From: Chrysomallon squamiferum | Lineage: Eukaryota > Animalia > Mollusca | Assembly: GCA_012295275.1 (NCBI GenBank) | Contig: CM022671.1 | Coordinates: 3,534,001 to 3,598,000, forward strand | Reading direction: 5' to 3' | DNA length: 64,000 nucleotides | Shown: in pieces, positions 1 through 64,000 of the stretch | Layout: the number at the start of each line of letters is the position of its first letter | Numbering within the stretch: position 1 is the stretch's first letter | Translations under genes and position numbers: made by a program | Notes under the pieces: model-generated | What the model was told of the DNA's origin: nothing | The model's database searches: none | What the model saw: the letters and a program-made list of their open reading frames with translations, nothing else

Positions 1-268
1 GCTCTACATTTGTAGAACTGGTATATGTTGGTGAATGTCCATATATCTAATTTGTGAAGCACTCACTGTTTTTTCATAAACATATAAATACACAAAATTT
101 ACAAATCATAGTTGATGTATTATAATATATTGTCTTTAATATTTTGTATTCTGTTTACATTTCTTCTTAGGGTTAGGTACTTAGAATTATATTATTATTA
201 GAGAACTTTGTTTTTGAGATGTCCTGCTAATAAAGATAAATTACTTAATCACTGTGTCTATATTTCAG

Positions 269-3200
269 CCTGTCATGACATAGATCAGTGGCCACCCCCC
301 ATCCCAGGAGATACACTGAATCTACCCATAATGGGTACAGTATTACAGGTAATATACTGAATATTCATTCCCATGTTGTGTTCATTACTGGAAACATTAC
401 AGATGGAAAATTATTACATTGTTTTTATTTTGTTGGGTTTCTTCTACCCCTTTCAAGTTGTTTTTACCAGCAAAATATAATTATTTCAGTGTACAGATAT
501 TTCAGATTTATCCTTTTAACTGTGAAGTTAAGTGTCTGTTATAAACCATTTGAATTTTCAGTCTCCAAAGTTGAAATATGTCTTCAAAGATTGTGCTTTA
601 CAAGTACAGAAATTTAGAAAACGGATGCATTGTCTTTTTTAATATAGCACTGAAGCTACCAAACTATTTAACTGAAATATCACTGGCCTAATAAACATGA
701 ATATTTTTCAAAATCGTTCAACACCATCCAGTTTGTAAAATATCTAAAAAAAATTCCCAGTTTTTATTTTTTATCCTAAACATTAAGGAGTCAGTACAGT
801 TTTGTTGTTTAATTTGTTTTTTTATTATTTGAATTTTTGTCTCTTTTTTAAGACACCATTTACTGCTTGGTTTGTTGTTTATGTTTATTTTCAGATTTAG
901 TAAGTTTAGTCATTTGTATTATTTATCAGTTATTAAATCTTTGATTAAATTAAAATGTGAATTTATTTATTTATTTATTTATAACTTATTAAGTGTTGCA
1001 GATCATCAGTAAAAATCTTTATTATTATTAAATCAGATTTTACATGAGATTAAAAAATTTTGATTTAAACATTTAATTATTTCTTTCTGTCAATCCTTAT
1101 TCTTGTAATTCTTTGGATTATCAATGAAATAATTAATGTATTTATTTATTTATTTATTTATTTATTTATTATAACTGTATCTTTTAAGTGGTAAACATAT
1201 ATCATCTGCTAAAAATATTTACTTCCAGATAAAATAATTGCATTAAAATAATATATATATTTCTGTAATTTCCTTTTATTTCTGTGTTTCTTTGTTTATT
1301 GATTGATTGATTGACTGGATGATTGATTGATTGATTGATGGATTATTATTATTTGTTTTTTTGTGTACCTTTTTGTTTTTTGTTTTACCTGCTTGCTTTA
1401 ATTACATTTGGTTTAAAACGTTTGTGTTTTTTCTGTTGCAGTTTTTGTTTATTTGTTATCATGTTTTAGGTTAGGGTTTCCTCTCGTACTGACAAACTAC
1501 TGGGCTTCATTCAGCCCAAAACACAAAGACGGGTAAGATTATCTTGCTTGATAAACACAACCTCATATCGGCCAGGATGCTCTGATTTTCATTTGTCTTC
1601 ATTGAAAGTTCACTTGTGGTGCTGCAAATATATTTGACTGTATCAATTAATTTAATACTTTTCAAGAGCTTTTCATTTTTATTGATTTTTTAACTAACTT
1701 TCATTTTTGTTTTACATAATAATAAAATGGTATCCATGTTATTAACAAGCCTTTGGTACTACCACAGAGATATATAATAAAAGGGGCACATATAATAAAA
1801 TATATTACAGCAATTATTTCTTAGCATTCAGAATTTATCTTTCCCACAATTTTGCAGTTATATTTTTGTAAAGAAAATTTACTGAAGAACCTTACAATTT
1901 TAGGGTAATAATTTAATAAAATAAAATAAACAACAACAAAAAGAAAATATTTCTGACATTTAAATAAGGAATTTTCACATAATTCTAACCCATTATTAGT
2001 ATTACTAATAAAGGAGGTTAGGGTTCCAGATAGATGGAATGCAGTTTGCATGTTTTAAGTGTTTGATGTGTTTTCAGGACTGGCTTGACACTTTTTAATC
2101 ATTTCTAAGTAACACATTAACTATAATTTTAATAATTCACAAGAGACAAAATAAAATAACATTATTATTAGCAAACATTGGTTCCCTAATAATCTAGTAA
2201 AATTGCTTGAAAGCTTATGTAATGTTGTGATGCTATTAAATAGCACGTTATATATTAACTTCAGTTTACTTTATTATATTTCTGTATATGTTTAGTCAGG
2301 TGAAAAATGGACACATCTAATAATATAAGCATTTGAGATATTTAAATTGTTTATTATGCTTGCAATGGTTCTGAAACACATGGTGATGGTAAAAACTGTC
2401 AAGAATACATTTATGTACATTTATTTGATAATAAATTATTTTTATTGCTTTTTATCTTGCTTTGTTGGATTGTATCAGCCTTAACAAACACTGTGGATAT
2501 GAATACATGCCAAAAGCTTACATCTGTTACAAATCTTGTCATTTATTTGCTTACTTATGATGTATACATATTAACATAGTTTGTAGTCTTATTGTAATGG
2601 ATGTATTTATTCATTTCATTTCTAACTTTAATCTGAATTGAAAGGAACTTTTTAAAACTGATTAATTTTTTTAAAAATAAATATTGTATTTTAACATTCT
2701 TTTTTGCTAATATTTTCTGACAGGCAAAAACATTTAAGTTTAAATTTTATCATGTGCAAAAAATCTTTTATTTGTTATTGCTTAAAAGAGTTGTCTTTAA
2801 TTATTATATAATTTTACCAGGAGAAGATGGTGTGGAGCAAATTACAGAACACACCACTAGATGGTTTACTGATATTATATGCATAATTTGAAATAGAGAT
2901 TAACATCCTGGTATCTTAATAAACAAAACAAAAGAGAAATTCCACAATCAGCTGGATATAGACAATAAAGTCTCATTTGGATTATTTTAACATTTTTGTC
3001 GAATACAATGAATTGACAAAAACCTTGTAGTTTAATACTCTTTATTATTAATTTTGATTTATTTATTATTATCTTTTTAATTCTGTTTTCAGCATGATAT
3101 TCCTGCACATACCATTCTTCCATCACTTCACGAAGTGGATATTTACAGGTTTATAATATTGAAAAAAAATCTGTTACCTTTATTTTTCACTGATATTTTT

Positions 3201-6200
3201 CATATTTTTGTGGCCTGTTTTTTTCCTCTTGTCCTTTTATTTTTATTTTTTATTATTATTTTTTTATCTCATAAAATTAAAAAAAATATAACAGAATATA
3301 TGTCATCATTTTTAAAAACACAGAAGTTACTTGTTTCAAGTTACTCCAGTTTAAAATGTCATCCAGTAGACGAGGGACTTTAAATTTTACTAATGTGATA
3401 TATACAACTGTAGAATTTATTTTCAATGTGTTTGATTTTAAATACTGACTCCTATTTTACTGATTTTTTTTATTTTCCAGTGCATTTGAAAGTATCATAA
3501 GTCACGTACAGTTACTGTGGGAACTTGTTCTTATAGCAGAAGTAAGATTTGTTTGTTGTACTTATATACTTGGTTAAATTCACTGGATTCTCTATCCACT
3601 TTTTTTCTATGAGTAGCTGCATTTTTCCCCCTCCTCCTCCTTACTCTGTCTATCCATGTAATTAAATATGTGTTTGTGTATGTGAAATACACTGACATCC
3701 TTCTCACACTATTTAGCTGTGATTTATAATTTTAATTGTGTATATTTATAAATCAAATATTTTAGGTTAAATTTTAATTTTAATACCTGTTCAATCAATA
3801 TTTTTGAATGATTAACACAATCATTCTGAGAATTACACCAACTTATTTTTGACTGATATCCCAATACTCAATATATTTTTATGTATTTAATCATATTCAT
3901 TCATCCATCCTTACGTTCATTTGTTCATTTCTTCTTTTTTCAAAAAATTTCAGCCAATTGTTGTTATGGCAGCATCACCAACAGTAACATCAAATTGTGT
4001 TCAAGCATTGATTAAGTATGAATATTTTAAAAAGTTATCTCAGAAATATTTTATGTCATGTTGCATGATGTTTATATATTACTGAGTTAGTGATATGAAT
4101 TATTAGCTATTGTTATTTCATTAAAACTGTATGTTTTAATAGTCAGTATTGTAATAGTTTTAGACTCAGTCTGTTTTGTTAAGTGCTAATACTCTGTTTT
4201 ATTTATGTTGTACTCAATATGTATTGTAATAATTTTTGGACCTAATCTGTTTTGTCAATTATTAATAGTCAGTACTGTAATATTTTTAGACTTACGTCTG
4301 TTTTCTCAAGCTTTAACAGTATTGTAATAGTTTTTAGACTTAGTCCTAATAGTCTTGTAACCGTTTTTAGATTGTTTTATTGAGTCCTAATACACAGTGT
4401 TTTGAAGGTTTTATACTCAGTATGTATTGAAGTAATTTTGGACTCAGGCAGTTTTGTCAAGTGTTATAACTCAGATTTGTGAAGTTTAAGTACTTAATCT
4501 AAGTAGCAGAATTTAACTTTTCAGCATTTCATATTGTTATTTTTCATTATTTAGTTCTTATATTTTTAGTACACAGTATCTGTTGTTTTTGTTATGGTTT
4601 TGGTTAAATTTTTATTTGTTTATTTATTTATTTATTTTTTTCATTTGTTTATTTATTTATTTAATTTTGACTGCTTAGTCTCTTTATTTATATGATTAAT
4701 AATTATGTTTTGTCACTGTTTTGATGTTGACAGTTTGATAGCTCCGTTGAAGTACTGTTCAGACTTCAGGCCTTACTTCACAATTCATGACAGTGAGTTT
4801 AAAGAGTACACAACGAAAGTACAAGCTCCGTAAGTGTCAACAAAAAATTGTTTTAAAATATTTTAATAAATCAAATGTTTTAAATAAAAAAAATTAATTT
4901 AATATCCATTCAATTAAGATATTTATTATAATTTCATTGTTGTTGTTCAACACACTGTTTGTAAATGGTTCTGCATAGTTTATAAATTTAATATGTTTGT
5001 ATTCTTTTTGTAACGTAATTGTTTCACATTTTGTTTCTTTACTTTTTAATTATTTATTTTATTATTATTTTATTTTAACCTCAATTTCAATAACATTTAA
5101 TCTTTTATATTGTAACCAAAAAATTCAGTTTGAGAAATGTTCTTAATAATTTTATTTATGTATTGCAGGCCTTCTATTATTCTTGGAGTCACAAATCCAT
5201 TCTTTGCAAAGACATTACAACATTGGCCCCACATAATAAGGATAGGAGAGATGGGAGCCATAGGTAAACATTTTTAAATAATTAAAAACATATAGATACA
5301 TATTTATTGGAATAATTTATGCACTCACAAGATTGGCTCATGCTGCAATATTTTCCTTTGTCAAAAAACATGTAACATCTGACAGGTAATATTAAAATAT
5401 TACAGGTGTGTTAAACAGATTAATTAATTCATTCATTTTATCATCAAATCAAACTATATGGATTTATCCTTATGATAAAAACATAATTTCATTTTAAATT
5501 GTATTCAACAGTCACTGGATAAATATTCATTCAGTCATTTCATAAAATTGATTAAAATTAAATATTTTAGTGAATGATATTAGTTTTCAAGTTTTGTAGT
5601 ATTTGTTTTAATTTTAAATTTATTATTTCAGATATTTTCTTTTGTTCTTAATTTATTCTTTTTATTTTCATTTTTGGTTTCTCTTAAGTATGTTTTAAAA
5701 TATAAGATTCTGTTCTGCATTCATAGTTTTACACATACACACACAAACGTGCACGCATACACACATTCTTGCTTTCTTGCACACACATATATACACACAC
5801 ACATTAAAACACTATTCCTTATCCATTTTCTGCTTGTTACATTCAGCTTTGAATCTAATACTGGATTTCTCAAAAATACATTTATTCTCAGAATAGTAAG
5901 TTGAGAGTACTTCTTGACTAATGTTGATGCATTTGTTGAGTTCAGGTGCTGATTTCTAACATTTGTATAATGCTTTAGCAAACACTTATACAGTTAATTA
6001 TAGTTAATTATAATTAACTACACATAATCATTATAGTTTTAAATTTTACTTATTCCATGTGCAAATCCTGTAAAAATTTACTAATTATCTTTGTGATAAT
6101 TACTTAACTGATTTTGAGAACTAAACAAAAATGAATTAATATTCATTATGATGTAATTACACTCATTTTATTATTATTATTATTAGTTTTATTTATTTAT

Positions 6201-9200
6201 TTATTTATTTATTTATTTTTTTTTTTTTTTTTTGATATGCCAAGTATTTTTTCTACTTTACCCTTTGCACAGTTTCAGTAAAATCATGAAAGTACTTTCA
6301 TATTAAAATAGAAAATAAATATAGAAATAGCTGTTACAATTAAATTATTTATTTTGTGTAATTATATTTTTAAAACCCAGTTTAATCTTTAATTTATTGT
6401 TAGACACAGATGAAAGTTTTTATATCTCAAATTTCAAGCACCTTGTGCTCTATCTTGTAATTTATGTTTTATTTATTTATCATCTTGCTATGATTTAAAT
6501 TATATTTTTCATAAATTTAAATCTGGGGTAACAAAAATCTACATACTGTATTTTTACCCATTCATTCCCAAGAGGCTTGATTGATATACATAACATTACC
6601 TTGCACTTCAGGAAATTCACCCAAACCTGCAAACAAGTTAAAGAAAGCTAGCTCCCTGAAAACTCTCGATTCTAAACCAGGTAACTATCTAATCACAACA
6701 TGGTTAATAATTAATAATTGGGTTAACATAGTTAATAACTGTCATTTTTTTATTATTATTATATTTTATTATTATTATTGTTGTTTTTTTGTTGTTGTTT
6801 TTTGTTTTGTTTTTTATTTATTTTATTATAGAATTATTATTAATATTATTATTATTTTATTTTATTTTATTTTTTATTTTATTTATTTCTTTTTTTTAAT
6901 GATGTTTTAAAATAAAAAATAAATTATGTTTTTTATTTTTATACAGGTGAAAATATTTTCCATGACTGAAATTATAAACTTGTGTTTTTCTGGTTCTTGA
7001 CTGTTCACTTAAAAAACAAACAACAACAAACAAACAAAAAAATATCAAAAATTTAATTATTACTCAGAGTTTTTGATGTGTTAGTTTAAAATATTACAAA
7101 TATGCATTTGAAAATCTTGTTATTAATCTGTAAGAATACTGCTACAGCAGTGGAATCATATCTTTATTATACATAATGTGTGTTTGACATGTGATAGCTG
7201 CTCATTTTCCTATAACATAACATGTATTGAAATATTGTTAAATATTCTTACACTTCATCATAATACAAAATATATAGGTATCTGATAGCTTTTAATATTC
7301 ATATAAAAATAAAATGTATAGAGTTATTGTTAAATATCATTTCACTTCATCATAGTATATGGTATCTGGTAGCTGTTAATATTCATATAAATATAAAATA
7401 TATAGAGTTATTGTTAAATATCATTACACTTCATCATAATACAAAATATATGGTATCTGATAGCTGTTAATATTCATATAAAAATAAAATGTATAGAGTT
7501 GTTGTTAAATATCATTACAGGAGTGTACACAAGGTTCAAGTCATTTCTGACTAAGGACAAGGGTATTTTGAAAAGACTTATTAAGGTACGTCACATTGTA
7601 GTCTTCATTATTCAGTAGTACTGGGATAACTTATTAAAACACCTGTTATTAATAATATCACTGTTTTTCTGTGTAGGGAAAACAATTTAAAGCATTCTTG
7701 TTCTGTAAAGTAAAGTTTTATAAACGTTTTATTATTTGAAGAATATAAAGTTCAAAAATAACTTTTATTATCTGAAGAATATAAAGTGAAGTTTTATAAA
7801 TAATTTTTATTATTTGAACAATATAAAATGAAATTTTATAAATAATTTTTATTATCTTAATAGTATAAAAGTAAAATTTATAAATAATTTCAGGGTGCTC
7901 AGACAAAGCGGCCAGTGGAAGCTCAGAATGCCATCTTGAGAAGACATTTTCTAGAACTTACTCAGAGTTTTATGATTCCACTGGTGAGGACATTTTTTCT
8001 TCTTTTTTTTTTTTTACAGCACAATGTAGAAATATTGAAATTTGATTATTACATATTACCATTGATTTGGATAATTTTTGTTTTTTTGTAAACTTGTTTA
8101 TATTTAGCATCAGGTATTTTAACATTTAATGTGTGTGTTATGAAGTTGTTGATGATTTTTTATGATTCCACAGTGAAGATTTCTTTTTGTTCTCTATTCG
8201 TGACATTGTCAAAATACTGAAATTAAATTATACTGAACACATCCTCTTACTAAATAGTACCAATGATATGGATAATTTTTGTTTTATTAAATATTTTCTG
8301 ATTAGTTGTCAGACATTTTAATATTATTATGCATTTGATATGGTTGTTAATATTGTTGCTAGCCCAAAGATTTTTAAATTTAATTTATATTGTTTTTTAT
8401 TTTTTTTATATATCAGGAAAGGTATATGGCAAGTCTAATGCCTCTGCAAAGAAATATATCACCTCATAAGGTAAGTAAATACAGGAAAACAGAAATATTT
8501 AATATTCAGTGTAATTGATTATTTTTTTAAAAGAGTAAAAGAGGAATGAATAGAAATAAAAAGGGATTATCTTGAAAATTCCATCTTTTCAAATAAAAGA
8601 AAACTGTTTGTAAATTTTGTGCAGTATTTATCAAAAATACCAGATGATTTAATCAAAAAGAAAAATTGTGATTAATTGATTATCTTGATTCCATCTCTGA
8701 GTTATGAAAGAGTACTGACAAAAATTTGTTTTAAAAACCTGCTCTATATGTGTTTATCTGTATCTATCTATCTAACTATATACATCTATATCTGTCTGTC
8801 TGTCTGTCTGTATATAGCATAGCCAATAGAATTATGTATATTTTAATAGGCACCTCCACATTTACGACCTTTTGACCCAAATGAGTTTCTGCAGAATATA
8901 GAAACATCAGGTCCACAGCTTACATCAGGCACAAAGGGTGACTGGGAGGGGCTGTACAGGTGAGATTAATCAATGTTAGTTTCTGTACATACGTACAAAA
9001 TGGAAAAAATAGAAAATGGAATGTGTTTATCATCCAGTTTGATAGTTTGATAAATACTGAAATTAGTATTCTGTATGTATTATTATCTGAAGTAAATTTA
9101 AAAAAAAAAAATAGAAAACGAAATATCTGAATTTTGTTTTCAATGATAAAAAATAAATACTAAATATATTCTGTATATATTCTCATTATAACCAATTTTT

Positions 9201-10425
9201 TTATAGCATAACAACAGAATCAACTTGTTTTGAAAAATGAATAAATAAGTAATGTAAAAATTTAAGATAAAAGAATTTTAATTCAAGATTAAAACCCATA
9301 TTGATTTCAAAGAAGCTTTTTGTGTAAAATATTCTAGTATATTTTTGTTAAATAAATTAATACATGCAGTCATAAAAACTAAAGCTAAAAATTAACAAAA
9401 ATATGATAATCTAGTTAAAAAAAAAAAATATTTATTTGTTGTTTTGTTTTTCAACAGGAGATTTTTCCGATCCTCCAACTTTGAGGGTTGGTATAACGAG
9501 AGACAGAAAGATGTAAACCAGAAACTTCAGATTCTTCACATGGAGGTCTTATGCAGTGCAGTAAGTAGACAGCCTCTAGAAACTATAAAAATGGTGAAAC
9601 TGTTGAAATGCACTGAGGTCTGATTCAAGGAATATCTGAACATCCAGTCTCTTCCTTGACTGTCATGTCCTTAAAGGATCAGATTCTGGAATCCTTCTAG
9701 TTCTTAAACTGTGTTCAGTATAACAAATATAAAAAAATAGATTTACAGACATATTTCAAGATACTTCCAAATTATTTTACGTACATTCTGAACTAAATAG
9801 ACATGGTTTTCAAATTACTTTGATGCTTTTTGTGTCTGATGCATACAGTTTTAAGTTATGGGTCTTAATTGTCCTGCATTCTTATTTTTTATTATGCTGT
9901 ATTACAGTTTAAAAATGTGCAGAGCTTTTTTTTTTAATTTAATTTTTTCAAGCAAATACTCATTTTCAGATAGTATTCTTTGTTTTTGTTTTTAGAATCT
10001 TCTTGAATGGATTCAAAACAGAGAGGAGGTGGAAATTGTTGACTTGATATTACGCCTTCGAGAGAAGTTGGTGAGTTGATATTTAACACCACGGTAAATG
10101 TGTAAAATTTTACATACACTGTTAAATTTTTAAAAATTGTTTTTAAAAAAATCAGAATCTTTTTAAATTTAAAGTTACAGATATAATCTTGTAATTTTAT
10201 ATATATTAATTACTATTATTATTATTATTATTTTAAATTCTTTATTTAATATTTCACATAATCTACTTTAACAAAAGAAAATTTCTAATTCTGTTTATTT
10301 TATAGGCGTTTGCATACAACAACCAACTGCTGGTGGCAAAAGACAGCATAGACAAGCTCCAGAGACACGTAGACACAATTTCATCAGCCCTGCCTGAAGA
10401 TTTACAATCAGTTTTAAAAACTTGA
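269..10425 (+). CDS. DENND6: DENN domain-containing protein 6 (FAM116-like Rab GEF), 5'-partial, 15 exons in window
   Basis: Exons 269-348, 1470-1532, 3093-3148, 3481-3541, 3954-4015, 4734-4829, 5169-5263, 6612-6680, 7521-7585, 7894-7983, 8417-8470, 8850-8959, 9458-9560, 9996-10070, 10306-10425 (TGA). All are GT-AG with consistent phases. The translation includes DENND6-typical segments [134 protein letters not shown] and ALPEDLQ. Confidence 0.93.
4130..4490. repeat. Degenerate intronic tandem repeat (agtattgtaatagtttttagactcagtctgttttgtcaag core)
   Basis: About 6-7 diverged copies of the tattgtaat..tttt(a/g)gact core. Confidence 0.7.
7234..7520 (+). repeat. 84-92-bp intronic tandem repeat (3 units plus the start of a 4th) ending at the DENND6 acceptor at 7520
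   Basis: Units start at 7234, 7326, 7410 and 7501 (attgttaaatatcattacacttcatca...tatagagtt). Confidence 0.9.
7713..7893 (+). repeat. About 39-bp degenerate intronic tandem repeat ending at the DENND6 acceptor at 7893
   Basis: Repeated ttttataaataatttttattat(c/t)tgaa-aatataaa units; the last partial unit ends ...taaataatttcag. Confidence 0.8.
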
Positions 10426-10494
10426 TTTTAGTTTGTTTTCACAGATAACTAAAACCGTTTTTATCTCTGAATCTCCAAGCATTGTATTTAACAA

Positions 10495-11040
10495 GGCTCT
10501 CTGTTGAGTGTCAGAACATTGTTTTATGATGGTCTCTGCTGTGTAAGAACATTGTGTTTTATGATCTCACTCCTGAGTGTCAGAACATTGCTTTTAGGCT
10601 CTCTGTTGAGTGTCAGAACATTGTTTTATGATGGTCTCTGCTGTGTAAGAACATTGTGTTTTATGAGGCTCTCTCCTGAGTGTCAGAACATTGTTTTTAG
10701 GCTCTGTCCTGAGTGTCAGAACATTGTTTTTAGGCTCTGTCCTGAGTGTCAGAACATTGTTTTTAGGCTCTGTCCTGAGTGTCAGAACATTGTTTTTAGG
10801 CTCTGTCCTGAGTGTCAGAACATTGTGTTTTATGAGGCTCTCTGCTGTGTCAGAACATTGTGTTTTATGAGGCTCTGTCCTGAGTGTCAGAACATTGTGT
10901 TTTATGAGGCTCTGTCCTGAGTGTCAGAACATTGTGTTTTATGTGACTTTCCATTGAGTTTCGGCACATTGTGTTTTAAGAGAGTACTGAGTTTCATAAC
11001 ATTTTGTCTGATGAGGCTCTCTGCTGAGTGTCAGAATATT
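10495..11040 (+). repeat. 33/38-bp minisatellite (gctctgtcctgagtgtcagaacattgt(g)tttt(atg)ag) just downstream of the DENND6 stop
   Basis: About 14 visible tandem copies of the tgagtgtcagaacattg-like core, starting about 70 nt after TGA. Confidence 0.95.
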
Positions 11041-14000
11041 AGATTCAGGATAGTGTTTTTAAAATGCTCTAAGGAAGAGTGTCACAGGTTTTTATTTCAG
11101 TTAGAATGTCTCAACATTATATTTCCTGTCCTTACTGTCAGACACAATGTCTCTGGTTGAGTGTCCATGTGTGTGTTTCAGAATGCCACTGTCCCCTGTT
11201 TCAGTAATGGTTGCTGGAAACAGTAGTGGTGACATTAAAATAAGTCAATCTATGGGTTAGGCATCCATTACTGACAGTGTTTAAAGGCACAGAGGAGATA
11301 GCACATATCAGCAATTTTAATCAATGTTTTATGTCAAAGAACAAGTTATAGTTATCTAGACTGCTGGTTGATATTTTATTACATTTTTAAAAAGCCTTTT
11401 AGCACTGATCAACTTCAACATGAGCAGACCAAATGCTGCATTATAATGATCTACTTTCAGCATTCAAAATGTTGTCAAATAACAATTTCTGATATTAAGC
11501 TTTCTGAAAGGCCCCTCTGCTGTGGTATGGACTTTTTGTCATTAGGCTGAGATAATCACCATACATAAGTAACTGTATATATCTTAACAGAAACAACAAG
11601 AAATGAAGTTAAATTTGATGCCCTTGCTGAAACACTCTAGCCAAAACACATGTTAATACTTATATTTGCTTCTGGTGCTGCTAAAAGCAGGGACTAAACG
11701 AATGATATGTTACACTCCTCTCCTGTTTAAATATGTAGAATCCACAGTTTGTGAAGTTCATCAGAATGTCGTAGATTTAACTTGTGACTGTCTTTCCATA
11801 AAACATGTTGAAATTTATCCAAAAAAAAATTGAAATTACATTTTCAGCTCTGTTAAGGAGGCAGAAACTGCCATGACTTCTTTCTCATTTTGATGATAAA
11901 ATTTAACACTTCCTACAATTACAAATGGCACCAGGGTATATAAATAATTAATTATGTTGTCTAACAGTTGATGGTATCCTCTAGTTCTTAGCAATGTCAG
12001 GATAACATGTGCTTCAAGATCCATGACTGAAATATTTGGAACTTTATTACTTTCTGCCACTTTATTTACTCCAGAATATTGTACTAAACACTAATGAATA
12101 TCGCACTATTACAACTGTTATATCCAGAGTCTAATATAAGCAGTTTAGCGACATTAGCTATAGTTCAGGTGTCTGAAATATTTGGCCAGTCAGAATTGAG
12201 AGGACTATTAATATAGGTTATTAGAAGCTGTTTAATTGTGCACAGGGAATAATTTTATTAAAAAAGATATTGAAAAATTGATATTATTTTCAGATAACTA
12301 GTCATATCAGTGTAAACTAAACAAAGAACTGGCTTTAAAGTGTTTTGTTTGAATATGTTTTAGTATAGAAAAAGCAAAAATTAAACATAACAGTAAAAAG
12401 TGCATTGTTTGAATGTGTTTTTTTTCTTTTTTCTTTTTTTTTCTTTTTTTTTTCCTATGAAAAAAGAACTGAAAATTAAAATGTTTTTAATTTTTGGTTT
12501 ATTTAGAAAAAAGTTAATTGTCGGTGATGATTAAATACTAAATAAAATAGTGATTTCTGTTTAACATGTATGCATATATATGTTAAATCATGCAAAAATT
12601 GTTCAGTGTTGAACTGATTTCAGATATTATGTTAAATGTATAAATGTGAAAAATTTCTGCCAAAAGATACATTTATATTAATTCAAGGGAGATAATTGGA
12701 TATGCAGAGGGAACACCCATTTATTTCTGAAGGGAGATAATTAGATAACTTGATTATATTAATACAAAGGAGAAAACAGGAACTATTATATGTAAGACTG
12801 CTGTATAAAATTTTTAATTCACTCATCTTATTTTTTTAAATTCATTTGATATTTTTCTTTTTTCCATGACATTCAATTTAAGTGATTACAATTTTACATT
12901 AAACAAAAGTTTAAAAAAATCATAGAATTGTTTTAACAGATTATAGCTGACTTTTATTTAAAAAGTAATAAAATGTATCTCACCATTTTCTTCATTTATT
13001 ATACATTACCAAATTCTGCAGATTTATCATGTTTCATTGTTTGCAGATAATGTGTGTGTGTGTAAAAAATTTAGATACTATATCCTTATTTTCATAAATG
13101 CATGGAAACATAAACTTGCATCAATGGATGTTGAATTTAAGAACAGCTAAAGTTGTGACTTGATGGTAAGTTAATTCAGAAACAGTTGACCTAATACCTT
13201 GTTTTTATGCCTGTGAATATTTCCTTCAAATCATCTGTGACCTTAATACTATATTTTGCTTCCCTATGTGCCACTGTGAATATATTTTTATTATTATATT
13301 GTTGTTTTTAATCTGTATGTAAATTGTTTTATAAAGAATTTTAAACTCTATTTTAATACATAAGAATACTCTGTCAACTTTATTCACTTACATTATGTAT
13401 AAGATTTCTGTTAAATTGGTTCATTTAAGATGAAGTAGTATGTATTCAAACATCGATACTGAACTTTTCAGATTATTTTTTTGTGGTATACCTCTTTTAG
13501 TGTACTTAAATTTCTTTATCTTTTTTATTATTATTATTTGTTTGTTTTTTTGGCTTCACACATGTTTTAATAAAAATATATTAGTTACATGACATTTGAG
13601 TGTAAATATAAACAAAACAAAAATAATGGCTAGTGAAATCAGTTCCAGAAATTTGTTTTATATAAAAATGCATTAAGAATAATAATTTGTTAGATTTGAA
13701 ATGTGTTGCATTCAAACAGAAATGACAACATTAGAATCATCCATACAAACTCATCATGGACAGATTATCATTTAAAAACTGAATCAGAAAGTTTAATTAT
13801 CTCAGAATTTTAAGTTCTTTAACTTTGAATTTTTTATTTATTCCAGATGGGGTTTTTTTCAGTGCAAACACACAGAGAATGCAAATGTGCACACCCATTC
13901 TGACAGATGCACAAACTCTGAGCTACATTAAAACTGTCATAAATTTACAAGTGACCAACAAATGAGCTGTCATCATTTTATATCTTTTGCTTTTTGTTCT

Positions 14001-17000
14001 TTATAGGAATTTTAAAAAAATTTTTAGTTTTTTTAAATTTATATTTAACATTTTTAAATGCAGTCTCCACAGGATGTTAAAGTTTGGATTTTTGTTCACC
14101 ACACACTATTTGTCATATTTTTGTTTCAGTTTTTAAATCTTACAAATTATGGGTGTTGGCCTTTTTCCTTCCTGTTCCCACCTAATGTTTTAATCTGAAC
14201 TGGTGCTTATGGTTCTGAGAGTTGTGTATTTTCAGTAGTTATTTAATTTTTAATTTTTTTTAAAATTCAGTTCCTCTGTAATATTTTACACTTTTTATGC
14301 TTTGAATGTGTATGCATCTCAGTATGTGTGTGTCTGTCTGAATATGCACACATTATTACAGTAGTTTAGGTATGTAATTTCAGATGAATATAAATATTAA
14401 CATTTAAAATATTTAAAATATGCATATATTCGAGTAAATGTGCATGCATTATAATAATAGTTTGTGTGAGTGTGTGAATGTACTTTAATAAAGCTATATA
14501 TATTTGTGTCTGTGAATTATCTGTATTATAATTATTTAAAATGTGTGTGTGTGTGTGTATATTAATGTAGCATGTACTATGATAGTAATAATTGTCTATG
14601 TGTTACTGTGAAAATTCTTATAATTAAATTTAATATGGTTTGTTGAAAATTTCATAAAAATGGTAATTATTTTCATGCTCATAATTTTCAGTTTTGATTT
14701 TGATATTTCACAAATTTGTTGTTAACACTTTAAAAAGCCAACTTCTCCATGGTTTATCCAGTTCCACTAATTTGTGACTTTTACTGTTGGTTTATATTAC
14801 ACATGAATTTTACATCTAAACAGTAATAAATTTAGCTATATAACACCAGTCACTTCAGAATATAAATGTTGTAAAATAGGCTTATTCCTTCACGAAGTCA
14901 AAAGCTTTTAACAAGTAAATTTATGCATTTTTAAATGGGTTTTATCCATTTTGATTATCAACTTGTGGAAAAAAAAAAGAAAACATGTGTAGCTAGAAAT
15001 AATGCAGTATCATAAATATATAAAACATTGATTTATTTATAAATTACTCTGAATTACATGTGTTATCAACTGATGTGAGAATGTGGCTTTGAAAGTAACA
15101 CAACAAATCTCTGTTAAATTTGAGATTACATATTTTTTACCAAATAGAAACAGTCTCACTGATATGTCATGAAGAGAAATACTGTCGTTGGCCTTTTTAC
15201 ACACTGTCCAGACCAGTAGCAGATTTTCATTTAAAAATTTATATGGAAAAAAAATATACATGTGTATATATATTACTTTTACAATTCATCATATACATAA
15301 ATTATAGCTGAGGCTGAAAGATGATGATTTGTTGATTCAAGATATATCTTGAAAGAATAATTACCAAGTATTTATTTATTTATGCACATGCAGCCTGTTA
15401 TGAAAGGCTGGTGTTATTTCAGTTTGTTTGGGTAGTGTTCATTCATAAATTATAACAAATACTGAACACTGAGCAAGTGAGACCAACAACTGAAATTCTT
15501 GTGTAGGTTTTACTGAGTGAGAATCATTTCAGTATTTCATATTTTTAAATTTATGTTTTTATGTTATCTCTGTAACTTAATTGCCTTATATATGGATTGT
15601 TAATACCTCTTGTTTACTATTTATTATTCATATCACTAACAGAGGACATAATTTCATGATACCAGATACATATTTTCACAAATTTCTTTTCTGTAAAACA
15701 ATATATTAACATGACAGTATTTGTTGTATAATGTTTTCTACTCCAGAATTGATATTTTATGTGAATATATTAATGTACTTTAATTTGTACCTTCTGTTTG
15801 TTACAAACACAAGCAAACAGTTAGTCATCACAACATTGACAAACTGAATTCTCTGATCCTTGGCTTGGATTTCTCTGTCAGACACTCTTGGCTCTGGCTG
15901 TACATAAATGTATTTACATGTTTCAAGAAATGTTTCTTCAGCAGGCAAACAAACAAGCATTATTTTTTATCTATATGACCTGTGTCACATATTTCTCTTC
16001 CATGTGACAGAATGCCTCAGTGACATTCTGTTCTACTTACTACTGTTTACTTGCTCATTACTGGTGTGTGTGTGTTTGTGTGTGTGTGCGTGCGTATATG
16101 TGTATAAAATCCATTGAAATGAAATCATGAAGTTTATAGAAACATGTTATACTTTTTAAACGGAAAAACAAGAATAAAAAAGAATATGTATTTATTTAAA
16201 ATGTTTATAAATAATTTCTTAGTGCTGGTTGGTGGGACCTTGGACTGTTTTTCTTTAGTTGTTGATTTTTGTACTTCATCATGTAGTAAACTCTTTCACA
16301 CAGTCTTTATTAAATTAAAAAAACAAACATAAATGATTATTTTTCAGTTGTCAAAAACTTTTTTTTTTCTTTTAAAATTTTGTGGTTGCCTTACAAGTCT
16401 GTTTTCATTTCTTCAGAAATGATATATTTTATTTTATAAATTCTTGAAGAACATACTATAAATGATAATAATAGATACATAAACTAGATATATATTTAAA
16501 TTATTAAAATTTACAAACTGGATTATGATGGGTTTTTTAGGGGTTTTTTAACGTTATGAACTTAGAGGTATATATATTTTTTATTTATATAATTATATAA
16601 TTGTTTGTTTTTTTTTTGTTTTTTTTAAAATAAAGAATAAAAAACAGCACAGCACTGTGCAAGCAAAGTAGTAGATATAAACTTTTAGGAAAACAGTTTT
16701 CCATTATCTTGGAGTCTATTTTTCAAGATGAAAAATTGTAAGAATATGTGAGAAAAATAAGAACAAAGAATATAATTTCTTGATTGTATTTTTTGAATAA
16801 TGTAAAATCTCTGTAAAAAAAAAAAGCAGAATGAAATAATTTTTTAAATATATAATTTGTTATTCTGGTGTATGTTTTTCTGTGGTTTGTAAATTAAATA
16901 TTTATTTTTTAGCTTGTTTTAAAGTGATGTCATAATTATTTCTCCATTAGTCATGTCAGAAATAAAAGATGAGAAATGTAATTATTTTGTTTGTTTTTGA

Positions 17001-17005
17001 GGGTG

Positions 17006-17036
<31 letters not shown>

Positions 17037-17088
17037 GTATATAAATTGTAACTATTTAAAAAATTTCAGTATAAAGCATTATTATTAT

Positions 17089-17124
<36 letters not shown>

Positions 17125-17599
17125 TAACTCCAAAACATTTTCATAATATTACAAGTTTGGAAGTGAATATTCAATTTGTTGAACATCTTAATGTTAACAT
17201 TAATTTGATGTTAAATATACAATTTTTACATTATAACATGAGAGAAAATTTGCTGCCCCTGTTGAGTCAAAATATCATTAGCAATAAGTGATGTATTGAG
17301 TGAACCTTCCTATAAACAGGTCTTAAGCCACCCAAAATGGACCGAGTAAGAAAAAGATGTTTACTATCCACTAATGACAAACACCAACAGTTTCAAACAT
17401 AAATATGCAGTTTAATAATACCTGGTTATTTTGAAAACCGGTGGAACTAAAGGTCATAATAAAATAATAATAAGGAAATGCTTTGGTTGTAAGTTATTAT
17501 TATTAACTTTATTATCATTTTATATATATATATGCGTGTGTCTTCAGCTTTTCTAATTTATTTATTTAAATAACCCAGAACTGCTGAATAAATACAACA

Positions 17600-18041
17600 C
17601 TTCCTTGTTTTGAATTTGTTCGTGTGTGCAATGTTTAAGTAAGATTCAAAGATAGTAACGACCTATTTTCAAGCAGGATGCACGAATCACGGATGCACGA
17701 GTCAAGTGTAATGAATCTAGGACGTTTTAATCATACATGCTATTAACTGCTATAAAACAATTTGTTGTTGATATTGTTTAATTTCAATTAATAAAATATG
17801 ACTTCAGATATGTAAACATAACAGTCAAGCAAAATATTTTAAAAATTTGATGAGTAATGACGCAATTAATAATTCATAAAACTTTCTTTCAACTTGAACA
17901 AGTCGACCAAATCCGGAATGTCGGTATTATTTTTCGTCAAAGGCCGATTGATTCCGATGTTCACTATATGTCATTCGGAAGAACTCGACACCTTACGAAT
18001 TGAAACGAGTATAGTCTCACATTGCTATACTTTTGCTTGCA
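17600..18041 (+). promoter_or_regulatory. Putative G6PD promoter/5' UTR (CpG-retaining patch)
   Basis: CpG is visibly denser than in the CpG-poor gene bodies. Contains ATGACGCAAT (ATF-C/EBP-like, about 17857), CCGGAA (ETS-like, about 17913) and a duplicated ggatgcacga. Confidence 0.5.
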
Positions 18042-18724
18042 ATGATGGCTGGTTCGAAGAGTAATACCGATGTTTCCAACCTTGAAATTATTAATCGAAT
18101 GCGTGACACCATAGAAAATGAAGGAGAAGGAATGCTTCATGTTTTTGTTGTTTTCGGAGCATCAGTAAGCACCACTACTCTGAATTTATTTATAATTTCT
18201 TTATATATAGTTTACCCTATCATCAAGACATCTAATTTATTTACAGTAGTAACACATTCATTTGAAGGCCGTTCGCTGTTGTCGGCAACATGAAGTGATA
18301 TTTCCAAGTTTTGTGTTTTTAGCATAATTCTTTGTATTTATGATAAACAGGACGTTCTAAACACTTTTTTAATATTTCATAAAGATGATACATGTATATA
18401 AAAAAAATCAACAATACAAACAAATTATATACTTTTCACTAATAATAATAATAATAATATTTTTTTTTTAATAACTAAAGGCATATACATTTTATATAAA
18501 CCATCTGCTACATACAGATATTTATGAATTATTACTATATTAGTAAAATGTTTATTTTATTTTTTAGTATTTTGTTTTGCAACAACATGTCACTATAAAA
18601 ACATTCTAATGAAATAGCAGTTCTTGGATTTAGAATAAATATTTTATTAATTTATATCTGATTATTTATTTTTCAAATTTAATGATTATTTATTTATTTT
18701 TTATTATTATTTTATTATTATTAT

Positions 18725-18755
<31 letters not shown>

Positions 18756-21015
18756 CAGTTATTTATAAGGAAGGGAAAATAAAACATTAAGGGTGAATAT
18801 GGTGAGAATTAAATAATTTTTTTTTTGAAAATAAATTTTAAATAATATTAACATTTTTTTTTTTTTTTTTTTTTTTTTTTTAGGGAGATCTTGCAACCAA
18901 AAAAATCTACCCAACACTTTGGTAAGTTTTAGCTTCAAATAGTGATTTTTAATATCACATTATATTTTTGTGCTTAGTCATGTTAATGGTGTTTATGACC
19001 TCCCCATTGGAATACATTATTAAAAAAAACTGTATTTTGCTGTGAATAATTTCTTACATTATGTCACTGAGTGTGGATGTACATGTATAAAGAGTTGGAG
19101 TTACAATATTTTTTATTTTTTGTAATTTTTTCATGATACTTTTTATACCATCAGTTATATTTATCATATATAATGTTGCTGAATGTAAGGTTTAATGCTC
19201 AGGAAAAGCACAGAAAAAATATAAATAAATAAATAAATAAATTATAATAAATTATAAAAGACAAGAGAAAAGAACAACATTAACAATCAAAAACCTGGAT
19301 TGTTGCTTTGTTATATATACTGTTTAATACACACACACATTTTAGGTATTTTGAAAGTCTTTTACACTTTATTTTTTAGTGAAATAGATTATAACCTTTT
19401 ATCAAAGTATAGAACTGACAATAAGCGTGAGCTAGATATTAATTCAAAAAAATGATAATGTGATTTTTTATTTAAAATTTTTCCATGACTCAGCAAAAAT
19501 GGTTTTAGAACCTACTATATGTGTATGTATTTATAGATACATGTCATACTCTGGTGCATGAAGTAAATCCCTGTAAATCAATGAAAACCAGAACTGATAA
19601 ATAATAATATTAATTTCTTTAATTTATAAAAAATTAACTTAAATTTTATACCAGTAATATTATATATTTTGATTATGATACACACAGTAAGTAAATTCAA
19701 TTTCTTAAAAAGCAAAGTTCATACATGTTAAAAATTACTATTCACTGCAGTGTATTTACACTTGAAACATTTAGTTAATCAGTGATGCATATCTCACAAC
19801 CGTGTAACCATTTCAAGTCATTCATTTATACATCATTGATCATGTGACAAGTTTAATAAAAGAAATAAATTGCCTATTCTACCTTGCAGGCACAATTCAT
19901 TATTCAGTAGTGTACTGCCTAACAACAGTGTTTTGCTAAAACAGTGAACTTGGCTGTTGAGTAGAGATTCTTCACAGACTGTTAAAGAATATATGTATTT
20001 ACAGATGATAATATTTAAATATTTGGAAGCAAATGTACTTTGAAATGATAGCAGATTTACTTTGATACATGTTGTATTTAGCAGAAATTGATGTAAAAGT
20101 GATAATTAGTGATAGATTGTGGCAGTAAAATTGCTTACAAATAACTGCGGTTTCTTTTATTTTATTATTGGGATTCAGTAATTATTCTTTCATTTTATTG
20201 TTTTAAATCTATTTAAAGATAATAACAGAAACAGAATGAAATTTAGTGTCCTCAAAAATGGTAATAAGTTAAAGCTTTTTTATTTTCTTAATTATTTTTT
20301 ATTGGGTTTCAATAAACATTTCTTGATCTGGTTCTTTTAATCTACTTTGTTGTGGTCATACACACAGTATTAAATTTGATATAAAATGTACTTAAAGTAA
20401 TATAGATAGAGTCAATACATTGAAGAGATGGTTATGGACCAAAAGGTTTTTATTTTTTCATTTTCTAGTATTAACAGAAATGTCAATAAATGTTCATTTA
20501 CTTCTTTTAAATTTACCTTGAAATGATAATATACATAGTACTTGACTGAAGATATGCTTGAAGATAACAATAAAGATAAATGCACTTAGAAATAACAGTA
20601 AGCCAAGATTTGTTTTATTTGAGTGTCAGCAAACATTGGATCATTTTGTTCTTTTAAATTTACCATGAAATGATAATTTGAATAGTACTTGATTGAAGAT
20701 CTGCTTGTAGATAATAACAGAGATAGTGTAAATAGCTAACAGATCTCATTAAGATCAAATTCCACTTTTGTTACAGTGTTGAAAATGACTGTCAGCACTG
20801 ATAATTATCTGCATTAACACACTTGATTCCTGTTATTACTTCGTGTGATTATGTATCAGATGACACTTCTTTAAAGGCAACAACTCATTGATCACAGGTT
20901 AAAGGTCACCTGTAAATGGTATGATGATCATCAGATTGATAAAAGAAACACCAATTTTATTGTTTTTCATTTTATTAATATTAAAAAAAAAAAATAATAA
21001 ATAACATCACAATTA

Positions 21016-21049
<34 letters not shown>

Positions 21050-23157
21050 GCATCTAAACAGAACACTATCTTTAAATTATAGGGTGTGGTGCCTAATGAA
21101 AAAAGATGAGTTTTGAAATGGTTTGAGCTCACTGGAGTGGCATTATTTATTACTGACATATTTTATTTTATTTGTTTATTACACACTTAAAGTACATTTG
21201 CATTCATATATAAAAGAAACAAAAAATATTAGTGTACTTGTCAATTTATCAAGGTTTTCAAAATATTAGATTAACCTAACAGAAACCATAGTTTTTTGCC
21301 ACTATATTAACACTTTATAACACAGAAAAACAGTTAATGGTACACACATAACAAAGGCAGTGATTAAGTGCAGATAATGAGATGGGGTCCAGGAGTTTTT
21401 CTCTGGGCAATTTTATTCAATGAGAAAGCCTTAGGTGTAATGCAAGCATTTTCTAAAAACCACTGGTTTTGTTCAAAACTTTGTGGATATTTTATAGAAA
21501 AAATGTAATTCTTAGTTTTATAGTTCATATAATACACAAAATTACTATTAGGTGATTCTCAGTGTTAGGTGATTCATAATGTGCAGTAACAAATGAATTC
21601 TTTTTGATGTTGAATTGGGCATTTAACTGAAACTGGGAGTGTTGGTTTATTGAAACTTCATGTGCAATACAAACTGAAATCAGTTTTTTTATGTGGATCT
21701 TCCATGTCATAAGCTAAATTTCACACAATTTTTGATAAATATCACAGGTTGTCACCTGACTTCTCTTGGACTGACAGTCTTCCAGTGACTTATCTGCCTT
21801 CCTTTGATCATTATCAAAGATATTTTATGCATATATGTATATATATATATGGATGTGTGTTCCTCTGTGTGTGAGTGTGCACATCCATAATGTACATGTT
21901 TTTTGTATTATTGTTGTTTTTGCTATTGCAATAAAGTTAGCTTGCACAGATCATGCCAAACTGTATGTTAATTTGAAAATTCTGCTTTATTATTGGCACT
22001 AAAAAGATCACCTGAAAGTATGCAGAGTCTATCTGTACAGTCATTAAGCCTAAAGTATTTGAAACAGAAATCACCTTACTCTGGGCTTATGTGCCATTTT
22101 TGAATCTTTTTTAAAATAACATTTTGACAAGGAATCACACCTCTGACAGATGTGACTGTTTGACTGTGTGATTGTTATGGTCAAACTTCACAGCAGGTTA
22201 TGCTAACATGTCCAGACCAAATCATATTATTAATGTTATTGTCATTCATGTGTCACCAGACTGAGAAATAATTAACACAGAAAGGCATGTATATATTACA
22301 TATGTTCACTCAAGCATCATCAAATGCTAACATTGAGAAACGTGTATGTATATTATAAACTTTTACTTTAACCTTAGCAGGTAAACCTGCTGATCCTTTA
22401 CACAAGCATCCAGCCATGCAGCTTTATTGTCCTTCTGAAATTAGATTTTTTTAAAAAGTAAAACTGATATGAATAAAGTTAGTGTTTATATATAAAAAAA
22501 ATAAAAAAATAAAACCAGTCTGAAAAGAAAAGACAGGATAAAAAAAAGTAAATAAATAAATAATAATAGTACATTTTTTTTTTTTTTTTTTTTAAATAAA
22601 ATAAAATAATGTAAAGTAAATAAAATAAAATAAAATAAAATAAATACATAAATGAAATACACAAAAAACAAGTAAAAAAACAACCTTGGCTAGTTATTTT
22701 TTGTCCATCCTCACCATTGGTCTCAGCAATCATTATAAAAATACAACTCAGTAGTGAAAGCATTTGCCTCAGGAATGAGAAGTCAGAGGATCAGTCCTGC
22801 TTGGTGTAGTAGCTATAATCTTCTTTTCAGATAATGTTCTGTGATTGTTAAACAAATGAAATACGGTGTGTGCTGTCCTGTGTAAGGGAAAGTGAATGTA
22901 TAGAAAATTAGCATTAGCCCATGACAGATTTAATTTTTTCAAATTGTCATTAATAAATTATATGATTGGTACCTGAATACTATTATATTGCTGTCAAAAT
23001 GTATTTCATGTACTACATGTTAACCTAAGTAATTATATTCATAACTATTTTGATGATTATAACTGTGGTTGACCATATGTATCTCAATATCTCATTCAGA
23101 TTGTCCCTTGTTTTGTTTTTTTTTTTTTTTGTTTTAAGAATAATTTCTATTTTTTTA

Positions 23158-23198
<41 letters not shown>

Positions 23199-26100
23199 TC
23201 AATAAATCTTCATTTCTTTTTAGGTGGTTATTCAGAGATGGTCTCTTACCAGTTAAAACTAATTTTATTGGTTATGCAAGAACTAAAATGACAATGAATG
23301 AACTGAAGGCAAAATGTCTGCCGTACATGAAGGTACATTTACACTAGTGTTCAGTTGGATTAATGTCAATTGCTATGTGTATTAAATAGGAATTAAAATA
23401 ATTAAAGAACAGTGTTTTACTAACAGGAAGGTACATGCGCAGAAATGTTCTGAAGTTTTACTTATTGTCTGTATGTTGACATCCAAAATGAAAAAGTTAT
23501 TACAAACAGTGGAAATTAATATTTGTAGGTTTTATATTTTAATTTTTTATTAATGCATGTTTGTGTGTGTGTGTTTATACATGTAAAAGCACAATTTAAA
23601 AAAGTAATAAATAAATAAATAAAATATTCTATTTTGAATCAATAAATTTCTGATTTTATTCTATTTTTTGAAGTATGCTTCAATTATTGAAATTTTGGTT
23701 ATCAGTCATTAGAATATTTGTTATCTCAGTTGTCTCCTGATATGAACCAATTCCTACAAGGATTTTTAAGACAGTGTTTATATACTGTGCCTCTCAGTCA
23801 CTGTCTCCATTTTATCATACAAAATATTATAACTGTTATCAGTGATGTGCTTCTTAACACTGGATCAGTAATATGGAAGAAAATCAAAATGACTGGAATA
23901 CAATAATTACATTTAGCAAGTTCATACAGAGGCATTATAGTCATTTTGCTTACATATTTAGTTAGAGTATTTGCTTGTTTTGTTTTTTTGCAGCTGAAAC
24001 CAGAAGAGAATGAAAAAGTGGAACATTTTTTCAAGTTAAATGAGTACATGGCTGGTTCCTATGACAAGGCTGAGGATTTTTCCAAACTCAGTAAACTAAT
24101 AGACCAGAAAGGCTCAGCAAACCGACTTTTTTATCTTGCTTTGCCACCCTCTGTGTTTGAAAAAGTCACACTCAACATCAAGGCTGTGTGCATGGCTCCT
24201 GGGTGAGTGTAGAACCAGAACCAGATTCAGCTGTCACCTAAGATGAAGCTACTGCTCATGGCTTTACAGTCAGAAGCAGCCTCTGTGAATTTCAGTTCAA
24301 ATAATACACATTGTTATTCTTGTCAAATGTGGCCTATGTAGCCTCACCAAATCTAAGTTTGCCGTTAAGTGTATGAATGGTTTGTTTGTGTGAGTTACAG
24401 AAATTGTACAGAGTTAGGAATGAAAAACAGTTGAGTTTCATTTTGGTTTAAGATGTCATAAAATATAAAAATAACAGAAAATAATAAATTACATAACAGA
24501 GTATGGAATCATTGTTTTATAATGAAAAAACATATTTTTTATTTAATTAAAAAAACTAAAATTGTAACATTATTAGGATAAAATTTTGGGGTCAAGATAT
24601 AACTGAGGGATAAATATCTTTAACTTTTCAAAATTTAAGTGGAATTACATGCATATTGTTGATTATATTTAAATTTTAAAAAAAAATGTTCTTATCAATT
24701 AAAAAATCTCAACAATGCAACAGATTAAAAAAATAATCCCAGAACATAATTTTTTTTGTTTTTGTTTATTGGTCATGTTATGTGTTACAGAGAAAGATGG
24801 ACGAGAATTGTTGTAGAGAAGCCATTTGGTTATGACTTGGAGTCCTCAAACTACCTGTCAGCTCATCTCTCTGCTTTGTTTAAAGAAGATCAGCTCTACA
24901 GAATTGATCACTACCTAGGCAAGGAAATGGTGCAGAATCTCATTGTTTTAAGGTACTGTAAAGAAGAAGGTCACTGTTAAAATGTATGACATCTGTGCAA
25001 AGTCCTGTTTTATGATATTATGAAAATCGTCACAATGTTGATTAAAGCTTTTGTTAAAGTATACATTTCTGCACAAAATGTTATGTCTTGTATGTAAATT
25101 TATGACTGACAAATGACCTGATTACCCCCAAATTGTAGTTGTACTTGTTTTTTTTTCATGATTTCTGATAATGCTGATAATGAAGTATAATAATAAAAGG
25201 ATATATCCAGGAAATGATGGATGCAGTTTTTTTTTTATATTATTTAGTGCTGTATTTAAGTAATAATAATAATAATAATAATAATAATATCTAATTCCCT
25301 AGCAACTCTTGGTTTTAAACAAAAAACAATCACCTGGATGTGTGCAAAATATATTTACATTATTTGTTCATATCACCATAGAAACAATGAGAAATGTAAT
25401 GCTGACATGTATTTGTTTCTATTTTTAGAATCTTGTGTGAAATCACAAAAGCATAGAAATAGAAAACCATGAATTTTAAAATTCCGACATAAAGTGTGGT
25501 ATCTTTATTTTTTCTCTTTAGGTTTGGAAACCGAATATTTAGTCAGATTTGGAACAGGGACAACATCGCCAACGTGGTGATCACTTTCAAAGAGCCATTC
25601 GGAACTCAGGGTCGAGGTGGATATTTTGACAAATTTGGAATAATTAGGTGTGTGGCAGTTTAATTTCTTCTGATGTTACAGTAAACAGTAATAACAATAT
25701 ATGTGATACGTATGATTGTTTGAATGTTAAAAGTGTTAATTGCTGTGAAGATTTCACAAATTGAATGTAAGTAGTATATGCTAATTTATAGATACTTCAA
25801 TTTTCAGAGATGTTATGCAGAATCATCTCCTCCAGATTCTTACTCTCACTGCCATGGAAAAGCCAGCAACCACAGGAGCTGAAGACATCCGAAATGAAAA
25901 AGTAAATTATTACTTCATAACATTTAGTATCCCTAGTTTGTTAATGCTTCCACCTGTTTGTTTTTTCATTTGATAAAATTTACTTGAAGTACACAGATTG
26001 TGTAAATGCATTTTATTTATTCTTGATGAAATCAATTTCTGTTAACATCAAAGTATGACAATAAAATAACAAGCTTAAGATAATGTCAAGAGGCAGACAT

Positions 26101-26840
26101 TTTCTCAGAAAACAAAGTTTCCACTTTAATAAATTGTCCTAGATAAACCACTTTTGATAGTTTTCTTTGTTGTCTGACTACAGGTAAAAGTCCTGCGATG
26201 TATTCGACCAGTGAAAATGGAAGATGTGGTGCTGGGACAGTATCAGGGCAACCCAAATGGCACTGGAGAAGAAAAAGATAGTTATCTTGATGATCCTACT
26301 GTGCCAAAGGGTAGCTTTTTTCTTTTGAATCATTAATAATCTGAAGTTAATGATAGTTCAGTGACAGGTTGCTACCCAAGGCAGAATCAGTCCTGCTTGA
26401 TGCTCCCTCTGGGCTATTGTCCATTCCAGCCTTTGTTCCATAACTGGTTTATCAAAAGTCTTGATATGTGCTTTCCTGTTTATGAGAATGTGCATATAAA
26501 ATATTCCTTGTTGCTAAATGTGATAGATGACAAAGGGTTTCATCTTGTGTATCATCATTAAACAAAAACAATACTCCTGGACTCATAATATTAAAATGTG
26601 CTGAGGTTAGATATTTGTTCAGTCTTAATACTTGATGTTTTATATATGATACGTTAAATGTTCAGTGTTTTTTTTTTTTTTTTTCCAGATTCTCTAACAC
26701 CTACATTTGCTGTGGTTGTGTTGTATATAAGAAGTGAGAGATGGGATGGAGTTCCATTTATTCTCAGATGTGGTAAAGGTATGTCTGCTAAACCATCTGT
26801 GAGATAATATCTCAGCTGGACTTAGAGTAATCATCATAAT

Positions 26841-26898
<58 letters not shown>

Positions 26899-29584
26899 GG
26901 ATACAAAAATAGATAGCAATAATAATAAAATAATAAAATAAAAACACCAATAATAATGATAACAGTGGTAAAGAAAACATTAGTAGTGGTTATAATAATA
27001 ATAATAACAAGAATAATAATAAGAAGAATAGTAATAACTGCTTTCTGTAATCAAGTAAATGTTAAACTATAAATTTAGAGAAATATTTGCAAAAATATCA
27101 CTGAAGTTGTATTAACAAAAGATGCTTCGTGTATATTTTAACCAAATATATAAACAAAGAAAGAGTAATATATATGTATACCAGTTGTGCTTTGGCCATT
27201 GATTTAGACCATGATTGGACTACAGTTTTAAAATAGACTAATAACTATAACAAAACCTACTGGGTTAACTATTTATTTTTTTTTTGTTTTATTTTATTAA
27301 ATAAACTATTTTACTAGCTTTGAATGAAAGAAAAGCGGAGGTGAGGGTCCAGTTTCGTGAGGTTGCCGGGGACATTTTTCCTCCTGGTGAGGTGAAGAGG
27401 AATGAGCTGGTGATCAGGGTGCAGCCAGACGAGGCTGTCTATTTGAAGATGATGACGAAGATGCCGGGGATGTCAATCGAGTGTGAGGAGACTGAGCTAG
27501 ATCTCTCCTACAAGAACAGATATATGGTAAATATACAGATAAATTATATCATATTTAACAGATATATGGTAAATATACAGATAAATTATATCATAATTAA
27601 TAGATGTATGGTAAATATGCAGATAAATTATATCATATTTAACAGATATATGGTAAATATACAGATAAATTATATCATATTTAACAGATATATGGTAAAT
27701 ATGCAGATAAATTATATCATAATTAATAGATGTATGGTAAATATGCAGATAAATTATATCATATTTAACAGATATATGGTAAATATACAGATAAGTTATA
27801 TCATATTTAACAGATATATGGTAAATATACAGATATATGGTAAATATACAGATAAATTATATCATAATTAATAGATGTATGGTAAATATGCAGATAAATT
27901 ATAGCATATTTAACAGATATATGGTAAATATACAGATAAATTATATCATATTTAACAGATATATGGTAAATATGCAGATAAATTATATCATAATTAATAG
28001 ATGTATGGTAAATATGCAGATAAATTATATCATATTTAACAGATATATGGTAAATATACAGATAAGTTATATCATATTTAACAGATATATGGTAAATATG
28101 CAGATAAATTATAGCACATTTATATTTTAGATGATATCTGTACAGATAAATAATAGCACATTTATATCTTAGATGATAACTGTACAGTTAAATTATGTCA
28201 TAAATAACAGATACATGGTATATACAGGTAGATTATAGCACATTTTTATCATAGATAATAGATGATAACTGTACAGATAAGTTATATGTGGTAAATGTAT
28301 AAATTGCAGTTCATTATATCACTGATAATAGTTTTAAAGTAAATGTTCCATTACATCATATATACTAGATACATTGTAACTATGCAGATATAGTATGGTT
28401 TATCTTAAAACAAATTTAATGATAGAGATGCTGACTTCTCTTTAACTAATATATTATTTAAATTTAATTTATTTTGCTAGCATTTTATAATTTACAGATT
28501 AATAAAAATAAGTTTCAGCATACATCAGTATGGCTGTATTTTTTCTTGTTGTTATTTGGTGTGTTTTTTTTATACAAAGATTTTATTTAAAATATAAATC
28601 TCCATTTTGATAGAAGTGGTATCCACTGAATGAATTCATTTACCAACATTGTTGCAACAAAAGACAGACATCAAACAGATTTATTGACAATTAATAGTTT
28701 TTGCCACATTTCAAAAAGAGTCTAGTTTCAGCCATGGTCACCATATGTTAATTTTATGTAAATATATTTTTATGCTTTAATAAAAAATGAACAATATTTT
28801 CTTCAGGGAATCAAGATGCCTGATGCCTATGAAAGGCTGATTGTGGATGTGTTTATGGGCTCTCAGATTCATTTTGTTAGGACAGACGAACTGTCAGAAG
28901 CATGGAGAATTTTTACTCCTCTTCTTCATCAGATAGAGAATGAGAAACCAAAACCATTGCCCTATATTTATGGCAGGTGAGCTAGAGGTGTCATCAGTGA
29001 TTTTAGTATTAAAACAGATATTAAATATTAGCACTAATATTTCATGTAAAATGAGAAACCAAATAAAAAATAGTGTAAAATTGTCATCTTAAACTAATTT
29101 TTTCAGGTCTGGTGGCATAAAAAGACCAAAATATAAAAATAAAAATGAAACTGCATAAAACATAACATAGCATAATAATAATTAGTAAACAAATAATTTT
29201 GAAAATAACAAAATGTATTTGCACTTTTTGTTTGGATCATCACAGATACATATGAAAGAAATAAAATAATAATTTACAGCATTTCTCTGCTGTTTCTTTA
29301 CTACAATAACATTTTGCGTGTGTTGTGTGTGTGTGTGTGCGTGCATGTGTATGTGTGCAGATTAAGTTATATACTGTATTTGTGTTACTTTTATTATTGT
29401 AATGTTCAGTCGAGGACCACCAGAGGCTGACAAACTGGTTGCTAGACATGGCTTCAAGTACACTGGGACATACAGATGGAACCAGGAATCCTCATCCAGT
29501 AGTTTAAGAGGACAAGGTTCAATACCTCTTGTTTCAGTGCAGCCGGTAGGTTCACTTCAGGGAGGACAAATGTCCAGCTTTTGA
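18042..29584 (+). CDS. G6PD: Glucose-6-phosphate 1-dehydrogenase, 12 coding exons, 543 aa
   Basis: Exons 18042-18164, 18884-18921, 23224-23332, 23994-24202, 24791-24952, 25522-25647, 25808-25901, 26184-26310, 26689-26778, 27318-27526, 28807-28976, 29410-29584 (sum 1632 nt). Motifs: GASGDLA dinucleotide-binding fingerprint, [14 protein letters not shown], the active-site peptide [37 protein letters not shown] and PDAYERL. Confidence 0.97.
19485..19499 (+). promoter_or_regulatory. Consensus antioxidant response element (Nrf2/CncC-small Maf) in G6PD intron 2
   Basis: ATGACTCAGCAAAAA matches RTGACTCAGCA with an AT-rich 3' flank. Confidence 0.55.
20502..20725. repeat. Direct duplication of an approximately 77-nt block in G6PD intron 2 (period about 147 nt)
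   Basis: ttcttttaaatttacc(t/a)tgaaatgataat...tagtacttga(c/t)tgaagat(a/c)tgcttg(a/t)agataa occurs at about 20502 and about 20649. Confidence 0.85.
22755..22920 (+). mobile_element. Degenerate SINE-like fragment in G6PD intron 2
   Basis: ggatcagtcctgcttggtg...gctat...gtgtgctgtcctgtgtaagggaaagtgaat matches the 26380-26500 copy (gaatcagtcctgcttgatg...tgtgctttcctgtttatgagaatgtgcat). Confidence 0.5.
26352..26610 (+). mobile_element. Degenerate SINE-like repeat copy in G6PD intron 8
   Basis: Shares the core g(a/g)atca..cc...tgggcta.t.tc..ttccagcc...tcca.aactgg.ttatcaaa.g...g.tatgtgct.tcctgt with other copies in the window (about 52020+, 22755+, 38230-, 56380-, 17238-). It resembles a gastropod tRNA-derived SINE from memory. 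Confidence 0.65.
27515..28130 (+). repeat. 42-bp minisatellite (gtaaatatacagataaattatatcatatttaacagatatatg) containing the G6PD exon-10 splice donor
   Basis: 7 full units at 27527-27820, one 19-nt unit at 27821-27839, 6 full units at 27840-28091, then degenerate copies to about 28290. Confidence 0.97.
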
Positions 29585-32500
29585 GTTCACAGTCTTCTGT
29601 CCAGATTTCTCAAACACTATTAATTAAGAAAGATAAATCAATTACCTCAGATAAACTTGAAAGAATGCTGGCAAAAAGTTATTACAACTGTTAATGTAGA
29701 CTAATAAATGAATCATTGAATCGGAAAAAGGGTACAGGCAGAAAACCACAGATTATTGATGAAATGGCTGTGTAAATTTTTTTATTGATTTATATAGACA
29801 GCAAAAATGTTGTGTTAACATTTTTCATTAAATATATTCCCACTGTTCTAAAGTGCTGTCGAGAGGCATAATACAACAGCTTAGATCGAATGCTGACTGT
29901 GATCACCCTATCATAGATCATATCTGACAGCATTGTCATGTTTTTTGATTTTAAACATACTAGAACATAATAGAGAACCAGTCAAACACACTAAGTATCC
30001 TTTTGTCTTTATTGTTGCTGTAGTGAAAAGAAAAAGAAAATCATCTGAATTGTTTTGCAAATGGTATTATGAGACACCATTATTTATACATTATAAAGTA
30101 ATTATTTATACAGCCTGCTGGCTTTTCAAATGGTCTGAATTGATTTATTTACATAATTAAAATCACTAGAGCATTATGATGGTATTTTGTACAAATTTAT
30201 TTCAGTTATTTGCTCAAAGATAAAAATTATAAAAAAAGAGGTTTTGTCACATTTTAAGGTGTATTTTTTAAATTTGTTTTAAAATTATTATTATTTGCCT
30301 GTATAGATTTTTTGATATGAACATTGCTGTAGGAGAGTACATCTACTCATAAACAACACACTGAAGGTTGATCCAACAATCTATCATGCTCCATTTGATA
30401 TTTATTTATTTTTTACTTTTTTTTGTCCTTCATTGTATGTCACTACTTCTTAAACTGTATTTTTTCTTTGTTCATTATTAATTATATTATCATGTATGTG
30501 TATGTGTCTCTGCTGTATGCATGTGGCTACACATACATGTGTGAGTGTGTGTGTATGTATATATATATATTATATTGTTTTTTCTTTTTCAGTCTGTGCA
30601 TACTGAAAAGAAGAAATCACAAAAATTGCAATAAATTAAGAATTAAAGGGAAATGCCAAGAGAACATGAATTTTGTAGCTAACTGGTTGCCTTATTCAGA
30701 ATATCTCAGCTATTCACAGAGTCAGCAATTGTTATTATAGCACTGCTGTTTGCAGGTAGTTTTTTCATTAGCTTGTTTTAACTCTCTGGGTATATTATAA
30801 TATTTATGTTTATTATGCATATTATATTGTTTCATAAACCTGACCAAGAATTTTATGTATAATTCTGTTCAAGTATATGCTACATCATTCCATATTTATT
30901 TTTGTTGATGGTGTAATTACTTAAATATTTTGTACCATGGTGAGTTAGTAAGAACAGAACTAGCAGCTTAATATTCAACTATAAACATTTATTAATGATG
31001 ATGCATAAAAGATCTGAAAAAGAAACACACGACTATTTAATAGCAAGAAAGGAACTGTATGTTAAATGTTTAATGTATTTAACAGCACTCTTCATGCCTG
31101 TTATTACCTTTGAGCCCTCTGGATAATTAATGGTTAATGTTTGTCACTTTGGATGTTAATATTTAAAACAAAGTAAAAGTAAATATACTCTTGTCTTTTA
31201 ACCTGTCTAAAGAATGAAATACAGAAGAAGGAATTCTAATAATTATTGATAAAGATTCTTTGTTTTGGTTGGTGATTTTTTTTTTATTATTATTATTTTT
31301 TTATTCATTTTAAAACTAAATCCAAAAATGAAGAAGGCAAAATATATAGTGGGCTACTTACAGTTATGTATATTTGCAGTGTAGCTTTGTTTATTGATAT
31401 GTTATAAAGTAAAATCCAGAGTTTCAAATCATTAAACTTCAGTTAATATATTTTCTAATTTCCTACTTTTATAAAATCATTTTCTTCTATATTCATTAAC
31501 ACATTCTCCATTCAATTTATTTTTTTTTACTTTTAAAATCTGGTATATGAATTGCAGCATAATTTATTTAAAAATAAAGAGAACGAAGCAAAATATATAA
31601 TGTATGATACTGTGACTATTTCTTTTGTAAATACATTGTGCTTAATAATATGTAAAACAAAAAATAAAGAGTTTCAAATTGACAATTAATTTTTTTTCTA
31701 AATTTTTTTTTATTAAATATTTTATGTATTGGGATATACTTTTTCTGTTGCTTTTTTCTGTTGTTTTTTTAGTAAAAAGTGACTTAATATTTCCAATTTG
31801 CTGTCTGAATTATTAGTGATATTATACAAGTGCTACTATGGTAATCAGTGTATGTTTTTTAAAATCAGAAATGTATGTATTATTATATTTACAATTAATG
31901 AGTTTCATCTATTTTACTTAAGCATTGTATTCAGTTTGGATTGTTTGTTCTGTATTCTGCATGATTTGTTTTTTGTATATACCATTTCTTTTATTTTTCT
32001 GTTTTTTACTTCAGTTTTGGAATAACATTTCATAATGTGATCATGACATAATTCCTGTAATTTTTTTTTTTTTTTTTTTTTTTTTTGTTATGTTCAGCAG
32101 ATGAAGTAATGCTCAAATACATTTAGAGTTATCTTTCTTTTTCTGTTTCATGGTAGCTTTCTTTTTTCATAGACAATCAGGGTGATATAAAGAAATTATT
32201 ATATACTTTCTGTTCTAAATGTTTTATATTGTTAAAATGTAACCATGAATTTATTATTTTAATAATAAATAAAATTATATTAAGTTGGTTTATTACATTA
32301 TTGTTCTACATACATGACTTCAGAATTCAAGATCATTCTAGATGTTTTGGCATATCATAGCATTTAAATGAAAAAGTACTTCTTGGTGGCTGCATTTCAG
32401 TGCAGTAATACTGGAATGAATACGTTATCTGGGTGGTTTTTTTACATAAGAGTATTCTCTGTATTTATTTATTTACTTATGCATATGTTTATTTAAACTG

Positions 32501-34423
32501 TTTTTCTCATAAAATTTAACATACAAGAAATGTAAAAAATGACTGTTACTTTTTATAATTTTTCTGAATATATCATAATCACAATTTGTTTTGTTGTTTT
32601 TTTGGTCTTTTTGGGAAGGGGTGTTTTTGTTTTTTAAATTCAAAGAAATCCATTATGTTTAAATTGTTTTATTTAAAAATGTATTATATGCCAGCCTTGA
32701 TGATGAGACCATCAGCTGTATGTGTAAGCTCAGATACGTGTCTTAAGTGGGTACAAGCACATTTCAATTATTTAATTACACCTTTATTTATTTATTAATT
32801 TATTTTAATTGTTTGTTTGTTGTTGTTGTTGTGGGGTTTTTTTTTTCGTGTGATACGAGTGTGTGTTTTTATATTATGAAAATAAACCACATTTTAAATT
32901 TATTTTTATAATTTTGAGCTATAAAGACGTTTACTTAAAACATCACCACTGCTTGTTTTAAGTGTGAAAGGAAAAACAGGAAACAACGAATCAGACACCA
33001 TCACTTTGCAACTTCCTGTGGTTCATAATCATACTCAGTTTATTATATTTTCAGTTTGTAATGTTATATGTGTGTATATATGTAGGAATTGCAGTATAAT
33101 GTATTGAAAATATTTTTATAAAAATGTATGTTCATTTGTTTATTATTATTTTTACTTTCTATTACTTAGCTTCCCTGTAATTGATTTAGTTAACTGTTGA
33201 CTTTTTGTTTATTTTCTGTTGATGATTTTTAGTATTTAACGTGTAACCTGTGCTTGCTTTCAAACTATTCAGAAACAAATCAGGGTTGGATTCAAATATA
33301 TATAATTTTAGAGTTTAAAAGAGCTGAAATGTTTTTACTTTGCCTTTTCCACTACCAAATAAGGACATGCCATTTAAAAACATCTTTAACTGGTTTGAAG
33401 CCAGTTCCATTTAATTCCAAATTTGTACATCATTGCACATTATGTTTTTGGAGATTATTTGTATTTTATTCCTGTTTTTAATCTGTTGTTACTGAATGAT
33501 TACAAGACGAATGACCACAACATAACTTTGTTACTAAAAATAAATCTCGGCACGACTGGATTAAATAACTATAACAAAAGGACTAATTTTCTCACGCTGA
33601 AATGTTGCAATGAAAAAAGTTATAACTACAATAAAATTATTTCTCGTTATTGTTTTATGTTGTTTGTTCACTGGTGTAGGAAATTAAAATGAACATTGGT
33701 CTCATAGTTTGAAATTAATATTTTCTTGTAGATTAGATGGTACATAATAATTTTTAAAAAGATGTGGAATAATAATAAACGGAAAACATGAAGTGCCGTT
33801 TTGTGTAGAGAAATTAAAAACAAAATAGACCCAAATTTAGACAGCTAAACAAATAATAGACTGGAGTGGTCATTGCAAACGTGGTTTTAAAAAAGTGTGA
33901 TGAATGCAAATTTATAATAAATGTTTGTCCTCATTTTAATTTACGAAAGACAATTGTTTTGGCCACAGGACCTTTCCGTTTTTGCTCAAAGCATCGAACA
34001 TTGTACTCTGTGGTTTGGAAAAATTAGAAACTAAGTTTTGTTTTCAATTTATACAAATATCTGTTTACTGTATTTTCAAAAACGGAAATACTGTTATACC
34101 ATTTAATAATTTATTTGAGATACCCTGAGAAGCTTTAGCAAAATATTGATTTAACTAATATAATTATTCACTTAAGAAAATGCCATAAGCAGCCCTTAAT
34201 TTATAAGTATATATTTATGCTGTATCCCTATTTTTATAATGTTTTAAATTAAAAATAATAAAGCTAATTAAAAAACAAAGTTATATTTTTGTTTCTTAGA
34301 ATAGTATTTGTTTTCGCAGACATTTTAAACAATTATAGTTTCACTTCTCTCTTTACAAACAAAAATTATACCATAGTTGTAGTTCCCAAGATTTCTGATC
34401 TCCAAACAATCGAAATCATACAA

Positions 34424-34489
<66 letters not shown>

Positions 34490-34899
34490 AATAATAATAA
34501 TAAAATAAAATAATAATATTAGTAAAAAAAAAAATATATATATATAAGAATATTCAATTTAAAATTCAAGATAGTACCATAGAAAACCAGAAAGGTTTTA
34601 AATAAATTTATTTCAGTGTAATCAAAATGTTTAACTGGATATAAATATATTCATTAATAAATATTTGATATGGGATTTCTTTGAATGCTAAGAACATAAG
34701 ATAAATGAATTGTGCTTATGAATAGAATTTGTTTTAGAACTCACCTTATAATATATAATTATATATGCGTGGGCGTATATTAAAATTTTATGTAGTGTAT
34801 GTTGAAATTTTGTTTATTAGACATAGATTCATGTAATACGGTCAAGTAATTAATTAATTAAATCAAAAGAAAACTAATGAAAATAGTCATCTTTATTGA

Positions 34900-35749
<850 letters not shown>

Positions 35750-36774
35750 ATGTCGGCTTACGTTCCTAATTCCTCATCGAGGGATAGTAAGTCTAGCTTC
35801 TGGAAAGCCGGAGCAAGCGTACCTGGAAGGTAGGCAATGGCATTTTAATACTAAGTTCATGAAAACGATGCACAAGAAATAAAAATCTTCACTTGTTGTT
35901 AAATTTCTGGAATTTTTTAGCAATGTCTCCATCGTATTTTTTCGGCATTAATCACACAGTTTACAATTTAATAAAGTCTGAAAATAAGCAGGTACATTAT
36001 TGTTATAGAACATAATATTAATAGTAACACGCTTAATGACGTACGCATCACCATACGAAAGCGTGAAAAACTACAGAATAAGAATTCTGAATTGCAAAGG
36101 CTATAACTTGTATAAGTATAATTAAATGTTGAATAACAAAAGCCACCCTATTTTATTTTCTACTTTTCCAATATGTGCTACATTCGTTTTTATATTTTTC
36201 AAATGAAAATAAAATATTGCTATTTAATTATATCGTATTTTATTTACATTGAAGTAAAATTGTTAAGGTAATTTCCGTGACCCAGATCCACTTAAATTTT
36301 TGACACTAATGACAACTATTATTAATAGTTATTTTCTTTTATATAATCATAATGATACTGACTGTTATAAAGCAGTTAAAATAACTGTTGTAAATTCAGT
36401 AAATGCTTGCTTTAAAGAACTAATGGTTAATGACAAATGCTGAAGTAGTCTGTAACTTGTTAGTGTTAATTATAATTAATGAAATTTGCTAGTTATTATT
36501 TTATATATTAATATGTATATGTATAATTAAAAATGTAAAAACAAAGTAAATTAATAATTATATAAAGGCCCATGACTAAAGAACATTGTACTTATAAAAA
36601 TAAATACCTAAAAGAAAAAAAAAGCACAGAAACAAATGACATTGAATTATTTTAATGTTATTATAATTATTATATTTTTTGTATGGTGTTAATCCCAGTT
36701 CTTTCATTTGATTAAAAACAAGTGCTGCATCTGAAATTCTTTATTTGAATGTCCTAAATATAATATTTGAAAAG

Positions 36775-36811
<37 letters not shown>

Positions 36812-39800
36812 GTTATAGACACCTTTATTTCTAGTTACAATTAAGTTTACTGTACAATGTTGAATTTAATATTTCATAAACAGATTTTATTCTGAAATTC
36901 AAAACGTTGTTCTTCTTCTTATAAAATCACTGTTATGTTACACGTTTTAATGAATATTTTCCTTAAAAATAAACATTCTAGTTCATTTAAAGTCTTACCC
37001 TGATATTTTTTATCATTGTCTGTTTAAACTTTATTGTAACAGAAGTTAAAAGGGCAGTGTAAACATTTCTTTCAGTATTAAACCAGTGTATGGAGCACAG
37101 CATCCTCCTATGACACACAAACCCAAAGTGTAAGTATATCTTATATTATTTTTAACATTTAATATCACTTTTGCAAACTAAAGAGAATAAAAATAAAAAG
37201 AAGAATGTAATAAATAAATGAATAAATGAATAAATGAATAAAAGAATATAATAATAAATAAATAAATAAAGAATAATAAAAATCCCAGAAAATAAAATTT
37301 CAGTCTAAAAAGATTCATAGAAGTAGTATTGTTTTCTATTATTTAATATCAGAGAGTTTACACCTTTACAAACACTTCTGCAAAGAGAAAACAAAAATTA
37401 ATAATAAAAGAAATTGTGAAAATGCAAAATAAAAATATTTATTGAAGTAAATTTTAATTCTGATACTTCTTTTTTAAGTACTTTTTTAAGTTTAAATTGT
37501 AAAAAAAATTTGATTCATCAATTAATATTTACATTCAATTTATTCTCTGTGTGTGGCAACTTTTATTTTTTGTATTTGTAAAGATTTAAAGAGGAAAGAA
37601 ACCCAAAACATTCATTTCTTCTGTGCAGTGAAAATATGCATCTTCAGTATGCATATCAACAATATGAAATTTATTAAATCAGTATTATTGGAGGTTACTT
37701 TAAATCAGCACTGCAGGGCATCTTTGTACATATCATATTATATGCTTTCATAGTATAAAGTTTTTATTGAAATATTTTCAGCAGAGAGTCACCAAAGAAA
37801 GAAGAGAAAGTTCGTGCTAACAAACATGACGCTTTTCTCAACTTTGAGAACAGCACCTCAGACGCCTGGGATGATGGCGATGATGATCTTCTTCAGATGG
37901 CCAGTGTCCAGATGTCACTGCGAGACGTCCGGTCATCAGCAAACACTGTCCTTGAGAACCACAGCAAACAAATAGGTTCTCACAGCCAAACATTAACATC
38001 AGGTCTGTTGTAGAATGAAGTGAGAAACACCATACTGATAAATGTTTAACACAACTCTAATCAAAACTCATATCCTATCAAACATTTATTTATAATTAGC
38101 TGTGTAATTAACAAGAAAGATAAGCTTTTGAAACTGCACAATGAGCTGTTCTATTGAAGTTACCTGTAAAGGAAGATGTCTGTACTACTTCCTTTGGGCA
38201 GCAAAGCATATAATCTCAATTTCATTTTTAAATCAGTTGTGGAATGATATTGGAATGGAAAGTAACCCATAGGTTGACAAAGGATGATTGATCCTGCACT
38301 ACACTAAATATCAAGCTATTAAGTGATGGATGTTGATTAAAGTTAAACTTTAATTTCATACTTGATTATTTTTACATTTTATTTGTCATTTTATCTGGAA
38401 ACTTTACAGTAACTAAAATAAACTTCAAAGTAGTTAAAGAAGATGTTCTGAAGATATCTGTTCATTTCATTAAAGATGCACTTAAGTGTTAAATACAGAT
38501 GTATTTGACAAGTAGTTGTTTCCTCGCAGATGCTGATGTTACAACATCGTCAGGCTCCACACATGGACACAGTGGAGGTGGTCCAGGAGTTGGGGTGAGA
38601 CTCAACAGCTACAAAACACCAAAAACTACTCATGTGTGCTGTGTTCAGCCATCCGTGTTAGACAGGGAGGCTTCCAAAGTTGAAAAATTTAAATCACTTC
38701 TTGCTGAAACTAACATAGATTTAGGTAAGTGTTATACAGAGTTTGCTTACTTAGAATTGATAACAAATAAATTATTAATACATCTGTAACATCTTACTAA
38801 ATATAATAGTTTCATATATTGATTATTCAAGAAAAAAATCTTGTGTCAGACCTTTTTTTTCTTCTTATTTTAAGTTATTGTTTTGCTTATGTTAATGGTT
38901 ATTAGTATCAAACATATTTTTTATAGGTTTTTAATGAAACTTTTAAAGAAAAAAAATGCTTTGAGTTATAAAAATTAATTATCTTCACACACACACAACA
39001 AAAAAAAATAAAAGAATTGTTTTTAATAGGAATGATTACAGTGGCTAAATGTAGAGATTTGTGTTTCAGATGAACTAAGGCAGCTAAGCTGGTCAGGTAT
39101 CCCCACCTGTGTCAGACCAGTCACGTGGAAAATACTTGCTGTAAGTTTTAACTGCCACAAGAAAATTAGAATTGTTGTCAGGAATTTCTTCCTATTCTTT
39201 TTTTTATTTTATTTTATTTTTTTTGAAGAAAAAAAGAAAGTAAAGGTTAACTTTGGAAGATCAAGAAAGAAAACACATAGTCACATGCACATTTAAGTTA
39301 TTATTGCTCGAAATACAAAGATATTATTTGGTTTATTTTTTATTTTCTGAAAAGGTTTTAGATTTATCAATATAATAAAAAAAAAAAATTGTTCTATGAT
39401 TTCTGTTAACCATATGGTTTCTTTTAGATTCGATTTGTGAAAAAACACACATTCATAAAAATAAAATAATAAAAATATATTGATGCATGCAAATATACAA
39501 AAATCACAGTTTTTTAATTTTCATCATTTCTAAAAATCTGTTACAAATTTCTTACAGGGCTATCTTCCTCCAAATGCTGACAGACGAGAAGCAACGCTGG
39601 AGAGAAAGAGAAGGGAATATTTTGGTTTTATTGACCAGTATTACGAAACCAGGCATAATGATATGCATGCTGATACTTTCCGACAGGTATGTCATATTTT
39701 TATAAATCTTTATTGTAACGTTTAAATCTTTATCTATTAAGAATTTATATTTTTAACAGAACAAATGTTATGATAAAGGATATTAAAATTTTGTGGGTAA

Positions 39801-41842
39801 CGTTTTAGGGTTGCTTATCAGTTCTCTAAATTTTCCAACATAGTAGGACCTTTATTATATAATGTCTCATTACTCAGAAATGTTTCATTTGGAAGTAAGG
39901 CTATTGACATAATTATTTGTAATTTTTGTTTTGTTTGTTATGTGTGGAAGAAAACCCATAATGAAATGATAATAATCTAACAAGCACAGGTTTTTTTTTT
40001 ATGAAATGTGTTTTTAAAACATAAATTTTGGCCTGGCATAGAATGATAGATTGAATTAAATATTACATTTGACAAAACATATGAAAAGATTTTTGAGTGT
40101 ATTATGTAAGTTTTGTATGTTTATTTTGAATGTTCTCACAAATGTTAACAAGAATAGTCAAAAAACAGAAAAAAAAAAAGATTACTATAAAATACTTTGT
40201 TTTACAGTATAAGAGTTATATTTTGACTAATTTTATTTATTTTTGGCTTTTGTTTTATAAGTTTCTAACTGACTGCATTTTATATATTTATTTCATTTCT
40301 TTTTTTAAAAGTACATTAATTTGACATTTTTAGAAATTAATTTAGTTATTTAATATGCAGATCCAAATTCTGCAAGCTTAATGAAAGCTATCTGATTGCT
40401 ACTGAGAAATTCATCACAAAAAGAAAAAAAAACTAAGAACCAAGATAATTAGTGCTTGAAGCATTTTTAAGAAACCTCAGTGCCAATAAGATGTCATCAT
40501 TTGATTAAAGCATTTAAACCTTCTGTTGCTTTTATTTTTCATATCTTTTGCTTACTAATTATTACATGTATTATTATCATTCTTTTTGAAAAAAAATTAA
40601 AATGTTTATACACCTTTTTCTTTGGGATGATAACTCCACGTAATGTATTGTTTTCTTTGATTAATTAAGCAAATTCTCATTTTAGGAACTAATAATTAAT
40701 TTGTTAGGTCAGGTATTCTTGTATATTTATTTAATTTTTTTTTTTTTTTTTTTTTTTTTAAATCTACATACCCATAGTGTATCTTAACATTTACCTTTAA
40801 TTTTCCTCTTCTTTTTTTGTTAATTTTTTTTTTTTTTTATATTTTTGTTTTAGGTTTATTTTTTATTATTTTTGTTTTGTTGCTTTATTTTGTGTTCTTG
40901 TTTATCACCATATTTTGAACTGATAAGAGGAGGCGCCATCTGGTTTTGTTTCAGATTGCTATAGACATCCCTCGAATGAACCCCCTCATTCCCATATTTC
41001 AGCAAGATGTAGTGCAAGAAGTGAGTAATGGTTTAATGGTCAGGGTTTTTATTCTACTTAGCCCACACCCAGTATTGTGATAATCTTTTTTTTCTCTCAC
41101 ATCACCACAAGTTTCACAAACACCAACAAATAAACCAGTTTTGAACAAAAAGTAAACATAAATAATAATATTTGGAAATAATCAAGATCAGAGATTTAAA
41201 AAAAGAAAAGAAAAAAAGAAGTTATAATAAAATTATAATAATAAGCAGATATTTCTGAATAATGACAAACAGATTACAAAATATTTTAAACATTTGGAAC
41301 TAAATTTTACCATCAAATTTCATTTTGGTCTTAATAGATGATTTTCATTTCTGACAAAATCCCTACTTTCCCTACGTCTCTGAATCATTTTGGTGAGCAG
41401 TTTTACAAATATTAAATTTAACTAGTTTTTAAAAATATTTTTGTCAAGTTGGTTTCTGTGAACACAGTGTTGGTATGAAAGAGAAAGACTGTCGCAGGGT
41501 AGGTACATCAGTGTTTCTGGGTGTTGTAATGGTTGGCATTTGTAACTGGCCATCGCTGTCCATCTGTTATTTTGCAGATACTAAAAGACATCCCACGCAT
41601 GACCACTCTAGCACATTTGATGCAACATAAGGTTATCCAGCAAGTGAGTATGGTGTGAGCAGAGAACACTGTGAGTCTCTCCGCTCTGCAAAACCTTTGA
41701 TTTGCTTTCTCTTGTAGCAGAGCTTCAGCACAGATAATTAGGTAGATACTCACTAATTAGCACCATAACGATGGTTTTGTTAATAACATTAAACAGTAAT
41801 AACTATCTGAATTGTAACAACAGATGTGAGACTTTTTCTTAT

Positions 41843-41879
<37 letters not shown>

Positions 41880-41929
41880 TAATAATTGTATACTTTCAAA
41901 TGATGTTCCTTCTTCCAGGTCTAGTATTT

Positions 41930-41962
<33 letters not shown>

Positions 41963-44900
41963 TTAATAATAGTTTAATAACAGATGTAATGATAATAAAA
42001 TGTATTTTTCTAACAATGACCACAACAACAAATAAATAATCATTTATATACTTCTCAGTGATTGTTCATTCTTATAATAATAATAATAATAACAAATTAA
42101 TTGTCATTTTGTATATTTACAAGAGTTTGTTCATTCCTGTTGAACTAGCCTTTTCTAATAATGAAGTTTGACAGAATCTTTCATTGTGTTACATTTGTTT
42201 GTAACAAGAACAGTAATAAAACAGTTGTAGCAGTGAACACAAATGTAATACTCTTAAAGCATGAATCCAATCCCATGAAAATTATTGCACCAAATTATTT
42301 ATTATTTACAATAATTATCTTGGGTAGAGAGAGATAAAAGTTCCCATTAATGAAGATGTTGTTATCTCTACATAATTATTATTTTATAGATAAATTTCTC
42401 TTACATGCTTTATATATTAATTTCTCTTACATGCTTTATATATTACTAAGATGGTGTACCTTTCAGATTTTCTTCTTTTAGCTGTCTGATAAAATTACTT
42501 CAATTAATTCCGCATAGTAATTTATTTTTTGAGATAATGTAAAATAGAGATTGTTAAAATGATTCAGTTCTGTAATAAGTATTTGCTTTGCTTTACAAAT
42601 TGCACAAACATACACATACACATGCAAATGTGATGATAAATATACATTAACAGATAATAAATATAATACCTACCAGATGTTAACACACATTAACATATAC
42701 ATACATAAGTACATGCAAAAATAGATACATTATATATATTCATGTATACAGACACACATGCTAGCACAGAAATACATACATGCATACATTTATGCATTCA
42801 AACAAATAATATTTTCTTGTGTTGTTTTTAGTTTTATTATTTCTTTGTTCAGATACTTATTTCTCTTCTAGTAATAATTCTGTGATCTTTATTTTGTACA
42901 CATTTCTTTATGTTGCTTTTCAGTCTTTGAGCTAATTGCCAGTCTATTTTAATAATAACAACTGCCAATTATTTGTAAATTGGTTTGCAGATTATATGCT
43001 TTTTTAATCTGGTAATACTTTATATTAAATATATAAATAGATAAATAAATAAAATATAATAACAAAAAACCACAGAACATAACTACATTGTCCAGAAACC
43101 AACCACAAACAAAACAAATCTGTCCAGCAATTCTGAGTCAGTTTTAAATACATTTATATAATTTGATATTTTACAAAACAAAAAATGAAGCCTCAGATTC
43201 AGATCAAGGACAGATGTAGCTATTAGACAGAACAGGCAGTTAGTTACATAAATTACTAACATTTTCATCACTGAATTATTATTAATGTAATAAACTTACA
43301 TTGCATATTAAGAAGTCAGCTAAAAAAATACCATAAATTATTAAGGATTATTTCAAAACTTGAAATGATAAAACAGTATTGCACTTTGTCATTCATTACC
43401 TTACAAGAACAATATACTGTCTAAGGAAGAATAGATCCATCTTATATTAGTTTTAAATTTGGAAGTAGATAACAAAAAAAAGTTTGTATTAATTTAACCC
43501 TTAGAACCTAAATGACCTCTAAAAAGAACAGGCTGTTATGTGAGGAATACCTTCAGTTTATTTCAATCACAGATTTGAGAAACTTGTGAGCGAAATTTTC
43601 CCACTTTGGAGAGCCAGTTCTGAGCTCTTCATTATTATATATGTCAGGTCCCAAAGGGTTATATTTTTTAAATTTTTACAAAATTGTAAAATATTTAAAA
43701 AAATGATTTTTTATATTTTCATATGGTTTTAAAAAAAATTGTTGAATGTTTGAATAATTTAATAGTGACATTGTTTATTTCAAATATCCTGTATTGTAAT
43801 AGTAATGAAATATAACTGAGTATATTTAAAAGTTCAGTTGTAATTATGCCAGTCTTTAGAAATACTAATGTTAGCAGAATTATAATTGAACATTTTGAAT
43901 ATTTTAGTACTTACAGTGAAAAAAAATTGTTTATGTAATAATAGTAAAAATATATATATGGGCATTTTGAACATTTTAGTATTTGTTACCCTTTCAAGTT
44001 ATTAGTTTAGTTTAAGATAAATGTTCTGCTATTGTATTTAATATTGAATGTTTTATTTTACAGATATTTGAGAGAATTTTGTTTATCTGGGCTATAAGAC
44101 ACCCTGCCAGTGGTTATGTCCAGGGTATAAATGACCTGGTCACTCCATTCTTTGTTGTGTTTCTCTCTGAGTACATCTCAAATGGTAAAAACTGGTTTTA
44201 TTGTTTCAGTCACATTTTTATATCTAATAATTTTTTAAATCAGATATTTTTTTTGCAATCATAATTTATTTTTCCTTTCTAAATTTCTTTTCAGTTTTAT
44301 TTTTTTTTGTCTCAGTTTTTTTTTGAATAACTTATTCACCTCTATGAAGGCCATGTTTGTAGATAAACACATTTATACAGACATTATTTTGTCAAGCAGA
44401 CACGTAATCTTGTGTCACTTTGTAATGGCTTCTTGTTCTCGTGTAACAAAAGCATCAGATATTGCATCATAAGTTTTGTCATTAATTGATTTTATATTCA
44501 TTAACAGTCATAACTGTTGTAGATTGAACAACTTGTTGATTTAGAAACTATTACGTGTTTGTTGCTGATTGTCATCTAACTGATATTAAGGAACATATTA
44601 TGACTTCATTATTTAAAATGTTGCCTGATGCTGTTTAGGTTGCAGTATCAGTTCCACTAATTTTTCCTACTGCATAGTTTCTCATTCTAATCAGTAATCA
44701 GTATCTGTTTTTTATGAAACATCATGACATATGAACGTCATTATAAAAGAGATTGCCTGTTATTAATTGTCTATAAAATGGTGATTCTGATTATCAAGCT
44801 ATTGTTTGGCCTGTAATAAAGTTAAAATAAATTTGTGTTTTTAAACAGATGTTTGTTTATTTGCAGATATCGAGGCTGATAACTGTGATTTGAAAGAACT

Positions 44901-45140
44901 TCCCAAAGCTACTCTTGATATTATTGAGGCAGACAGCTTCTGGTGCACATCCAAGTTGCTGGATGGAATACAGGACAACTACACATTTGCTCAACCTGGA
45001 ATTCAGATGAAAGTAAATGCACTGCAAGAACTTATTAAAAGAATAGATGGTAAGCCTCTGCTTAGAGATGCATTCTATACCTCTTTTAAATAAATGGTTT
45101 TATATCTCTTTTAAGAACACCAACAAAAAATAAATAAATA

Positions 45141-45172
<32 letters not shown>

Positions 45173-46792
45173 TTATAATTAATAATAAAAAGAAATATTT
45201 CTGTAAAATGCTTGAAACAAGAAAGATATGTTTAAAAAATAAAGCTATATTTTTAGATGAAAATTCGAAATTATTTTTTGAATATGATGGAAATTGGAAA
45301 TACATGCTAGAAAAATGCTGCACTTAAAAAAATTATGTTTGTTGACAAGTGGTTATTAACCCTTTTTTTTTTTTTTTTTTCTCAACATCCATTTTCAATT
45401 ATGTTTAACAGTTGGCATCTCATAGATTAAATTTGATTCTGGCCATAAAAGTACATTTACAATTAAACTAGAAGCATTTATAATAGATACATCATTTACA
45501 ACCCCTGTGTATTTTCACAGCACATAAAGCAGGTGCTACCATCCAGATTAAAAATGTATGCTGCAGTCTATTAACAGTGAATTTTCTTTGTCTTTGTGTA
45601 GCTCCACTTCACAAACACCTGGTCTCTCACAATGTTGAGTATCTGCAGTTTTCTTTCCGATGGATGAACAACTTGTTAATGAGAGAAATTCCTCTCAGGT
45701 GTACGATACGACTGTGGGATACCTATCTTGTATGTCACACACAAATTTTTTATTATCATTCATTTTACTTGTTTATTTATGAAATATTTTCTCAGCTTGT
45801 GTCAAAGATTTCATTTGGAGTTTAAAGAATTCCACTGCCCCTTTTAAAACATGACTTATCATATCATGATGACTGGGCATTTTTTAAAAAAGTTTTATTC
45901 ACTATTGTAGCCTTAAATCAACCATTTTGCTTTTGTAATTGACAAAAGCCCTGTGTCAGTTTATTCCAGAAGTCAAATTAATATTTTGTTTAGAATTGCA
46001 AATAATAAACTTTATTGTATACATAGTTTTGTTAACTGGTTAATTATAAATGTGATATATCTCTGTATTTGAAAAAAAATTAATTTAATTTTTGTTTTGT
46101 TTGGTGACTGATCATTTTCATTTTACAAATTATATATATATATATATATATATATCTTATTTTGTTTAGTTAAAATATAAATAATTTTAAAATTTCAGTC
46201 TGAAGTAAATGGTTTTGCTGATTTTCACCTCTACGTCTGTGCCTCTTTTCTTGTTCAGTTTTCTTCTAACATTTTACGTGAAAGAGATTTCCAGGTGTGT
46301 TCTTAGTAATCTTCATCCAAATTATATTATGTTATTTAATTTATTTAAATTTTATTAACTATTCGAATTGTAACTAATTTTCTATCAAATTTAAATTATT
46401 TCTTTCTCAGATTTTATTTAGTTAATAAAATTTGATTAAATTTTATTTGTATTTTGTTACTGTTTTTTTTCTCCAATTTTAATTTTTTATATATTTTTTT
46501 TTATTCAGATTCATCCATCTATTTTATTTTATTCAATTTCAGTGATAGGTTTTATTTAATTTTATTTAATTACTAAGTTTTATTTATTCTCTATATTATT
46601 ATTATTTCTTTTTTTTTAAATTATTTTTTTTAAAGTTATTTAATCTTGTTTTGCCAGGGAATCCTGATGTTTCTGCAAAACTTGCCAACCAGACATTGGA
46701 ACAACAAGGAGATAGGAGAAATCATGGCTGAGGCCTACAAATTAAAATACATGTTTGCAGACGCTCCAAACCACTTGATGAAAAAATCATGA
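35750..46792 (+). CDS. TBC1D22: TBC1 domain family member 22 (Rab GTPase-activating protein), 12 exons per isoform, 492 aa
   Basis: Exons 35750-35829, 37076-37129, 37782-38002, 38530-38724, 39070-39140, 39558-39686, [40955-41020 or 41578-41643], 44064-44184, 44867-45049, 45602-45729, 46199-46294, 46658-46792 (sum 1479 nt). Motifs: FWK..PGSIKPVYGAQHPP, TSDAWD, ELRQLSWSGIP, IxxDIPR, WAIRHPASGYVQGINDLVTPF, EADSFWC, QDNYTFAQPGIQ, QFSFRWMNNLLMRE, RLWDTY and YMFADAPNH. Confidence 0.95.
38230..38300 (-). mobile_element. Degenerate SINE-like fragment in TBC1D22 intron 3
   Basis: The reverse complement reads caggatcaatc...cctatgggttactttccattccaa...ttccacaactga, similar to the 26380-26450 core. Confidence 0.45.
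40955..41020 (+). CDS. TBC1D22: TBC1D22 exon 7a (arginine-finger exon, canonical-like variant) IAIDIPRMNPLIPIFQQDVVQE
   Basis: tttgtttcag|ATT...GAA|gtgagt, 66 nt, phase 0/0, carries the IxxDxxR motif. Confidence 0.92.
41578..41643 (+). CDS. TBC1D22: TBC1D22 exon 7b (duplicated arginine-finger exon, divergent variant) ILKDIPRMTTLAHLMQHKVIQQ
   Basis: tattttgcag|ATA...CAA|gtgagt, 66 nt, phase 0/0, open frame, same length as 7a. I..DIPRM and Q..V.Q are conserved. Confidence 0.85.
43498..43658. mobile_element. Possible piggyBac-type MITE remnant
   Basis: TTAA|CCCTTAGAACCT ... AGGTCCCAAAGGG|TTAT: short imperfect TIRs with CCC/GGG termini and a TTAA-like target site. Confidence 0.45.
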
Positions 46793-48469
46793 CAAAAATA
46801 AACCTGTACTATACCCATCACTATCGATTTCATTCTGAGCCAGACTTGGTTGCCATGGTGACCCGATTGGTAGCCAGAACCCTCGAGTTCTGGAAATGCT
46901 AAACAGTTGCCATGGTGATAAGATAATATCAGATTTGTTTTATGTTTTCAGAAAGGGTTTGACATGGAAGAAATAACACAGCACAATCATCTTCCAGCAT
47001 AATTGTGTAAATTTGAAATACCTTTTTTTTAAGAGTGATAAACTTTTATTCAAAGAGTGGTAAAAACAAATCATCTAAATTTTTTTTTTTTTATTTATTT
47101 TCAAATTAATTTTTAAATAATTTTTTTTTTACTAATATCAAAGTATGACAATAATAATACTTTAAAAAGATAAAAAAAATAAATGATAATAATAATAATA
47201 ATAATAATAATGAAACTCAATATCTTGTTTTTCATGTAATTATGACAACACTGACAAATAAAGCAGCCTGACTGACTGACAGACACTGTCATACTTTGTT
47301 ATTAGCAAAGACTAGTTTCACTAAAACAGACAAAACAATCATTCTGAAGTTGAAAAACTTTTATTTATACAGTTGTATCTACATTTTAAAAATAAATGAA
47401 CAAGAACAATCAGTTGTAAGTATAAAAAAATTATTTATATTCTATATTTATAATCTGCAACTTTAAACTCAAAAGTTAATTCATTAAGTTGAAAGTCTGA
47501 GTTTGAATTGTGAGCCTGGAATTTGTTGTTTTGTAAAATTAGGGCAACTGTTTTTGTTGTATGAGAAGCTTATTTATTTGTTATTATTATTATCATTATC
47601 ATTATCCTTATTATTGTTGCTGTTAAAATTAGTATTATAGTTATTATTATTATTATTAAAATTATTATTATTATTATCATTACAATGAATATTATTTGTT
47701 ATGATGATGAGGATGATTATTATTATTATATTATTAGTATTAGATTTATTATTATTATTATTATTATTTGTTTTTATTAGTAGCAGTATTTTGTAGTTAA
47801 ATAGATAATTGAGGGAAAGAGACTATGTAGATATTTGAATCTTTATCACTGTCTTAGAAAATTATGACTTGTGCCAGATAAATTGTTTCTGTATCAGCAT
47901 CATTAATTTAAAGTAAAAATGGAACTAAAAAGAAAATTATTTTTAAATTATGTTTAACACAGAAACCAAAAGTAACTACTGGTAATACTTTAAATATGGG
48001 ATTATTCATTTTTAGAAGAAAATTATATATAATTTTAGTAATATATTAGTCTGCAGAATCTATTTATTTGATTATTTAAATTAAAACAACAACAAAAAAA
48101 TCCAATTAGGTATTATGACAGACATTTCAATTGTCTAAAACTTTCACATTAAAAATATTGTAAAGGTCACAATGCTGAAGCAGATATTTAAGCTACGAAA
48201 ATTTAGAAAAAGTGTAAGAATATTTTAAAAATGATTTCCTTATTTATTTCAGGTAACACAGAAATTTTTATTTAATATATTTTGTGTTTGCTTTTTAGGA
48301 AAGATAATTAAGAATCAGTAAGAAATATTACACTATGTGATAAAATACATTATGAAATGATCCACTTCATTTTTTTTCTAGTTATTTTTTCAGGTAATGA
48401 TTCAGTGTTTTAAACTTTTCTTCTGCTTTGATGTTTTTAAAGTATATATATTATAAATAATGTTTTTTA

Positions 48470-48489
48470 TACATACATACATACATACA

Positions 48490-48571
<82 letters not shown>

Positions 48572-48598
48572 TACATGTATGTGTGTGTGTGTGTGTGT
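48470..48598. repeat. Compound (TACA)n-(TA)n-(TG)n microsatellite
   Basis: Read directly from the sequence. Confidence 0.9.
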
Positions 48599-49354
48599 AT
48601 TATCATTTGTGGTGTTTTTTATCTGGGCATTAACTATATATATCTTAAGCCCTGATATTCAGAACATATAATAATATACAGATAATTTCTAACATTAAAA
48701 GTTTAGCCTGTCTTATATGAGAGTAGTCCTACGTAATAACAAAAAGCCAAACATAAAATTTTTTTCCAGTAGATTTAATAACCAAAGTTACTAATCTGCA
48801 GAATAACAGAAAAACTATTTCTTTTTATTACTAATCTTTAACTAATCCTTATTTGTTGCTGTGGATACTAATTAGCTCGAAGAGTAATCAAATATTTCTT
48901 AGATTATGGTTTTAGGATTAAACCAGTTAATTTGTAACATACAGAACAAAAGATTTATTATATTTATTTAGTTGCCTTTGTTACAGATTTAGTAAAATAA
49001 TAAAACAAACGTTTTTCAGGAATGAATGTCTCCGAAACAAATCTTAAAATTTCACTCTTTTTTTTTTTTGTTACGGTTGATTTGCTTGAATAACTAAAAC
49101 ATATTTCAGTGTATTTTATTGTTAAGCCAGTAAAGTTTACTTTGCACTTAAAATACTAAAAATATGTTTTTTCTATATTTTATCTAGAGTTACCTTGTCA
49201 CAAAATTGATAGAATAATAAAACAAAAATAAATAATAAAATTTAAAAAAATATAATTTTATACAGGAGTTTTGAATTGCAACCAGATTAATGAAGCCAAA
49301 CATAAAAGATATTCACCAATGAGTTGAATATTACAATTTTAATAGTAAAATAAA

Positions 49355-49400
<46 letters not shown>

Positions 49401-50846
49401 TTATTTTATTTTATTTTATTTTATTTTATATTTTGTTTTGTTTTGTTATAAATGATCCTAGTTGGAGAATGGTAAACAATAATTCTGAAAATTTGGAAAA
49501 AAAACTGCTATGGACTTGTAGTTCAAAAGTCAGGCTTATAGTGCTACTGTTTATTTAACTAGTCCAGATTAAAATTAGTATTCTAGAATATAGTCTATAT
49601 TAACACAGAGGCAGTTAAGCAGTTTTTTATACAGAAAACCTGATTGTGTCCGACATGTTTAATTTTGTTCAAATTGTTCAAGCGAGACCGATAATGTGCA
49701 AATCGTTGCTGAGTTTAATTGTTTTAATTATAATGAGGACATAGAAAATAAAGTGCCAATATTGTTCAGATTATTTCAGATAATATCTTTTGTACTTTTT
49801 ACATAATAAACAGCATACGGAATATTTTATGAATTAAATGTATCTGCCATGTTATTTTGTTAAAACAATAATTATAATTTCTTTTTATGATAACAGATGG
49901 ATTGTATTTATGGCAACTGTTAGTGCATTAAGTTAATTATTGCTGGGTTTTTTTTCCAGGTTTTATTTATTTGCCAAGTGAAATAAATTAGCAAGGATTC
50001 ATTTGTAAAACAAAAATCTGATCAAATTTGAGATATATAATCCTTTCTTCATATTCCCACAGGAACCTTCAGTTTAACAGAATTTTAATTCAGATGGTTT
50101 TTCAGAGGTTTATAAATTGAAGAGTGTTTGTATATGTTTCAATTTCTTTTTTTGTTTTCATAAAAAAAAAGAAAGAAAAATGTTATTTTGAATCCTTGCA
50201 TGGACACTGAGCACCTAGATGAGTCATTAGATAGATATGCACCTACTCTAGCAAAAAAAATCTGATTCTGTTTAACTGAAAATTAAGAATTGATAAGATT
50301 TTCGTGTCTTAATCGATGGAGGGATTGCCAAGTTTGAATACTGGTAGCTCAGATTTGTGTATATATATATATATATTGGTTCTTATACAATGGTATAAAA
50401 GTTTAGGATACAGGTATGTCAGTCAGGTGTGTTGGGTAATTTCAGTTCTGTTTTTTTGTCAGATGACTTGGAAAAGAATGCAAAGGTGATACATAAAATA
50501 TTCTTTTTGTTTTCTTTTCTTTTTATTTTTTTTTTTTTTTTACATAAGCATAATTTCAGTGAATGAAAATAGAGAAGGTATTATGAAAGTTATAATACAG
50601 GTTCTTGTTAAAGATAAAACTTTAGTTTTAAGAACAGTAACATAGGGTAAGAACTGTGATTTTGGATGTCAGGTAGAATGAGAGTAGTAGGTATAATTTT
50701 CAAAATGGAAATAATTTCTACTATAAATAATTTATAAATGCAAGAGTTATGATCTCCCTTTGATCACAGTAATAACAAATACTCAGTGATGTTTTAATAT
50801 TTTGTAATTAGTTAATTAAATTTTTATTTATTGTTATTAGGTAAAC

Positions 50847-51117
50847 CAGGTTGAGAATCCTTTATCAGAAATGTTTGGGAACCCAGAAGTGTTTAGGATT
50901 TCAGAAGTTTCTGTTTTTTGGAATATAAGAAGGTGGCCTGAAAATAAGATCTAAGTGTAATTATACAACAGGCTTTTCACCTCATATTTTTAATAACTGT
51001 ATGCATAAAATAAAATTTGTTTAAGCAAAACAGTCCAAAAACTGTAAGATGTCGCTATTTCTTAAGCTCACAAAAAGCTTCAAGTTTCAGAATTTTGGAT
51101 AAAGGATCCTCATTCTG
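50847..51117. mobile_element. Non-autonomous Tc1/mariner-pogo (Tigger4/Zombi-like) MITE, about 271 bp
   Basis: About 25-bp imperfect TIRs: left caggttgagaatcctttatcagaaa; right (reverse complement) cagaatgaggatcctttatccaaaa. The subterminal tgggaacccagaagtgtttaggatttcag resembles the Tigger4 consensus as I recall it. Confidence 0.75.
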
Positions 51118-51666
51118 AACAATACTACTTACATAGTAAATGAAGATAGTGTTAAAATTATCCAGCTAAAATTGACATAGTTAATTTGAAATAGCCTCGA
51201 TGAAGGTATTTGAATGTTAAAAAATAAATTTTTACTACACTGGAATCAGTTGAAGATAATTTTGTCATGACATTGTTGATTTCTACACAGCCAAATATAT
51301 AATTCTTGATAATATTTTTATATATATATATATAGATGGTTTTATTTAACTCACAGTGTGTATTTGTAAATACTAGCTGGCTGATGGAAGCTCTGTGAAT
51401 GTGAGTGGGACATTACTGGATAATTCACTTGTTAAAATCTGCCTTGCATTGTATATGTGTATATGTAAATATATATGATATACATTTCTAAATAAACACA
51501 CTGTGAGTTTCTGAGTTTGTAGCCTAACTCTAGTACTGTTACTTTTACAAGTTTATATATGTGACCATACTTGTGCAAATATGCTTTTTCTATTTTTATT
51601 TTTTATTATTATTGTTATTAATTAATTTATTTATTTATTAATTTATTTATTTTTATTATTATTTTC

Positions 51667-51723
<57 letters not shown>

Positions 51724-52019
51724 TTTTTTTTTTTTTTTTTTGTTTGTGAATTTTTTTTACCAATATTTAAGCTTAATTCCTTTTCCTTGCTAACATTACA
51801 GTATTACTGACATTTGGCCATTTTCAGAAATTGGCTTGTTAAAGTTAATTCAACATTTTTAACTTTCACTCAATAAATGAGCATATGTCATACTGTGGCA
51901 GGCTATGAAGTATTGCAGTGATACTAGAAGTAATAGTTTTTTAGCATTCTTTTTACTGAAAATTGTAAATAAAAATTGTCACAATGTGAATTTTGATCTT
52001 TTATCATTTCTGTTTGGTG

Positions 52020-52200
52020 CTATTCAATGGGTTTCAGGATCAGACCTCTTTTGTGCACCCATTGGATAATCTCTGTTCAAGCCAAACCAAAGCTCCATGA
52101 CCAGTTATCAAAGGTTATGGTTCCTTTCTGCTAAACTAAAATAAGTTGCCCAAAACATGGCAGCAATGTGTTTTGTCTCACTATTATTATATTTTACTAG
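52020..52200 (+). mobile_element. Degenerate SINE-like repeat copy
   Basis: caggatcagacc...gtgcacccattggataatctctgttcaagcc...gctccatgaccagttatcaaaggttatgg aligns by eye with 26380-26470. Confidence 0.6.
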
Positions 52201-53479
52201 GTATGGTCACATAAGCATTAAATCTGTAAAGGTACAGTACTGACTGTGTTTATATAGAAAGAATTTACAGTTTTTATCCAAGGCAGAGAATTTACAATTG
52301 ATTATGTACCAATACTAAAATTGAAATTAAAGTATTCCCAGTTAAACCTTTGTATCTGAATGTTTGTTATTTTTTGTTAGTAACAATTATAATTTTAAAA
52401 TTTTGTGGTATAAATTTATTTTATTTTAATTATTTTATTTATTTTTTTTTTTTTTTTATTTTTTATTTATTTTTTTTTTTTTTTTGTAAGTTTTTTTTAA
52501 TGATTTTACAGTGAAGACGTCTCAGATTTATCCCCATAATTTTTTTTTTCACCAGGTTAGTATATTGTTTATCCTAGGTTCACTCTTGTCCATTTTTTGA
52601 TGTGAAGCAATGAGACCACTGTGACTTCTGATACAAACTTTTTGGATAGATAATTAAATATTAACTTGAAGCTGAACTGGATGTATTCACATCTGAACTA
52701 TTTTCTGACAGCCTTTTAAGTTTTGTATGAAAGAAAACAAACAACAGAACACCAAATTCATTAAATGAAAATTATTTATTTGTATAATAATCTGTAGTAA
52801 TAAGAAATAAAATATTGTTAAATAAAAATATCATACTTTTTTCTTAAAATGAAAAAATATACATAGGACTATATTATTATAACAAAGGCAGTTAGATTAA
52901 AAAAAAAAAAAAAAAAAAAAAAAATCTAAGCATATAAAGTCCAACCCTGTTTCTATAAAGCTTGACCAAATCTGATACAAAAATGCCCAGGATGTTACAA
53001 AACTATATTTAGCATTAACAACATCAAACAGCAGAGAAATCTTGTAGTACACAATATAAAAAAAAAAAAAAAAAAAACATTCCTTTCTAACAACTTCTAA
53101 TTTGTTATTTCATAAAATAAAACGTAACAAACAGTAATAATCTGATAAAAAATCTATATCTATTGGAATTATCAAAACATGTTTGTAACAACAGGCTTGT
53201 CATAACCACTGAAGAGTGCTTGATGTGCACAGCTGTCCACCTTCATCAGTAAAAAATTAGAAATAAAAATAAAATTTAGAATTTAACAATTTTTTTTTTT
53301 TTTTTTTGTGTCCACACAGACAGGTTTTTTGGTAAGAGTTAATCTCTATGAACACTGACTACAATTTTCATGTTATTTTTTTTTATATATAACTCAACAA
53401 AGACAATAAACTTCTCAGGAAACAAGACAGACACTATTACAAGGATAAAAATGAAGTATTACAAACAAAATTAGTGATT

Positions 53480-53800
53480 GTAGAATGTTATGAAAAGAAA
53501 CAACTAAATGTAGAATATGAGTAGAAACTTCTACAATATGTGCTGAAAGAATTAAAGAAGAATATCAATAAAAACAACTAAAGTAAAAATTGTAGAACAA
53601 ATAGAAGCAATTAAAAGTAAAAAAAGTTGAAACGTAAAATACAAGTAAAATCAAGTAAACATGAGTAGAATAAACAAAATGTAAAATATGAGTAGAATAA
53701 ACAAAATGTAAAATATGAGTATAATCAACTAAATGTAGATTACGAGTAGAATAAACTAAATTTATATTATGAGTAGAATCAATTAAATGTAGAATGTAAG
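53480..53800. repeat. About 27-bp degenerate tandem repeat (gagtagaataaacaaaatgtaaaatat)
   Basis: Near-identical copies at 53663-53720 with more degenerate flanking copies. Confidence 0.85.
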
Positions 53801-54695
53801 TATTAGCAACAAAATATCTTTTCCGATGAGTAAATTACAAAATGTCATGATTCACTTGATGTAGATAACAAAGAGATCTCTCTCAGATTCCTATACTTCT
53901 GCCAAGATTTTCCAGAAATTTCAAGGAATATAATAATACCAACACTTTCCTAGAATAATTTACATTCTAACCGTTACCTAGGATATTCCTGGAAAAAACA
54001 AATCACCTCTATTTTCCATACAAATAAATTAACATTATTTTCTAGAAAATTCCAAGAGAAAAATATCATCTATTTCATAAGGTAGATGACATAAAACAGG
54101 AAATCCAATACTTCTAATTATAAAAGATTGCATTTTTGTTAATTTTTAAATAATTTTAAAGTGTAACTTATGAACTGATGAAATAAATTGAGCAAATTAG
54201 TAAGTGTCAATAAATTTAAATGAGAAACATTTTTATTTTTTTTATTTTTTTTTATTTTTTACTGTGCAAAGAGATGGAAAAGTTAATGAAACAAAAACCT
54301 TGGACTATTTCAGAAGGTTAGAAATTAAATTTGAAAGACATTTCAATGCTTTCAAGAACCAATTCTTTTCTCTTTTTTTTTCCTTAAGAATTTTCAAGAA
54401 TTTCAGTGGCTACATGAATGAGATTTATATTAAAATGAAGCAATTAATTTTTAAATAATTAGCAAATACAGTGTTTTGAATATTAAAGTAACTAACTATG
54501 ATAATATCTTGGAAATAAATAATATAAATAATATACACAGTAGACTAAAATTTTAAAGCATCAATATTTTATTTCACTAGAAACAGAATGCTTGGCAGCT
54601 GACTATAAAATTCATACCTGTAATTGACTAACCTTTATGCACACTCCTTAGAAAAATATGCTTTCCCATAATTTAAATATGTTTGTGAAGGTTTT

Positions 54696-54697
<2 letters not shown>

Positions 54698-54749
<52 letters not shown>

Positions 54750-54870
54750 TAATAATAATAATAAAGAAAAGAAACAAATAAATTAAAAAAAAAAGTATTA
54801 AAATAAATTTTAAAAAGTAAAAAAAAAAAAAAAAAATAAAAATAAATAATAATAATAATAATAATAAAAA

Positions 54871-54927
<57 letters not shown>
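54698..54927. repeat. (AAT)n microsatellite cluster, representative of many AAT/TTA tracts in the window (e.g. 26846, 34423, 49355, 51667, 57942)
   Basis: Read directly from the sequence. Confidence 0.9.
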
Positions 54928-54929
<2 letters not shown>

Positions 54930-55249
54930 ATTACTGCAAGTAATTAACAAAACATACTCTGCAAATCAAAAATAATATCTGACATATTTAAGTAAATAAA
55001 TATATTTTTTCAATTCTGTGTGCTCTCTTTAACGTGGAGAGTACTTGAGGTGCCAGACACTGAAGTATACAACAACAACAATGTGAGGTATATACGGCAT
55101 TGAACAACTAATTAATATCTTTACAACCATACAGCATATATCTTAAATATTTTTATAACAAAAACTAAATGTATAATACCAGTAAGGTGCTGCAAATGTT
55201 GAAAAATCTAATATCTCTAACAATCGGTTACTGTAAAAGCAAATATACC

Positions 55250-55810
55250 CTAGTAATGTTTTGTATAAGCGGTCCATATTGTCTAATAATGTTATTGTAC
55301 AAGCAACTAAATATTGTCTAATAATGTGTTATTGTACAAGCAAATAATACTTTTTCTAATAATGTTATTGTACAAGCAACTAATACTGTCTAATAATGTG
55401 TTATTGTACAAGCAAATAATACTGTCTAATAATGTTATTGTACTAGCAACTAATACTGTCTAATAATGTGATTTTGTACAAGCAACTAATACTGTCTAAT
55501 AATGTGATTTTGTACAAGCAACTAAACACAGTCTAATAATGTTTTTGTACAAGAAACTAAATACTGTCTACTGTGTTTTTGTACAAGCAATTAAATATCT
55601 AATAATGCATTTTTGTACAAGCAACTAAACATTGTCTAATAATGTGTTTTTGTACAACTAAATATTGTTTAATAATGTGTTATTGTACAAGTAAATAAAT
55701 ACTGTCTAATAATGTATTATTGTACAAGCAAAATAAATACTGTCTAATAATGTATTATTGTACAAGCAAAATAAATACTGTCTAATAATGTGTTATTGTA
55801 CAAGTAAACA
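55250..55810. repeat. About 36-bp minisatellite (tctaataatgtgttattgtacaagcaactaatactg)
   Basis: Roughly 15 tandem copies of the ttgtacaagcaa / gtctaataatg core. Confidence 0.95.
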
Positions 55811-57940
55811 ATGTGGAATAATGAATGAATGTTCAAGCAACTGAATACTAACTACTGATGTTTGATATAAAGATTCTGATAACAGTTATATATAAATATT
55901 TAAAATACAACAAACAATGTGTTACTGTGCATGCACTGAATCAGTATCAAATACTCTATTAGTACACAAGGACCAAATACAGCTGTAACTAATATGTAAT
56001 GGTAGACATTTTAAAATGGGTTTCTAAATGGGTTTCAAGCAGTGTTATGTTTGCAATTGTAAAATCACATTTACGAAATTTACATGGTTCCTGCATTAAG
56101 ATTTCAAAACTGGACACTGTAATGACCAAAAATTGAAATTACCTGAATCAGTTTGAAATATCACTTGTTGGTGATTGCTCTCTCAATGCTTCATGTTACT
56201 GTCATCATTTTTGTCCACTGATAGTGTTTACCTGCCTGTCTCAGTTTTTAATAAAATAAAGAAATATCTTACTGACTGATGCACTGAACATATTTTATAA
56301 TAAATCACAGTTATGGATAACAAGAATGATAACTCACAGGCCTTATATACCTGTAAGCTTTTGTCCTCCAAAGGATTATTGATGTAACTATATCATGATA
56401 AACCTGTAAAGAGAGAGCCAAGACAGGAATGGGAAATAGCTTAAAGGCTTCACTGATGAACTATCAAATCTCAAGTCTGACCTATGATCTACCAAGCCAC
56501 AGTCTTGTGATCTACCAAGTCAGTCCTGTTTTAAAAGTCATTTAACATAAACTCAGCTCTCTGTCAACATTGTTTCAATGTAGAAGGTAAAACGTATAGT
56601 ATTTCTGGCCATTACAGATTAAAGAAACAAAACCATGTTCAACACAGTTAATGTCACATAAGTGGAAAACTAACAGGAACCAGTGGAAGCATGTTTTATA
56701 ACATTTCAGCATCAAATTACATTGACACAGAGTTAAGTATATGAACAAGTTAAAAACACTGGACACAAAAAGAGCAGAAATAAAAGTGTACTTGTGGTGA
56801 TATGAAGAAATAGTCAAACTATTTTCAAGTTATGTTTTGTTTTATGCTATTCAATCTTTATTAATAATAATTTATGACAAGAAAAGAGAGTATTTAAAAA
56901 TATCTGGGTACTGCCATTTTCCTGCAGTCTGACATAACTGGGTACAGGATGGACTGATTCACTGTAGTTCTTCTACTGCTGTCAGAAACAACATGCTATC
57001 AGTCTACCACACAGTGATGTCACCATTCCAAAACAGCAGTATCAACAGCTTATGTAAAAAGTATTATTTTACAGTTATACTTAGTTACAAATTATGACAG
57101 CTTACCCATGGTTTACCAAATAACTTCTTGGAAATATAACCAAACCATTTATTCATACCATTACCAGTACACTTTAAAAAGGTTATTCAGAAAAAAAGAT
57201 GTATCAGTTCAGATCAGTCTTAGACTCGTTTCTTTTCAAAAATATTTTATCCAGGTCTAAGAAAATAACCTGTGGTTTTCACCATATTTCATAATAAAGC
57301 ACTTGTAATAATTGTAATAATGTATTAATGTATTAATTAAGCTGAGGTAGAAGAGATTTAAAAAAAAAAAAAGCTGTCTTAGGCAAAGTTACCCTAATTT
57401 GTTTTCAAATGAGGTTGTTTTAGGCTTAAAAAAGCAAGACAGAGGATTTTCATTTTGAGCTAAATGTATTTTAAAGTTAATGATTTTTATATTTAAAATA
57501 TTATTACTGAATAGGACATTACTAAATGTTTTAAATATCATTTATAATTTAATCTGAGATCAAACCATTCATAATAATAATAATAATAATAATAATAATT
57601 AAAAAACATCATCACAACAATAATCTTTCATGCATGAAACAAAAATAACAGTAATAATAATAATAAATAAATAAAATAAATAAATATATAATTATCACAA
57701 CAATATTTCATGTTCGAAAAAAAAAAAAAAAAATAATAATAAAATAATATAAAATAATAATAATAATAATAAATTTAAAAAAATATATATATAAATTTGA
57801 TAATAATTTATCACAACACACATGAATTGTGCAAAAAGAAAAAAATGAGATCAGCTGAAACCAAACACAGCCTAGAGCAAATAATCCTGTTACAAATTTT
57901 ACACAAATACCAACACTAGTTTTAACTGAAATTTTTGTTT

Positions 57941-57996
<56 letters not shown>

Positions 57997-60900
57997 CAAC
58001 AACAATAACAATAACAAAGAAAATAAAAATAAAAAAGGAAAGATAATTAGAATGGATCTGATATCAAACTTTTCTTTAGTTATGAGCAAATTATTTATTT
58101 ATTTTAAATGAGCAATTATTGGATAGAGGGAAATAAATTTTAAGGCCATTATAATTTAAATCTTAAACCTGTGCTTCTTTCTTTCATTTTTTTTTTTTTT
58201 CTGAAAATCTTATGATTTATTTTACAATGGCCTCAACTTCACCATTTTTTTTTTTTTTTTTTTTCACATGATTCTTAAATATTCTTATTTTTGAACTAGT
58301 CTCCTAACACTCCCATAAACCAAGAGTTATATTAAAATTATTTTAAACAAAAAACTTTATTATTATTTTTTAATTTATAGCTAACGTATAAAAATAAAAG
58401 ATGACCATACACAGCTGCCTTTTAAAAACATTAACATGAAAAAACATGAGTGAATTATATCTGTTCACACTAACAATTAAAGTCACATATATTGAGCCCA
58501 GATGGGACAAAGATACAATGTTAGCATCAAAGTATACTTTACCCCATTTTGAGCCTTAACTCAATGGTTTTTACTTTTAAGATGTATGTATTCTTTGATG
58601 CATACAATTTCTGAAACATACACACTAGTGTATATTCTCAACCTGAATGGTTCTGTGATAATACATGGGACAGGGCTGTAAAAAAGCTGTACATTTGTTA
58701 TAACTTCACAACATACTACATAAATGACTGTCATTGTACTTCTATGAAAAGACAATATTTAAATTAAGGGATATCATTTTTGGGGGAAATACATGTATAT
58801 ATATATATATATAAGTAGATATGTAGCACGGTGGAATGAAAAAAAAATAATAATAATAAAAAAAAAATAAACTAAGTCTTGGGTATATCTAGTAATGGAG
58901 TATTCAAGGATATTTTTCAATAAATATGTAACAGGACATACAAGTATACATCTTCTGTAAAATGTAATAAGCAAGTAATTTGGGTACATGTCAAGTAGGA
59001 TGCAATACAAATACCTGATACACTAAATCTAGTACCTGGGCACAGAATCAAGTACTTTGGTACCTAACTAGCTTGAACACACAACAATCAGTGCATTTAC
59101 CAAATGTCTATGAAGTCAAAAATGTCTAGGCTGCCTTTTCTATATTATTCCTAATCAAATAATTTAAATATATAAAATAAAATAATAAACAATTTGCAAA
59201 GCTGCTTAAGATTAGTACAATAATAAATTGAAACATTGTGGAAGTGACTTCCAGTCTGCTATATTAATTTCACATCATCAACAGAATAAAAAAACACAGA
59301 TACACTGACACAGTACAGTCATTTGTCAAAAACTGTTTCACACAAACATCAACAGATTAAACAAACAACTAAACAGACACAATACAGTCATTTGTTAAAG
59401 TATGTTAGTATTTAAAATTCTCTTTTTCTATATAAAATTTAAAAGATATAACAATCCTTAAAAGTTCACATCATAAAATGCTACTTAAAATAACAAAATA
59501 AAATATACCAAATATTTATAAGAAAAAAATTGGACATCAAAAATCAGGATTTATTTCATAAGGCCTAAATCTTTCCAATCATGTAAGTTTCTTTAATATT
59601 AATTGTCTTTGGACTTTATTATTCCATTTAAAAAAAAAAAAAAAAAAATTACGGTATGTAACATGTATTTAAAAATGCATTACATGCGAAAAAACTGCAA
59701 TATGTTTTGTCTTCTTAAAATATTCCATTTTGTGCCAGTTCACAGTAGAACCCATCACATCATTTATCTACATTACAAATGTTCTGTCTGGCAAAAATCA
59801 GTATAAAAAGACCATGACAAATAATCCTAAGTCATAAAACACATAACATAAAATAAAATTCTTGAGGGACCAATATTGAGATACCAAGTTTGCTCACAGA
59901 ATTAGTTAAAATGTGATCTATTTAAAACGTAGATGAGTTATTATGGATAAAACCGTCAATGTGTGCTTACTGCATTTATTCTTTGGATAAGCTCAAAACA
60001 TCTGGTGGATTAAAATGTACTTTTTCTCTTTGGCCTGGTAACACTGTGACCAATTTAAAGGTGGACAAAAAACACTAGCAGTGAACTGTGTATTTTTACT
60101 CAGTGGATCAGTTACACTATAAAACTCTACAAAATGGATGGAGTTTATTTTGGACATAACAGTTAATGCAGACTGTTAGTGAATTATTCTGTTATGAGTG
60201 AATTTGCTGTGGATATAACAGTGAACATAACAAAGTGTTGTTATATATATTTTCTTTTTGGACATATAATGAATCTGTTATGTTATTTAAAGAGTGCAGT
60301 AATAAATAATTAAATGTGTTTAGTGTTTGAAACAGTTAAAAGCTGTAGCAGTTGGACAAATAATGAATTAATCAAAGAATTTACTAGTTAGATAGGTTAG
60401 ACCTGACCTAATTGAAAATCTGGACAAAACCACAGATGGATTCTTGTCAAGTTCCCATTATTACACTTTGGGCTAATTGACTTAAGACCAGTTTAAAGTG
60501 TACATGTTACAGTATGAACAAACAACATGAATTAAATTTGCACATTTCCAAATCACTGTTCTGTTTCTAGTTTTTGCTAATAAAAAAAAAAAAAAAAATT
60601 CATTAGAATCCAGTGGTATCAACATTTTCTTTTTCTTAACATTATTTCCTAATCAGAAATGAACAAAAATCCCTTTTACACTGAGTTTATGGCCACATAA
60701 CACTGGTTTACTCAGTCTATCTGGGTTTTGCTCCATTTCTATCTACAAACGAAACAGTTAAAGGAGTTAGAATTGCATTCTTACATACTTGTTATTGTAT
60801 TGCTGTATTTCATTATTTGAAAAACTCAGTACTGTTACTGAGAAGATAATATGTAGATATATAAAATGTTTGTTTATAATGCAACAGGCACACTTTAAAC

Positions 60901-63900
60901 ATCAAAAAGACAAATGTAAAAACAAAACAAAATAATAATAATAAAATAAATAAATAAATAAATAAAAATAATAATATTAAAAATATAATAATAAAAACTT
61001 TATGATACTGGAAAGATTTATAAAATATGTGTTGTAAATAAAATGTGAACTAGAAAACCTCCCAAAATTCACATGCCAATGATATAAATGTGCCTTGAAA
61101 AATATTACCAAAATATTAACTAAGTATTATTTTTAAAAAAAACCAAGAAGGATATATATCTGCCATTAACATAGTCTTCTAAAAAATATTATTCAATTAA
61201 ACAGACAAATTTAGCACCATCACTAAAACCACATAATAATTAAAATTTAAAAATTTAAAAAACTTTTCTACATAAATTATCTCCTGGTTCATTTAGCACC
61301 ATTTAATTATTAAAATTACAAAATTGTGAAAACGAATAATGAAAGATATTATTCAAACTGGTCCTATAACACACCTGTCAACTTATTTCTATTCTATAAA
61401 TATTTAAAAAAAATTAATTAAAATTTTTGAGAAATGTGGAAAATTTTAAAATAATTAATATTACCCAACACTGTCCTATCCAAATGAATTAATTTTTATT
61501 AACTTTATTAATTATGTGTTTGCTTTGACACTACAATATTAAATAAACAGAATTGTAACATATCTTTTTTTTTTACTTTTTTTTTTAAAATTATTCTTTT
61601 CTCAAAGGCTTTTTCAAGGAAAACAGATTTGTGCCATTTTTTTCATGAGTATCTAGATCAGGATTAAAAGGTCAAGGCCTTTCCTGAATTTCCAGATTAT
61701 GTAAGAATTTAAAAAGATTTGTGAATATAATTTACATTCAGTAAAGTTGACAGGCATGTTACGGTGAAATATGATAGAAAGAATTCTTGTCTCTATTTAA
61801 TTAGTAAGTGACTATCAGTTGTACTAATTTCAGCAAATAATGATTTTTAAAAAAAGGATTAAAACTATTATTAAAAAGTTTAAGAATAGGCACACTTAGT
61901 TTATTTATGACATTAATATATGAAATATATTGCATATGTAATAAATAAATAAATAAAGAAGTTAATAACAAATTAAAAACATATCAATAAATTTTTTTTT
62001 TTAAATTCCTTTTTTGATATAAAACAGATTTAAATTTTTTCTTTCTTTGATTAACAATTTCTTTTTAAAAAAATCATAAATAAATAAATAAATAAATATT
62101 TTAAAACATTTTTAGAAAATGGAAATTTTCATTATTTCCTATTTAGTTTGACCTCAATCAGAATTTGAGCATTTATAAAACAAAAACTTACAAAAGAATA
62201 TGTTAACACTCATGGCATTACCATAACAATAAAAATTAAAAAAATAAAACAATTAGAAGAATCCCCCAAAAACCAACAACGAGAGAACTATAAAGAAATA
62301 AACAGAAATAGTACCCAAAATTAGTTACAGCCATTTTTTTTAAAAACAATTTTAATGGGGGTGGGACTGTTTTAGCTTCAGTATTAAAGTAATTGTTATT
62401 TGTTTTTTGCTTTTTGTTTTTTCACACAACTCTACCTTACTGAAGCTGAATTTGACATGTAAAGATGTAAGTTATAATCTCAAAAAGAAGTGCTTAAAGC
62501 AGTAATAAAAATTATTTTGAGTCAGTATACAATGAGAAAAATATTTTCTCAATAAATAATTAGGGAAAAAAAAAAATTAAATAAATCAAATTTTTTTTTA
62601 TAATAAATGACAATAAAAAAAAATACTCATTGTATGATGTTGCTTTGTTAAAATTGTATCATGGAAAAACAATGGCTAACAAAAGTCTAGAAATGATTTC
62701 TGAAATACGTAAAAAATTCTTCATTAAAATAGAACAGTGACATTTTTTTACAATACTGTCATGTATGAATAATGCTTTGAAGTGAAGATAACTGGCTCTA
62801 CATAAAATGTTCAGAGGCACACGTATATCAGAGTATACCATTTAGCAATATTGTCAAGAACAATAAAATAATTTAACTGAATTTTTGTTCTTTGATTTTT
62901 TTCAAATGAAATCTGAAATTGAAAAACAAAATGAAAAAAAGACAAAGAAACAGTAAAATTAGAAAATAAACATGAAGAATAAATAAATAACAAAAATGAA
63001 TTTCTGAATGCCAAGATAACTATAAAATAGAAGTATTATTATCAATTTAAAACATTATTAAATGAGCCAATTATCTTTTTCATAGTTAGCACATTGCTTC
63101 TTAAGAATACCTGCATTGGTTTTACTTTTATTTGTGTGACAGGAATGTATATTAAAACAGAATAGGTATAATATATATATATATATATATATGTTATTGT
63201 CTGTGCATTGATACCACAATTATGTAAATTAAAAATATTATTGTTTTATTATAAAAAAGCATTTTAACCATTAATGTTTTGAAAATATTTTCAATAAGAC
63301 ACAATTTATTTTTTATTACGTTTTTTAAAAACATACTGAAAAATCTACATATGTAACATACATACAAAAAAACCTCACAATGGACACTTGTAACAAATAC
63401 ACAACTACATGGCTAGCACCTATATAATTATTAGTTAAAAAGAATTGTTCTCGCAACAACCATGACTCAAAACGGCTAGGTTTGTAATAAATAGTAAGAA
63501 AAATATACACATCTTTACTAGTTCATAAAAACCGCTAACTAGAAAATATATAACACTATTTAGTACATAAACAACTTTCTTACAAACAGAGTATATAAAT
63601 AGTTATAAGAGAAATTTTCAAGCTCGTCAAAGTAAAAAAGACACTATAGGTTTTACAAAAAAAAAAATATTTTCAAGTTAGTTCTATAGTTATCACCATA
63701 GCACAGGCCTTGTTAAACTCATGAATATTCATGTCTTGTTTTTCATTGCTTAATAATAATTATTTTGCATGACTAAGTCTCCATGAATAATCAGACAACC
63801 AGTCAGTGTATAAAATATGCGAAATGTTTCGACATAAACTGATTGTCCTTTCTTTTCAAATTCGGATCATGAACAGTTGTAAAAAAGCCTATTTTAAAAA

Positions 63901-64000
63901 GTGTTATGCAAAAGTGTTTGGCACAAGGTATTTCGTTTGCTTGTGAATGTTTAAAAAAAAAGGTTTTTCTCCTGTTTTTTTTTTTTTCATTTATAAAACA

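Follow-up and report, generated by a model that had tools for sequence, protein, structure and literature searches.

TBC-domain GTPase-activating proteins (GAPs) act in trans on the GTP of Rab proteins through two catalytic fingers, the arginine of an IxxDxxR motif and the glutamine of a YxQ motif (PMC5902227). According to the same review, these proteins are promiscuous in vitro and owe their specificity mostly to localisation. Within the TBC1D22/Gyp1 group, yeast Gyp1 inactivates Ypt1 (PMC13090580). Human TBC1D22B, a protein tied to breast-cancer prognosis, is a GAP for RAB1B and also binds it, whereas RAB1B binding by TBC1D22A is negligible; TBC1D22A was compared by binding, without a GAP assay of TBC1D22A on RAB1B (PMC12631847). 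The two human proteins have a similar fragmenting effect on the Golgi and are each listed with Rab33; in the table of that study an inactive TBC1D22A mutant did not cause the fragmentation (PMC2064371). Two splice forms of the Caenorhabditis elegans orthologue, tbc-3a and tbc-3b, differ in rescue activity (PMC2396877, PMC10579535). Because the catalytic arginine is numbered 237 in one of these papers and 257 in the other, the two forms appear to differ N-terminal to this residue and outside the exon considered here, and they were set aside as a precedent. The accessible text of PMC3622926 contains no mention of exons or splicing.

Mutually exclusive homologous exons and related substitutions derived from tandem exon duplication have been surveyed repeatedly (Martinez Gomez 2021, PMC8373072; Hatje 2017, PMC5740500; Lam 2021, PMC7954323). 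The exon pair reported here resembles them in adjacency, length, phase, age, the conservation of both copies and the swap of one domain stretch. It differs in two respects: the exchanged stretch contains a residue by which a Rab-GAP catalyses in trans, and exclusion is leaky in gene models. The separation of splice isoforms after gene duplication, described for CALU, U2AF1, MARVELD3 and others (Abascal 2015, PMC4494069), resembles the situation of a lamprey gene with two exons and amniote paralogs that each keep one; the starting point of that survey was a set of human exon pairs, and its accessible text has no match to TBC1D22. The gene was not found in the searched supplements of PMC8373072, PMC5740500, PMC7954323 and PMC4494069, some supplement files lying outside the search, and its absence from the first three fits one exon copy per human gene. 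A full-text search, with subscription journals and some supplements outside its reach, returned no paper on the pair. Both phenomena, alternative splicing between homologous exons and their later distribution over paralogs, are established classes, and the TBC1D22 pair is a new member of these classes.

The window, a stretch of 64,000 nucleotides of the Chrysomallon squamiferum genome, contains a TBC1D22 gene of 12 coding exons on the + strand, from 35750 to 46792, with GT-AG boundaries at all introns. Sequence and fold both place its product as an orthologue of the TBC1D22/Gyp1 Rab-GAPs. RNA support covers positions 35400-43000, exons 8 to 12 lying beyond that span. The first coding exon (35750..35829, ATG at 35750) is an open frame joined to the second by the RNA joint 35829>37076; RNA joints also flank exon 2 (37076..37129) and define exon 3 (37785..38002), exon 4 (38530..38724) and exon 5 (39070..39140), which encodes the TBC motif WxxL. 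Exon 6 (39558..39686) directly precedes the arginine-finger exon and has a phase-0 end. Downstream of the latter, exon 8 (44064..44184) encodes the glutamine finger YVQG and exon 9 (44867..45049) matches TBC1D22A/B and Gyp1p in the PDB. Exon 10 (45602..45729) was placed by open frame and homology, and exons 11 (46199..46294) and 12 (46658..46792, to the stop codon) by the spliced open frame. The donor of exon 3 (38003-38008) is a weak GTCTGT and is nevertheless used in all three RNA runs analysed. With either copy of the arginine-finger exon, 7a or 7b, the spliced frame is stop-free and encodes 491 amino acids. Both isoforms possess the IxxDxxR and YxQ fingers, with Arg256 and Gln291 separated by 35 residues, the spacing of R274 and Q309 in TBC1D22B. 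They share 449/489 or 448/489 residues, about 92%, with the matching isoforms of Gigantopelta aegis. Domain, fingers and fold are those of TBC1D22A/B and Gyp1 (PDB 2qfz, 6d0s, 1fkm, 2g77), the difference being that here the arginine-finger segment comes in two versions from one gene.

These two versions reside in exons 7a (40955..41020) and 7b (41578..41643), both of 66 nt and phase 0/0, with AG acceptors and an identical a|gtgagta donor. Coordinates, lengths, splice sites and both peptides given in an earlier note on this DNA were all reproduced. The copies are identical at 37/66 nucleotides and 10/22 residues, and seven of the ten common residues are encoded by different codons. The earlier description of kept residues with synonymous codons therefore holds as a pattern, except that the Val19 codons are gta/gtt instead of gtg/gtt and that Leu11, likewise common to both, was missing from the list. 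Around the arginine, 7b differs from 7a by AI to LK on the preceding side and by NPLIPI to TTLAHL on the following side. A scan of 39687-44063 for phase-0 AG..GT exons of 51-75 nt with D4 and R7 found start sites only for 7a and 7b. A profile built from 92 exon variants, in all of which the D and R of IxxDxxR are invariant, had no match in the 64-kb window other than these two exons, which scored 38.8 and 36.3 bits. Adjacency, homology (including repeat-search family D9), phase, similar length and intact splice sites are those of tandem homologous exons, and the pair is a tandem duplicate of the catalytic-arginine exon of TBC1D22. Since this exon is symmetric in phase, its duplication leaves the reading frame intact.

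The TBC1D22 stretch was matched by four RNA runs from one study and one DNA-like run from another, and three of the RNA runs, all shallow, were analysed. In all three, exon 6 was joined directly to 7b with 7a skipped (39686>41578; depth 27/54/28), and a loose end beyond 41643 carried the beginning of exon 8 (X1-X3). Exon 7b is used in this species. The earlier note had cast doubt on 7b; the situation is the opposite, 7b being the form observed in RNA and 7a the copy not seen spliced here. No joint into or out of 7a was present among those listed for the contigs of the three runs, contigs being an output that drops rare forms, and the single RNA contig listed over 7a was unspliced, with a depth of 4.1. 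The contig of the DNA-like run showed no difference over 41439-41829, against 2.1% in the seven other listed pieces (Poisson P ~2.5e-4), and, in the 550 nt that comprise 7a and adjoining sequence, 15 differences. The zero-difference stretch around 7b hints at constrained splicing signals, in a single data set where a shared haplotype may have the same effect. Immediately before 7b, the intron positions 41431..41577 have 41% GC, against 23% just upstream, and are a candidate splicing-control sequence.

Conservation was assessed in 46 named mollusc taxa (two Mytilus species counted once), many of them represented by one protein only. An exon of the 7b type, referred to below as derived, was present in 41/46 taxa, the 7a or ancestral type in 25/46 and both in 20/46. 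Gastropods, bivalves and cephalopods each possess both, and two chiton models contain the ancestral exon only. Mean exon identity across molluscs was 0.86 within each class and 0.565 between classes, so that the proposed purifying selection on both copies is borne out at the protein level. The outcomes by which the earlier note would have rejected 7b, lack of spliced use and absence or disruption in relatives, were not observed. RefSeq annotates isoforms of the 7a and 7b types automatically and without comment; Gigantopelta has a 7a-only RefSeq isoform, X3, in which 21/22 exon residues are those of the window's 7a. One cuttlefish cluster contains assembly-derived proteins of each single-exon kind. 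The DNA pattern of 7b matched none of the metagenome contigs. Isoforms of scallop, oyster and Lineus carry an extra GLGLG-like insert of 6-7 residues, perhaps a microexon, right before the arginine-finger exon (P0010, P0027, P0033, P0048, P0138, P0140, P0146, P0148, P0149, P0151, P0153, P0156, P0189); a corresponding exon was not found in intron 6 or in the 7a-7b intron of the window.

Several comparisons indicate which copy came first. In PDB searches, the 7a segment matched TBC1D22B (6d0s, E 5e-05), with a weak hit to yeast Gyp1p (E 0.12), and the 7b segment alone had no match at E up to 10. In a coral-type locus (L016) and a locus of another animal (L025), exons 6 and 8 enclose just one exon, of 66 nt and phase 0/0, and the ancestral type occurs in all 15 listed of the 24 members of an Acropora cluster. 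As judged from these sequence matches, single-exon loci and Acropora proteins, 7a is the ancestral, Gyp1/TBC1D22B-like copy of IxIDIPRxNP type and 7b, of ILKDIPRMT type, the derived one. The single exon of L016 and L025 further shows that the arginine-finger exon was a frame-neutral module already before its duplication.

Outside the molluscs, derived exons with a lysine at position 3 were found in the brachiopod Lingula (22 aa), in the nemerteans Lineus and Tubulanus (19 aa), in the annelid Owenia (20 aa) and in the tapeworm Echinococcus (19 aa). In Lingula, Lineus, Tubulanus and Owenia the ancestral exon is present as well; the two Echinococcus proteins seen have the derived one only. The ancestral exon precedes the derived one in Tubulanus and follows it in Owenia. 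In a thin, annotation-based sample, only the ancestral type was present in horseshoe crabs (3 proteins), a dragonfly, Priapulus, a nematode, Ptychodera (3) and a rotifer (3). Six rotifer-like loci (L004, L006, L009, L014, L017, L027) retain the intron before the arginine-finger exon and are devoid of the intron after it; fused in this way to exon 8, the exon could not duplicate as a module there.

Vertebrates carry an exon pair as well. Two lamprey species have an ancestral isoform and an isoform with a 21-aa derived exon (X1/X2), and lampreys thus represent the state before the gene duplication, with both exons in one gene. TBC1D22A of sharks, rays, chimaera, bichir, sturgeon, bowfin and teleosts contains the derived and then the ancestral exon, the reverse of the mollusc order, and in a fish genomic locus (L005) the two are separate AG..GT exons of 63 and 66 nt. 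Both segments were present in 111/111 new rows of a search whose query itself selects for both; no tetrapod was among the best 120 of 348 matches. Among assembly-derived shark proteins, two carried both exons (contigs P0113 and P0233) and one the derived exon only. In amniote TBC1D22A the derived exon alone was found in 120/120 proteins, the best matches to a cat TBC1D22A query that favours this form; they came almost entirely from mammals, with a bird, the tuatara and a turtle. Human TBC1D22A (2qfz) has the derived exon and human TBC1D22B (6d0s) the ancestral one, and in a fish TBC1D22B-like locus (L024) no derived exon was found on the upstream side of the ancestral exon. The vertebrate pair was likely partitioned between the paralogs, amniote TBC1D22A keeping the derived and TBC1D22B the ancestral exon, with the loss in amniote TBC1D22A resting on protein models. 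The split looks stepwise, because fish TBC1D22A still has both exons. Two further observations concern this gene. In sawfish and electric ray (P0240-P0246) the ancestral exon has no proline before the catalytic arginine, which may reflect relaxed selection. Models of shark and elephant-shrew (P0201, P0208, P0579; L005:3323) contain an 18-residue derived exon that matches an inner GT donor at 54 nt, and 7b has an inner GT at the same place.

The number of origins was addressed with an exon tree of 22 columns that carries a long-branch warning. In this tree the derived exons of spiralians and those of vertebrates form two groups with 91% each (unstarred), the lamprey derived exon falls with that of jawed vertebrates (91/87, unstarred), and a single shared origin of the derived exons has a p-AU of 0.41. 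More than one duplication is favoured because the exon orders are flipped between lineages, a matter that a 22-column tree cannot decide.

For the structural context of 7b, an alignment-based AlphaFold2 model was made of the Gigantopelta 7b isoform, in which 20/22 exon residues are those of the window's 7b; a single-sequence fold had given a pLDDT of 35. The model fits 2qfz at 1.9 A. In it, exon 7b runs from the last part of one helix through a loop into the following helix, and this helix-loop-helix is kept (residues 241-270, pLDDT 89/74/86), which suggests that the swap preserves the arginine finger and alters its surroundings.

Taken together, we consider it probable, with some reserve, that 7a and 7b are an old tandem duplication, likely spliced mostly singly, that likely yields two active Rab-GAPs differing in Rab preference or rate. 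The ancestral exon was copied in tandem without disturbing the frame, and both copies were retained. Exon 7a keeps the IxIDIPRxNP surface common to yeast Gyp1 and human TBC1D22B, which act on Ypt1/RAB1; the changed residues flanking the arginine in 7b may alter the choice of substrate or its turnover. The binding of RAB1B by TBC1D22B and only negligibly by TBC1D22A (PMC12631847) and the inactivation of Ypt1 by Gyp1 (PMC13090580) speak for such a change. The choice between the exons may be regulated by tissue or stage. Vertebrates carry a similar pair, in one gene in the lamprey and in TBC1D22A in sharks and bony fish, and this pair was likely partitioned between TBC1D22A and TBC1D22B. A bolder version, which we regard as possible but doubtful, would make the arginine-finger exon a specificity cassette that was duplicated repeatedly, in spiralians perhaps twice and in vertebrates, with the ancestral copy a Rab1/Ypt1 GAP and the derived copies retargeted; the same 21-22 residues would then explain why human TBC1D22B and not TBC1D22A acts on RAB1B. 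Against an altered Rab preference, the two paralogs also differ outside this exon, as an alignment of cat TBC1D22A with frog TBC1D22B showed, both human proteins fragment the Golgi (PMC2064371), and TBC GAPs are described as promiscuous in vitro (PMC5902227). Less probable still is a derived exon without retargeting, the product being, for the same Rabs, a GAP of lower activity or different regulation, or else a form that binds Rab. The poor RAB1B binding of human TBC1D22A (PMC12631847) is in line with this, as is the loss of the proline before the arginine in the derived exon of nemerteans, of the tapeworm and of Owenia, where the distance from Arg to Gln is 32-33 residues instead of 35. Against it count the invariance of D and R in every aligned variant, the Golgi fragmentation that human TBC1D22A causes and its inactive mutant does not (PMC2064371), and the prevalence of the 7b form in the RNA of this species and among assembly-derived mollusc proteins.

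The mutually exclusive use proposed earlier has to be qualified. Among 28 assembly-derived mollusc proteins, assigned by similarity, 25 carried the derived exon and three, all cephalopod-like, the ancestral one; none carried both or neither. In contrast, RefSeq/GenBank gene models with both exons exist in 9/46 mollusc taxa, always in the order ancestral then derived, and models with neither in two, Mercenaria and Aplysia. Exclusion is thus mostly, not strictly, mutual. Use of a single exon was seen for 7b in this species and for each exon in relatives, and not for 7a in this species. The products with both exons (513 aa) and with neither (469 aa) are also in frame; as all four combinations keep it, decay of wrong products cannot enforce exclusion, and the intron of 557 nt between the exons is far too long for steric exclusion. 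RNA folding was no better than that of shuffled sequences in three folds (z 0.44, -0.53 for the whole region and -0.02), and the repeat search listed only AT-rich pairs. One weak lead is a 9-nt perfect complement of the 7b donor at 41746..41754, of which 8 nt also fit the 7a donor (chance ~0.004 for one donor); this anti-donor element might mask a donor by pairing. The failure of decay, steric hindrance and RNA folding to explain exclusion, the models with both or neither exon and the shark contigs with both would suit 7a and 7b as independent cassettes, their double and empty forms being regulated products such as a GAP switched off or serving as a decoy. Given that neither form occurs among the assembly-derived mollusc proteins and that the RNA contigs of this species skip 7a, we regard this as improbable. 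Even more remote appears a reading of 7a as an unused leftover in this species, replaced by 7b as apparently in amniote TBC1D22A. It would account for the absence of a 7a joint among those listed for the three RNA runs, for the unspliced contig and for the differences over 7a in the DNA contig. Yet the sequence of 7a is undamaged, its splice sites conform to the consensus, and it is nearly identical to a segment that Gigantopelta uses in an annotated isoform, the ancestral exon is conserved in molluscs as strongly as the derived one, and the RNA runs are shallow and come from a single study.

The pair bears on the determinants of Rab preference in TBC-GAPs, since it offers natural protein pairs whose only difference lies in the 22 residues that surround the catalytic arginine. 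Such pairs have persisted in several classes of molluscs and have a counterpart in vertebrates, so that a single exchange would suffice to test the question. The pair would also offer a concrete reason for the different behaviour of human TBC1D22A and TBC1D22B, and isoform separation gains a probable further case, invisible to surveys starting from human exons.

Elsewhere in the window, about 6 kb upstream and on the same strand, lies a gene at ~23900-29584 (+) which, by its motifs, we take to be glucose-6-phosphate dehydrogenase-like. Its last exon seems to continue into a Ser/Gln-rich tail. Arrays of short-unit tandem repeats occupy 27530-28220, in an intron of this gene, and 10490-10930.

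Follow-up and report, generated by a model that had tools for sequence, protein, structure and literature searches.

Exons 7a and 7b of the TBC1D22 gene of the mollusc Chrysomallon squamiferum are tandem copies of the arginine-finger exon of a Rab-GAP, and there is about an even chance that the choice between them is steered by a predicted three-part pre-mRNA structure, in which a long intronic rod is combined with a pair of helices, P1 and P2, crossing each other and enclosing the two exons. The helices lying outside the exons are more informative elements than the intronic stem on which the first-pass annotation of this DNA had centred. Missed there, they are predicted to lie over the splice sites on which selection of a single exon depends.

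The window, this being the whole 64-kb stretch analysed, is A/T-rich animal DNA. Exons were mapped by tblastn with a mollusc TBC1D22 protein (P0121), and the exon at 44866-45051 matched mollusc TBC1D22 proteins, the closest named relative being Gigantopelta aegis (92% on one exon). The Pfam domain PF00566 was found in P0121 and in the three isoforms of the relative, and PDB matches for the product were TBC1D22B, TBC1D22A, and Gyp1. Membership in the TBC1D22/GYP1 Rab-GAPs is supported by a TBC domain holding both the IxxDxxR and the YxQ fingers, the latter as YVQ in exon 8; IxxDxxR is the arginine finger of TBC domains, the roles of the motifs being those given in excerpts of PMC11101121. The gene and its exons of interest are as follows:

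35750-46789, plus strand: coding span of the TBC1D22 gene (Rab-GAP TBC, GYP1 family), with exons mapped across it by P0121
39558-39686, plus strand: constitutive exon 6, whose 3' end, otherwise loose, is connected with 7b by RNA contigs from runs X7 and X8
40955-41020, plus strand: exon 7a, 66 nt, IAIDIPRMNPLIPIFQQDVVQE, ancestral-type arginine-finger exon, of a type found across animals
41021-41577, plus strand: intron between 7a and 7b, 557 nt, GT-AG, phase 0, as read from the sequence
41578-41643, plus strand: exon 7b, 66 nt, ILKDIPRMTTLAHLMQHKVIQQ, derived arginine-finger exon, present in spliced 6-7b-8 contigs of X7 and X8
44064-44184, plus strand: constitutive exon 8 with the YxQ finger, whose start, otherwise loose, follows 7b in the contigs of X7 and X8

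Elsewhere in the window, a glucose-6-phosphate dehydrogenase exon (27305-27532, PF02781) lies upstream of TBC1D22 on the same strand and is directly followed by a 42-nt minisatellite (27515-28245); tandem repeats occur at 10480-11040 (period 33) and 55276-55804 (period 36). No match to Rfam was obtained at gathering thresholds within the 64 kb.

Exons 7a and 7b are adjacent, of equal length and in phase 0, they share 70% identity over 44 nt comprising the acceptor and the exon start, and IxxDxxR is read in both. Splicing of 6-7b-8 was observed in one spliced contig in each of the two RNA runs of C. squamiferum. Neither a 7a-7b joint nor a spliced 7a appeared among the RNA contigs of these two shallow assemblies, in which 7a occurs only in low-depth unspliced pieces, and this is not evidence of its absence. 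Among 55 mollusc proteins, grouped in nine clusters, 24 carry the 7b type only, 14 the 7a type only, 13 both, and three neither, one being without the region; exactly one type is present in 38 of the 55, and 7a-only and 7b-only models co-occur in seven of the nine clusters, all these figures counting gene models and not reads. Two chiton models show the 7a type only. In a related species (organism B) both exons lie on one contig, and the six changes listed for 7b are all synonymous. Both exons are conserved across molluscs, with the pair kept in gastropods, bivalves, and cephalopods. The earlier reading of 7a and 7b as true tandem alternative exons is thus borne out by the sequence, the mollusc models, and the 6-7b-8 RNA contigs. 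Exclusion is probably leaky, because Gigantopelta, Pomacea, and oysters have RefSeq models in which 7a and 7b are present together.

Beyond molluscs, nemertean and brachiopod proteins (P0035, P0070, P0079) carry a further divergent exon version (IQKD..RM), which suggests that the second exon is older than molluscs. Oyster and scallop proteins (P0010, P0026, P0033, P0048) contain 6-7 extra residues (..LGLG..) just ahead of exon 7, possibly derived from a micro-exon or a shifted splice site. A genomic search for a read-through ORF across 7a gave a single, uninformative match. In metagenome scans the 7b pattern had no match, whereas the 7a pattern matched 36 loci, all of them lacking the mollusc-type pair; in one of the 36 (L007, fish-like, 3323-3948) two tandem exons follow each other in reverse order. 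A pair of this exon, of 63 nt and 66 nt in that order, is also present in vertebrate TBC1D22A, and since the ancestral type comes second, the shark and fish pair is likely to stem from a separate duplication; 12 of the 15 shark models listed (P0094, P0165-P0178) contain both exons. The L007 intron shows no rod comparable to that of C. squamiferum (90 of 150 shuffles were as good) and no analogue of P1 or P2.

The first-pass annotation had drawn a nested stem of five complementary blocks between the two ends of the 7a-7b intron, and all of them were found in place and paired as written: the first (41036-43 with 41546-53) in 8 of 8 positions with one G-U, the second (41065-72 with 41517-24) in 8 of 8, all Watson-Crick, the third (41076-88 with 41484-96) in 12 of 13 with two G-U, and the fourth perfectly in both its parts (41112-16 with 41476-80, 41122-28 with 41468-74). 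That annotation also held that a folding energy no better than that of shuffles would refute the stem, and the whole-intron fold, taken formally, does so (MFE -106.7 versus -103.5 +/- 6.0 for dinucleotide shuffles, 30 of 100 reaching it, z -0.53). Nonetheless, a whole-intron fold is a coarse test where a long-range rod is embedded in RNA rich in A and U, and tests at the level of the arms were used instead. Against 20-nt block shuffles, the advantage of the whole intron was modest (3 of 100 as good). Pairing of 41028-41210 with 41360-41560 reached -87.4 kcal/mol, a value that 300 dinucleotide shuffles never matched (z -6.2). When the intron was simply halved, so as to avoid any bias in the choice of arms, z was -4.8, and block shuffles that keep local composition equalled the rod in 0 of 200 cases in each of four sets (z near -4 to -5); the arm tests overall span z -4.3 to -6.2. 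The outer, middle, and inner thirds of the rod were each above chance in block-shuffle tests. None of 126 control windows of 557 nt showed as large an excess (-30.6 for the intron, -22.0 for the next), and a single one, the tandem repeat at 10480-11040, matched the low raw duplex energy of the rod. Sequence complementarity of the arms is, therefore, above chance, its role in splicing being a prediction. The long nested stem holds in this respect, although its registers differ from those originally drawn. The elements predicted within the intron are:

41065-41205, plus strand: 5' arm of the predicted rod, with helices at 41065-72, 41075-93, 41113-18, 41122-27, 41166-74, and 41181-95 (probabilities 0.66-0.98)
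41366-41524, plus strand: 3' arm of the predicted rod, resting on the arm-versus-arm, block-shuffle, and control-window tests
41529-41553, plus strand: local hairpin (41529-36 with 41546-53), 85-90% occupancy, whose loop ends in A 41545, the likely branch point of 7b

The predicted register is nearly constant from 41065/41524 to about 41205/41366 and reaches further in than the annotated stem. Only the second and third blocks persist in the predicted ensemble (0.91-0.95; 0.66 for the inner part of the third); 41113-18 and 41122-27, assigned to the fourth block, would instead pair with 41457-62 and 41448-53, and a side hairpin proposed at 41456-67 is not predicted, its bases being taken by the other register of the rod. 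The G-U pairs, formerly put forward as a sign of selection at the RNA level, are a weak one for the rod, the opposite strand reaching z -5.6 and G-U standing to A-C only as 21 to 13 (p 0.11). A strong pyrimidine tract followed by AG at 41084-41110 resembles a cryptic acceptor, and the rod is predicted to pair 41084-93 (0.66).

The proposal that the first block masks the 7b branch point finds no support in the ensemble. Strand 41546-53 pairs locally with 41529-36, and therefore the occupancy of the first block is 3-4% and the branch point at 41545 is largely free, its stretch being 83-85% unpaired; on its own, this block is not significant against shuffles (98/500). On the contrary, the claim that the stem draws the 7a donor near the likely 7b branch point agrees with the sampled structures, where a linear distance of 524 nt shrinks to ~40 steps (range 22-109), close to the steric threshold of ~50 nt quoted in PMC7969005. 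Considering these values, together with the rod being statistically the strongest element, the rod alone might enforce exclusion, as the first-pass annotation proposed and in a way similar to the steric-plus-structure model of Dscam exon 17, with the 7a donor too close to a partly masked 7b branch point and P1 and P2 incidental. We regard this as unlikely, as the masking block is hardly occupied, graph paths differ from the linear distances for which the threshold was measured, and the rod accounts neither for the choice of exon nor for the sequence beyond the two exons, which is GC-rich and invariant. Moreover, excerpts of PMC4691745 report that a stem bridging intron ends can also promote splicing, and therefore blocked 7a-7b joining is not implied by the stem alone. 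Other routes to exclusion were ruled out, namely (i) a distant branch point of the OGDH type, which needs a branch point within ~50 nt of the upstream donor and a stretch free of AG down to the acceptor, given the 524 nt of linear distance and the 30 AGs of the intron, 28 of them from +20 onwards and the last before the acceptor at 41510, (ii) frame-based decay, both exons having 66 nt, and (iii) a U2/U12 clash, both donors being GTGAGT.

Outside the exon pair, scans of splice-site regions across 39688-44063 placed the best partner of the 7b donor just upstream of 7a and that of the 7a acceptor just downstream of 7b, defining P1 and P2, respectively:

40872-40884, plus strand: 5' strand of P0, a weak outer extension of P1 whose partner is 41759-41771 (pair probability 0.88-0.91; 12/300 shuffles)
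40892-40915, plus strand: 5' strand of P1, predicted partner of the 7b donor region (pair probability 0.84-0.97; 0/500 targeted shuffles)
40920-40955, plus strand: 5' strand of P2, comprising the likely 7a branch point (A 40923, placed by consensus only), the pyrimidine tract, and the AG, in a predicted 30-bp duplex with 41685-41720 (1/500 shuffles)
41646-41669, plus strand: 3' strand of P1 in the predicted duplex, which takes in positions +3 to +26 relative to the 7b donor
41685-41720, plus strand: 3' strand of P2 in the predicted duplex, with an alternative local hairpin (41683-89 with 41717-23)

Predicted P1 has 23 bp (19 Watson-Crick and four G-U) and two 1-nt bulges. When best partners were sought 1 kb each way for 22 splice-site regions, P1 and P2 were the two strongest (-27.4 and -27.6; next -22.2) and also had the two lowest z values; each is borderline once corrected for the search (1/30 and 2/30), and both were found after the fact. 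The partner of each helix adjoins the strand of the other. In P1 and P2 together G-U stands to A-C as 8 to 0 (p 0.004), a strand bias towards RNA. Both helices enclose the exons, none of their strands lying between them, and they cross, their 5' strands being only 4 nt apart and the extension of P1 overlapping the outer end of P2. From this layout we infer that P1 and P2 exclude each other, crossing helices being beyond what the folding program can model. Local hairpins compete for the 3' strand of P2. Forcing the P1 or the P2 state changes mean splice-site accessibility little, and the fold of the whole cluster was better than block shuffles only in 6/60. Both acceptors contain CCATCTG (40936-40942 and 41560-41566) at nearly the same distance from the AG; with it, a small hairpin over its own AG is possible at each acceptor (0.93-0.96), and organism B keeps the motif before 7a. 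A further local hairpin is possible just after the 7b donor (41654-41690), joining the 3' strands of P1 and P2; in organism B, inspected by eye, another hairpin lies in roughly this position.

Natural variation was drawn from six runs of C. squamiferum (four DNA-like and two RNA), which yielded two further haplotypes. No variant was listed in 41021-41089, 41445-41577, or 41644-41763 in the six runs, and the 202 outer-arm bases of the intron showed none, as against 31 variable places in the 355 inner bases (41090-41444; p 8e-7), counts that are lower bounds, contigs hiding rare variants and differences near piece ends going unlisted. Within the inner part, the intron centre (41193-41444) is highly polymorphic, haplotypes differing there by numerous indels and by the replacement of 80 letters, and variants are many at 41364-41444. 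Some rod variants keep or improve pairs (41131, 41162, 41400), while others break predicted inner pairs (41090, 41407, 41420, 41444). The single variant seen in P2 turns A-U into G-U, and the three in the partner of P0 also keep pairing; C-to-T and A-to-G changes, however, keep pairing by default, and most such compatible variants therefore carry little weight. Rod energies were similar in three haplotypes (-86.5, -84.0, and -86.3) and beat random variants only weakly (20/300 and 79/300). A hint of compensation in the inner stem of haplotype beta (2.3 kcal/mol) was equalled by 20 of 300 random sets and was not counted as covariation.

The intron of organism B has an interior of 360 letters, versus 513 here, and gives no alignment at 80%. 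By eye, the 30 letters before the position of 41541 keep TTGT-ATGGTT, the start of the local hairpin, while strand 41517-24 is not kept; in the flanks, P1 is represented by no more than 6 bp, and a bulged pairing of 11 bp resembles P2.

Around alternative exons, flanks that are conserved and richer in GC would be expected in any case. Splicing proteins bound to conserved flanks might run the exon choice, with the pairing a by-product of GC-richer flanks or of an old inverted duplication and without a role, an explanation to which we give a low probability. Consistent with it, pairing of the rod is almost as good on the opposite strand, the whole-intron MFE equals that of dinucleotide shuffles, the rod cannot be aligned in organism B, and the fish tandem pair of L007 does without one; control by proteins only is, furthermore, reported for exon 3 of Rdl in excerpts of PMC13762713. 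Nonetheless, shuffles that preserve local composition leave the rod far from chance, and P1 and P2 are biased towards the RNA strand. A mobile inverted repeat was rejected, as no second locus for the outer arms was found in four DNA runs and the 20 window matches listed all fall on the A-rich centre. Highly improbable is a functional rod that, leaving 7a-7b joining unblocked, bridges the intron ends and aids splicing, or hides the cryptic pyrimidine tract and AG at 41084-41110: intron-end stems promote correct pairing in zebrafish and yeast (excerpts of PMC4691745), the both-exon RefSeq models of Gigantopelta, Pomacea, and oysters would fit, and the rod does pair 41084-93, but no 7a-7b joint occurs in the RNA contigs, exactly one exon is the rule in most mollusc models, and inclusion of both would put a second 22-residue finger segment inside the catalytic domain.

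In the preferred reading, that of a switch formed by the rod, P1, and P2, P1 would cover the 7b donor and favour 7a, while P2 would cover the branch point, pyrimidine tract, and AG of 7a and favour 7b. As the two helices cross with 4 nt between their 5' strands, and local competitors exist for each strand, usually only one would form; binding of U1 at the 7b donor would block P1 and allow P2. The rod, by folding away about 460 nt, would bring the partners of P1 and P2 together, and, by drawing the 7a donor towards the 7b branch point and acting with the branch-point hairpin, it would disfavour 7a-7b joining. The nested ensemble favours the P1 state by 6.7 kcal/mol, predicting 7a, yet both RNA runs show 7b only; a working switch would therefore need U1 or proteins to tip it, and this disagreement counts against a purely thermodynamic model. 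Exclusion is likely to be leaky, and models of relatives with both exons in or both out are as a leaky two-helix switch predicts.

Among known systems, the predicted switch would act in the manner of serpent and ATE1, both of them tested precedents, while lacking a feature that defines each of the two layouts. For exons 4.1 and 4.2 of Drosophila serpent (srp), bidirectional pairing was demonstrated by compensatory mutation (this and the following srp details from excerpts of PMC4691838). As there, the present cluster has two exons from tandem duplication, no single shared docking site, and two crossing long-range pairings, in srp a possible pseudoknot, of which each favours one exon in srp and is predicted to do so here. 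Unlike here, the space between the srp exons contains two of the four elements, and either stem causes one exon to be looped out; in TBC1D22 all four predicted strands lie outside the pair, each helix sits on a splice signal, and a separate rod fills the intron, so that looping out of one exon through a between-exon element was not found, P1 and P2 having no strand there. Human ATE1 exons 7a/7b (R1R3/R3R4 and R2R5), as described in excerpts of PMC7797038, likewise use helices that overlap splice sites and hide one exon at a time, together with a separate long-range module, and loss of pairing gives double inclusion in ATE1; R3, however, is a shared strand contested by two acceptors, whereas here no strand common to both helices was found, an acceptor being the predicted target of P2 and a donor that of P1. 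For Dscam exons 17.1/17.2 (Yue et al. 2013), judged by title and by the sentence citing it in PMC7969005, structure is combined with closeness of donor and branch point, which is also the role proposed for the rod; in TBC1D22, however, the two sites are 524 nt apart in the linear sequence and would come close only through the predicted rod.

The likeness to the Dscam1 exon 6, 14-3-3zeta, and Mhc clusters suggested at first is not supported. Docking-site/selector clusters (Dscam1 exons 4, 6, and 9, 14-3-3zeta, Mhc, and MRP1) also have intronic pairing around tandem exons, but their mechanism requires a single docking site, with which the selectors of the individual exons pair alternately (excerpts of PMC6071210), and scans of 39688-44063 with both acceptors and both donors found no shared docking site, the best partners being different. 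Neither the 7a donor nor the 7b acceptor had a partner above chance among the 22 splice-site regions, and CCATCTG was rejected as a selector, having no complement in the flanking introns, from exon 6 to exon 8. Zebrafish AC/GT introns (excerpts of PMC4691745) resemble the rod in their complementary ends, with a C/A-rich 5' arm and a G/U-rich 3' arm, but those are simple repeats that promote splicing, while the rod is non-repetitive and lies between alternative exons. TBC1D22 is absent from the text and one supplementary file of PMC9741552, whose other supplements could list it, and literature searches, with most subscription papers and supplements outside their reach, returned no paper on TBC1D22 tandem exons or on mollusc structures of this kind. 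We tentatively suggest that no compared case has the same layout, in which P1 and P2 would enclose the exon pair and hide the 7b donor and the 7a acceptor, no docking strand is shared, a rod would fold away 460 nt, and the choice would be between two versions of the catalytic arginine finger of a Rab-GAP.

Control of either/or exons by RNA structure has been worked out mainly in insects and in a few human genes. The either/or type of RNA switch is already known from flies and humans, and what is likely to be new in this mollusc variant is the predicted pair of crossing helices, P1 and P2, around both exons. If true, a compact layout would be added, of less than 1 kb and about six strands, easily tested in a minigene. 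It would bear on the question of what keeps tandem exons that preserve the frame from being included together where decay and short distance are both unable to prevent it, and it would point to an overlooked, conserved swap of a catalytic helix in a Rab-GAP.
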